A stretch of DNA of 64,000 bases from an uncultured Candidatus Rokubacteria bacterium (lineage in GTDB: Bacteria; Methylomirabilota; Methylomirabilia; Rokubacteriales; DASRDR01): assembly GCA_963826115.1 (NCBI GenBank), contig CAWGVS010000006.1:160001-224000 (forward strand). The letters are read 5' to 3'. Numbering within the stretch: the stretch's first letter is position 1; each line of letters starts with the position of its first letter. Of this stretch, positions 1 to 64,000 are shown piece by piece. The position numbers were made by a program, and so were the translations under genes. The notes under the pieces were generated by a model. The model did no database searches. It saw only the letters and a program-made list of their open reading frames with translations, and was not told the origin of the DNA.

Positions 1-1
1 G

Positions 2-1483
2 CTCACGTATCGGCAGCTCCAGGGCGCGGTCGGCCGGCTGGGCTCCGCGCTCCGCGCGCTCGGCGTCGAGGAGGAGGACCGGGTGCTCCTCCGGGCCCCG
101 TCGATCCCGCCGGCGCTCGTGGCCAACTTCGCGGTCATTCGGATCGGCGGCGTGATCGTGCCCACCTCGCCCCTGTTCTCGCGGGCCGAGCTCGCGCACG
201 TGGCGGAGGATACCGAGGCGGTCGCCCTCATCGTCGCGGCGCCGCTCCTCGAGGAGGTCGAGAAGGCGCGGGCCGACCTGGGCCGCGTCCGCCACGTCGT
301 CGTGATCGGCGGCGACGCGGCGGAGATCAAGGCCAAGGGCTACATCCCCTACGGCGAGCTCCTGGCGACTGGCGCCGAGGCGTGTCCGCCGGTCCGGCGC
401 GACCGTCTCGCCGTCTCCGTCCTCCTCTACACGTCCGGGACCACCGGGCTGCCGAAGGGCACCGCCCACGTCATGGAGGAGGCGCTCACCGTCCCCGACG
501 GCTTCGGGAAGCACGGCTGGCGCGTGGAGCCGGGCGACGTGATCGGCGGGCCGGCGCCTCTGTCGCTCGCCGCCGGGTACTCGACGCAGGCGGTCATCCC
601 GTTCCGGTTCGGCGCCGCGGCCTCGCTCCTCCCGCGGTTCACGCCCGAGGGGATGTTCGAGCAGATCCAGAAGCACCGGATCACGGTGGTGTCGATCCTG
701 CCGACGGCCTACCGGAAGATGATGCAGGTGCCGGACGCCGCGCGCCGCTACGACCTCGCGTCGGTCCGCATCTGCACCGGGGGCGGCGAGTCGCTGGGGG
801 CCGCGACCTACCGGGACTGGAAGGCGATGTTCGGGCTCGAGATCTACGAGGGGCTCGGGACGACCGAGATGATGTTCGTGTTCGTCTCGTCGGCCGTCAC
901 GCGCCGGGTCACGCCCGGCGCCATCGGGCCCGCCGTGCCCGGGTACGAGCTGCGGGTCCTCGGCGACGACGGCGCGCCGGTCGCTCCCGGCGCGGCCGGC
1001 GTCCTGGTCGCCCGGGGGCCGACGGGCGCCCTCTACTGGCGCGATCCCGAGAAGCAGCGCGCCACGGTCCGCGACGGGTGGTCGCGCGCGGGGGACTTCG
1101 TCACGCTCGACGCCGACGGGTACGTCTGGTTCATGTCCCGGGAGGACGACCTCATCAAGTCCTCGGGCTACCGCATCGGGCCCGAGGAGGTGGAGGAAGC
1201 GCTGGCCGGGCATCCGGCGGTGGCCGACGCCGGCGTCATCGGGGTCACCGACCCCGTCCGGGGGCAGCGCACGCGGGCGTACGTGACGCTCCACCCGGGA
1301 CAGGCGGCGTCCGACGCCCTCCGGCGCGAGCTGATCGAGTTCTGCCGCGACAAGGTCGCGGTCTACAAGCTGCCGCGGGAGGTCGCGTTCGTGCCGCAGC
1401 TCCCGCGCGCGCCCGGCCCCGCCGGCCCGGGGACGGGCAAGCTCCTGCGCCGCGTCCTGCGGGAGCAGGCCGCGCGCGGCTGA
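2..1483 (+). CDS. Acyl-CoA synthetase, benzoate/2-aminobenzoate-CoA ligase-like (5' truncated by window edge)
   Basis: ANL motifs LLYTSGTTGLPKG, EGLGTTE, GDFV, IKSSGYRIGPEEVE and TGKLLRR; the frame is open back to position 2 (LTYRQLQGAV...). Confidence 0.9.
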   Translation, partial: LTYRQLQGAVGRLGSALRALGVEEEDRVLLRAPSIPPALVANFAVIRIGGVIVPTSPLFSRAELAHVAEDTEAVALIVAAPLLEEVEKARADLGRVRHVVVIGGDAAEIKAKGYIPYGELLATGAEACPPVRRDRLAVSVLLYTSGTTGLPKGTAHVMEEALTVPDGFGKHGWRVEPGDVIGGPAPLSLAAGYSTQAVIPFRFGAAASLLPRFTPEGMFEQIQKHRITVVSILPTAYRKMMQVPDAARRYDLASVRICTGGGESLGAATYRDWKAMFGLEIYEGLGTTEMMFVFVSSAVTRRVTPGAIGPAVPGYELRVLGDDGAPVAPGAAGVLVARGPTGALYWRDPEKQRATVRDGWSRAGDFVTLDADGYVWFMSREDDLIKSSGYRIGPEEVEEALAGHPAVADAGVIGVTDPVRGQRTRAYVTLHPGQAASDALRRELIEFCRDKVAVYKLPREVAFVPQLPRAPGPAGPGTGKLLRRVLREQAARG

Positions 1484-1492
1484 GGGGACCCC

Positions 1493-2341
1493 GTGGTGGG
1501 CCGCTTCGCGGGCCGCGTCGTCTTGATCACGGGCGCCTCGTCCGGCATCGGGGCGGCGGTCGCGCGGGAGTTTGCCCGGGAGGGTGCCGATCTGGTCCTG
1601 ACGGCGCGCCGCCTTCCGCGCCTGGAAGCGCTCGCCGCGGAGCTCCGGGCGGCCGGGCGCCGCACGCTGGCCAGCCCGTGCGACGTCACCGAGGATGGCG
1701 CCCTCGAGCGAGCCGTCGGCCAGGCCCTCGACACGTTCGGCCGCCTCGACGTCGTGGTGGCCAACGCCGGGTTCGGCGTCGTCGGCCCGGTCGAGCGCCT
1801 CACGCTCGACGACTACCGCCGGCAGTTCGAGACCAACGTGTTCGGCGTGCTCCGGACGGCCCGGGCGGCGCTCCCCGCGCTCCGGCGGAGCCGCGGGACG
1901 CTGGCGATCGTCGGCAGCGTGGCCGGTCACGTCCCGACGGCTGGCGTGTCGGCCTACGCCATGAGCAAGGCGGCGGTCGGCGCGCTGGCCGCCGCGCTGC
2001 GGGGCGAGGTGCGGGCCGCCGGGGTCGCCGTGGTCCTGGTGAGCCCGGGCTTCGTCGACAGCGAGTTCCGCCAGGTCGACAACCGCGGGGCGCATCATCC
2101 GGACGCGCCCGACCCGGTGTCGCGCTGGCTGGTGGTTCCGGCCCCGAAGGCCGCACGGGCCATCGTGCGCGGCATCGCCCGGCGGCGCCGCGAGGTGGTG
2201 GTGACGGGACACGGCAAGGCGGTCGTGTGGCTGGCGCGTCACTTCCCCGGCGTCCTGGCCTTCGCCCTCGAGCGCGGCGCCTACCGCTCGCGAGGCGAGC
2301 CGGGAGGCGTGCGCGGCGCCGACGCGGATGGTGTCTCGTGA
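1493..2341 (+). CDS. Short-chain dehydrogenase/reductase (SDR)
   Basis: TGASSGIG, VANAG, catalytic YAMSK. Confidence 0.92.
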   Translation: MVGRFAGRVVLITGASSGIGAAVAREFAREGADLVLTARRLPRLEALAAELRAAGRRTLASPCDVTEDGALERAVGQALDTFGRLDVVVANAGFGVVGPVERLTLDDYRRQFETNVFGVLRTARAALPALRRSRGTLAIVGSVAGHVPTAGVSAYAMSKAAVGALAAALRGEVRAAGVAVVLVSPGFVDSEFRQVDNRGAHHPDAPDPVSRWLVVPAPKAARAIVRGIARRRREVVVTGHGKAVVWLARHFPGVLAFALERGAYRSRGEPGGVRGADADGVS

Positions 2342-2344
2342 CCG

Positions 2345-2370
2345 ATTGTCAGTCGGTCGTCGGTGACAAT
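2345..2370. promoter_or_regulatory. Inverted repeat, candidate enhancer (UAS) for a sigma54 activator
   Basis: ATTGTCA-N12-TGACAAT, overlapping a second inverted repeat GACCGA-N7-TCGGTC; about 115 bp upstream of a -24/-12 promoter. Confidence 0.5.
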
Positions 2371-2485
2371 TTCTGGCAAGGCGAACGGGCTAGTTCGCCC
2401 CCGCCCGGCACGCACTTGGCGTCGCCTGGCCGACGAAGCGAGCAAAACCGCCACCTTAGACGGTGCGCCGCGTCCCAGGTGGTCA

Positions 2486-2501
2486 TGGCACTGGCCTTGC
2501 T
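2486..2501 (+). promoter_or_regulatory. sigma54 (RpoN) -24/-12 promoter
   Basis: TGGCACTGGCCTTGCT matches TGGCAC-N5-TTGCW with exact GG-N10-GC spacing; intergenic, upstream of the MshEN genes. Confidence 0.8.
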
Positions 2502-2567
2502 ATCTCTCCCGCCAGAGCCATGCAACAGCACGAGATCCGATCGAGCGCAGCAGGGAGTGGGGGACCC

Positions 2568-3815
2568 ATGAACGGTGTGGAGGAAGCTCCGCCTCCGGTC
2601 CCCGAGGCCCGCCGAGGGCTCCTCGGCGAGATCCTGATCCGCGAGGGCCTCATCAACGAGGGCCAGCTGTCGACGGCCCTCATGGTCCAGCGGGAGACCG
2701 AGCCGACGACGCCCCTCGGGCAGATCCTGGTCCGCCAGGGCGCGATCACCCAGCGTCAGCTCAACAACGTCCTCGACCGGTACCGCAAGAAGTACCGGCT
2801 GGGCGACATCCTCGTCGAGACCGAGACGATCACCGAGCACCAGCTCCAGATCGCGCTCGACCACCAGAAGAAGACGGGGCTCCGGCTGGGCGACGCCCTC
2901 CTCCAGCTCAACTTCGTGACGGAGGAAGAGGTCAACCAGGCGCTGTGCAAGCAGTTCGGGGTCACCTTCGTCGACCTCGACCGGCTCGTGCTCGACAACA
3001 GTCTGTCGCTGGTGATCAACCGCGAGTACGCCGAGCGCCACCGCGTGATCCCGATCTCGAAGGCCGACCGTGTGCTGGTCGTCGCCATGGACGACCCGTC
3101 CGACCTGAGTGTCGTGGCGGAGCTGGCGGCCGCGACCGGATCGCGCGTCAACGTGGTGACCTCGACCCACGCCGCGTTCCGCCGCGCCTTCGCCCGGACC
3201 TACGGCGAGAGCGCCGAGATCGGCCTCGTGCGGCGCGCCGAGCAGCTCGGGCGCGAGTACGAGACGCTCCGGGTGGAGAACGAGGCGAACAAGGAGAAGC
3301 TCGGCGAGCTCCGGCGGGCCCACGAGGTCCTGCTGGCGGATCGCGAGGCGTCGACGCGCACCCTGGCCGAACAGCGCACGCGGAACGAGTGGAACGACCA
3401 GGCCCTGACAGGGCTCCGCGAGGCTCACGCGGTGCTGCGCGCCGACTACGAGTCGGCTCGGGCCACGCTCGAGAAGCTGCGCGCCGAGTACGCCGAGAGC
3501 ACGCGGATGCTGGGCGACCTCCGGGAGGCCCACGAGGCCCTGAATGCCGAGCACGCGGGCACGGCGGAGCGGATGGCCGAGCGCCAGGCGCGGAACGAGT
3601 GGAACCTGCGAGTGCTCGACGAGCTCCGGAGCGCGCAGGACGGGTTGCGGAGCGCGTACGAGGGTCTCCGCGGCGAGCTCGAGCTCGCCCAGGGGCACCG
3701 GACGGAGGCCGAGTCGCGACTGACCGAGCTCCGGGCGTCGCACGCGACGCTCCTCACGGAATACTCGGCGATCGTGCGGGAAATCGAAGCGGTCACGGAC
3801 CGCCTGAAGAGCTGA
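2568..3815 (+). CDS. MshEN/T2SSE_N domain protein with C-terminal coiled coil (no ATPase domain), paralogue 1
   Basis: Four 24-aa (R)LGxxLxxxGxIxxxxLxxxLxxQ-like motifs, then AERHRVIPI...VAMDDP of T2SSE_N, then a heptad-rich tail; ATG at 2568 after GGGAG (alternative ATG at 2520). Confidence 0.85.
   Translation: MNGVEEAPPPVPEARRGLLGEILIREGLINEGQLSTALMVQRETEPTTPLGQILVRQGAITQRQLNNVLDRYRKKYRLGDILVETETITEHQLQIALDHQKKTGLRLGDALLQLNFVTEEEVNQALCKQFGVTFVDLDRLVLDNSLSLVINREYAERHRVIPISKADRVLVVAMDDPSDLSVVAELAAATGSRVNVVTSTHAAFRRAFARTYGESAEIGLVRRAEQLGREYETLRVENEANKEKLGELRRAHEVLLADREASTRTLAEQRTRNEWNDQALTGLREAHAVLRADYESARATLEKLRAEYAESTRMLGDLREAHEALNAEHAGTAERMAERQARNEWNLRVLDELRSAQDGLRSAYEGLRGELELAQGHRTEAESRLTELRASHATLLTEYSAIVREIEAVTDRLKS
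3301..3720 (+). repeat. Internal 210-bp (70-aa) tandem duplication in the coiled-coil coding region
   Basis: CGGAACGAGTGGAAC (RNEWN) at 3381 and 3591; CCGGnnGGCCCACGAGG at 3311 and 3521; both pairs are exactly 210 nt apart. Confidence 0.7.
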
Positions 3816-3828
3816 GGAGGCAATCGCG

Positions 3829-5187
3829 ATGGCCACGGCGCACGTGAACGGCAGTTACGGCAACGGCCACGACGCGGTCGCGCTCCCGATGATCGCCCCG
3901 CCGAAGCGCGCCTCGATCTCGCCGCCCCGGACCCGGCTGCTGGGCGAGCTGCTCGTCCGCGAGGGCCTGGTGTCGGAGGCGCAGCTCGCCACCGCGCTCC
4001 GCGCCCAGGAGGCGAGCCCCGACGGGACCCCGGTCGGGCAGCTGCTCGTCGAGCAGGGCGCGCTGTCATCGGCGGACCTCGAGGCGATGCTCCGCCGCTA
4101 CCACAAGAAATACCGGCTGGGCGACATCCTCGTCGAGACGAACGTGATCAGCGAGACGCAGCTCCAGCTGGGCGTCGACCATCACCGGCGGACCGGGCTG
4201 CGGCTGGGCGACGCGCTCCTCCAGCTCGGCTTCGTCAACGAGGAGATGCTGAAGCTGGCCCTCTGCACCCAGCTCGACGTGGCCTTCGTCGACCTCGACC
4301 GGTTCACGATCGACCGCAGCCTCGCGTCCCTGATCTCGCAGAGCTTCGCCCAGCAGCACCGGGTGCTCCCGATCGCCCGGGTCGACGACGAGCTGACCGT
4401 CGGCCTCCAGGACCCGACCGACGGCTGGATCGCCGAGAACCTCGAGGCGATGACCGGTTGCCAGGTGCGGCTGATCATGTCGACCGACGCCGCGTTCCAG
4501 CGGGCCTTCACGCGGGTGTACGGCGAGAATCCCGGTGTCGGCCTCTCACGGCAGCACGAGCGCCTCGAGCAGGCGCACGCCCTGCTTGCGCGCGAGTACG
4601 AGAAGGCGTCGCGGGCGCTCGGTGAGCTGCGCCAGTCCCACGAGGAGTTCCTCAAGGAGCAGGCCGAGCTCCTCCGGTCGGCCGCCGAGCAGGCCAACCA
4701 GCAGAGCGTCCACGAGCGGCGGCTCGCCGAGCTCCAGTCGGCGCACACGGCGCTTCGCGACGAGCACGAGGCACGGGGCCGCGCTCACGCGGAGCTGTCC
4801 CGGGCGCAGGCCGAGACGCTGGAGAGCCTCACCGCGGTCCGGCGCGAGCACGGGCGGCTTCTGAGCGAGCATCACGACCTCGGCGGCCAGCTCGTCGAGG
4901 AGCGGGAGCGCGGGGCGGAGCTGGCGCGACGCTTGGTCGAGCTGGAGTCGGCGCACATCGTGGAGCGCCGGCAGCTCGACGAGCGCGTGGCCGCGCTGAC
5001 CGCACTCGACGCCGCCTACTCGGAGACGACCCGTACCCTGGCCGGCCTCCGGGCCGAGCACGACACCCTGCGGGGCGAGTACGACCGCGTGTCGCGCGAG
5101 CTCCGCGAGCGGTGCCATACCGCCGAGGGGCGCCAGCAGCTCGCCGTCCAGCAGCTCGAGAGTCTGCTCACGCGTCTCCGGCAGTGA
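3829..5187 (+). CDS. MshEN/T2SSE_N domain protein with C-terminal coiled coil (no ATPase domain), paralogue 2
   Basis: RLLGELLVREGLVSEAQLATALRAQ...KKYRLGDILVETNVISETQLQLGVDHH...RLGDALLQLGFV; RBS GGAGG; coiled-coil tail. Confidence 0.87.
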   Translation: MATAHVNGSYGNGHDAVALPMIAPPKRASISPPRTRLLGELLVREGLVSEAQLATALRAQEASPDGTPVGQLLVEQGALSSADLEAMLRRYHKKYRLGDILVETNVISETQLQLGVDHHRRTGLRLGDALLQLGFVNEEMLKLALCTQLDVAFVDLDRFTIDRSLASLISQSFAQQHRVLPIARVDDELTVGLQDPTDGWIAENLEAMTGCQVRLIMSTDAAFQRAFTRVYGENPGVGLSRQHERLEQAHALLAREYEKASRALGELRQSHEEFLKEQAELLRSAAEQANQQSVHERRLAELQSAHTALRDEHEARGRAHAELSRAQAETLESLTAVRREHGRLLSEHHDLGGQLVEERERGAELARRLVELESAHIVERRQLDERVAALTALDAAYSETTRTLAGLRAEHDTLRGEYDRVSRELRERCHTAEGRQQLAVQQLESLLTRLRQ

Positions 5188-5221
5188 CCACGGCGCGCCG
5201 GCGGCGAACTCCCGGCGGCGC

Positions 5222-5890
5222 CTAGCCGGGCCGGCGCTCCGCGCCGAGCCGCCGCCCCAGGGTGTGGACTCGCCGTCCGGGGCCGACCTCGAGCGCCGCC
5301 AGCTCCGTGAAGCCCTGGCGCAGGTAGAACGGGCGCGGGTCGGCGCCGCAGAAGAGGTGGACCCCCGCCACGCCGGCCTTGGCGAGGTCCCGCACGTACC
5401 GCTCGATCAGCGCCGCTCCGATGCCCTGGCCCCGGCACTCCGCCTCGACGTTCATGTGGAGGTGGGCCGGGTACGCGCGACCGAAGTCCAGTGGGAGCGA
5501 TGGTCCGAGCCGAGCCTCGACGCCGCGGGCCCGGCGCAGCACGAGGCGCACCAGTCGCTGCGCGTCCACGGTCCACGCGTAGCGCCGGGCCGCGATCCCG
5601 AGCAGCAGGGGGAGCGTCATGCGGAACCGCCGGGCGCGGCGGAACGCCATCGTGTCGGGGCAGCCCGTGAGGTAGCCGACCACCCGTCCGGCGCGCTCGG
5701 CCACGTAGGTCCATCCCGGCGCGAGCCGCTGGTAGGGCCCGACCCAGAGCGCGGCGAACAGGGGCCAGCGCGCCAGATCGATCGGGTTGCCGTTGTCGCC
5801 GGTCCGGCAGCAGAGGCTCCGTACCGCCTGCCAGTCCGCCGCCGTCGTCGCCACCCGGACGAGCGTCGCGGCGCCGGACTCCGCCGTCAT
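5222..5890 (-). CDS. GNAT family N-acetyltransferase
   Basis: YPAHLHMNV...RGQGIG acetyl-CoA motif, VVGYLTG; ATG overlaps the fbp stop. Confidence 0.85.
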   Translation of the reverse strand: MTAESGAATLVRVATTAADWQAVRSLCCRTGDNGNPIDLARWPLFAALWVGPYQRLAPGWTYVAERAGRVVGYLTGCPDTMAFRRARRFRMTLPLLLGIAARRYAWTVDAQRLVRLVLRRARGVEARLGPSLPLDFGRAYPAHLHMNVEAECRGQGIGAALIERYVRDLAKAGVAGVHLFCGADPRPFYLRQGFTELAALEVGPGRRVHTLGRRLGAERRPG

Positions 5891-6903
5891 GACCTCGCGT
5901 CGCGGACACAACGCTCGGCCAGCTCGACCTCCTCCGCGCTGCCGATGTAGCAGGGCGTGCGCTGGTGGTACTCGGTGGCGTCCACCTCCAGGATCCGCCG
6001 CGTGCCGGTGCTCCCCCGGCCGCCCGCGGTCTCGGCCACCTGCGCCAGCGGCGCCGCCTCGTACAGGAGCCGGATCCGTCCCTCGGGCCGGTCGGCGTCC
6101 TCCGGATAAAGGTAGATGCCGCCTTCGACGAGCGTCCGGTGGAAGTCGGCGACCATGGCGCCCGAGTAACGAAGCGCGTAACGCCGGTTGCCGTCGCGGG
6201 TACCGCGGAGCGACTCGACGAGCGCGCGCGGGGCCGGGCCCCAGCGGGGCCAGCTCGCGTCGTTGACGGCGTACGTGCGTCCGGCGGGAGGCATGCGCGC
6301 GCCGGCCCGCGTGAGGCGGAACTGCCGGTCGGCGGGGTCGAGGCCGAAGACGTCGACGCGCCCTCCCGCCGCGTACACGAAGACGGTGGCCGGGCCATAG
6401 AGGACGTAGCCGGCCGCGAGCTGCCGCGTCCCGGGGCCGAGCACCGCGCGCGCGGGCTCGCGGTCGCGCGGGCCCGGTCCGGGCCGGATCGCGAAGATCG
6501 TGCCGAGCGCGCCGCCCACGTCCGTGTTGAGGGAGCCGTCGAGAGGGTCCAGGCACACCGCGAAGGACTCCGCGGCGGCGGCGTCCGGCCAGGCGACCGG
6601 GACATCGAGCTCCTCGGACGCGACGACGGCCACGACGCCTGTCTGGCGGAGGACCTCCAGCATGAGGTCGTTGCCCACGAGGTCGAGTCGCCGCACGCGA
6701 TCGCCGTGCGCGTTCACGGCGCCGGTCTCGCCGAGGCGCCCGGAGAGGGCCGCGGCGGCGAGCTCCCGCGCGAGCTCCGCGCCTGCCCCGGCGATGGCCT
6801 CGAGGACCGAGACGATACCGGGGGCGAGCGCGGAGCCCCCGCCCTCTGGCGTCCGGAGGTGCTCGGCGAGGGTCGGGAGCGCGCTCGGTCGGCTCGCGGT
6901 CAC
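5887..6903 (-). CDS. fbp: Fructose-1,6-bisphosphatase class I
   Basis: ASEE, LDPLDGSLN, LRYSGAMVADFHRTL, RLLYEAAPLA, HQRTP; GTG overlaps the gnd stop. Confidence 0.93.
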   Translation of the reverse strand: MTASRPSALPTLAEHLRTPEGGGSALAPGIVSVLEAIAGAGAELARELAAAALSGRLGETGAVNAHGDRVRRLDLVGNDLMLEVLRQTGVVAVVASEELDVPVAWPDAAAAESFAVCLDPLDGSLNTDVGGALGTIFAIRPGPGPRDREPARAVLGPGTRQLAAGYVLYGPATVFVYAAGGRVDVFGLDPADRQFRLTRAGARMPPAGRTYAVNDASWPRWGPAPRALVESLRGTRDGNRRYALRYSGAMVADFHRTLVEGGIYLYPEDADRPEGRIRLLYEAAPLAQVAETAGGRGSTGTRRILEVDATEYHQRTPCYIGSAEEVELAERCVRDARS

Positions 6904-7799
6904 TCGCGGGCTCGGACGGCGTGGCCGCCGAACTGGTTGCGCAGGGCGGCCAGCATGCGGTCGGCGAACGAGTCCTCCTCGCGCGAGCGGAACCGCGTGA
7001 AGAGGGCAGCGGTGATCGTCCAGGCGGGCACGGACTGGTCGATGGCGTCCTGCACCGTCCACCGGCCCTCGCCCGAGTCCTCGACCCAGCCCTTGATCTT
7101 CTGGAGCGCGGGATCCTCGGTGAGCGCCCGCCCGGCGAGCTCGACGAGCCAGGAGCGCACGACGCTGCCCTGCATCCAGAGGTCCGCGATCCGCGGGAGG
7201 TCGAGCCCGTACGGGCTCTTGTGCATGAGCGCGAAGCCCTCGGCGATGGCCTGCATCATGCCGTACTCGATGCCGTTGTGGACCATCTTCACGTAGTGAC
7301 CGGCTCCGTGGGCGCCCATGTGACCGTAGCCGTTCTCGGGCGCGAGCGTCCGGAACAGCGGCTCGAGATGCCGGTAGACCGCCTGGTCGCCCCCGACCAT
7401 GAGGCAGTAGCCGACCTGGAGGCCCCAGATGCCGCCGCTGGTGCCGACGTCCATGTAGCGGATTCCCAGGGGCTTGAGGGCCTCGGCCCGCCGCGCGTCG
7501 TCGTGGAAGTTCGAGTTCCCGCCGTCGATGATGATGTCGTCCCGGTCGAGGTGGCGGGCGACGGTGTCGATCATGTCCTGCGTCACGGCGCCGGACGGTA
7601 CCATGACCCAGACCGCCCGCGGCTTCGCGAGCCGGGCGACCAGGTCGGCGACGGACGTCGCGCCCACCGCGCCGTGCCCCTCCGCCTCGCGCACCTTCTC
7701 CGGACTCCGGTTGTACGCCACCACGCGGTGACCGCCCCGCACCAGGCGGACGACCATGTTCATGCCCATGCGGCCGAGGCCGATGAATCCGAGCTCCAT
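6900..7799 (-). CDS. gnd: 6-phosphogluconate dehydrogenase (decarboxylating, short GntZ/YqeC type)
   Basis: [46 protein letters not shown]; RBS GGAGG. Confidence 0.95.
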   Translation of the reverse strand: MELGFIGLGRMGMNMVVRLVRGGHRVVAYNRSPEKVREAEGHGAVGATSVADLVARLAKPRAVWVMVPSGAVTQDMIDTVARHLDRDDIIIDGGNSNFHDDARRAEALKPLGIRYMDVGTSGGIWGLQVGYCLMVGGDQAVYRHLEPLFRTLAPENGYGHMGAHGAGHYVKMVHNGIEYGMMQAIAEGFALMHKSPYGLDLPRIADLWMQGSVVRSWLVELAGRALTEDPALQKIKGWVEDSGEGRWTVQDAIDQSVPAWTITAALFTRFRSREEDSFADRMLAALRNQFGGHAVRARE

Positions 7800-7834
7800 C
7801 GAAGCGTCCTCCGTCGGGGAAGTGTTGTCGGCAG

Positions 7835-8542
7835 TCACGCGCGGGCCGGGTCTCCGCGCCTCAGGACCCGGACGGTCTCCGCCTCGGCGACCAGCACTTG
7901 CTCCGCGGTGCCGAGGAAGAAGCCCGTGTCGACGACGCCGGGGATCCGGCGGATCTCACCGTCGAGCGCGGCGGCGTTGTCCTGGGCCGCGATGCCGCAG
8001 TCGAGGATCCAGTTGCCGTTGTCGGTGACGAACGGCTGTCCGTCCGCCTCCCGCAGGCTGGGCCGGCAGCCGAGCTGGGCGAGGCGCCGGTCGCACAGGG
8101 GACGGGCGAACGGCACGATCTCCACCGGCAGGCGGCCGCGCGCGCCGAGGCGTGGTACGAGCTTCTCCGGGGTCACGAGGATGACCTGGCGCCGGGAGGC
8201 GGCGGCGACGATCCGCTCCCGTGTGAGCGCGCCGCCGTACCCCTTGATCAGATCGAGCGCGGGATCGACCTCGTCGGCCCCATCGACCGTGACGTCGAGG
8301 GGATCCTGTGACAGTTCGATGACGGACAGGCCCAGCGACGTTGCGAGCGCCGCGGTCGCGCGCGACGTCGCCACGGCCTCCACGCGGAGCCCCCGGCCCG
8401 CCGCGGCGGCGAGAGCGCGCACGAAGGCCTCGGCGGCCCGGCCGGAGCCGAGTCCGACGCGAAGGCGAGAGCCCGCCTCGCGCGCGAGCGCCACGGCGTA
8501 GGCGCCCAGGCGCGCGAGCGCCTCGGGCGACGGAGCGGGCAC
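7835..8542 (-). CDS. rpiA: Ribose-5-phosphate isomerase A
   Basis: GLGSG, DGADEVD, IKGYGGAL, TDNGN, PGVVDTG. Confidence 0.95.
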   Translation of the reverse strand: MPAPSPEALARLGAYAVALAREAGSRLRVGLGSGRAAEAFVRALAAAAGRGLRVEAVATSRATAALATSLGLSVIELSQDPLDVTVDGADEVDPALDLIKGYGGALTRERIVAAASRRQVILVTPEKLVPRLGARGRLPVEIVPFARPLCDRRLAQLGCRPSLREADGQPFVTDNGNWILDCGIAAQDNAAALDGEIRRIPGVVDTGFFLGTAEQVLVAEAETVRVLRRGDPARA

Positions 8543-8639
8543 GGGATTCGGTGACGCGCCGACCAGACGTGGCCTCCTCGGAGTGGGAAAGGCCCTAGCC
8601 AGACCTCACCCGGGGGCCTAGCATAGCAGGAGAGTCGAC

Positions 8640-10355
8640 ATGCCGAACTCGCTGACCTGGACCCTGCCGGCCGACCTCGAGACCGCGGTCGCCGCATCGC
8701 TCCGCGAGTGGACGGCCGAGGGCCGGGTCGCGCGGCTCTGGGCGCGCGACGCCCGCCTCTGGACGGGCGCCGACGAGGCGAGCTGGCTCGGCTGGCTCGA
8801 CGTCGGCGAGTCCGAGCTGGGCCGTGCGGCCGAGCTCGCGCGCCTCGCCGAGGACGTGCGGCAAGCGGGGTTCACCCACGTCCTGCTGCTCGGGATGGGC
8901 GGCTCGAGCCTCTGCCCCGAGGTCCTCGCGCTCACGTTCGGGAAGCAGCCGGGCTGGCCGGCGCTCTCGGTGCTGGACTCCACGGACCCGGCCCAGGTCC
9001 GGGCGGCCGAGGGGCGCGTCGACCTCCGGCGCACGCTCTTCGTCGTCTCCTCGAAGTCCGGCAGTACGCTCGAGCCGAACATCTTCAAGCAGTACTTCTT
9101 CGAGCGCGTGCGGGAGACCGTTGGGCGGGACCAGGCCGGCGAGCGGTTCGTCGCGATCACGGATCCGGGCTCGAAGCTGGAGCAGGTCGCGCGGGCCGAG
9201 GGCTTCCGGCGCGTGCTGTTCGGCCTCCCGTCGATCGGCGGCCGCTACTCGGCGCTCTCCGACTTCGGCATGGCGCCGGGCGCCTTGATGGGCGTCGACG
9301 TCCCGCGGCTCCTCGCCAACGCGCGAGAGATGGCCCGCGCCTGTGCGGCCCGGGGGCCGGCGGAGGAGAATCCCGGGGCAGTGCTCGGGACGATCATGGG
9401 GGTGCTCGCGCACCGGGGGCGCGACAAGGTCACGCTGATCGCGTCCCCGGGGATCCACGACCTCGGCGCCTGGCTCGAGCAGCTCCTGGCCGAGTCGACG
9501 GGGAAGCTCGGCAAGGGCCTCATTCCGGTCGACCGCGAGCCGCTCGGCGCGCCGGCGGTCTACGGCCGGGACCGCCTGTTCGTGTACCTGCGCCTCGACC
9601 CGGCGCCCGACCCCGAGCAGGACCGCGGGGTGGCGGCCCTCCAGGCGGCGGGGCAGCCGGTCGTCCGCATCGCGGTGCCGGAGCCGTACCGGATCGCGGC
9701 GGAGTTCTTCCGGTGGGAGTTCGCGACGGCCGTGGCCGGCTCGATCCTCGGGATCCACGCCTTCGACCAGCCCGACGTCGAGGCCAGCAAGGTCGCCACG
9801 CGGCGGCTGACCGACGAGTTCGAGAAGACCGGGCGCCTGCCCGACGAGACGCCCATCCTCGAGGCCGACGGGATCCGGCTTTTCGCCGATGCGCGGAATG
9901 CTCGCGAGCTGGCGGCCGGCGGGCGGACCCTGGCCGGCGTCCTCCACGCCCACCTCGGGCGGCTCCGGCCCGGCGACTACGCGGCCTTCCTCGGCTACGT
10001 CGAGATGACGGCGGCGCACGAGGCGGCGCTCCAGGCGATGCGCGCGCGCGTGCGGGACCGGCACCGCGTCGCCACCTGCCTCGGCTTCGGGCCGCGGTTC
10101 CTCCACTCGACGGGCCAGGCCTACAAGGGCGGGCCCAACACGGGCGTGTTCCTGCAGGTCACGTGCGACGACGCCCGGGACCTGCCCGTGCCCGGCCAGC
10201 GCTACACGTTCGGCGTGGTGAAGGCCGCGCAGGCCCGCGGCGACCTGGAGGTCCTCGCGGAGCGGGGCCGGCGCGCGCTGCGCGTGCACCTGGGCCCGGA
10301 CGTTGCCGCGGGGCTCGCGACTCTCGGGAAGGCGATCGCCGAGGCCGCCGGCTGA
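8640..10355 (+). CDS. pgi: Glucose-6-phosphate isomerase (PGI type usually found in transaldolase-PGI fusions)
   Basis: GMGGSSL, SSKSGSTLE, IGGRYSALS, EQLLAESTGK, FDQPDVEASK, HSTGQAYKGG; RBS AGGAG. Confidence 0.9.
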   Translation: MPNSLTWTLPADLETAVAASLREWTAEGRVARLWARDARLWTGADEASWLGWLDVGESELGRAAELARLAEDVRQAGFTHVLLLGMGGSSLCPEVLALTFGKQPGWPALSVLDSTDPAQVRAAEGRVDLRRTLFVVSSKSGSTLEPNIFKQYFFERVRETVGRDQAGERFVAITDPGSKLEQVARAEGFRRVLFGLPSIGGRYSALSDFGMAPGALMGVDVPRLLANAREMARACAARGPAEENPGAVLGTIMGVLAHRGRDKVTLIASPGIHDLGAWLEQLLAESTGKLGKGLIPVDREPLGAPAVYGRDRLFVYLRLDPAPDPEQDRGVAALQAAGQPVVRIAVPEPYRIAAEFFRWEFATAVAGSILGIHAFDQPDVEASKVATRRLTDEFEKTGRLPDETPILEADGIRLFADARNARELAAGGRTLAGVLHAHLGRLRPGDYAAFLGYVEMTAAHEAALQAMRARVRDRHRVATCLGFGPRFLHSTGQAYKGGPNTGVFLQVTCDDARDLPVPGQRYTFGVVKAAQARGDLEVLAERGRRALRVHLGPDVAAGLATLGKAIAEAAG

Positions 10356-10392
10356 CGGCGGCGGGGCCGCGCCGGCGAGAGGGGACGGGAAC

Positions 10393-11377
10393 GTGCAGAT
10401 CGGGATGGTCGGGCTCGGGCGCATGGGCGGCAACATGACGCGCCGGCTCCTCCGCGGCGGCCATCGCGTCGTCGCGTTCGCCGCCGACCCGCAGGCGGTC
10501 CGGGAGGTCGCCCGCGACGGCGCGACCGGCGCGGCGTCGCTCGACGACCTCGTCGCCGGTCTCGAGCCGCCGCGCGCCGCCTGGGTCATGGTGCCGGCCG
10601 GCGCGCCGACGGAACAGGTGGTCGCCGACCTCGGGAAGCGCATGGCGCCGGGGGACGTGGTCATCGACGGCGGGAACTCCTATCTACAAGGACGACGTGC
10701 GCCGGGCGGCGACGCTGCGGGACCTGGGCATCCACTACGTGGACGTGGGCACGAGCGGCGGCATCTGGGGGCTCGAGCGCGGCTACTGCCTCATGATCGG
10801 CGGCGAGGCGGAGCCGGTGGCGCGCCTGGATCCGGTGTTCCGCACGCTGGCGCCGGGGCTCGGCACGATCCCGCGGACGCCGGGGCGTGACGCGCTCGGC
10901 GGGACGGCCGAGCTCGGGTACGTCCACTGCGGCCCGGTGGGCGCCGGCCACTTCGTGAAGATGGTCCACAACGGCATCGAGTACGGGCTGATGCAGGCGT
11001 ACGCGGAGGGGTTCGACGTCATGGTCAACGCGCGGTCGACCGACCTGCCGGCGGCGCACCGCTACGACCTGCCGATCCCCGACATCGCCGAGGTCTGGCG
11101 GCGCGGGAGCGTCGTGAGCTCCTGGCTCCTCGACCTCACCGCCCAGGCGCTGGCGGAGAGCCCGACGCTGGCCGGCTACACCGGAAGCGTGCAGGACTCG
11201 GGGGAGGGGCGCTGGACGGTCATGGCCGCGGTCGAGGAGGGCGTGCCGGCGGACGTCCTCGCCGCGTCCCTGTTCGTCCGCTTCCGGTCGCGGCAGGAGC
11301 ACACCTTCGCCGAGCGAGTCCTCTCGGCCATGCGGCACAAGTTCGGCGGGCACGTCGAGCGGCCCGCGGGAGGCTAG
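10393..11377 (+). pseudogene. gnd: Second 6-phosphogluconate dehydrogenase with a +1 frameshift near 10684 (pseudogene or sequencing error)
   Basis: The N-terminal part (GLGRMG...DGGNSY) and C-terminal part (YKDDVRRA...[14 protein letters not shown]...FGGH) lie in different frames; TCC TAT C TAC AAG has one extra base. Confidence 0.88.
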
Positions 11378-12922
11378 ATGAGCGTGGAAGCGACCGCCGG
11401 GCAGGGGCAGCAGGCGCTGGCGGGCGCCCGCCGTCCCGCGCCCCCGTGCACCGTCGTCATCTTCGGCGCCGCCGGCGACCTCACGAAGCGCAAGCTCGTA
11501 CCGGCGCTCTACAATCTCAAGACGGCCGGGCTCCTGCCTCCCGAGTTCGCCATCGTGGGGGTTGCGCGGCGGGACCAGACACACGAGCAGTTCCGCGACG
11601 AGCTGACGCGCAGCATCCGGGAGTTTGCGACCACGCGGGTCGACGAAGCGCTTTGGGGCGAGCTCCGGAGCGCGATGTACTTCCAGGCCGGGGAGCTGTC
11701 CGACCCGGCCGTCTACGCGCAGCTCGCGGACCTCCTGGCGGAGATCGCGAAGCGCCACGGGACGGGCGGGAACGTGGTCTTCTACCTCGCCACGCCGCCG
11801 AACCTGTTCGGCGAGGTCGTGCGCCGGCTCGGCGAGGCCGGGCTCGTGCAGACGGACGGAGACAGCTGGCGGCGGGTGATCGTGGAAAAGCCCTTCGGGC
11901 ACGACCTCGAGTCCGCCCGGGCGCTCAGCGCCGAGCTGGCCCGAGTCCTCCGCGAGGATCAGATCTACCGGATCGATCACTACCTGGGCAAGGAGACGGT
12001 CCAGAACATCCTGGTCTTCCGGTTCGCCAACGGCCTGTTCGAGCCGATCTGGAACCGAACCTACGTCGATCACGTCCAGCTGACGGTCGCGGAGACGGTG
12101 GGCGTCGAGGACCGCGGCAACTACTACGAGACGGCGGGCGTGCTCCGCGACATGATCCAGAACCACCTGTTCCAGCTCCTGGCCCTGGTCGCGATGGAGC
12201 CGCCCATCTCGTTCGCGGCCGACGCCGTGCGGGACGAGAAGGTGAAGGTCCTCCAGGCGATCCGGCCCATGACCCCGGAGCAGATCCTCGACCGGACCGT
12301 GCGCGGCCAGTACGCCGACGGGGTCGGGGACGGCAAGCCCGTGCCGGCCTACCGCCGCGAGCCGAAGGTGTCGCCGACCTCGACGACCGAGACGTACGCG
12401 GCGCTCAAGCTGTTCGTCGAGAACTGGCGCTGGGCGGGGGTGCCGTTCTACCTCCGGTCCGGGAAGCGGCTCGCGCGTCGGAGCACGGAGATCGTCGTGG
12501 AGTTCCAGCGTCCGCCGCTGCTCCTCTTCGAGGGGACGGCGATGAGCCAGATCGATCCGAACCGGCTGGTCCTCCACATCCAGCCCGACGAAGGCATCGA
12601 GTTCCAGGTCAAGGCCAAGCGGCCCGGACCGAAGGCGCGCATAGAGACCGTCAAGCTGGACTTCAGCTACAAGGACTTCGGGGACACGCCGGCGGCGACG
12701 GGCTACGAGCGGCTCCTGTACGACTGCATGGCGGGCGACAGCACGCTCTTCCACCGGACGGACATGGTCGAGGCCGCCTGGCGCATCGCCACCCCGGTGC
12801 TGGACGCCTGGCGCGCCCTCCCCGCGCCGGAGTTCCCGAACTATGCCGCGGGCTCGTGGGGACCGGAAGCCGCGGACGAGCTCATCCGGCAGGACGGACG
12901 GCGCTGGTACACGAGCGAGTGA
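11378..12922 (+). CDS. zwf: Glucose-6-phosphate 1-dehydrogenase
   Basis: [48 protein letters not shown]. Confidence 0.97.
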
Positions 12923-12932
12923 CGGCGGCCCG

Positions 12933-13922
12933 GTGATCCTCGCGGGCGACGTCGGCGGGACCAACACCCGCCTGGCCTGGTTCGACGTCGCGGGTGGCGC
13001 TCTGGTGGCGGGGGCGAGCCGCACCTATCCCAGCCGGCAACACCCGGATTTCGGCGCGATCGCGACCGCGTTCCTCCGTGACGCGCCGGGGACTCCCGAG
13101 CACGTGTGTCTGGGCGTGGCGGGAGCGGTGCGCGACGGGCGCGTCGATCCGGTCAACCTGGCGTGGGACGTCGACGGGCCGGCGCTCGCGGCGCGTCTTG
13201 GCGTCCGCCAGGTCCTGCTACTCAACGATCTCGAGGCCAACGCGTGGGGGCTCGCGGCGCTTCCCGAGTCCGACTTCGCGGTGCTCCAGGCGGGCCAGCC
13301 GGTGCGGACCGGAAACGCGGCGGTGATCTCCGCGGGGACCGGCCTCGGCGAGGCGGGCCTCGTGTGGGACGGGCGACGGCACCGTCCGGTGGCGTCGGAG
13401 GGGGGCCACGCGGACTGGGCGCCGCAGGACGAGATCCAGCAGGCCCTCTGGCGGTTCCTCGCGGCCGAGATGAGCCACGTCAGCGTGGAGCGCGTGCTCT
13501 CGGGGCCGGGGCTCCACAATATCTATCGCTTCCTCCGGGACGGGCAGGGCCTGGTGGAGCCGCCCTGGCTCGCGGACTCGCTCCGCCGCGAGGCGCCCGC
13601 GCCCGTGATCGCCACCGCCGGCCTCGAGGGCCGGGCCGAGATCTGCGTGCGGGCCCTCGGGCTCCTCGTCGCGATCTACGGGGCGGAGGCCGGCAACCTG
13701 GGGCTGCGGATGCTGGCGACCGCCGGTGTGTACCTCGGCGGCGGCATCGCGCCTCGCGTGCTCCCCGCCCTCCGGAGCCGCGCGTTCCTCGACGCCTTCG
13801 CCGCGAAGGGCCGCGTTCGCGCGCTTCTCGAGATCCTGCCGGTGCGCGTCGTCCTCAACGACCGCGCCGCGCTCGTCGGCGCGGCGCGCCGGGCCGCGCT
13901 CGAAGCGGGCCTGCTCGAGTGA
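12933..13922 (+). CDS. glk: Glucokinase
   Basis: LAGDVGGTN, LNDLEA, AGTGLGE, SEGGH, ERVLSGPG, GGIAPR. Confidence 0.95.
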   Translation: MILAGDVGGTNTRLAWFDVAGGALVAGASRTYPSRQHPDFGAIATAFLRDAPGTPEHVCLGVAGAVRDGRVDPVNLAWDVDGPALAARLGVRQVLLLNDLEANAWGLAALPESDFAVLQAGQPVRTGNAAVISAGTGLGEAGLVWDGRRHRPVASEGGHADWAPQDEIQQALWRFLAAEMSHVSVERVLSGPGLHNIYRFLRDGQGLVEPPWLADSLRREAPAPVIATAGLEGRAEICVRALGLLVAIYGAEAGNLGLRMLATAGVYLGGGIAPRVLPALRSRAFLDAFAAKGRVRALLEILPVRVVLNDRAALVGAARRAALEAGLLE

Positions 13923-14710
13923 GCGCGGCGAAGGGTGGGGCAGGGGACGCGCTGCCGGTCGTGCGCGTGCTGCCCGACGCGGTGGCGGTCCAGCGCGCGG
14001 CGGCCGAGGAGTTCGCCGCGCGCACCGAGGCCGCGGTCCGGGCCCGCGGCGTGGCGCTCGTGGCCCTGTCCGGCGGGTCGACGCCCCGGGGGCTCCACGC
14101 GCTCCTCGCCGACCCGGCCGGGCCGCTCCGCGCGCGGGTCCCATGGACGCGCCTCCACGTCTTCTGGGGCGACGAGCGGTGCGTGCCGCCGGACCATCCC
14201 GACAGCAACTACCGCATGGCCCGGGAGACCCTGCTCGACGCGGTGCCGATCCGGCCGGAGCACGTCCACCGCATGCCGGGCGAGGACCCGGATCCCGCGC
14301 GGGCCGCGGCGCGTTACGCCGACGAGCTGCGCGAGGTCTTCGGCGCCATGGGGCGGCTCGCGGCCGGCTGGCCGCGCTTCGACCTGGTGCTCCTCGGGAT
14401 GGGCGCCGACGGCCACACCGCGTCGCTCTTCCCGGGCACCGCCGCGGTCCACGAGGCGAGCCGCTCGGCCGTCGCGGTCTGGGTGGCGAAGCTCGGCAGC
14501 CACCGGCTCACGCTGACGCCGCCCGTGCTGGACGCGGCCGACGCGGTCGCCGTGCTCGTGAGCGGGCATGACAAGGCGGAGACGCTCGCGACGGTGCTCG
14601 AGGGACCCGTCAGTCCGGATGTCCATCCGAGCCAGCTGCTCCGCCGGCGCGCGGGGGCGACTCTCTGGCTCGCCGACCAGGCGGCAGCCGCGCGTCTCGC
14701 GGACCGGTAG
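13919..14710 (+). CDS. pgl: 6-phosphogluconolactonase
   Basis: LSGGSTP, FWGDERCV, SNYRM, LGMGADGHTASLFP, RLTLT; GTGA overlap with glk. Confidence 0.95.
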   Translation: MSAAKGGAGDALPVVRVLPDAVAVQRAAAEEFAARTEAAVRARGVALVALSGGSTPRGLHALLADPAGPLRARVPWTRLHVFWGDERCVPPDHPDSNYRMARETLLDAVPIRPEHVHRMPGEDPDPARAAARYADELREVFGAMGRLAAGWPRFDLVLLGMGADGHTASLFPGTAAVHEASRSAVAVWVAKLGSHRLTLTPPVLDAADAVAVLVSGHDKAETLATVLEGPVSPDVHPSQLLRRRAGATLWLADQAAAARLADR

Positions 14711-14711
14711 C

Positions 14712-15650
14712 GTGAGCGCGCACCTGCCGCTCGCGCTGGTCGGTGGCCACGCGCGGCGCGCCCTGACCGCCGAGCGGTTGTGGCGCGTGCTCCAGGTCTC
14801 CCGGCGGAGCTTCTACTGCCGGAGCGCCGAGGGGTCGCTCGTCCTCGTCGGCCCCGTGACCCTCGGCGCGGGGCCGCTCCATGCGCTCTGGGCCGAGCCG
14901 GTTGCGGACGCGCCGGCGTTTCCGGAGGTCGGGATGCCGGTGGCCGTCGACGACGGCCCGCACTCGTCCCGCGCGTCGCTGACGCTCGGGCTCCGCGCCG
15001 CCCGCGAGTGGCGCCCGCCCGCGCCGCCGGGCTGGACGCCGGCCGCACTGCGGCGCAGCCTCGCCTGGCTCGGCCGCGCCGCGGCCCGCGCGCCCGCCGA
15101 CGGCGTCGGGCGGCTGATCGGCGCCCTCGTGGCGGGAGCGGCGGGCGAGGTGGTCACCACTGCCCGCTCGAGCGTGGCGCGCCACGCGTGGCCCGGACTC
15201 GCCGCGCTGTCGGACTGGAGCCGCGCCGCGCTCGTCGCCGGGTGCGCGACGAGCACGCCACCGGACGCGGTCGCGAGCCTGGTTGGACTCGGCCCCGGCC
15301 TGACGCCGTCGGGCGACGACGCGCTCGCGGGCGCGCTCCTCGCGCTCCACGCCTTCTCGCGCGGCGACCTGGCAGAGGGGCTGGCGGCGTGGCTCCGGCC
15401 CCGGGCCGACGGGCGCACGGGGCTCGTGAGCCTCGCCCACCTCGAGCGCGCGGCGCGCGGCGAGGGTGCGGCCGTCCTCCACGAGGCGCTGGCCGCTCTG
15501 GCCTCGGGCGTGCCGGAGACCGTCCCGGCGGCCGTCAGCCGCCTCGGCCATTCTTCGGGGTGGGACGCGCTCGCCGGCGTGGCCACGGTCGGCGCGGCGT
15601 GGCTCGACGTGGCAGAGCGCGGCCGGAGGCCGCGGGCATCATGCCGGTGA
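14712..15650 (+). CDS. DUF2877 (YlbF/AllH-like) protein
   Basis: LVGLGPGLTPSGDD and GHSSGWD motifs; adjacent to fdrA. Confidence 0.8.
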   Translation: MSAHLPLALVGGHARRALTAERLWRVLQVSRRSFYCRSAEGSLVLVGPVTLGAGPLHALWAEPVADAPAFPEVGMPVAVDDGPHSSRASLTLGLRAAREWRPPAPPGWTPAALRRSLAWLGRAAARAPADGVGRLIGALVAGAAGEVVTTARSSVARHAWPGLAALSDWSRAALVAGCATSTPPDAVASLVGLGPGLTPSGDDALAGALLALHAFSRGDLAEGLAAWLRPRADGRTGLVSLAHLERAARGEGAAVLHEALAALASGVPETVPAAVSRLGHSSGWDALAGVATVGAAWLDVAERGRRPRASCR

Positions 15651-17197
15651 GGACGCGCGTTCTCGCGTCCTTCTACCAGGACTCCGTCGTGCTCATGCGC
15701 GCGGCGGACCAGATCCGCCGGCGGCCGGGAGTGCGGGAGGCCGCCGGGTTCATGGGGACGCCGGCCAACCTGGCGCTGCTCGAGCAGGCGGGGCTGCTTT
15801 CCGCCGAGGCGCGGGCCGCGCGGCCCGAGGACCTGGTGCTCGCCGTCGACGCGGACACCGGCGAGACGGCCGATGCCGCCCTCGCCGCGGCGGCCGACGG
15901 GCTCCGCGCGCGGCGTCGAGCCGGAGACCAGGGCGGCGCGCGCCGCCCTCGAACGCTCGATTCGGCGCTCCGGGCGCTGCCAGGCGCCAACGTGGCGGCG
16001 ATCTCCGTGCCCGGGGCCTTCGCGGCCCGGGAGGCGCAGCGCGCCCTGCGTCACGGGCTCCACGTGTTCCTCTTCAGCGACAACGTGCCGCTGGCGGACG
16101 AGGTCCGGTTGAAGCGCGAGGCGCGCCGGCGTGGCCTCCTCTGCATGGGCCCGGACTGCGGCACCGCCTACCTCGGCGGGGTGGGGCTCGGCTTCGCGAA
16201 CGTCGTGGAGCGCGGGCGGATCGGCTGCGTCGCGGCGTCGGGCACCGGGCTCCAGGCAGTCGTCTGTCACCTGGCGGCGCGCGGTGAGGGGGTCTCGCAG
16301 GGCATCGGCGTCGGCGGGCGCGACCTCTCCGCGGAGGTGGATGCGGAGATGACCGGGCTCGCGCTGGAGACGCTGGCCGCGGACCCGGGCACGGAGGTGA
16401 TCGTGCTCGTCACGAAACCGCCGGACCCGGCGGTCCTGCCGCGGCTCGAGGCGATGCTCGCGGCCACGCGGAAGCCGGTAGTCGCGTGCGTTCTGGGCGC
16501 GCCGGCCCGGTCCCCGAGCGTCTCCACGCAGTGGGTCGCGACGCTCGCGGACGCCGCCGACGCCGCGGTGGCCGTCGCCCGCGGGGATCGGTGGACGCCG
16601 CGGGCCTTCGCCGACCCGGGCGACGTCCGCCGTCGCCTCGCCGGGGCCCGCCCGGACGGCGGTCAGCGCGACCCGGGCATCCTCGGCCTCTACACGGGCG
16701 GGACGCTTGCCCACGAGGCGCGCCTCGTCCTCGAGCCGTACGTCGGCGCGGTGGCGCTCGGCGCCGCCCCGCCCGGAGGCCCCGTCGGCCACCGCGTCGT
16801 CGATCTCGGCGACGATACCTACACGGTCCGGGGGCCCCATCCCATGATCGACCCGACGGCCCGCGCCGCGGACATCGTCGCCGCCGGCGAGACCGCGGGC
16901 GTCGGCGTTCTGCTCCTCGACGTCGTGCTCGGCAAGGGAGCGCATCCGGATCCGGCGGGTCCGGTGGCCGCCGCCGTGGAGGCGGCGCGCGAGCGCGCAG
17001 CCCGGCGCGGCAGGCGTCTCGACGCGGTCGCCTCGGTCGTCGGCACCCCGCGCGACCCGCAGGGCCTCCACCGGCAGGTGGCGTGCCTCGAAGCGGCGGG
17101 CATCCTCGTCCTGCCGAGCAACGCCGAGGCGGCTCGCTTCACGGCTTTGCTCCTCCGCCCGGAGCTGGCCGCCGCCGTGCTGGGGCCCGCGGCGTGA
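15641..17197 (+). CDS. fdrA: FdrA-family acyl-CoA synthetase-like protein (AllF-like)
   Basis: YQDSVVLM, MGTPAN, ISVPG, FSDNV, MGPDCGTA, SGTGLQ, GVGGRDLS, GLYTGGTL, DLGDD...PHPMIDP. Confidence 0.9.
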   Translation: MPVRTRVLASFYQDSVVLMRAADQIRRRPGVREAAGFMGTPANLALLEQAGLLSAEARAARPEDLVLAVDADTGETADAALAAAADGLRARRRAGDQGGARRPRTLDSALRALPGANVAAISVPGAFAAREAQRALRHGLHVFLFSDNVPLADEVRLKREARRRGLLCMGPDCGTAYLGGVGLGFANVVERGRIGCVAASGTGLQAVVCHLAARGEGVSQGIGVGGRDLSAEVDAEMTGLALETLAADPGTEVIVLVTKPPDPAVLPRLEAMLAATRKPVVACVLGAPARSPSVSTQWVATLADAADAAVAVARGDRWTPRAFADPGDVRRRLAGARPDGGQRDPGILGLYTGGTLAHEARLVLEPYVGAVALGAAPPGGPVGHRVVDLGDDTYTVRGPHPMIDPTARAADIVAAGETAGVGVLLLDVVLGKGAHPDPAGPVAAAVEAARERAARRGRRLDAVASVVGTPRDPQGLHRQVACLEAAGILVLPSNAEAARFTALLLRPELAAAVLGPAA

Positions 17198-17400
17198 GCC
17201 TCCCGGACGACCTGCAGGACCCGGTCCGCGTCGTCAACGTCGGCCTGGAGCTGTTCGCGGAGACGCTCGCGGCGGACGGGGTCGACGTGATCCACGTGGA
17301 CTGGCGCCCGCCGGCCGGCGGGGACCCACGGCTTGCCGCGCTCCTGGCTGCGCTCGACGACGAGGCTGACCCGCCCGCCGGCGGGCTCGCGTCGCCCTGA
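17194..17400 (+). CDS. Small FdrA-domain protein
   Basis: VVNVGLELFAETL...VIHVDWRPPAGGD, like the C-terminal segment of long FdrA proteins; GTGA overlap. Confidence 0.8.
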   Translation: MSLPDDLQDPVRVVNVGLELFAETLAADGVDVIHVDWRPPAGGDPRLAALLAALDDEADPPAGGLASP

Positions 17401-17413
17401 GGCGGCGGCCGCC

Positions 17414-18727
17414 GTGACTCGCCGGGCATTCGCGCCCGAGATCGTGTTCCTCACGATCGGCGCGATGGCCGGTGTCCTGTTCATCGTGGTGACCCCGCCG
17501 CTCCGCGGCGCCGACGAGTCGGCCCATTGGTACCGGGCCTACCAGGTGTCGGAGGGCCGGCTCGTGGCGGAGCGGCGGCAGGACCGGGTCGGAGGGTTCC
17601 TGCCGAAGAGCCTCCGGATCACTGCTGACGATCGGCCGTGGCGCGGAGCGCAGGCCTCGCTCCGCGCCGATGAGCGGGCGTTCCTCGATTTCCGTAACAC
17701 CGCGCTCTACGCACCCCTGCCGTACCTGCCGCAGGCCATCGCCATCGCCGCGTGGCGCGGCGTCGGCGTGCCGCCGCTCACCTTGTTCTACCTGGCCCGC
17801 GCGGCGGGACTGGCGGCAGCGCTCACCCTAACCCTCTTGGCGATCCGGGTCACACCGCTCGGGAAGTGGACGTTCCTGCTGCTCGCCCTGACGCCGATGG
17901 CGATTCGCCAGATGAGCCTGGTGACTGCCGATAGCGTCACCCACGCGGCCTGTCTCCTGTTCATCGGCCTCTGTCTCCGCATCGCGCTGGTTCAGGGCAC
18001 GCGGGGAGAGACCGAGTCGACCGCGGTCCTCGGGCTCGGCGCGTTCGTGGTGGCACTCTCCAAGATCGCCTATGCCCCGCTTTCGCTCCTCGCGCTTCTC
18101 CCGCAGACCGAAGGGGACGGGGCCCGTCGAGCCGGGTGGCTCCGCGCCGGCGTCGCGATCGCCCTCGGTGTCGCGGGCATCGCCGCCTGGCTGTGGCTGA
18201 TCCGGGATCTCTACGCGGCCCAGCGCATCGCCCCCGACGCCGATCCGGGGCGGCAGCTGGCGTTCATCCTCGTCGATCCCGTCTCGTACGGGTACGTGCT
18301 CCTGGCCGACGTCGCGGACAACGGGGTGAAATACGTGTGGCAGGGGCTGGGCTACGAGTGGACTTTCCCTACCGCCCTTGCCTGGCCGCACCTCGGGGTG
18401 CTGATCGTCGTGGCGATCCTCGACGGACGGGGCGAGGCCGGGCTGGGCCGGTGGACGCGAGGGCTGCTCGCCGTCGTGGCGGTGGCGACCTACGTGTTGA
18501 TCACCACGATGAACTATCTTGCGTGGAGCCCGATCGGGGCGGCGTCGGTCAGCTTCGTGCAGGGGCGCTACTACATCCCGATCGTCCCGCTGCTACTGCT
18601 GCTCCTGTCGAGCCGCCGCCTCGCATCCGTCGTTCCCGTGTGGCGCCTTGCCGCCGGCGCGACCGCGGCCGCCGTGGTCTTTGCCGGCATTGCGGTCGCC
18701 AACCTGCTCCTGCTCTTTCACCGTTAA
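17414..18727 (+). CDS. DUF2142-like polytopic membrane protein (putative GT-C glycosyltransferase)
   Basis: TPP...DESAHWYRAY, YAPLPYLPQA, KIAY, QGRYYIP; many transmembrane segments. Confidence 0.75.
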   Translation: MTRRAFAPEIVFLTIGAMAGVLFIVVTPPLRGADESAHWYRAYQVSEGRLVAERRQDRVGGFLPKSLRITADDRPWRGAQASLRADERAFLDFRNTALYAPLPYLPQAIAIAAWRGVGVPPLTLFYLARAAGLAAALTLTLLAIRVTPLGKWTFLLLALTPMAIRQMSLVTADSVTHAACLLFIGLCLRIALVQGTRGETESTAVLGLGAFVVALSKIAYAPLSLLALLPQTEGDGARRAGWLRAGVAIALGVAGIAAWLWLIRDLYAAQRIAPDADPGRQLAFILVDPVSYGYVLLADVADNGVKYVWQGLGYEWTFPTALAWPHLGVLIVVAILDGRGEAGLGRWTRGLLAVVAVATYVLITTMNYLAWSPIGAASVSFVQGRYYIPIVPLLLLLLSSRRLASVVPVWRLAAGATAAAVVFAGIAVANLLLLFHR

Positions 18728-18738
18728 CGCCCGCCGGC

Positions 18739-18759
18739 GTCGGCTCCCGCGGAGCCGAC
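18739..18759 (+). terminator. Perfect hairpin after the DUF2142 gene (terminator-like, no U-tract)
   Basis: GTCGGCTCC-CGC-GGAGCCGAC, 11 nt after the stop. Confidence 0.45.
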
Positions 18760-18963
18760 ATCGAAGGACCAGGCCCACGTGCCGCCACCCGTCGCGCCAG
18801 GGGCGCAGGTGGGATGGTCCGGTCCTGGCCGCCGGGGGACAGCGTCACCGGCAGCTCGACATCACGCGAATCCTGCCATGTCGCACCCTTCCGGCCGGTG
18901 ACCAGCCCCGCAGGGGCCCGGGGGCACGGTATCCCATTGGCTTTGCTGGGCGGAGCCGTATTC

Positions 18964-37664: not shown

Positions 37665-38647
37665 TTGCCGGCTCCGAAGAGCCCCGTCGGCCGCAGCAGG
37701 AGGATCAGAACCATGAGCGCCATGTTGACGCCGATGGCCGCCTTGGGGAGGAGGAAGGCGACGTAGTTGTAGGAGAGCCCGACCAGGAGCGCGCCGACGA
37801 GCGAGCCGGTGACGCTTCCGAGCCCGCCGATGATCACGACGATGAAGGCGAAGACGAGTTGCTCGCCACCCATCGCCGGTCGGACCGACTGGCTGAAGAT
37901 CGCCCACATGAGTCCGCCCACGCCCGCCAGGGCCGAGCCGGCGGCGAACACCCCCGTGAAGTAGCGAGACAGATTGTGGCCCATCACCTGGACCATCTCG
38001 CCGTTCTCGACGCCGGCCCGTACGATGAGCCCCACCCGCGTCCGGTTCAGAACCAGGCGCATGCCGGTGTAGACGATGAGACCCAGAGCGATGGCGACGA
38101 CGGGGAACCGAAGGATCACCACATCGGCCACGTCCCACGAGCCCTGAAGCGTGGCGGGCACCGGCATCACCTGGTCGTTCGGGCCCCAGACGATCCGGAT
38201 CAGCTCCTCGAGGACGATGGTCGCGCCCAGCGTGATGAGGATCTGGAACAGGTGCTGGCCGTAGACGGGCCGGACGATCACCCGCTCCAGCAGGAGCCCG
38301 AGGGCGGCCGTCGTCAGGACGGCGGCCAACACCGCGACGAGGAGGACCAGCAGGTTGGCGGCGACTGACCCGCTCGTCGCCCAGTGGAAGTGCCGGTCCA
38401 GCAAGACCGCGATGCTGAAGCCCGCGAAGGCGCCCCAGGAAAACAGCGCGCCATGGGCGAAGTTGAGAACGTCCATCAGGCCGAAGATCAGGGTCAGGCC
38501 CGAGGCGACGAGGAAGATCAGCATGCCCATGGCGAGGCCCGCCACGCTGAGCGTCAGGTAGGTCCGTGGCTCGATGGCGAGGAGCGGTGCCAGGAGGAGC
38601 GCGAGGCCGACCGGGACCAGGAGCCGGGTCTGCGTCACGGTCGACAT
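37661..38647 (-). CDS. ABC permease (LivH-like)
   Basis: SGLTLIFGLMDVLNFAHG, IGGLGS, RPTGLFG. Confidence 0.93.
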   Translation of the reverse strand: MSTVTQTRLLVPVGLALLLAPLLAIEPRTYLTLSVAGLAMGMLIFLVASGLTLIFGLMDVLNFAHGALFSWGAFAGFSIAVLLDRHFHWATSGSVAANLLVLLVAVLAAVLTTAALGLLLERVIVRPVYGQHLFQILITLGATIVLEELIRIVWGPNDQVMPVPATLQGSWDVADVVILRFPVVAIALGLIVYTGMRLVLNRTRVGLIVRAGVENGEMVQVMGHNLSRYFTGVFAAGSALAGVGGLMWAIFSQSVRPAMGGEQLVFAFIVVIIGGLGSVTGSLVGALLVGLSYNYVAFLLPKAAIGVNMALMVLILLLRPTGLFGAGK

Positions 38648-38653
38648 GGGGAC

Positions 38654-39358
38654 TCAGACCCCGAGATAGCGCTGCTTGAGCGCCGGGTCGCCGACGAGCG
38701 CGGCCATGGACCCGGCCTCGACGGTTCGACCGTCGTCGAGGAGGACGAAGTCGTCGCCGATCGCCTCGGCGAGCGCGAGGTTCTGCTCGACCAGGAGGAT
38801 CGTCACCTCCCGCTTCATCGTCCGCAGGGCGTCCGTCAGGTGCTCGACGATGATGGGCGCGAGGCCCTTCGACGGCTCGTCGATCAGGAGAAGGCGATTC
38901 GGGTTCACCAGGGCCCGCGCGATGGACAGCATCTGCTTCTGCCCGCCGGAGAGCGTCCCCGCCCGGGCGTGGCGGAAGCGCTCGAGGTCCGGAAACAGCG
39001 CGAGGACTCGGCGGAGACGGTCGTCCGAGCTGGCGTCGTCCACGATCCGGGCGACGCGGAGGTTCTCGTCCACCGTGAGGGTCTGGAAGATCCCCTGACC
39101 CTCGGGGACGTAGCCGATCCCGAGCCGGGCGACCGCGTACGGAGGCAGGTCGTGGGTCGGCCGCCCGTCGAAGCGGACGGCGCCACGGCGAGGGTGAAGC
39201 AGGCTCATCGCCGTGCGGAGGGTCGTGGTCTTGCCCGCGCCGTTCCGGCCGAGAAGCACGGTCACGGCGTCCGGCCGGACGCGGAGGGAGACGCCCTGGA
39301 GAATGTGATGCTGGCCGATGTAGGCGTGCACGTCCTCGAGCTCGAGGAGCGGCGTCAC
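38654..39358 (-). CDS. ABC ATP-binding protein (LivF-like)
   Basis: GRNGAGKTT, LSGGQKQM, IDEPSKGLAP, VEQN. Confidence 0.93.
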   Translation of the reverse strand: MTPLLELEDVHAYIGQHHILQGVSLRVRPDAVTVLLGRNGAGKTTTLRTAMSLLHPRRGAVRFDGRPTHDLPPYAVARLGIGYVPEGQGIFQTLTVDENLRVARIVDDASSDDRLRRVLALFPDLERFRHARAGTLSGGQKQMLSIARALVNPNRLLLIDEPSKGLAPIIVEHLTDALRTMKREVTILLVEQNLALAEAIGDDFVLLDDGRTVEAGSMAALVGDPALKQRYLGV

Positions 39359-40125
39359 GTGCGAGCTCCGCCCCCGAAATAGGCGGCCTGGACCTCGGGG
39401 TTGCGGGCGATCGCCGAGGGGGTGTCGTCGGCAATGAGCCGGCCGTCTTTCAGCACGGCGATCGTATCGGAGAGCGTCATCACCATGTCGATCTTGTGCT
39501 CGACGAGAAGAATGGTCTCGGTGCGACGCGCGCGGATCCGGTCGATCAGGGCCACGATCGTCGGGACTTCCTCGAGCGACATGCCGGCGGTGGGCTCGTC
39601 CAGGAGGAGGAGTGAGGGCGCGAGGGCCAGCAGAATGCCCAGCTCGAGCTTGCGCTTCTCGCCGTGGGCGAGGGTTCCGGCGAGGGCGGCCCACTTGCTC
39701 TCCAGCAGGACCTCGGCCAGTAGCGCGTAGGCCTGGTCCTCGAGGTCGGGGAAGCTGCGGTAATCCCGCCAGGCGACGAGACCCAGCCCCCGGCGGGCCT
39801 GGACGGCGAGCCGGACGTTCTCGAGGACGGAAAGAGTGGGGAAGACGTTCGTCAGCTGGAAGGAGCGGCCGATCCCGAGACGAGTCCGCGCGGCGGCGCT
39901 CCACGCCGTGATGTCGCGGCCCGCGAACGCGATCCGACCCTCGCTCGGCCGGTACTGGCCGCTCAAGAGATTGAAGAACGTCGTCTTCCCGGCGCCATTC
40001 GGGCCGATGATCGACTTGAGGGTGCCGCGCGCCACCTCGAGGGATACGTGGTCGACGGCCACGTGTCCGCCGAAGCGGATGGTGAGGTCCTCGGTCCGAA
40101 GGAGCGGGAGCTCGACCGTCGCGAT
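39355..40125 (-). CDS. ABC ATP-binding protein (LivG-like); start uncertain
   Basis: GPNGAGKTT, GRSFQ, LLDEPTAG, VEH; the conserved LLRTEDLTIRFGG lies upstream of the first GTG at 40062. Confidence 0.9.
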   Translation of the reverse strand: MATVELPLLRTEDLTIRFGGHVAVDHVSLEVARGTLKSIIGPNGAGKTTFFNLLSGQYRPSEGRIAFAGRDITAWSAAARTRLGIGRSFQLTNVFPTLSVLENVRLAVQARRGLGLVAWRDYRSFPDLEDQAYALLAEVLLESKWAALAGTLAHGEKRKLELGILLALAPSLLLLDEPTAGMSLEEVPTIVALIDRIRARRTETILLVEHKIDMVMTLSDTIAVLKDGRLIADDTPSAIARNPEVQAAYFGGGART

Positions 40126-40143
40126 CGTCTCGGCGGCGCGGCG

Positions 40144-40989
40144 TTACCGTCCGCGAAGGAAGGCGCGCACCGCCGTCCGCACCCGGGGATGCCGGCCCAT
40201 GAGCACCGTGTAGTGGTTGGTCCCCCGGACCTCCACGAGCTTGGCCTTTGGGATCGCCGCGGCCATCGCCTGCGCCTCCTCGCGGGTCATAAGACAGTCG
40301 GTCGCGGTCAGCAGCCCGTCGGGGGCGCGAAGGACGAGGGTTGGGCAGCGAACGCGGTGGTGGAGGGTCCAGAGCCGCTCCCGCTGGAGGCTCGCCAGCT
40401 CCTCCGCGATGGCCGGGGGGGACGCCTTCGGGCGCACGGCGCCGGACGGCAGCGTCTCGACGTCGTACCGGAAATACCCCTCCAGGTGGTCGTTCCAGCG
40501 TCCCGCGAACATCGGGAGCCCCCGCATCCGTCCGAGGAAGGCCTCGAGCGAGGGGAACTCCATCCCGAGACGCGCGATGGCCGGCCCCAAGGAGTCGAGC
40601 ACCTCCGCCCGGACGTCGAGGCCTCCGTCGATCAGGACGAGCCGGCGGACCCGAGCCGGATGGTCGACCGCGAAGCGGAGCGCGATCGCGGCGCCGAGGG
40701 AGTGGCCCATCAGGACGGCGCGCCGGAGCCCCAGACGGTCGAGCAGCGCCCCGAGGTCCTGGCCGTGGGCGGCGAGACTGTATCCCGTCCCGGGTTTGTC
40801 GCTGTCCCCGCGACCCCGGAGGTCGTAGGCGACCAGGCGGAAGTCCGGGGCGAGGACCTCGGCCATCGCGGCCCAGCAGCGGTGGTTGGCCGTCAACCCG
40901 TGAATGCCGACGACCGTCGTCGGCGACCGGCCCTCTCCGGGCCACTCGTGGACGGCGAGGGCGACGCCGTCCGCCGCGACGCGGGCCAC
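40144..40989 (-). CDS. Alpha/beta hydrolase
   Basis: IHGLT, YDLRGRGDS, GHSLG nucleophile elbow, TNHY. Confidence 0.9.
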   Translation of the reverse strand: MARVAADGVALAVHEWPGEGRSPTTVVGIHGLTANHRCWAAMAEVLAPDFRLVAYDLRGRGDSDKPGTGYSLAAHGQDLGALLDRLGLRRAVLMGHSLGAAIALRFAVDHPARVRRLVLIDGGLDVRAEVLDSLGPAIARLGMEFPSLEAFLGRMRGLPMFAGRWNDHLEGYFRYDVETLPSGAVRPKASPPAIAEELASLQRERLWTLHHRVRCPTLVLRAPDGLLTATDCLMTREEAQAMAAAIPKAKLVEVRGTNHYTVLMGRHPRVRTAVRAFLRGR

Positions 40990-40997
40990 TCCGCCCC

Positions 40998-42206
40998 CTA
41001 CCGCTTGTTCTGGATCGGGGGGGCCGTCTCCTGGGGCGAGAGCTCGCGAGTGAGCACGGGTACGAGCCAGGCCACGTCAGGCTTGGCCACGAGCTTGAAC
41101 GCGTACATGGGCTGGAGCGCCTGATGATCCTCCTTGCGGAAGGTCATCTTGCCCTTGGGGGTGTCGAAGTCCATGCCCTCCATCGCCTGGATCAGCTTCT
41201 CCGTATCCGTGCCGCCCGCCTTCTGGATCGCGGTGACTGTCGCCATCGCCGCCGCGAACCCGCCCGCGGTGAAGAAGTCCGGGGGCTCGTTGAAGCGCTT
41301 CTGGTGCTCGCGAGCCAGCCAGTCGTTCACCGGGTTCTTCGGGATCTCGTAGTAGTAGTACGCGCCGCCGACCAGGCCCTCGAGGTTCTGGGCCTTCATG
41401 GCCTTCAGCACGTCGAGGACGTTGCCGCCGGTCGTGAGCGTGATCCCGAACTTGTCGAGGCGGTTGGCCACCAGCTGCGCGAACGGCCCGCCCTTCCCGG
41501 CCCAGATCACGAAGACGTACTTGGGCCCCGGCTTGTCCTTGAGCGCCCCGATGATCTTCTGGATCGGCGCGGTGAAGTCGGTCGCGTCCCGGGGCGTGTA
41601 TTCCTCGTGGACCACCTGGGCCCCGAGCTTCTCGACGGCGGCCTTGTAGGCGGCGACGCCGTCGCGTCCGAAGGCGTAGTCCTGGGCGATCGTGGCGATC
41701 AGGACCCCGGGCTTGGCCACCGCCAGGGCGTTCGAGATCGCGTCCTGCCCGGAGTTCCGGCCGGTCCGGAAGATGTAGCGGTTCCAGTGCTCCCCGGTGA
41801 TGCTGTCGGCCACTGCGGGCTCGACGATCAGGACCTTTTTGAACTCCTCGGCTACGGGCAGGATCGCGAGAGCTGCCGCGCTCGACGTCGTCCCCACGAC
41901 GAGGTCGACCTTGTCGTCCCCGTAGAGCTTGGTCACCTTCTGCTTCGAGACGTCGGGCTTGAGCTGGTCGTCCTCGATCAGGACTTCGATCTTCCGGCCG
42001 AGCACGGCGTTGGTGCCGCCCGTCGCGTACTCGAGCCCGAGCTTGAAGCCGTTGACCGCCTGCTTCGCGTAGACCTCGAACGGGCCGGTCAGGCCCTGGA
42101 CCAGCCCGATCTTGATCGGCGTCTGGGCCGCGCCCGGATTCGGGACGAGCACGATCGCCACGAGGGCGAGAGCGAAGCGGAGGGCGAGGAACCCGTGTCT
42201 CTGCAT
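40998..42206 (-). CDS. Liv-type ABC substrate-binding protein (aromatic/organic acid-binding group)
   Basis: Signal peptide, IKIGLVQGLTGP, EPAVADSITG, QDYAFGRDG, TPKGKMTFR.EDHQA. Confidence 0.93.
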   Translation of the reverse strand: MQRHGFLALRFALALVAIVLVPNPGAAQTPIKIGLVQGLTGPFEVYAKQAVNGFKLGLEYATGGTNAVLGRKIEVLIEDDQLKPDVSKQKVTKLYGDDKVDLVVGTTSSAAALAILPVAEEFKKVLIVEPAVADSITGEHWNRYIFRTGRNSGQDAISNALAVAKPGVLIATIAQDYAFGRDGVAAYKAAVEKLGAQVVHEEYTPRDATDFTAPIQKIIGALKDKPGPKYVFVIWAGKGGPFAQLVANRLDKFGITLTTGGNVLDVLKAMKAQNLEGLVGGAYYYYEIPKNPVNDWLAREHQKRFNEPPDFFTAGGFAAAMATVTAIQKAGGTDTEKLIQAMEGMDFDTPKGKMTFRKEDHQALQPMYAFKLVAKPDVAWLVPVLTRELSPQETAPPIQNKR

Positions 42207-42271
42207 GATGATCTCCTGCTGGAAGTGCTCGGACTTTCCCGGGGCATCGCGATTCTGTCCGGGTCGGCGCC

Positions 42272-42300
42272 ACCGTATCGTGGATGCCGCGCCGCGTCAA
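42272..42300 (-). promoter_or_regulatory. Putative sigma70 promoter of the minus-strand ABC operon
   Basis: TTGACG-N17-TACGGT on the minus strand. Confidence 0.5.
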
Positions 42301-42412
42301 GCGATGCCGGCCCCGGGACATCAGGTCACCGACACCACGCCCGCCGCCGGCGCGCTCCCGGTCGGCGCGCACCCCGTTGACATGCGCGGGCGACTTTGCT
42401 TTCTGGACTGTC

Positions 42413-42877
42413 GTGAGATGTGTGCTCGTCCGCCACGGAACCGCCGCGCCGGGCCCGGACGATCGGGCGCGACCCCTCACGCCGGCGGGGCGGGCGGAGG
42501 TCGAGGGAACGGCGCGCGCGCTCCAGGCTCACGGGGTTCGCGTGGCCGAGATCCGCCACTCCGATCTCCTCCGTGCCCGCGAGACGGCGGAGATCCTGGG
42601 CGCGCGCTTCGCGCCGCCGCGGGGCGTCCACGCGACGACGGGGCTCCTGCCCGAGGACGACCCGGACGTGGCGGCGGCCGAGCTCGCGCTGGCGACGGCG
42701 CCTCTCATACTGGTCGGCCACCTGCCGCATCTCGCGCGGCTGACCGCGGTCCTCGCGGGCGACGCCGTGCTCGAGGGGATCCCGTTCAACCCCGCGACCG
42801 CGGTGGGCCTCCGGCGCGAGCCCGATGGGTGGACGCTCGAACTGGTGGTACCGGCGCACCCGGACGGCGTCCGATGA
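42413..42877 (+). CDS. sixA: Phosphohistidine phosphatase SixA
   Basis: LVRHG, D..RPLTPAG, HS..LRARETA, LVGHLP. Confidence 0.85.
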   Translation: MRCVLVRHGTAAPGPDDRARPLTPAGRAEVEGTARALQAHGVRVAEIRHSDLLRARETAEILGARFAPPRGVHATTGLLPEDDPDVAAAELALATAPLILVGHLPHLARLTAVLAGDAVLEGIPFNPATAVGLRREPDGWTLELVVPAHPDGVR

Positions 42878-44121
42878 CCGCGCACCTCGCCTGCGTTCGC
42901 TGCGGAGCGACGGCGCCGCTCGGCCCCGCGTTCGAGGGCTGCCCGGTGTGTCCCGGTGCGCCGCGCCCGGCCCTCGAGGTCGTCTACGACTACGCGACGC
43001 TCGCGGCCGCGGGGACTCTGAAAGCGTGGACGTCGCGCGCAGGCGGGCTCTGGCGCTTCCGCGAGCTCCTGCCGCTCCCGCCGGACGCAACGGTCGTGAC
43101 CTTGGCGGAGGGCGCGACGCCGCTCGTCCGCCTCCAGGACGGCGGTCCTCACCGCATCTGGGTGAAGGACGAGACGCGCAATCCCACCGGGTCCTTCAAG
43201 GACCGGCTCCACGCCGTGTCCCTGTCGATGGCCCGCGTCCTGGGTTTCCGAAAGGCCGTTGCCTCGACCACCGGGAACCACGGCACGGCGCTGGCCGCCT
43301 ACGCGGCGCGCGCGGGGCTGGCGGCGCTGGTGTTCTGCGACCCGAGGGCGCCGGTGGTCCAGCGGCGGCTGATGCAGCTCTACGGCGCCCGCGTCGTCGT
43401 GCTGGCCGACCGGGGTGGCCACCTCGCGTGGCTGGTCCGCGAGCGCGGCTGGTACCCGTCGCTCGGGATGACGCCCGAGCCGGTGGCGACGCCGTACGGA
43501 GTCGAGGGGTACAAGACCATCGGCTACGAGGTGTACTTCCAGCTCGGCGCGCGCTTCCCGGGCCGGATGCTGGTGCCGACGTCGGGCGGCGACGCGGTGT
43601 ACGGACCGTGGAAGGGTTTCCGGGAGCTTCGCGCGCTCGGCGCCCCGGGCGAGCTGCCGCGGATGGTGGCGGTGCAGGCGGCGGGCTGCGACCCGATCGT
43701 CCAGGGCTGGCGCGCCGGGGCCACGACGGTGCCCGTGCACCCGGACCCGCAGACGATCGCCGTGTCGATCGCGGACGAGACCGGCGGACCCGCCTCGCTC
43801 CGCGCGGTTGCCGAGTCCGGCGGCACGGCGGAGGCGGTCTCGGACGCCGCGATCCTCGACGCCATGCGGCGCCTGGCGCGGCAGGGGATCGCGGTCGAGC
43901 CCTCCTCGGCCGCCTCGGTCGCGGCCGCGCTGGCGCTCGCGGCCCGGGACGAGCTCGACCCCGACGAGGACGTCGTGTGCGTGCTGACCGGCGCGGGCGT
44001 GAAGTGGCCGGACGCGCTCGTCGACGCGCTCACGCCGCAGGAGCTCTCGGACGCGCGCCCGGCGGCCGTCCGCGCGTGGATCGACGCGTTCGACGCGGCC
44101 GCGCCGTCCGCGCGCGCTTGA
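42874..44121 (+). CDS. Threonine synthase-like PLP-dependent enzyme
   Basis: N-terminal CxxC...CxxC, LAEGATP, NPTGSFKDR, STTGNHG, EGYKT, EPSSA, LTGAG.K. Confidence 0.88.
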   Translation: MTAHLACVRCGATAPLGPAFEGCPVCPGAPRPALEVVYDYATLAAAGTLKAWTSRAGGLWRFRELLPLPPDATVVTLAEGATPLVRLQDGGPHRIWVKDETRNPTGSFKDRLHAVSLSMARVLGFRKAVASTTGNHGTALAAYAARAGLAALVFCDPRAPVVQRRLMQLYGARVVVLADRGGHLAWLVRERGWYPSLGMTPEPVATPYGVEGYKTIGYEVYFQLGARFPGRMLVPTSGGDAVYGPWKGFRELRALGAPGELPRMVAVQAAGCDPIVQGWRAGATTVPVHPDPQTIAVSIADETGGPASLRAVAESGGTAEAVSDAAILDAMRRLARQGIAVEPSSAASVAAALALAARDELDPDEDVVCVLTGAGVKWPDALVDALTPQELSDARPAAVRAWIDAFDAAAPSARA

Positions 44122-44233
44122 CACCCGGGGGGCGGCTCCGTCAGAGTCCTTTGCACGGCCCTCAGCAGTCGCGTGGGCCGAACGACCCGAGCGGTCCGCG
44201 GATCCCCGGACGCGCGCCAACGAGGGAGACACC

Positions 44234-45577
44234 ATGAGCGAGACCCCCGCAGCTCCGATCTCACGCCGTCACTTCCTGGCCACGACCGCTGCGCTCGGGG
44301 GCGGCAGCCTTCTCGCGGCCGGCGGCGCGCGGCCGCGCCCGGCCCGCGCCCAGGGCTCGCTGAAGGGGACCAAGCTGACGATCATCGCCGGCGACTGGTA
44401 CGTCCCCGAGACCAACAAGATGCTCGACGACCTCGTCGCGTCCCTGTCGAAGGACACCGGGATGGACGTGAAGGTCGAGCGCTTCGCCGGCGAGCAGCAG
44501 GTGGCGAAGGTCGCGGCCATCGTGGGCAGCGGCCAGGGCGGCGACATCGCGGTGGTCCGCGACTTCGACGCCTATCTCTACGCCGACAAGCTGATCGACG
44601 TGACGGACCTGGCGAACGACGTCGGCAAGACCTACGGCGGCTGGTTCGACGTCGCGCAGCAGGCGTGCGTGGTCAAGGGCCGGTGGAAGGCGGTCATGAT
44701 CGGCCAGGCGCCGGCCGCCTGGAACTACCGCACGGACATGTTCCGCGCCGCGGGCGTCGAGAAGTTCCCGGACACGTTCGACGAGCTCCTGGTCGCAGCC
44801 CGGAAGCTCCACGCCAAGGGCACGCCGATCGGCATGACGCTCGGGCACGCCTCGGGCGACGGGCGCTCCACCAACTACCCCGTGCTGTGGGCGTTCGGCG
44901 GCAAGGAGTTCGAGGCCGACGGCAGGACCGTCGCGCTGAACTCGCCCCAGACGCTCAAGGCGGTCGAGTGGTACACCGAGATCTACAAGGTCATGGATTC
45001 CGGCGTCACCGCCTGGCTCGACCCCGACAACAACCAGGCGTTCCTCGCGGGGAAGGTGTCGGCCACCGTCAACGTCAACACGATCTACCTGGCCGCGCGG
45101 ACCGCGGCGCCGACCGATCCCGCGAAGAAGATGCTGATCGACAACATGGACCACGCCAACTGGCCCGCCGGGCCCGCCGGGCGGTTCGGGCACTACAACA
45201 TCAACCTGTGGGCCGGTTTCGCGTCCAGCAAGAACCGCGAGGGGCAGCTCGCCTTCCTGCGCGCGTGGCACGACCGGAGCTTCCTGCCGAAGTGGACGAA
45301 GGCGGGGCAGTCCTACTTCATCCCACCGTTCGTCGGGTTCGACAAGGAAGACGTCTGGCCGGACGACCCGAAGCTCAAGATCTTCCGCGAGCTGAACAAG
45401 GTGAATCGTCTCGCCGGTTACGCTGGCCCGCCCACGCCGGCCGCGGCCGAGGCCGTCAACAAGTTCGTCCTGGTGGACATGTTCGCCAAGGCCGCGACCG
45501 GTCAGCTCAAGCCGGCCGACGCGGTGAAGTGGGCCGAGAAGGAGTACCAGCAGATCGCCCAGAAGCGCCTCGGGTAG
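44234..45577 (+). CDS. Carbohydrate-type ABC substrate-binding protein with Tat signal
   Basis: SRRHFL, NYRTDMF, PDTFDEL, W.DPDNNQAFLAG. Confidence 0.92.
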   Translation: MSETPAAPISRRHFLATTAALGGGSLLAAGGARPRPARAQGSLKGTKLTIIAGDWYVPETNKMLDDLVASLSKDTGMDVKVERFAGEQQVAKVAAIVGSGQGGDIAVVRDFDAYLYADKLIDVTDLANDVGKTYGGWFDVAQQACVVKGRWKAVMIGQAPAAWNYRTDMFRAAGVEKFPDTFDELLVAARKLHAKGTPIGMTLGHASGDGRSTNYPVLWAFGGKEFEADGRTVALNSPQTLKAVEWYTEIYKVMDSGVTAWLDPDNNQAFLAGKVSATVNVNTIYLAARTAAPTDPAKKMLIDNMDHANWPAGPAGRFGHYNINLWAGFASSKNREGQLAFLRAWHDRSFLPKWTKAGQSYFIPPFVGFDKEDVWPDDPKLKIFRELNKVNRLAGYAGPPTPAAAEAVNKFVLVDMFAKAATGQLKPADAVKWAEKEYQQIAQKRLG

Positions 45578-45635
45578 GCGGAGCACGGCCGGCGCCGGCG
45601 GCGATTCGACGGCCCGCCGGCGCCCGTCTCGAGAG

Positions 45636-46532
45636 ATGGCGCGGCTCTCGATCCGACGCTGGCTCGACCAGGAGCAGACGCTCGCGTGGCTCCTGGTCGG
45701 GCCGCTCGTGCTCCTCCTCCTCGGCCTCGTGGCCTACCCGTTCGGCGTCGCCGTCATGTATGCCCTCTCCGACCGGACGCTCGCCGAGCCGGGGCGCTTC
45801 GTCGGGCTCGCCAACGTCTGGAACCTCTGGGACAACCAGATCTACCGGCAGACCCTGTGGAACACGATCGTCTACACGATCGGCGCCACCATCCTGAAGC
45901 TCGGCGCGGGCCTCGGTCTCGCGCTGATCCTCAACGAGCAGCTCCCGATGAAGCGCCTCATCCGCTCCGCCGTCCTCCTGCCGTGGATCGTGCCCACGGT
46001 CCTGAGCGCGATGGCCTGGCTCTGGCTCCTGACGCCGAACTTCAGCGTCCTGAACTGGATCCTGATCCACCTGGGGCTGAGCCAGCGCGGACTGCCCTGG
46101 CTCACGAGCCCCGCCCTGGCCATGTTCTCCGTGATCCTGGTCAACACCTGGCGCGGGATCCCGTTCTTCGCGATCACGCTCCTGGCGGGTCTCCAGACCA
46201 TCCCCGGCGAGCTCTACGAGGCGTCCGCCATCGACGGAGCGGGGCCGTGGCACCGGTTCCGCTACGTGACGCTCCCGCTCCTCCAGCCGGTCCTCGTGAT
46301 CACGCTGATCCTGTCGGTGATCTGGACCTTCTCGGACTTCCAGGTGGTGTACGGCCTGACCCAGGGCGGCCCGATGAACTCGACGCACGTCCTGGCGACC
46401 CTCAGCTACCAGGTCGGGCTGGCCTCCGGCAACATCGGCGAGGGCGCGGCGATCTCGCTCACGATGCTGCCGCTCCTCCTGATCCTGATCGTGTGGCAGA
46501 TCCGGCACCTCCGCCGGGGGGCCGTGGCGTGA
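45636..46532 (+). CDS. Carbohydrate ABC permease
   Basis: FVGLAN, LLPWIVP, LYEASAIDGA, TQGGP. Confidence 0.93.
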   Translation: MARLSIRRWLDQEQTLAWLLVGPLVLLLLGLVAYPFGVAVMYALSDRTLAEPGRFVGLANVWNLWDNQIYRQTLWNTIVYTIGATILKLGAGLGLALILNEQLPMKRLIRSAVLLPWIVPTVLSAMAWLWLLTPNFSVLNWILIHLGLSQRGLPWLTSPALAMFSVILVNTWRGIPFFAITLLAGLQTIPGELYEASAIDGAGPWHRFRYVTLPLLQPVLVITLILSVIWTFSDFQVVYGLTQGGPMNSTHVLATLSYQVGLASGNIGEGAAISLTMLPLLLILIVWQIRHLRRGAVA

Positions 46533-47371
46533 CGCGGCGGCCGGGCGTCGAGCGCTGGCTGTTCGTCTACGCGCCGCTCGGCTTCGCGCTCGTGTTCCTG
46601 CTCGGCCCCTTCTACTGGATGGTCATCACGGCGCTCAAGCCCAACTCCGAGCTCTACAACGCCGACCGGAGCCCGCTCTACGTCGCCACCCCGACCCTCG
46701 AGCACTTCGTGTACCTGTTCACGAAGACGGCGTTCGTCGAGTGGACCAAGAACACCATGATCGTGGCGACCGGCTCGACGGCGCTGGCCCTCCTCCTCGG
46801 GGTGCCGGCCGGCTACGCGCTGGCCCGCTTCCGCTTCCGGGGCGCCGGCCTGGTGGGGACGGGGGTCATCGTGACGTATCTCGTGCCGACGAGCCTCCTG
46901 TTCATTCCGATGGTCCAGGTGATGAGCACCATCGGCCTGGTGGACAGCTACTGGGCGCTGGTAGTCGTGTACCCGACCTTCCTCGCGCCCTTCGTCACGT
47001 GGCTGATGGCGGGCTACTTCCGGACCATCCCCGGCGAACTGGAGGAGTGCGCGCGCATCGACGGGGCGAGCCGCCTGGGCGCCCTGTGGCGGATCGCGAT
47101 CCCGCTGGCCCGGCCGGGGATCGTGTCGGCGGGCATCTTCGCCTTCACGCTCTCGTGGAACGAGTTCATCTACGCGCTCACCCTGGTGACGGCCTCGAGC
47201 GAGCGCACCATTCCGGTGGGCGTGCTGGTCCAGCTCACGCGGGCCGACTTCTACTTCTGGGGGCCGCTCATGGCGGGCGCTCTGGCCGGCTCGATTCCCG
47301 TCGCGCTGATCTACTCGTTCTTCGTGGATCAGTACGCGGCCGGCCTCACCGCCGGCGCGGTCAAGGGCTGA
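46529..47371 (+). CDS. Carbohydrate ABC permease
   Basis: IPGELEECARIDGAS, SWNEF, GLTAGAVKG. Confidence 0.93.
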   Translation: MTRRPGVERWLFVYAPLGFALVFLLGPFYWMVITALKPNSELYNADRSPLYVATPTLEHFVYLFTKTAFVEWTKNTMIVATGSTALALLLGVPAGYALARFRFRGAGLVGTGVIVTYLVPTSLLFIPMVQVMSTIGLVDSYWALVVVYPTFLAPFVTWLMAGYFRTIPGELEECARIDGASRLGALWRIAIPLARPGIVSAGIFAFTLSWNEFIYALTLVTASSERTIPVGVLVQLTRADFYFWGPLMAGALAGSIPVALIYSFFVDQYAAGLTAGAVKG

Positions 47372-47386
47372 CCGGGCCGCTCGCCG

Positions 47387-48226
47387 CTAGCCGCCCATGC
47401 GCGGCCCCGGGGCGCGCCGGTAGCCCTCGAGGAAGCGCCGGGTCGCCTCGCCGCAGCGTCGGGCCCGCTCCATCACGGAGAGCCCGGCATCCTCGGCGCA
47501 GGGCACCTCGACGGCGATGGGCAGGCCCTCGGGCAGGGCGTCGAGGATGCCGGCGAGCGGGATGTCGCCCGCGCCGGGGTAGTGGCGGTCCCCGCGCGCC
47601 TCGCGCCGGAGCGCGTCGGGGCCGACCGGCCGGGGGCCCCGCGCGTCGCAGATCTGGCTGTAGCGGAGCCAGCGCGGATCCAGGCGCCGGACGTCGTCAG
47701 GTGTGCCGCCCGACCGCCAGAGGTGGAGCGCGTCGACCAGGATGCCGCCGTTCGGCTGCCCGGCGGCGCGGACGATCCGCTCGGCCTGCCCGATCGACGC
47801 CGCGTGCGTGAACGCGGCGAACTCGAGCCCGACGTGGAGGTCGAACTGCGCGCCTTCCTCGCAGAGGCGCGCGAACGTCGCGGTCAGCCGCGCCTCGTCG
47901 GGATCGTTGCCCATCGTCAGGACGTTCCGGGCGCCCAGGCGTCGCCCGACCTCGAGCGCCGGCCGAAGCGCGGCCGCGTCGGTGGCCGGGCCGATCCAGA
48001 TCGACTCCACGTCGAGCACCGTGAGGCCCGTGTCCCGGAGCCGCTCGAGGAGCCGCCGGATCAGCGGCTCGTCGCCGACGACGGGGACGAGGGCGTCGGT
48101 GGGGGCCGGCGGCACGATGCGGAGCCCGATCGCGTCGAACCCGCCCGCGACCGCCGCGTCGACGAGCTCCAGCGGATGGGCGTCGATGACGGTGAGGTGC
48201 GCGAGCGAGAGGCGGGAGGGCGTCAT
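47387..48226 (-). CDS. Sugar phosphate isomerase/epimerase family (xylose isomerase-like TIM barrel)
   Basis: LAHLT, GFDAIGLR, LEF, VDALH.WRSGG, QICDA, PGAGDIPL, VEVP. Confidence 0.88.
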   Translation of the reverse strand: MTPSRLSLAHLTVIDAHPLELVDAAVAGGFDAIGLRIVPPAPTDALVPVVGDEPLIRRLLERLRDTGLTVLDVESIWIGPATDAAALRPALEVGRRLGARNVLTMGNDPDEARLTATFARLCEEGAQFDLHVGLEFAAFTHAASIGQAERIVRAAGQPNGGILVDALHLWRSGGTPDDVRRLDPRWLRYSQICDARGPRPVGPDALRREARGDRHYPGAGDIPLAGILDALPEGLPIAVEVPCAEDAGLSVMERARRCGEATRRFLEGYRRAPGPRMGG

Positions 48227-48255
48227 CGCGTCCGCGGCGGGGCCGATCGGGTGCC

Positions 48256-49041
48256 TCAGGCCGGGAAGTGCCGGTCGAGGAACGCGAAGAAGTCCCGGTT
48301 GAACGCGGCGGGATTCTCGGCCCACGGATAGTGGCCGGAGCCCGGGACCACGGCGAGCTCCGCGCCCTGGATCAGGGCGGCGACACGCTTCATCCCGGCC
48401 GGATGCCCGACCTGATCCACCTCGCCCGCTACCAGGAGCGCCGGCACGTCGATAGCCCGGAACCCCGCGACCGCGTCGGCCTCCGGCCACGTCTGGACGG
48501 CCGTGACCGCCGCCTTCACCGTGGCCGGCGCGGTACGCGACGCCCAGTCGCGCACGAGGTCGACCTCCGGTCCGGCGGCGCCCGGCCCGAGCATGGAGTC
48601 GAGCACCATCGCGTTCGCCGTCACGGGATCCGTCCCCGGCGGTGGCGGCGTCGTGCGCTTCCGCACGAACTCCTCCTGCTCCTCCTTCGTGCGGTTGGCG
48701 AAGTACCCGATGGTCGAGGAGATCACGATGCCGTGCACCAGGGCCGGCGCCTTCAGGCGGATGCGCGGGGTGATCTGGCCGCCCATGCTGTGCCCGTGGA
48801 GCACGTTGCGCCGGCTGCCGAGGCTCCGGATCAGGTGCGCCCCGACCTCGGCCACGACGTCGAAGGTGAAGGGATCGGGCAGGGGGGACAGCCCGTAGCC
48901 GGGCGCGTCCCACGCCACGACCCGGTAGCCTCGCGCGACCAGCCGCTCCGTCTGAAAGCGCCAGTACTCCTTGGCGCCGTAGATGCCGTGGAGGAGGAAC
49001 ACCGTGACCGGGCCGTCCCCGGACACGGTGTGGTCCGGCAT
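48256..49041 (-). CDS. Alpha/beta hydrolase (possible ring-cleavage product or enol-lactone hydrolase)
   Basis: LHGI, WDAPGYGLS, GHSMGG, GEVD, SGHY. Confidence 0.88.
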   Translation of the reverse strand: MPDHTVSGDGPVTVFLLHGIYGAKEYWRFQTERLVARGYRVVAWDAPGYGLSPLPDPFTFDVVAEVGAHLIRSLGSRRNVLHGHSMGGQITPRIRLKAPALVHGIVISSTIGYFANRTKEEQEEFVRKRTTPPPPGTDPVTANAMVLDSMLGPGAAGPEVDLVRDWASRTAPATVKAAVTAVQTWPEADAVAGFRAIDVPALLVAGEVDQVGHPAGMKRVAALIQGAELAVVPGSGHYPWAENPAAFNRDFFAFLDRHFPA

Positions 49042-49059
49042 CCTCACGCCGGCGAGTTC

Positions 49060-49893
49060 TCAGCCGGCATCGACGCGCCAGGCGGCGAAGCCGCAGCCGA
49101 GGTACACCTCCGGGCAGTTGCGGTAGCCGATCAGCTCGAAGCCGCGCCGTCCGGCGGCGGCGTGGGCGGCGACCCAGTTGCGGATCTCGGCCGCGCCGTT
49201 GCCGATCGTCGGCAGCTTGGCGTCGAGGAACTCGAGCAGGGGCCGTTCGTTGCCCTGCTCGAACAGGCGGATGCACTCGCGGTCGAAGGGCTCGTCGATC
49301 TCGCCCATGGTGGGCTCGCCGATCGAGTGGCTCAGTCCGCCGGTCGCGAGCACCGCCACCCGCAGATCCTCGGGATAGCTGCGGATGGCGTCGGCGATCA
49401 TGGCGCCCCACTGGGAGCAGCGCCGGACGCTCGGGAACGGCGGCTCGAGATCGTTGAAGATGATGGGGACGATCGGCGGCAGGGACGTGAATCCGCTCTT
49501 CCACAGCGGGATGCAGAAGCCGTGGTCGAGCGTCAGCTGGTGGGACACCGCCGGGTCGAAGTCGCGCGCGAGCGCGTGCTCCAGGATGTGGTGGGCCAGC
49601 TTCGGATGGCCCGCGATCGTCTTGAAGGGGCACTCCCGCATCCAGGGCTCGGCCGGTCCCTCGTGCGCCTCGCCCACTCCGATGCAGATGCTGGGCAGGT
49701 TGTTGATGAAGAAGTTCACCCAGTGATCGGGGGCGATCTCGACCAGGACGTCGGGGCGGGCGGCACGAATCCGGCGGCCGAGCTCGGCGAGGGCGCGCGT
49801 CAGCTCCTGCTGGTCGGCCGGCTTGATGTTCTTCCAGCCGCGGACGAACAGCGGGGCGTGGCTGGACGCGAACACCCCTACCAGGCTAGCCAT
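49060..49893 (-). CDS. LigB-type extradiol ring-cleavage dioxygenase, catalytic subunit
   Basis: SHAP, PDHWVNFF, LDHG, GGLSH, EIRNW metal and catalytic residues. Confidence 0.9.
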   Translation of the reverse strand: MASLVGVFASSHAPLFVRGWKNIKPADQQELTRALAELGRRIRAARPDVLVEIAPDHWVNFFINNLPSICIGVGEAHEGPAEPWMRECPFKTIAGHPKLAHHILEHALARDFDPAVSHQLTLDHGFCIPLWKSGFTSLPPIVPIIFNDLEPPFPSVRRCSQWGAMIADAIRSYPEDLRVAVLATGGLSHSIGEPTMGEIDEPFDRECIRLFEQGNERPLLEFLDAKLPTIGNGAAEIRNWVAAHAAAGRRGFELIGYRNCPEVYLGCGFAAWRVDAG

Positions 49894-50167
49894 GGCCGGG
49901 TCTCGCGGCGGCGGGCGCGCCGACGCCGCGCACCCTCCGCAGGAACTCCGCCTCCGGCATCCCGGCGACGACGAAGTAGAACCGGAGCAGGTACGGGTTG
50001 ACCCGCGGCGCGAGCGCCACGACGTCGTCGCGCTCGACCGCGGCGCGCACCTCGGGCGCCAGGGGATAGCGCGCCAGGACCTTCTGGCGATCGACCCGAT
50101 ACGCCTCGCCCAGGGACGGCGAGCTGTGGAGATCGAAGAAGAGCTTGCTGAGCCAGTAGTCTCTCAT
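49886..50167 (-). CDS. LigA-like small subunit of a ring-cleavage dioxygenase
   Basis: 93 aa; Y.LSKLFFDL...YPL.PE...AV...D...L...VNPYLL; overlaps the ligB-like start. Confidence 0.75.
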   Translation of the reverse strand: MRDYWLSKLFFDLHSSPSLGEAYRVDRQKVLARYPLAPEVRAAVERDDVVALAPRVNPYLLRFYFVVAGMPEAEFLRRVRGVGAPAAARPGHG

Positions 50168-50214
50168 CGGCGTGGGAGGCGCGCCCGGGCGTCCAGCCCT
50201 CGGCCGCCGGAAGG

Positions 50215-50244
50215 ATCTTGGGTGCGTGGCGGCCGCCCTGTCAA
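50215..50244 (-). promoter_or_regulatory. Putative sigma70 promoter of the ligAB-like operon
   Basis: TTGACA-N18-CAAGAT on the minus strand. Confidence 0.4.
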
Positions 50245-50306
50245 GGGGCCGCGGGGCGCCCCGATCGATCGGGCCCCGGCCGGCGGACGCGATCGCCGTG
50301 GTGGCC

Positions 50307-50312
50307 TATAAT
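50307..50312 (+). promoter_or_regulatory. -10 box TATAAT, likely leaderless start
   Basis: Perfect TATAAT ending 6 nt before GTG 50319 in very GC-rich DNA. Confidence 0.5.
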
Positions 50313-50318
50313 CGCGCC

Positions 50319-51620
50319 GTGAACCCGCCGGACCCGACGGTGGACGCGCGGTCCCCGTTCGCGCTCGCCGTCGGCACGCTCATCGATGGGCGGGGAGGCC
50401 CGCCGGCCGCCGACGTGATCGTCCGCGTCCAGGCGGGACGGATCGTCGCGATCGGGCCGGCCGCCGCGCCCGGCGCGCTCGCCGAGCCCGTGCTCGACTT
50501 CCGCCGACAGGTCCTGATGCCGGGGCTCGTCGACGTCCACGCCCATCCCACGCTGCCCTCGGACCGGCGCAGCCTGGAGGCGAGCCTCGTCGATCCCGAC
50601 GAGCTACTCACGCTGACCGCGATGCGCCAGCTCACCCGTCACCTCCGGGCGGGGGTGACGACCGTTCGCGATTGCGCGTCCCGCGGGCGGACCATGTTCT
50701 GGGTCCGGGAGGCCATCCGGCGCGACTACTTTCCCGGCCCGCGGCTGCAGGTGGCGGGGCGCGCCATCACGCACAGCCGCGGGCACCTCCACTGGTGCGG
50801 GAGCGTCGCGGACACCCCCGACGAGATCCGTCGCGAGGTCCGGATCCTGGTGGCCGAGGGCGCCGACGTCATCAAGGTCGTCGCCTCGGGCGGCGGCACG
50901 CAGGGCGGGATCCCGTATCTGGCCTCCTACACCGTCGACGAGCTTCGGACGGCGGTGGACGCGGCCCACGCGCTGGAGCGGCGCACGGTGGCCCACGCGC
51001 GCTCGACCCAGTCCATCGAGAACTGCGTGCGCGCCGGGGTCGACGCCATCGCCCACGTGGAGTTCCTCGCGCCGGGCGAGGTCGTCGACATGGGCGGAGC
51101 GGGCGCGCCGACCGGCCTGCCCCGGCTGGATCCGCGCGTGGCCGAGGCGCTGGCCGCCTCTCCCGCCTTCCTGGACCTCAACCCGCAGTCGAGCGGCTGG
51201 GACACCGTCCTGCTGCTCCGCCAGCGGGCCCGGCAGGCCGGGCTGAGCGCGAGCGAGCGGACGCAGCTCGCGAACCTGGAGCGCTACTTCGACCACTTCC
51301 TCCCGGTCATCGGCGCGCTCCGCGACCTGGGCCTGGTGGACCGCATGGCCTTCGGGAGCGACGCCGGCCCGTTCGACACCGAGTTCGGTCACCTCGAGTA
51401 CAACGTCGACCTGGCGAGACAGGCCGGCCTCTCGCCGATGGAGTCCCTCCAGGTCGTGACCCGGAACGCGGCGCGCCTCCTGGGGCTGGACGCCGACGTG
51501 GGCACCGTGGAGGTCGGCAAGGCCGCGGACCTCCTCCTGCTCGACGCCGACCCGCTCGCGGACGTCGCGAACCTCGAGCGAGTGGCGGCGGTCTTCCGGG
51601 ACGGCGCGCGCGTGCGCTGA
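50319..51620 (+). CDS. Amidohydrolase family protein
   Basis: MPGLVDVHAH, GVTTVRD, VIKV, AHA, IAH, GSDAG, GTVEVGKAADL. Confidence 0.92.
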   Translation: MNPPDPTVDARSPFALAVGTLIDGRGGPPAADVIVRVQAGRIVAIGPAAAPGALAEPVLDFRRQVLMPGLVDVHAHPTLPSDRRSLEASLVDPDELLTLTAMRQLTRHLRAGVTTVRDCASRGRTMFWVREAIRRDYFPGPRLQVAGRAITHSRGHLHWCGSVADTPDEIRREVRILVAEGADVIKVVASGGGTQGGIPYLASYTVDELRTAVDAAHALERRTVAHARSTQSIENCVRAGVDAIAHVEFLAPGEVVDMGGAGAPTGLPRLDPRVAEALAASPAFLDLNPQSSGWDTVLLLRQRARQAGLSASERTQLANLERYFDHFLPVIGALRDLGLVDRMAFGSDAGPFDTEFGHLEYNVDLARQAGLSPMESLQVVTRNAARLLGLDADVGTVEVGKAADLLLLDADPLADVANLERVAAVFRDGARVR

Positions 51621-51660
51621 GAGCTGCCGAGCCTCGCCGGGCTCCGGGCGGCTCTGACCG

Positions 51661-52887
51661 TCAGGTGCCTCCGAGCGCGGGGGCGCGGCGCACCCAGCGG
51701 CCGTCCTTCAGGATTCCCGGAATCCGGTCACGATCCTCCAGGATCCGGATGCTCGCCAGGGGATCGCCGTCGACGACGAGGAGATCGGCGGCCTTGCCGA
51801 CCTCGACGGTGCCCGTGACGTCCAGCAGATCGAGGAGCTCCGCCGCGTTCCGGGTCGCGGCGACGATGGTGTCGGCCGGGGACAGGCCACCCTCGACCAT
51901 CAAGGCCAGCTCCTGGGCGTTCGCGCCGTGTCGATTGAAGGGCGTCCCGGCGTCGGTGCCCATCGCGATGCGCACGCCGGCTCGGACGGCCTTGCGGAAG
52001 CTCTCCCGGTGGATCTCCAGGACGCCCGAGGCCTTCGTGACCACGTACGCGGGGATGCCCGCGCTCGTGCCGTGCCGGGCGATCATGGCGGGAGCGACCA
52101 GCGTCGGCACCAGGAACGTGCCCCGCCGGCGCATTTCTTCGATCACGGCGTCGTCGAGGTAGACTCCGTGCTCCACCGAGTCGACGCCGGCCAGCACGGC
52201 GTTCTTGATTCCGGCGTTGCCCTGAGCGTGGGCGATCGCCCGCCGAAAGGCCTTGTGGGCCTCGTCGACGCCCGCCGCCAGCTCCGCCTCGGTGAAGGAG
52301 GACGCGCGCGGGTCGACGCCGGGCGTCATCCCGCCGCCGGTGGCCGTGAACTTGATGCAGTCCGCGCCGGCCTTCAGCTGCTCGCGCACGGCGCGCCGCA
52401 CGTCGTCGGGCCCGTCGGCCTCGCGGCCGATGAACCACCCATGCCCGCCCGTCATGCAGATGATCGCCCCGGCGGCGCGCATCCGCGGCCCGGGCACGCG
52501 ACCCGCCGCGATCGCCTCGCGGAGGCGGATGGCCACGCCCGCCCGCGCGCCCACGTCCCGGACGGTGGTGACGCCGGCCTCGACGGTCGCGCGGGCGTTT
52601 GCCGCAGCGGTCCAGGCGAGGTCCGGCACCGGCACCGTGGCAGCCTGCTCCACGTCCTTCGGGTCGCCCGCGAAGGTCAGGTGGACGTGGCAGTCGATCA
52701 GCCCGGGCATGAGCGTGCGGCCCTGGAGATCGAGCACCTCGGCCTCGCCGCCGGGGTGCGAGCCGCCCACGGCCGCGATCTTGCCGCCCTCCAGCACCAC
52801 GTCGACGCTCGCGCGCGGTGGCGCGCCGGTGCCGTCGAGAAGGCGCGCGTTCCGGAGGACCGTCCGGGGAGGCGAGTCAAGGACCAC
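51661..52887 (-). CDS. Amidohydrolase family protein (Xaa-Pro dipeptidase-like)
   Basis: MPGLIDCHVH, TGGHG, CIKF.ATGG, AHAQG, SVEHG, MGTDAGTP. Confidence 0.92.
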   Translation of the reverse strand: MVLDSPPRTVLRNARLLDGTGAPPRASVDVVLEGGKIAAVGGSHPGGEAEVLDLQGRTLMPGLIDCHVHLTFAGDPKDVEQAATVPVPDLAWTAAANARATVEAGVTTVRDVGARAGVAIRLREAIAAGRVPGPRMRAAGAIICMTGGHGWFIGREADGPDDVRRAVREQLKAGADCIKFTATGGGMTPGVDPRASSFTEAELAAGVDEAHKAFRRAIAHAQGNAGIKNAVLAGVDSVEHGVYLDDAVIEEMRRRGTFLVPTLVAPAMIARHGTSAGIPAYVVTKASGVLEIHRESFRKAVRAGVRIAMGTDAGTPFNRHGANAQELALMVEGGLSPADTIVAATRNAAELLDLLDVTGTVEVGKAADLLVVDGDPLASIRILEDRDRIPGILKDGRWVRRAPALGGT

Positions 52888-52898
52888 GGTCTCTCGGA

Positions 52899-53954
52899 TC
52901 AGCCGGGCTGGTGGCCCGGATCCAGACCGCGCAGGAAGTCGCGCACGAGACGGAGCCGCGGCACGGCCACGCCCGACCGCTCGCCCCGCTCGACCAGGTC
53001 CGCGAAGACGTCGTCCACCTCGATCGCGCGGCCCGCCCGGAGGTCCTGGGTCATCGACGCGAAGCTCTCGACGCCGCCGGTTGCCGCGGGCGCGAGGAAC
53101 GCCTTCTGGCCGAGCGCGGCGACCGTCTCCTCGTCCGGCCGCGTCACGTAGGTCCGGATCGGGAAGTTCGTGTAGTCGCCGACCGGCACGCCGTGGGCGG
53201 CGGCGATGGCGGCGGTTTCCCGGACAAGCCCGAGGTAGGCGCGGATCAGGTGCGGGTCCCGGAAGAGCCGGGGCGTGCTGATGCGCAGCACCGACGTGAC
53301 GCCGAACACCCCCGCCGCGTTGCAGGCCTTCGACCACAGGACGGTCCGGATGTCCGGCGGCGCCTCGACCGGGATGCCGGCCGCCCGGAGCCGCTCCATG
53401 GCGTCCGCGACGCGCGCGGTCGGCGCGGCCGGTCCCGTCCCGATCTCGCCGAGGAAGGTGCAGCCGAGGCTCGCGACCGCGATCTCCCCCTCGGACCGCC
53501 GCTCGCCGCCCAGGATGGTCACCGCGCCCACGACCCGCTCGGCGCCGAAGATCTCCGCCAGGACGTCGTCCTTCGCCATGCCGTTCTGGAAGCCGCCGAC
53601 CCAGGCGTCCGCGTCGCCCGGCGCGGGCCACTTCGACTTCACGTGCGCGGCGGCCTCGCGGAGGTGGTGCCCCTTCGCCGCGAACAGGACCGCGCCGCCC
53701 CGGGGGAGGTCCGCGGGATCGCCCGTCAGGCCGACGACGCCCGCCGGCGCCGGCGCAGGCCCCAGGGGGACGTCGAGCGTCACCACCCCGCGGAGCCGGA
53801 TCGTCTGGGCGTTCCGGAGTCGGTCGAGCGTGCCGGGCGTCGCGAGCAGCGTGACCGGCTGGCCGCTCCGGGCGAGCAGCGCGGCGAACGCCTGGCCGAG
53901 CGACCCGGCGCCGACGAGGGCCAGCGCGCCGACGGCTGGCGCGCTACTCGGCAC
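52899..53954 (-). CDS. Ketopantoate reductase (PanE/ApbA) family protein
   Basis: VGAGSLG, AAKG, FQNG, LWSK...NAA, ASMTQDL..GR.IEVD. Confidence 0.85.
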   Translation of the reverse strand: MPSSAPAVGALALVGAGSLGQAFAALLARSGQPVTLLATPGTLDRLRNAQTIRLRGVVTLDVPLGPAPAPAGVVGLTGDPADLPRGGAVLFAAKGHHLREAAAHVKSKWPAPGDADAWVGGFQNGMAKDDVLAEIFGAERVVGAVTILGGERRSEGEIAVASLGCTFLGEIGTGPAAPTARVADAMERLRAAGIPVEAPPDIRTVLWSKACNAAGVFGVTSVLRISTPRLFRDPHLIRAYLGLVRETAAIAAAHGVPVGDYTNFPIRTYVTRPDEETVAALGQKAFLAPAATGGVESFASMTQDLRAGRAIEVDDVFADLVERGERSGVAVPRLRLVRDFLRGLDPGHQPG

Positions 53955-54921
53955 GGAGGTCGCGAATCGCGCGGACGACGGCGTCCACGTCCGGCACCAT
54001 GGCCTTCTCGAGCGGCGGGCTGTAGGGCGTGGGCGCGTGGAGCCCGTTCAGTCGCCGGATCGGTGCGTCGAGGTCGTCGAACCCCCGGTCCGCGACCTGG
54101 GCGGCGATCTCGGCGCCAATCCCGCACGGGCCGAAGGACTCGTCGGCGACGAGGAGCCGGCCGGTCTTGTGGACGGACTCGAGGATGGCGTCGAGGTCGA
54201 GCGGCGCCAGCGTGCGCGGGTCGATGACCTCGACGGAGACTCCCTCGCGGGCCAGAATCTCGGCGGCAGCGAGGGCGCGCGGCACCATGACCGCGATGCC
54301 GACCACCGTCACGTCGGAGCCCGTGCGGGGGACCGCGGCGCGGCCGAACGGCACCAGGTGCTCGCCGTCCGGCACCGGGCCCCGCGTCTGGAGGAGCGAG
54401 CGGTGCTCCATGAACACGACCGGATCGTCGGACCGGATCGCGGTCTTCAAGAGCCCCTTGGCGTCGGCCGGCGTCGTCGGGACGGCGACGCGGAAGCCCG
54501 GGATGTTCGTGAATATCGGGTAGTAGCTGCCGGAGTGGTGCGTGGCCGCCGCGTGGCCGATCCCCACGCATCCCCGGAGGACGATGGGCATCCGCAGCCG
54601 GCCGTCGGACATGTACTGGATCTTCGACGTCTGGTTCAGGAGCTCGCCCAGCGCGTCCAGCGCGAAGTCGAAGAACATGTAGTCGACGACGGGCCGCGTG
54701 CCCGTCATGGCCGCGCCGGTGCAGAGGCCCGTGAAGCCGCGCTCGGTGATGGGCGTGTCCCGGAGCCGCTCGGCGCCGTGGCGCTCGAACAGCCCCACCG
54801 TCGTGTTGAAGTTGCCGCCGCGCGCGCCGATGCCCTCGCCGACGACGAAGACGCTGGGATCGCGGGCCATCTCCTCGCTGAGCCCTTCGCGGGCCGCGTC
54901 GGTGAACGTCAGCTCGCGCAT
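53944..54921 (-). CDS. 2-oxoacid/acetoin dehydrogenase E1 beta subunit
   Basis: VGEGI, DTPITE, DFAL...L.NQ, DAKGLL, EVIDPRTLAPLD, KTGRL. Confidence 0.93.
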   Translation of the reverse strand: MRELTFTDAAREGLSEEMARDPSVFVVGEGIGARGGNFNTTVGLFERHGAERLRDTPITERGFTGLCTGAAMTGTRPVVDYMFFDFALDALGELLNQTSKIQYMSDGRLRMPIVLRGCVGIGHAAATHHSGSYYPIFTNIPGFRVAVPTTPADAKGLLKTAIRSDDPVVFMEHRSLLQTRGPVPDGEHLVPFGRAAVPRTGSDVTVVGIAVMVPRALAAAEILAREGVSVEVIDPRTLAPLDLDAILESVHKTGRLLVADESFGPCGIGAEIAAQVADRGFDDLDAPIRRLNGLHAPTPYSPPLEKAMVPDVDAVVRAIRDLRAE

Positions 54922-55925
54922 CACCGCACCTCCCCGGGCTCGGCGTAGACGTGCCGCGGCGCGGTCGCCGGATCCGGCCACGGGCTCGCCTCGGCGAACT
55001 GGGCGGCCTCGGCCACCAGGGCGGAGACCTCCTGGTCGATGCGGTCGAGGTCCGTCGCCACGACCTCGCCCGAGCCGAGGAGCCGCTCCCGCCAGCGCGC
55101 GATGGGACACCGCGCCTTCCACGCGTCGACCTCTTCGCGGCTGCGATAGCCGGCGTCGCGCATGCCCTCCGAGTGGGCGCGCGTCCGGTAGGTGAGGCAC
55201 TCGAGGAGGGTCGGCCCCTCGCCGCGCCGCGCTCGCCGCACCGCCACGCCGGCCGCCTCGTGGACGGCGCGGACGTCGTTCCCGTCGACGCGGACGCTCG
55301 GCAGGCCGTACGCCGCCCCCCGCGCCGCGACGTCCGGATTGCCCGCCACGGCCTCGAAGGGTACCTCGGTCGCGTAGAGGTTGTTCTCGCAGACGAACAG
55401 CACCGGGAGGCGCCAGATCGCCGCCAGGTTCAGCCCCTCGTGGAATGCCCCGTTGTTCGTCGCCCCGTCCCCGAAGAACGCGACGCTGACGCGGTCCTGC
55501 CCGAGGAGACGGTAGCTGTACCCGGCGCCCGCCGCCATCACGATGCTGGGCCCGACGATGCCGCTCGTCCCCAGGAGGCCGACCTCCGGCGCGAAGAGGT
55601 GCATGCTGCCGCCCCGGCCCCGGGAGCATCCCGTGACGCGCCCGAAGAGCTCGGCCATGAGCGCGCGCGGGGACACCCCCTTGGCGAGCGCGTGCCCGTG
55701 GCCCCGGTGGGTGCTCAGGACCGTGTCCTCGGGGCGCAGGTGGGCGCACACGCCGGCGGCGACCGCCTCCTCGCCGACGTAGGTGTGGCAGGCGCCGTGC
55801 ACCAGCCCCGCGGCGTGCGCCCGGGCGAGCGCCTCCTCCGTCCGCCGGATGAGGACCATCTCGCGATAGAGCGCGAGGCCTTGCTCCCGCGTCGGTCCCG
55901 GAATCCGCTCGCTCACCGTCGCCAT
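54921..55925 (-). CDS. 2-oxoacid/acetoin dehydrogenase E1 alpha subunit (TPP-dependent)
   Basis: HTYVGEEA, STHRGHGH, GRGGSMH, FFGDGATNNG, ENNLYA, TYR..AH. Confidence 0.94.
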   Translation of the reverse strand: MATVSERIPGPTREQGLALYREMVLIRRTEEALARAHAAGLVHGACHTYVGEEAVAAGVCAHLRPEDTVLSTHRGHGHALAKGVSPRALMAELFGRVTGCSRGRGGSMHLFAPEVGLLGTSGIVGPSIVMAAGAGYSYRLLGQDRVSVAFFGDGATNNGAFHEGLNLAAIWRLPVLFVCENNLYATEVPFEAVAGNPDVAARGAAYGLPSVRVDGNDVRAVHEAAGVAVRRARRGEGPTLLECLTYRTRAHSEGMRDAGYRSREEVDAWKARCPIARWRERLLGSGEVVATDLDRIDQEVSALVAEAAQFAEASPWPDPATAPRHVYAEPGEVR

Positions 55926-55949
55926 CGTCGTCCTTTCACGCGCGCCTGG

Positions 55950-56789
55950 TCAGAGGTCGGTCGGCCAGACCTTGCTGCCGCCCGCGTTCAACGCGAGGTT
56001 GCCGCCGTCGACGGGCAGGCTGTGGCCGGTGATGAACGCGGCCGCGTCGGAGGCCAGGAAGAGGACGGCCTTCGCGACGTCCTCGGGCTCCCCGATCCGG
56101 TCGAGGGGAATGCCGCGCACGAAGCGCTCCTTCAGCGTCGTGGGATCGAGCCGCGGATCGGCCAGCATCCGGTCCATCGCCTTCGTCATCACCTGAGCCG
56201 GCTGGATCGCGTTCACCCGGATGCGGTGGGGCGCCCACTCGACGGCCAGCTCGCGCGTGAGCTGGATGATGCCGGCCTTCGTGACGCTGTAGACGAAGTT
56301 GCCCCGGCCGAGGGCCGAGCTGCCGGCGATCGAGCTGATGCTCACGATGCTCCCGCCGGCGCCGCGCGCGATCATGCGGCGGCCCGCCTCGCGCGTCGCG
56401 AGGAAGGTGCCGTCCAGGTTGACGCCGACCACCTTGCGCCAGTCCTCGAGGGACAGCGCCTCCGGGCGGGCGCGGTGGCCGACGCCGACGTTGTTCACCA
56501 GGATGTCGATCCGGCCGAACTCCCGGTCGACCGCGCCCATCATGGCGAGGACGTCGTCCGGCTCGCCAAGATCGGCACGGACGGCGGCCGCGCGGCGGCC
56601 GAGCGCCTGGACCTCCCGCGCCGTGCCGGCCGCGCCGTCGCCGTCGACGTCGCAGACGAGCACGTGGGCCCCGGCGTGGGCGAGGGCGAGCGCGACGGCG
56701 TGGCCGATGCCGCCGTTGGCCCCGCCCCCCGTGACGAGCGCCACGCGGTCGTCGAGTCCGAACCACTCGACAAGCTTCGAGCGGCTCAT
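55950..56789 (-). CDS. SDR family oxidoreductase
   Basis: TGGGANGGIG, LVNNVG, YSVTK, ITGHSLPVDGG. Confidence 0.9.
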   Translation of the reverse strand: MSRSKLVEWFGLDDRVALVTGGGANGGIGHAVALALAHAGAHVLVCDVDGDGAAGTAREVQALGRRAAAVRADLGEPDDVLAMMGAVDREFGRIDILVNNVGVGHRARPEALSLEDWRKVVGVNLDGTFLATREAGRRMIARGAGGSIVSISSIAGSSALGRGNFVYSVTKAGIIQLTRELAVEWAPHRIRVNAIQPAQVMTKAMDRMLADPRLDPTTLKERFVRGIPLDRIGEPEDVAKAVLFLASDAAAFITGHSLPVDGGNLALNAGGSKVWPTDL

Positions 56790-57961
56790 CCGTCCGCCCA
56801 AACGGCCGGCCGCTCGACCAGCTGCCGGACGCGCTGGAGGAAGCGAGCGGCCGGCGCGCCGTCGACGACCCGGTGGTCGAAGGTGAGGCTGAGCGCGACC
56901 ATCTGCCGCGCCGCGATCCGTCCGGCGGCCTCGTCGACCACCACGGCGCGGGCCGCGATCCGGCCGACGCCGAGGATCGCGCACTCCGGCAGGTTGATGA
57001 TCGGCGTGAAGGCGTCGACGTCGAAGGCGCCGAGATTCGAGACCGTGAACGTGCCGCCCCGGAGGGCGTCGGGCGAGAGGGTGCCCGCGCGCGCCTGGGC
57101 AATCAGCACCGCCGACTCCTCGGCCAGGGCCCGGAGCGGCTTGGTCGCCGCGTCGCGCAGAACGCAGGCCAGGAGCCCGCGCGGCGTGTCGACCGCCACG
57201 CCGACGTGGACGGCTGGATGGCGAACGATCCGGTCGCCCTCCAGCGACGCGTTGAGGGCCGGGTGCTCCGTGAGCGCGACGGCGGCGAGCTTCACGAAGC
57301 AGTCGGTGTATGACGGGGCGCGAGCGCCCGCGGCCTGGAGCGCGGCGCGGAGCCGGACCAGCTCGGTGGCGTCGGCGTCGGTGGTCAAGGTGACCGGCGC
57401 GGTCGCGCGCGCGCTCGCGCTCATCCGCTCGGCGATGAGCCGGCGCACCTGACTCGGCCGGTCGGCGACCCCCGCTGCCCGCACGTCCCGCTCGACGATG
57501 CGCCCCGTCCGGCCAGTCCCGCGGAGGCGCGTCCAGTCCACGCGGAGCTCGGCGGCGACCCGGCGGGCCCGAGGGCTCGCCGTCGGCCCGCCGCGCGCGG
57601 CCGGGGTGACCGCCGGGCGCGCGGGCGCCGCCTCCGCGCCGACGGCGGCGTCCACGCCGGCCGCCGGGACCGCGGCGTGGGCGGCCGCACGGGACCGCGG
57701 CCCGGGCAGCGTCTCGCCCGGCGCGAGGACGTAGCCGAGCACCGTGCCGACCGGAACCTTGGCGCCCGGGGCGGGGGAATCGACGGGGATGCGCAGCACG
57801 CCCGCGTCGAAGGACTCCACCTCCACCTGGGCTTTGTCGCTCTCGATGACGCAGACCACGTCCCCGCTCCGGATGGGGTCGCCGTCCTTCTTCAGCCACT
57901 CGACGAGGACACCTTCCTCGCTCGACCAGCCCAGGCGGGGCATGAGGATTTCGTGGGGCAT
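56786..57961 (-). CDS. Dihydrolipoamide acyltransferase (E2)
   Basis: Lipoyl ESDKA, E3-binding ASPRARR...GTG..GRI, TFTVSNLG, DHRVVDGA. Confidence 0.94.
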   Translation of the reverse strand: MPHEILMPRLGWSSEEGVLVEWLKKDGDPIRSGDVVCVIESDKAQVEVESFDAGVLRIPVDSPAPGAKVPVGTVLGYVLAPGETLPGPRSRAAAHAAVPAAGVDAAVGAEAAPARPAVTPAARGGPTASPRARRVAAELRVDWTRLRGTGRTGRIVERDVRAAGVADRPSQVRRLIAERMSASARATAPVTLTTDADATELVRLRAALQAAGARAPSYTDCFVKLAAVALTEHPALNASLEGDRIVRHPAVHVGVAVDTPRGLLACVLRDAATKPLRALAEESAVLIAQARAGTLSPDALRGGTFTVSNLGAFDVDAFTPIINLPECAILGVGRIAARAVVVDEAAGRIAARQMVALSLTFDHRVVDGAPAARFLQRVRQLVERPAVWADG

Positions 57962-57972
57962 CTCGGCGCTGG

Positions 57973-57981
57973 ATCATATCA
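57973..57981 (-). promoter_or_regulatory. Extended -10 promoter of the E2 operon (very short leader)
   Basis: TG-A-TATGAT ending 11 nt before the ATG. Confidence 0.5.
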
Positions 57982-58106
57982 CGCGACTCCGGCTCCTCCG
58001 GGGGGGCGGACCCCGCTTGCGGGCGTCGCGCCTCGGCGGGATGATGGATGCCGTCGACCGAGACGGCCGCACCGCCCCACCGTCCGCCGGGGCCCAGGAG
58101 CATCGC

Positions 58107-59963
58107 ATGAAACCCTTCGTGGTCAACCGCTACGGCCGCATCGTCTTCCCATCCAACTTCTTTCCCGAGCTCGACTTCTCGGTCTTCCAGTCGCTCGACC
58201 AGTTCGCGGCCGTCATCCGCCGCGACTTCGAGGAGAAGGCGCCCACGGAGACCGACATCGTGGCCCGGGTCGAGGGCCGAGGGTACGCGAGCCGGTACGA
58301 GCTGCTCCGCGACCTCGCCCTGAACCTCTTTTGGGTGAACCGCTACGCGATGACGATGTACCGGAAGCAGCCCACGCGCTGGCGCGACGTGCCGCGGTCC
58401 CGGGACGACGTCTTCCTGCCGGTGTTCCGCCAGTGGGACGGCGGGGAGCTGGTGACGGCGATCGAGGCGGGATACCGGGCGCTGCCCCCGACATGGGACG
58501 AGGGGACGGAGACGAAGGTCTTCACGACGCTCCTCGACATCTTCCGGCACAAGAAGGGCGCGGGCGCCGAGCTGCCGGCGCTCAAGCCGACGGTCGCGGA
58601 GATCCTCGCGAACCCGAAGAACCTGACCTACCACCTCCTGGCCTACCATCCGGATTACCCGCGCTACGGGCAGGACGACCTGATCGAATGCGCCCACCCG
58701 GTGCCGGAGCTGGAGGCGCTCCTCCGGCAGGCGATGGTGCTCCACAACCAGTACCCGTGGGATCGTGCCAAGACCCGGCTGATCGAGGTGGGCCAGCTCC
58801 AGGCGGACGACTTCGTGGTGGTCTTCCACCCGCGGAGCGACGAGGTCCTCCAGTTCATCCGCCGGGTGAAGATGCCGCGGCGGACCTGGCCGCGCCGGCC
58901 GCCGCCGGCCCCGACCCGGCCGCCGGTGGCGCCCATGCCGCCGATCGACGTCCGCGCGCGGTTCCGGGTCCTCCCGCGTCTCGAGTCGCTCGCCGTCTAC
59001 CGCGGCGAGCGCGCGTGCACGAACGACGACCTCATCCGGAACGCCGCGTGGTGCTGGTCGCCCATGACCGCGGACGAGATTCGCGAGAAGACGGGAATCG
59101 AGCAGCGGCTCTACTCCGAGCTCGATCTCGACCACATGGCCCTCCTGGCGGCCGAGCGGGCGCTCGCAAAGGCCGGCCGGCGGCCCGAGGAGATCGGCGC
59201 GGTCCTGTTCTGCTCCTGCACCAGCACGCGGATGATGCCGTCGCTCGCGACCTGGCTGTCGGGCCAGCTCGGCATGCTGCAGACCCACGCCTCGGTCGAC
59301 ATGGTGGCCGCCTGCGCGGGGCTCCCGTACGGGCTCGGCGAGGCCGTCCGGCTCCTCCAGGAGGTCGAGCGCCCGGTGCTGGTCGTGTGCGGCGAGAAGT
59401 TCTCCGACAAGATCGGCACGGTGCGGACGTCCCGGATGATCTTCGGAGACGGCGCGGCGGCGCTCGTCGTCGGGCCGGCCCCGGCGGGGGCGCCGCTCGA
59501 CGTCGAGGTCTTCCAGACCTACGCGAGCGGGCCCATGTCCGAGGTCGAGTCGATCGTCTGGCCGAATCCCGACTTCGACAACAACATCACGGTCTTCGGT
59601 CCCGAGGTGCGCTCACTCGTGAAGCGCTACCTGAATCAGATGATCGCCGAGCTGCGCGCGCTGCCGCACCCCGACGGCGGCGCCGGCTCCCTCCTCGACG
59701 CGATCGATCTGATCGTCCCCCACCAGGCGAACAAGACGATGGTCGTGGCCATCGCCGAGGCGGCCGGCATCGCGCCCGCCCGGCTCTACTTCGACATCGA
59801 TCGGGTCGGCAACACGTCCTCGGCGAGCATCCCCATCGCGCTCCACGACGCCGCCCGCGAGGGCGTCCTGGACCGCCCGATGCGCGTGTTCGCCCCGGGG
59901 TTCGGGGCCGGCGCAGTGGGCGGCTACGTCGTGCTGCGCGTGGATCCCGCGATCATGGCCTGA
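58107..59963 (+). CDS. FabH/KAS III-like condensing enzyme with a large (about 280 aa) N-terminal extension
   Basis: KTGIEQR, AACAG (Cys), FGDGAAA, VPHQAN (His), GNTSSASIP (Asn), GFGAG; RBS AGGAG. Confidence 0.88.
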   Translation: MKPFVVNRYGRIVFPSNFFPELDFSVFQSLDQFAAVIRRDFEEKAPTETDIVARVEGRGYASRYELLRDLALNLFWVNRYAMTMYRKQPTRWRDVPRSRDDVFLPVFRQWDGGELVTAIEAGYRALPPTWDEGTETKVFTTLLDIFRHKKGAGAELPALKPTVAEILANPKNLTYHLLAYHPDYPRYGQDDLIECAHPVPELEALLRQAMVLHNQYPWDRAKTRLIEVGQLQADDFVVVFHPRSDEVLQFIRRVKMPRRTWPRRPPPAPTRPPVAPMPPIDVRARFRVLPRLESLAVYRGERACTNDDLIRNAAWCWSPMTADEIREKTGIEQRLYSELDLDHMALLAAERALAKAGRRPEEIGAVLFCSCTSTRMMPSLATWLSGQLGMLQTHASVDMVAACAGLPYGLGEAVRLLQEVERPVLVVCGEKFSDKIGTVRTSRMIFGDGAAALVVGPAPAGAPLDVEVFQTYASGPMSEVESIVWPNPDFDNNITVFGPEVRSLVKRYLNQMIAELRALPHPDGGAGSLLDAIDLIVPHQANKTMVVAIAEAAGIAPARLYFDIDRVGNTSSASIPIALHDAAREGVLDRPMRVFAPGFGAGAVGGYVVLRVDPAIMA

Positions 59964-60014
59964 GCGGACCGCTTCCCGGTTGTCAGTGAGCGCGCGGCGA
60001 GAGTAGGATGAGGA

Positions 60015-60029
60015 ATAGGTCATGCCTAT
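60015..60029. promoter_or_regulatory. Palindromic operator-like site (T-N11-A) upstream of the peptide gene
   Basis: ATAGG-TCATG-CCTAT directly before RBS AGGAGG. Confidence 0.4.
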
Positions 60030-60043
60030 CCAGGAGGGAGCCG

Positions 60044-60190
60044 ATGGACACTCCGGTTCCGGATAGCGATCGCGACGTCGCGCCCGAGCCTGCGAAGCGG
60101 CCGTGGACGACGCCGCGCCTGGTGGTGCACGGGCAGATTCCCGCCGTCACTTTCGCCGCTCCGAGCACCGTCACGAAGACGACGCCCTAA
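60044..60190 (+). CDS. 48-aa putative RiPP precursor with a lasso-type leader motif
   Basis: RBS AGGAGG 6 nt before the ATG; MDTPVPDSDRDVAPEPAKRP-WTTPRLVVHGQIPAVTF-AAPSTVTKTTP matches [YW]xxPxLxxxGxxxxxT exactly. Confidence 0.8.
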   Translation: MDTPVPDSDRDVAPEPAKRPWTTPRLVVHGQIPAVTFAAPSTVTKTTP

Positions 60191-60268
60191 GCGCGCGCCC
60201 GGCACGCTGCGTGCCTGGACGGTTGCGCGGGTGATTGCCATGCGCGGCCGTTCGGCTCCGGACCGACG

Positions 60269-61858
60269 CTGATCCCGCGAGCCTCCGCCGCCGCCCACTG
60301 GCTTGGCCGGGCGCGGTATCTTCGGAGCCTCGCAAGGCTCGGCCGCGCGCTGCCCGGCTACCTCGGCGACCCGACATCGGCTGCCGCCGCCGCCGAGTGG
60401 GTCCGCGACGGCCTCGTGGATCGCGAGCGACGGTTTCTCGACCTGGTCCAGCGCGCCGTGTTCGGGAACCCGTCGAGCCCTTATTTGGCGCTCCTCAGGC
60501 TCGCGGGATGCGAGCCCGGGGACGTGACCCGCCTCCTCGCGCAGGACGGCCTGGAGGGGACCCTTGCCCGGCTGCGCGACGCGGGCGTCTACCTGACGTT
60601 CGACGAGTTCAAGGGCCGCCGCGAGGTCGAGCGCGGCGGCCGGCGGTTCGGGTTCCGCGAGCGGGACTTCGACATGCCGGGCGAGACGCCTGCCCTCACC
60701 GCGGCCAGCGGCGGCACCCGCGGTCCGGCCACGCGGGTCCGGACGAGCTTGCCGCACCTGACCGACCTCGCGCGAGCCACTGCTCTCGCCCTTGACGCCC
60801 ACGACATCGGCCACGCCGAGCACGTGGTGTGGCTCGTCTCGGGTCTGACGGTCGCGCTCCTCACGGCGAAGCTCGGGCAACCGCCGGTCGCGTGGTTCCA
60901 TCCGCTCCCGCTGCCGCGAGGCGCCCGGTTGTCGGCCCTGTACGTGACGGCGCTCAGCCGGATCACCCGGTGCCCGCTGCCCCGTCCCCGGCGCCTCCCG
61001 CTCGAGCGGCCGGAGGCGATGGCGCACTGGCTGGCGGCGCGCGCGCGGGCCGGGCGGGCGGTCTGCGTCACGACCTACGCCAGCTCGGCGGTGCGGGTGG
61101 CGCGGAGCGCGCGGGAGGCGGGCCTCGACCTCGCGGGCGTGACGTTCGTGACGCTGGGCGAGCCGTTCACGGCCGCCAAGCGGGCAGCCGTCGAGGCCGC
61201 GGGCGCCCGGGCGCTGGTCCGCTACGCCTTCACCGAGGCCGGGATCATCGGCTTCGCGTGCGCCACGCCGCGCGCGCCCGATGACCTGCACTTCTTCGAC
61301 AACGCCCATGCGATGATCCTCCGGACCCGGCGGGTGGGAGCGGAGGGCCCGACCGTCGAGGCGCTCCTGTTCACCTCGCTGCTGCTCAGCGCCCCCAAGG
61401 TCTTGATCAACGTGGAGAGCGGCGACTCCGCCGGCGTGGGGCGCCGGGCGTGCGAGTGCCGCCTCGGCGCCGCCGGCTTGACGACGCACCTCGAGTCCAT
61501 CCGCAGCTTCGAGAAGCTGAGCGGCGAGGGCATGACCTTCATCCAGGTCGACCTGCTGCGCGTCCTGGAGGACGTGCTGCCCGCGCAGTTCGGCGGCGTC
61601 GGCGCGGACTACCAGGTCGTCGAGGAGGAGGGCACCGAGGGGATCCTGCGGCTCACCCTGGCGGTGAGCCCCCGCGTCGGGCCGGTCGACCTCGAGCAGG
61701 TGCGAGCCGCCTTCCTGGACGGGCTCGCTCGACAGCCGGGCGCCTCGCGGGCGGGCGTCGAGATGTGGCGGGCTGCGGAGACCGTGCGCGTCGTCCGCCG
61801 GCCGCCCACGGCGACCGCGGCCGGGAAGATCCTGCCGTTCCACGTCGCGCCCCGCTAG
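60269..61858 (+). CDS. PaaK/F390-synthetase-like adenylate-forming ligase; start uncertain (CTG 60269 or frameshift; first GTG at 60416)
   Basis: ASGGTRG (P-loop-like), LGEP, YAFTEAG, NVESGD, RSFEKL, YQVVE, TAAGKILP; protein-like frame continues upstream of 60416 (RYLRSLARLGRALPGYL). Confidence 0.75.
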   Translation: MIPRASAAAHWLGRARYLRSLARLGRALPGYLGDPTSAAAAAEWVRDGLVDRERRFLDLVQRAVFGNPSSPYLALLRLAGCEPGDVTRLLAQDGLEGTLARLRDAGVYLTFDEFKGRREVERGGRRFGFRERDFDMPGETPALTAASGGTRGPATRVRTSLPHLTDLARATALALDAHDIGHAEHVVWLVSGLTVALLTAKLGQPPVAWFHPLPLPRGARLSALYVTALSRITRCPLPRPRRLPLERPEAMAHWLAARARAGRAVCVTTYASSAVRVARSAREAGLDLAGVTFVTLGEPFTAAKRAAVEAAGARALVRYAFTEAGIIGFACATPRAPDDLHFFDNAHAMILRTRRVGAEGPTVEALLFTSLLLSAPKVLINVESGDSAGVGRRACECRLGAAGLTTHLESIRSFEKLSGEGMTFIQVDLLRVLEDVLPAQFGGVGADYQVVEEEGTEGILRLTLAVSPRVGPVDLEQVRAAFLDGLARQPGASRAGVEMWRAAETVRVVRRPPTATAAGKILPFHVAPR

Positions 61859-61984
61859 CGAACGAGGTCGCGGCGCCGCGATTGCGTCGCCCGGGTGGGC
61901 GGGCTAGGATGCGGGCCGCGGCCGGTGGGCCCGCCGGCATGCCTCCGCGTCGACGACCGTCAGGGGGAAGGGAGATCCAGGCGC

Positions 61985-62773
61985 ATGGCCTTCGAGACGA
62001 TCCTCGTGGAGCGCGAGCGCGACGGCATGCTCGTCGTCGTGACTTTCAACCGCCCGAAGCAGCTGAACGCGATCAACCGGGCCGTCGTCCGCGACCTGGA
62101 CGAGCTGTGCGCGGGCCTCGAGGGCGATGCGGCGGCGCGCGTCGTCCTGTTCACGGGCGCCGGGGAGCGCGCCTTCGTCGCGGGCGCCGATATCGGCGAG
62201 TTCGTGGGGCTCACGCCCGTCGAGGCGCTGACGTTCGGGCAGCGCATCCAGCGGCTGTTCAGCCGGATCGAGGCGCTGCCCCAGGTCACGATCGCCGCCG
62301 TCAACGGCTTCGCCCTCGGCGGGGGATGCGAGCTCACCCAGTGCTGCGACCTCGTCCTGGCCGCGGAGACCGCCCGCTTCGGCCAGCCGGAGGTCAATCT
62401 CGGCGTGACGCCGGGGGCGGGGGGGACCCAACGCCTGACTCGCGTCGTCGGCATGCACCGCGCCAAGGAGCTGAATCTCCTCGGCGAGATGATCGACGCG
62501 CAGGAGGCCTACCGGCTCGGCATCGCGAACCGCGTGGTGCCCGCCGACCGGCTGATGGCGGAGGCGCGGGCCATGGCCGACAAGCTCATCGCCAAGGCGC
62601 CGATCACGCTCCGGCTGATCAAGGAGGCGATGAACGAGGGCTACGACCTCGACCTCCCCAAGGGCCTCGCCATCGAGGCGAAGGCCTGGGGCGTCGTCTA
62701 CTCGACCGAGGACAAGACGGAGGGAGTCGCCGCGTTCCTCGAGAAGCGGAAGCCCGTGTTCAAGGGTCGGTAG
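61985..62773 (+). CDS. Enoyl-CoA hydratase/crotonase
   Basis: [54 protein letters not shown]. Confidence 0.94.
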
Positions 62774-62816
62774 CCGGCCCCGCGCGGCTCGGGCGTCAGG
62801 GCCCCCGGGCCGGCGC

Positions 62817-64000
62817 TCAGTTCACGCGCCGCTCGTGCCCCTTCCAGTACGGCTCGCGGAGCTTGAACTTCTGGAGCTTGCCGGTGGCGGTCCGCGACAG
62901 CTCGGTCCGGATCTCGATCGACGTGGGGCACTTGAAGTGGGCCATGCGGGACCGGCAGAAGTCCATCAACTCCTTCTCCGTCGCCTTCGTGCCGGGCTTC
63001 AGGACGACGAGCGCCTTGATCGTCTCGCCCCACTTCTCGTCGGGGATCCCGATCACCGCCGCCTCGGCCACGCCCGGGTGCTGGAAGAGACAGTCCTCGA
63101 CCTCGATGGACGAGACGTTCTCGCCGCCGGTGATGATGACGTCCTTCTTCCGGTCACTGATCACGAGGTGCGGCCCGTCCATGTGGCCGCCGTCGCCGGT
63201 GTGGAACCAGCCGTCGACGATCGCCTTTGCCGTCTCCGCCGGCTGCTCCCAGTAGCCCTCGAAGACGTGGTTCGAGCGCGCCAGCACCTCGCCGTGCTCG
63301 TCCACGCGGATCTGGACGCCCAGCGCCGGGGGACCGGTGCGCGCGAGGAGCCGCGCCTTCTCGTCGTTCGGCAGCCCGTCGAGCTCCGGGCCCGCGCGGT
63401 TGAAGGTGAGGAGCGGGGATGTCTCGGTGAGTCCGTAGATCTGGATGAACTCCCAGCCGAGCTCCTCCGCCATGCGCGCGATGACCTTCGAGGGCGGCGG
63501 CGCGCCGGCCACCACCATGCGCACGCTGCCGCGGCCGGGCACCGGCCGGTCGGCCGCGCGCCGCTTCTCCGCGGCGCCGAGGATCGCCGCCACGACCGCG
63601 GGCGCCCCGCACAGGAGGCTGACGCCCTGGGACTCGACCCGCTTCAGGATCTCCTCGCCGTCGACCTTCCGCAGGACGACGTGGCGGCCGGCCATGCCGG
63701 TCACGGCGTACCCCATGCCCCAGCCGTTGCAGTGGAACATCGGGAGGGTGTGGAGGTAGACCTCGCGCTCGGTCACGCCGGTGTGCCAGCCGAAGATCGC
63801 GGCGTTGAGCCAGATGTTCCGGTGGGTCACCTGGACGCCCTTCGGCCGCGCGGTCGTGCCCGACGTGTAGTTGATGCTCGCCGTCTCGTTCTCGTCGATC
63901 TCGCGCCGGCGCGGCATCGCGCCGGGCGGCGCCTCGGCGAACAGCTCGGCGTCGTGGACGCCGTCCATCACGATCCGGTGCTTGGCCTTCACGGAGGCCA
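62817..64000 (-). CDS. AMP-binding acyl-CoA synthetase (5' truncated by window edge)
   Basis: NYTSGTTARPKG, PMFHCNGW, YGLTETSP, FHTGD, GGENVSSIEVE, TGKLQK. Confidence 0.93.
   Translation of the reverse strand, partial: ASVKAKHRIVMDGVHDAELFAEAPPGAMPRRREIDENETASINYTSGTTARPKGVQVTHRNIWLNAAIFGWHTGVTEREVYLHTLPMFHCNGWGMGYAVTGMAGRHVVLRKVDGEEILKRVESQGVSLLCGAPAVVAAILGAAEKRRAADRPVPGRGSVRMVVAGAPPPSKVIARMAEELGWEFIQIYGLTETSPLLTFNRAGPELDGLPNDEKARLLARTGPPALGVQIRVDEHGEVLARSNHVFEGYWEQPAETAKAIVDGWFHTGDGGHMDGPHLVISDRKKDVIITGGENVSSIEVEDCLFQHPGVAEAAVIGIPDEKWGETIKALVVLKPGTKATEKELMDFCRSRMAHFKCPTSIEIRTELSRTATGKLQKFKLREPYWKGHERRVN

Follow-up and report, generated by a model that had tools for sequence, protein, structure and literature searches.

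A lasso-type leader peptide that travels with a PaaK-fold enzyme in soil Rokubacteria: a candidate two-gene RiPP-like module

Overall organisation of the locus

The window analysed here, a 64,000-nucleotide stretch of a contig from an uncultured Candidatus Rokubacteria bacterium, holds a conserved gene for a 48-aa peptide that has translation signals and a lasso-type leader, and that travels together with the gene of a PaaK-fold enzyme bearing adenylation motifs. In soil Rokubacteria the two genes may together yield a small modified peptide unlike those described so far. Our proposal, which we hold tentatively and at slightly less than even probability, is a two-gene RiPP-like module in which B1 and B2 proteins encoded in trans would process the precursor and the PaaK-fold ligase would modify its core, acylation being the presumed chemistry. 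The parts of this locus described below lie on the + strand.

The precursor ORF, as read from its open frame, runs from ATG 60044 to the TAA stop at 60188-60190. The first-pass annotation had reported a 48-aa ORF with a strong ribosome-binding site; the ORF and its position are real, but the start it gave, 60008, is corrected here to 60044. The in-frame ATG at 60008 falls inside the -10 box of a sigma-70-like promoter-like site (TTGTCA, 18 nt, TAGGAT; 59980..60009), a consensus match only, which lies in the stretch separating the peptide gene from the KAS III gene upstream and was found once, where 50 shuffles gave a mean of 0.0 (sd 0.2). A Shine-Dalgarno box, AGGAGG (60032..60037), lies 6 nt ahead of ATG 60044. 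Similar purine-rich, GGAGG-like boxes precede the peptide ATGs in two other species of the genus (G002 and G005) and in most of the five intact peptides of a more distant genome, G104, where the weakest is that of the peptide at L050 2472. Among the three + strand frames, GC3 is highest in that of the peptide (0.82 vs 0.67 and 0.60), while neighbouring genes reach 0.95, well above the 0.79-0.82 of the peptide.

The spacer between the peptide and enzyme genes (60191..60268) could form GC-rich hairpins, but those following the peptide stop are not more stable than shuffled sequence (z = -1.07; +0.34 and -1.00 for the orthologous spacers). We also considered and rejected a read-through fusion of peptide and enzyme: the two share a frame here, with the TAA and 26 codons between them, but not in G002 or G005, so the shared frame is a coincidence. 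Contigs of four DNA runs, compared over 59900-60600, consist of short pieces only, none of which covers 60049-60245; those of one run match 59900-60048 and 60246-60421 without differences, and this run may be the source sample.

The precursor peptide

Residues 1-37 (60044..60154) form the leader, in which W21, P24, L26, G30 and T36 reproduce the [YW]xxPxLxxxGxxxxxT spacing noted on first reading of the sequence (W21xxP24xL26xxxG30xxxxxT36). Residues 17-37 give sub-threshold matches to two NCBIfam lasso-leader models: rhodolasso, at E 3.7e-5 and 23.3 bits where the cut-off is 30, and lasso_cyano, at E 0.022. The strict motif occurs six times in a six-frame translation of the 6.24 Mb genome, and four of these sites are of the leader type, namely that in the 48-aa ORF and those in three precursors belonging to a lasso-like cluster described below; the other two lie in open frames of 861 and 129 codons that have no further leader features. 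Relaxed motif scans returned chance matches in Arg-rich frames (for example at L018, L031, L034, L042 and L046), none with a Thr six residues past the Gly. Across 11 aligned peptides, P24, L26, G30 and T36 do not vary.

By analogy with lasso precursors, cleavage would fall after F37 and release the predicted core AAPSTVTKTTP, which together with the TAA stop occupies 60155..60190. As the first-pass annotation stated, these 11 residues include no Asp or Glu. A lasso core has a small residue at position 1, an Asp or Glu at position 7, 8 or 9 and a threading tail; here Ala1 is present, the acid is absent and the whole core is only 11 residues long. Because no acid stands at positions 7-9, the predicted core of the 48-aa precursor cannot form the macrolactam ring of a lasso peptide. 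The cores of the orthologues, GPSQKKNP and AATGLVPK, are likewise acid-free at 8 residues each, and all three cores of the genus contain Lys. Core lengths in the aligned peptides range from 8 to 14 residues, and the C-terminal residue varies: two cores of the genus end in P and one in K, while those of G104 end in E, H, F, G and S.

The PaaK-fold enzyme

The second gene, at 60269..61858, encodes a PaaK-fold ANL enzyme. Its first ATG, GTG or TTG codon is GTG 60416, which would give 480 aa, and yet homology reaches upstream to ~60269 (CTG, 529 aa) with no canonical start between, so that 49 conserved N-terminal residues stand without a canonical start codon. At E<=1, searches of Pfam (AMP-binding PF00501) and NCBIfam (PaaK models) with the enzyme returned only four unrelated sub-threshold matches, and a phmmer search of the PDB gave 0 matches at E<=10. 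A profile of 68 homologues, on the other hand, matches PaaK-type ligases in the PDB (E 2.3e-7 to 1.8e-3), including the ester- or amide-forming ClxA, NatL2-type and AjiA1. The AF2 model of the enzyme (pLDDT 92.1, pTM 0.90) has PaaK1 and PaaK2 as its best Foldseek matches (E 6.9e-17 and 3.3e-16), with TM scores of up to 0.62, limited by domain orientation. Model, Foldseek and profile thus bear out the divergent PaaK-like ANL neighbour that had been recognised from its motifs.

The motifs named at that stage (SGGT, YAFTE, ESGD and GK) are all found, with the majority of their key positions conserved across the family. The enzyme carries SGGTRGP, YAFTE, ESGD, IRSFEK and AGK, stretches that we take to be motifs A3-A10 from the known ANL motifs and a HMMER alignment. 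The A5 Glu, A7 GD, CxC, A8 RS..K and A10 GK are each conserved in >=90% of 66 homologues and present in this copy, while in the phosphate loop just one Gly reaches that level. It had also been suggested, as one option, that an RRE could be hidden in the N-terminus of the ligase. This idea fails: there is no PqqD match at E<=1, and residues 1-104 of the model are almost wholly helical.

This genome encodes 17 full-length copies of the enzyme family. None of the other 16 adjoins a peptide gene; their neighbours, judged from N-terminal sequence only, are transporter-, oxidoreductase- and transferase-like ORFs. These non-peptide contexts suggest that activation of small acids is likely the ancestral activity of the family. 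Complex prediction with the enzyme (68-row alignment) and the peptide (11-row alignment) scored 0.00 in both runs, which were made without controls and carry no weight on either side of the question of binding.

Conservation and distribution of the pair

The pair is flanked by genes that we place outside the module. From family matches, the upstream gene (58107..59963) encodes a fusion of an unknown N-terminal domain with a KAS III (FabH-like) domain, and the downstream gene (61985..62773) an enoyl-CoA hydratase. Six genomes of the genus share the KAS III fusion at 89-92% identity, irrespective of whether the pair lies downstream. Across the genus, this fusion and an acyl-CoA synthetase are 89-93% identical, the enzyme 67-76%. 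The peptide gene is kept at the same place, ahead of the enzyme orthologues, in G002 and G005, with 50% and 44% peptide identity, respectively, by multiple alignment; tblastn with the peptide recovered only the G005 copy. Leader positions are conserved across the three species while the N-terminus and core vary, and at R, H, G, I, P and T codons synonymous substitutions leave the residues intact. No hydratase match was found in the stretches examined of G005 or G002. In a further genome of the genus, G009, the hydratase follows the KAS III fusion directly, and one metagenome contig retains, between these flanks, no more of the enzyme than its final 181 codons. The absence in G009 and the remnant on the metagenome contig point to a pair that is gained and lost as a unit. 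We rejected the KAS III fusion, hydratase and acyl-CoA synthetase as members of a cluster making a lipopeptide, since their identity is 89-93% with or without the pair and they are absent from the G104 locus.

G104, which belongs to a different genus and family, has five intact and one degenerate leader peptides on both sides of its enzyme homologue. Its enzyme falls outside the clade of the genus, so the presence of a peptide requires two changes on the tree. Leader peptides accompany 4/23 loci of a well-supported enzyme subfamily, in about two independent events, and 4/72 of all homologue loci examined, counts that leave out the closest enzyme relatives, P0008-P0023 (67-89% identity). The first-pass annotation had expected homologues of the ligase to co-occur with leader-motif peptides and the small ORF to be conserved. 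Co-occurrence holds in all three species that make up the orthologue clade and again in a distant lineage that branches separately, but 19 of the 23 subfamily loci have no peptide; the ORF itself is conserved, with intact copies in three species and five more in G104. A metagenome scan with the enzyme yielded 21 loci and no new peptide-bearing locus. In Fervidifonticultor members, whose enzymes are 55-57% identical, the upstream position is instead taken by what appears from translations alone to be a SAM methyltransferase gene.

In the G104 enzyme, SGEVLG replaces the [ST]GG[ST]xG loop and the A5 Glu is missing. With these losses, the enzyme of this second, independent case may be unable to adenylate at all. 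Nine lasso-like loci (L036, L071-L074 and L096-L099) are all free of PaaK-like genes, which means that proximity to lasso clusters does not account for the association.

Lasso-type machinery elsewhere in the genome

The window itself encodes neither a PqqD-type RRE nor a transglutaminase-type leader peptidase, as had been observed, and the suggestion that these would act in trans finds candidates on the same contig. The only B2 of the genome lies 105 kb upstream of the ORF, together with B1 and an Asn-synthetase-like C (G000:C6:113.1-115.8 kb), B1 and B2 occupying 115.0-115.8 kb. B2 is above the NCBIfam cut-off (88 vs 33 bits) and B1 matches the lasso PqqD model. Next to them, at G000:C6:111.3-113.1 kb, are the three precursors of this lasso-like cluster, in which the same leader is fused to a self-cleaving S74 domain. 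The cluster also carries an HprK-like kinase, and three more PqqD and HprK-related pairs occur elsewhere in the genome, their PqqD-like proteins being encoded at C1:44454-44900, C12:796997-797437 and C6:833147-833602. In the lasso-like clusters of G002 and G005, cores are 6-11 residues long and many have no suitably placed acid.

B2 is present in all 4/4 genomes with the peptide-enzyme pair and in neither of two subfamily genomes without peptides that were checked (G003 and G020). It is, though, common in the phylum (64/251 genomes; 7/15 in this genus and 11/20 in that of G104), which makes the four-genome match weak evidence. The conserved Thr at -2 is reported to be the B2 determinant (PMC10368454). 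The residue corresponding to leader position 21 is Trp in the orphan peptide and Tyr in the three cluster precursors. In Bacillota, this Tyr/Trp residue decides which RRE binds (PMC13381572). By analogy, B1 may not be the partner of the orphan peptide.

Relation to known systems

With lasso precursors and the split B1 (RRE)-B2 system, the locus has in common the full [Y/W]xxPxLxxxGxxxxxT-x leader with Thr at -2, and the genome has B1, B2 and an Asn-synthetase-like C. It differs in that B and C are adjacent to the precursor in lasso clusters, whereas here they are 105 kb away and the gene next door encodes a PaaK-fold ANL enzyme in place of an Asn-synthetase homologue. The PaaK-family ligases PaaK1/PaaK2 (2y27, 2y4o), BT_0428 (4r1l), NatL2-type (6siw), AjiA1 (6wuq) and ClxA (9s3l) share with the enzyme a two-domain ANL fold, CxC, GD and the Lys of a C-terminal GK, but sequence identity in the Foldseek alignments is 12-18%, and the enzyme here is ~90 residues longer. 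MccB, of the microcin C type, and the lasso cyclase both use ATP to adenylate a peptide carboxylate, leading to an amide or a phosphoramidate; their folds are E1/ThiF-like or Asn-synthetase-like, not ANL. The literature searched yielded no PaaK-type enzyme linked to a RiPP and no description of an ANL enzyme acting in RiPP tailoring or cyclisation.

The combination of a lasso-type leader with a core of another kind has a precedent in Bacillota, namely the linear polyphosphorylated peptides (LPPs; Popov et al. 2026, PMC13381572). LPPs are non-lasso RiPPs with a lasso-like [Y/W]xxP RRE-binding motif; they occur in genomes that also hold lasso clusters, with Tyr vs Trp separating the pathways, and their leaders (YxxPxVLxHQxIxFETxxS) are cut by an SpI-type signal peptidase. 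Our locus shares with them a putative non-lasso product line in a genome that also holds a lasso-like cluster, with Trp in the orphan and Tyr in the cluster precursors. It departs from the LPP consensus in the leader, where WTTPRL is followed by VVHGQIPAVTF with no HQxIxFET and the lasso Gly(-8) and Thr(-2) are kept. It also departs in the genes in cis, where the SpI-type peptidase, RRE, HprK-like kinase, NTP transferase and exporter listed for LPPs contrast with the KAS III fusion, PaaK-like enzyme, enoyl-CoA hydratase and acyl-CoA synthetase found here.

Proposed pathway and alternatives

In the module that we tentatively propose, the 48-aa product would be the precursor peptide, and a PqqD-type RRE encoded in trans would dock its lasso-type leader. 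The lasso B2 peptidase, also in trans, would then cut after Thr36-Phe37, a position itself predicted. The PaaK-fold adenylate-forming ligase would most likely activate a small carboxylic acid with ATP, and the acyl group would pass to a nucleophile of the core, presumably the freed N-terminal amine, Lys45, or a Ser or Thr. The expected product is an acylated linear peptide of 8-11 residues.

Activation of the peptide's own C-terminus, the main chemistry put forward in the first-pass annotation, is only one among several possible chemistries. Here the enzyme would adenylate the C-terminal carboxylate, which the N-terminal amine or Lys would capture to close a small head-to-tail or side-chain macrolactam, the ligase standing in for a lasso cyclase. 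The C-terminus is the only carboxylate in the three Rokubacterial cores, each of which contains a Lys and, once cut from its leader, would expose a free N-terminus; core lengths of 8-14 residues suit cyclisation, and the lasso cyclase, too, works through an adenylate (PMC9266682). We nevertheless consider this chemistry quite improbable, as the closest solved relatives all act on small acids, going by entry titles, the C-terminal residues differ among cores and the paralogues sit in non-peptide contexts. No enzyme of the ANL or PaaK type is known to us to activate the C-terminus of a peptide.

A less likely explanation than the module is that the peptide belongs, as a surplus or satellite precursor, to the distant lasso-like cluster or to one of the three other PqqD and HprK-like kinase pairs, whose enzymes would cut and perhaps phosphorylate or cyclise it, with the PaaK-like gene an unrelated neighbour. 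Its leader is homologous to those of the three cluster precursors and its core begins like theirs (AAPSTVT vs GPSTIT), short cores of 6-11 residues, many lacking a placed acid, are usual inside the G002 and G005 clusters, kinases are at hand in the cluster and the three further pairs, and linear phosphorylated peptides with lasso-like leaders are documented (PMC13381572). The enzyme, moreover, has no peptide neighbour at 19/23 subfamily loci and in 16/16 other paralogues, and two adenylation motifs are missing from the G104 copy. Against this account stand the joint presence or absence of peptide and enzyme at one syntenic site, the recurrence of the same subfamily within a six-leader-peptide array on a separate branch of the tree, and the nine lasso-like loci that have no PaaK-like gene. 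We regard it as very improbable that the ORF is non-functional, whether as a frame open by chance or as the degrading remnant of a duplicate lasso-type precursor from which the S74 domain has been lost. The peptide does resemble the N-terminal third of the S74-fused precursors, its GC3 is below that of its neighbours, the adjoining enzyme has no canonical start and the locus is decaying on a related contig; yet the peptide is intact in three species, with its motif kept through synonymous changes and a Shine-Dalgarno box in each, a promoter-like site precedes it in this genome, and G104 adds five intact copies.

Implications

Beyond the acylation module itself, it is a doubtful but appreciable possibility that one B1/B2 system may serve several product lines from scattered loci, among them PaaK-fold-modified short peptides and S74-terminated precursors, and that the pair represents a new class of RiPP, which on at least two occasions became linked to the same enzyme subfamily. 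Should the enzyme leave the peptide alone, the locus would still document satellite precursors that lie far from their processing genes and are missed by cluster-based mining. If the peptide is indeed modified by the enzyme, the repertoire of RiPP enzymes would grow by an adenylate-forming ANL ligase. Genome mining would then do well to retain lasso-type leaders whose cores cannot form a lasso and to inspect their neighbours. The lasso leader with B1/B2 would, if the proposal is true, be a portable system for docking and release that an uncultured soil phylum, outside the Bacillota, has turned to non-lasso products.

A precursor-like peptide gene beside a PaaK-fold enzyme

In the window (C6:160001-224000), a KAS III fusion gene (58107-59963) on one side and a gene for enoyl-CoA hydratase (61985-62773) on the other flank two plus-strand genes. 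The first (60044-60190) encodes the 48-residue product MDTPVPDSDRDVAPEPAKRPWTTPRLVVHGQIPAVTFAAPSTVTKTTP; a Shine-Dalgarno box, AGGAGG, stands 6 nt ahead of its ATG, and a sigma-70-like site (TTGTCA, 18 nt, TAGGAT; plus strand, 59980-60009) was found once against 0.0 expected in shuffles. The first-pass annotation had started this ORF at 60008, where there is indeed an in-frame ATG, but this codon falls inside the -10 box, and we therefore prefer the 48-residue reading. The leader motif noticed in the ORF is present as the complete lasso set (W21, P24, L26, G30 and T36), and residues 17-37 match NCBIfam lasso-leader models below cut-off (rhodolasso, E = 3.7e-5, 23.3 of 30 bits), with no Pfam match for the peptide. 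Translated in six frames, the genome holds six occurrences of the strict motif, of which four are leader-type. If the peptide is cut like lasso precursors, its predicted core would be AAPSTVTKTTP, for which a lasso ring is impossible because it holds neither Asp nor Glu.

The second gene ends at 61858. Homology with relatives reaches upstream to about 60269 (CTG), while the first canonical start is a GTG at 60416; a contig from one sequencing run is identical to 60246-60421, with zero differences. A 10-codon ATG ORF (60240-60272, plus strand) lies here in another frame, and its TGA overlaps the candidate CTG (cgcTGAtc), which may reflect translational coupling or mark where a start was lost.

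Neither Pfam nor NCBIfam matches the enzyme at E ≤ 1, a single-sequence search of the PDB gives nothing, and the best 120 of its 322 database relatives are all unnamed or hypothetical. Its assignment as a PaaK/F390-synthetase-like ANL protein is right, on the following evidence. A 68-homologue profile retrieves PaaK-type ligases from the PDB (ClxA, 2.3e-7; BT_0428, 7.6e-5; a PaaK-like ligase, 4.7e-4; AjiA1, 1.8e-3), and the confident AlphaFold model (pLDDT 92.1, pTM 0.90) has PaaK1 (E = 6.9e-17) and PaaK2 (E = 3.3e-16) as its top structural matches. Neighbours in a language-model atlas fall in clusters auto-named coenzyme F390 synthetase, CapK_C or phenylacetate-CoA ligase family, and at least 90% of 66 homologues, like the copy studied here, retain the stretches read as A5 Glu, A7 GD, CxC, A8 RS..K and A10 GK. 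The first-pass observation of a lasso-type leader, an acid-free core and an adjoining PaaK-like enzyme is confirmed, and its interpretation as a new RiPP system is supported in part. Of its two suggestions for the RRE, in trans or hidden in the ligase N-terminus, the second fails, since residues 1-104 are almost wholly helical and lack a PqqD match, so that no RRE is concealed there.

The KAS III (FabH-like) protein encoded upstream (57744-59963, plus strand, probable start 58107) carries, ahead of a Pro-rich linker, a fused N-terminal domain of ~290 residues that neither Pfam nor NCBIfam matches, and across six genomes of the genus the fusion keeps 89-92% identity.

Conservation and distribution of the pair

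Two further species of the genus have orthologues of the enzyme (79% and 69% identical), and upstream of each is a small ORF whose product joins the shared leader to a short core without acids (...KRPWTTPRLAIHGTIPSQTY-GPSQKKNP and ...KKAWSPPRLTVHGALPAMTL-AATGLVPK). A Shine-Dalgarno box precedes the peptide gene in each of the three species, and the leader positions are held through synonymous changes while the remainder of the peptide drifts. In the multiple alignment the two peptides are 50% and 44% identical to ours, against 67-76% within the genus for the enzyme and 89-93% for the KAS III fusion and the acyl-CoA synthetase on its flanks; this order, with flanks kept best, then enzyme, then peptide, is typical of precursor peptides. 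Judged by gene order, the pair acts as a single insertion or deletion: in one congener (G009) the hydratase directly follows the KAS III fusion, in two others (G014 and G003) different genes do, and on one metagenome contig the same flanks enclose just the final 181 codons of the enzyme gene.

A more distant case comes from G104, of a different genus and family in the same class, where an enzyme homologue (53% identical) sits inside an array of five intact leader peptides and one degenerate one, on both of its sides. The leaders read ..PYxRPELKRVGxLRDVTA and the cores VTAVSVRGTDATEE, GGLVSGTDAH, QVAASTDF, KASGPSMDGGG and QVAASTDS; P24, L26, G30 and T36 are invariant in all 11 aligned peptides. 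In this enzyme SGEVLG replaces the phosphate loop and the A5 Glu is gone, so it may be catalytically impaired, or the contig imperfect. In a tree built from 66 homologues, the enzymes of the genus, three in number, form a clade (support 100) that leaves out G104, which belongs to a 23-row subfamily (100). Two changes of the peptide label are required on this tree, although a single origin with later losses may also account for it.

Scanning homologues for leader-motif ORFs, the check proposed at first pass, thus succeeded in the three genus species and G104 and failed at the other subfamily loci: within scanned flanks of 1.5-4 kb (little or no upstream sequence at L013, L055 and L064), leader peptides occur at only 4 of 23 subfamily loci and 4 of the 72 homologue loci examined. 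The family, which lacks a Pfam model, has 17 full-length copies in the genome studied, reaches 32 matches in a relative (G003) and turns up in 13 of the 14 other genomes that represent the genus but in few other genera, which makes it a large lineage-specific expansion. The 16 other copies (for example C12:54457-55920, C4:235334-236794 and C6:469274-470752) have neighbours that, on N-terminal sequence alone, look like transporter, oxidoreductase and transferase ORFs, and none adjoins a peptide gene. At L054 and L056-L060, from Candidatus Fervidifonticultor of another phylum (enzyme subfamily 55-57% identical), a gene that from its translations looks like a class I SAM methyltransferase always takes the place of the peptide and ends just before the enzyme; the two form a conserved pair.

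RRE, peptidase and S74-fused precursors elsewhere in the genome

The sole B2 leader peptidase of the genome, which scores 88 bits in NCBIfam where the cut-off is 33, is encoded at C6:113.1-115.8 kb together with a B1 RRE and a C protein of Asn-synthetase type, 105 kb upstream of the orphan peptide ORF. Three tandem minus-strand precursors of 164-176 residues (L036 2271-4082, equal to C6:111270-113081) come downstream of B1, B2 and C and are themselves followed by an HprK-like kinase. These carry the same leader with Tyr in place of Trp (YxxPxLxxHGxxxxxT), a 6-7-residue core and, from SDRxxKE, a self-cleaving Peptidase_S74 chaperone domain (Pfam E 1e-8 to 5e-10). Self-cleavage ahead of the Ser of this domain would define where a very short core ends; searches of PMC open-access papers and bioRxiv gave no account of lasso precursors fused to S74 domains. 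The same kind of cluster, including the fusion, occurs in G002, G005 and G014, where there are also short free-standing cores.

In the lasso-like cluster of G005, B1 is preceded by four short precursors in tandem (C180, minus strand; L072 9863-10491). Their Asp-rich cores of 10-11 residues (ADPDDLSGIPS, AFDSDSGLPL, DDPDDGSGIPR and QDDDAGSGILT) have no acid at positions 7-9, so the "lasso" cyclase of this lineage may make no lassos.

B2 is present in all four genomes with the peptide-enzyme pair and absent from G003 and G020. As it is common in the phylum (64 of 251 genomes, including one weak match in G038; 7 of 15 in the genus), this correlation is weak. Three further pairs of PqqD (~148 residues) and HprK-related kinase (~355 residues) genes, at C1:43402-44900, C12:796997-798512 and C6:833147-834693, two of them adjoining glycosyltransferase-like genes, show no precursor with a [YWF]xxPx[LIVMFA] motif within 6 kb. 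A small ORF ending ...LPEYEPPRVERVLTPAEIEREFRYAGEPDGTPGL, directly upstream of a 96-residue PqqD-like and a 740-residue radical-SAM-like protein (CNMRCGHC), probably marks a separate RiPP cluster (C5:241300-245604).

Interpretation of the pair

A lasso-type leader on a non-lasso core already has precedent in the LPPs, described as linear, non-lasso RiPPs of Bacillota: their leaders have the [Y/W]xxP motif in common with lasso leaders, discrete RREs bind them, and Tyr or Trp at the first motif position sets which RRE does so (Popov et al. 2026, PMC13381572). On that account, Trp in the orphan peptide against Tyr in the cluster precursors may be meaningful. The orphan peptide, in contrast to LPPs as described there, keeps the lasso Gly(-8) and Thr(-2) and has no LPP genes adjacent, and its leader signature and neighbours thus rule out an LPP identity. 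Searches of PMC open-access papers and bioRxiv turned up no RiPP tied to a ligase of PaaK or F390 type.

A serious rival, which we consider rather unlikely, takes the peptide as a satellite precursor and the enzyme as an unrelated neighbour. The peptide resembles the first third of the S74-fused precursors (AAPSTVT vs GPSTIT), and most enzyme loci go without a peptide; on the other side stand the joint presence and absence of the two genes within the genus and the G104 array. That the enzyme activates the C-terminus of the peptide and cyclises it is a lesser alternative and improbable: the acid-free core suits it, and the family's peptide-free contexts and closest solved relatives do not.

The likeliest reading, held tentatively, is a two-gene RiPP-like module dependent on B1 and B2 in trans, for which leader binding, cleavage and modification of the orphan peptide are predicted steps. 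In this module the enzyme would activate a small acid and then transfer it onto the core, a chemistry favoured by the other contexts of the enzyme family and by its closest solved relatives.
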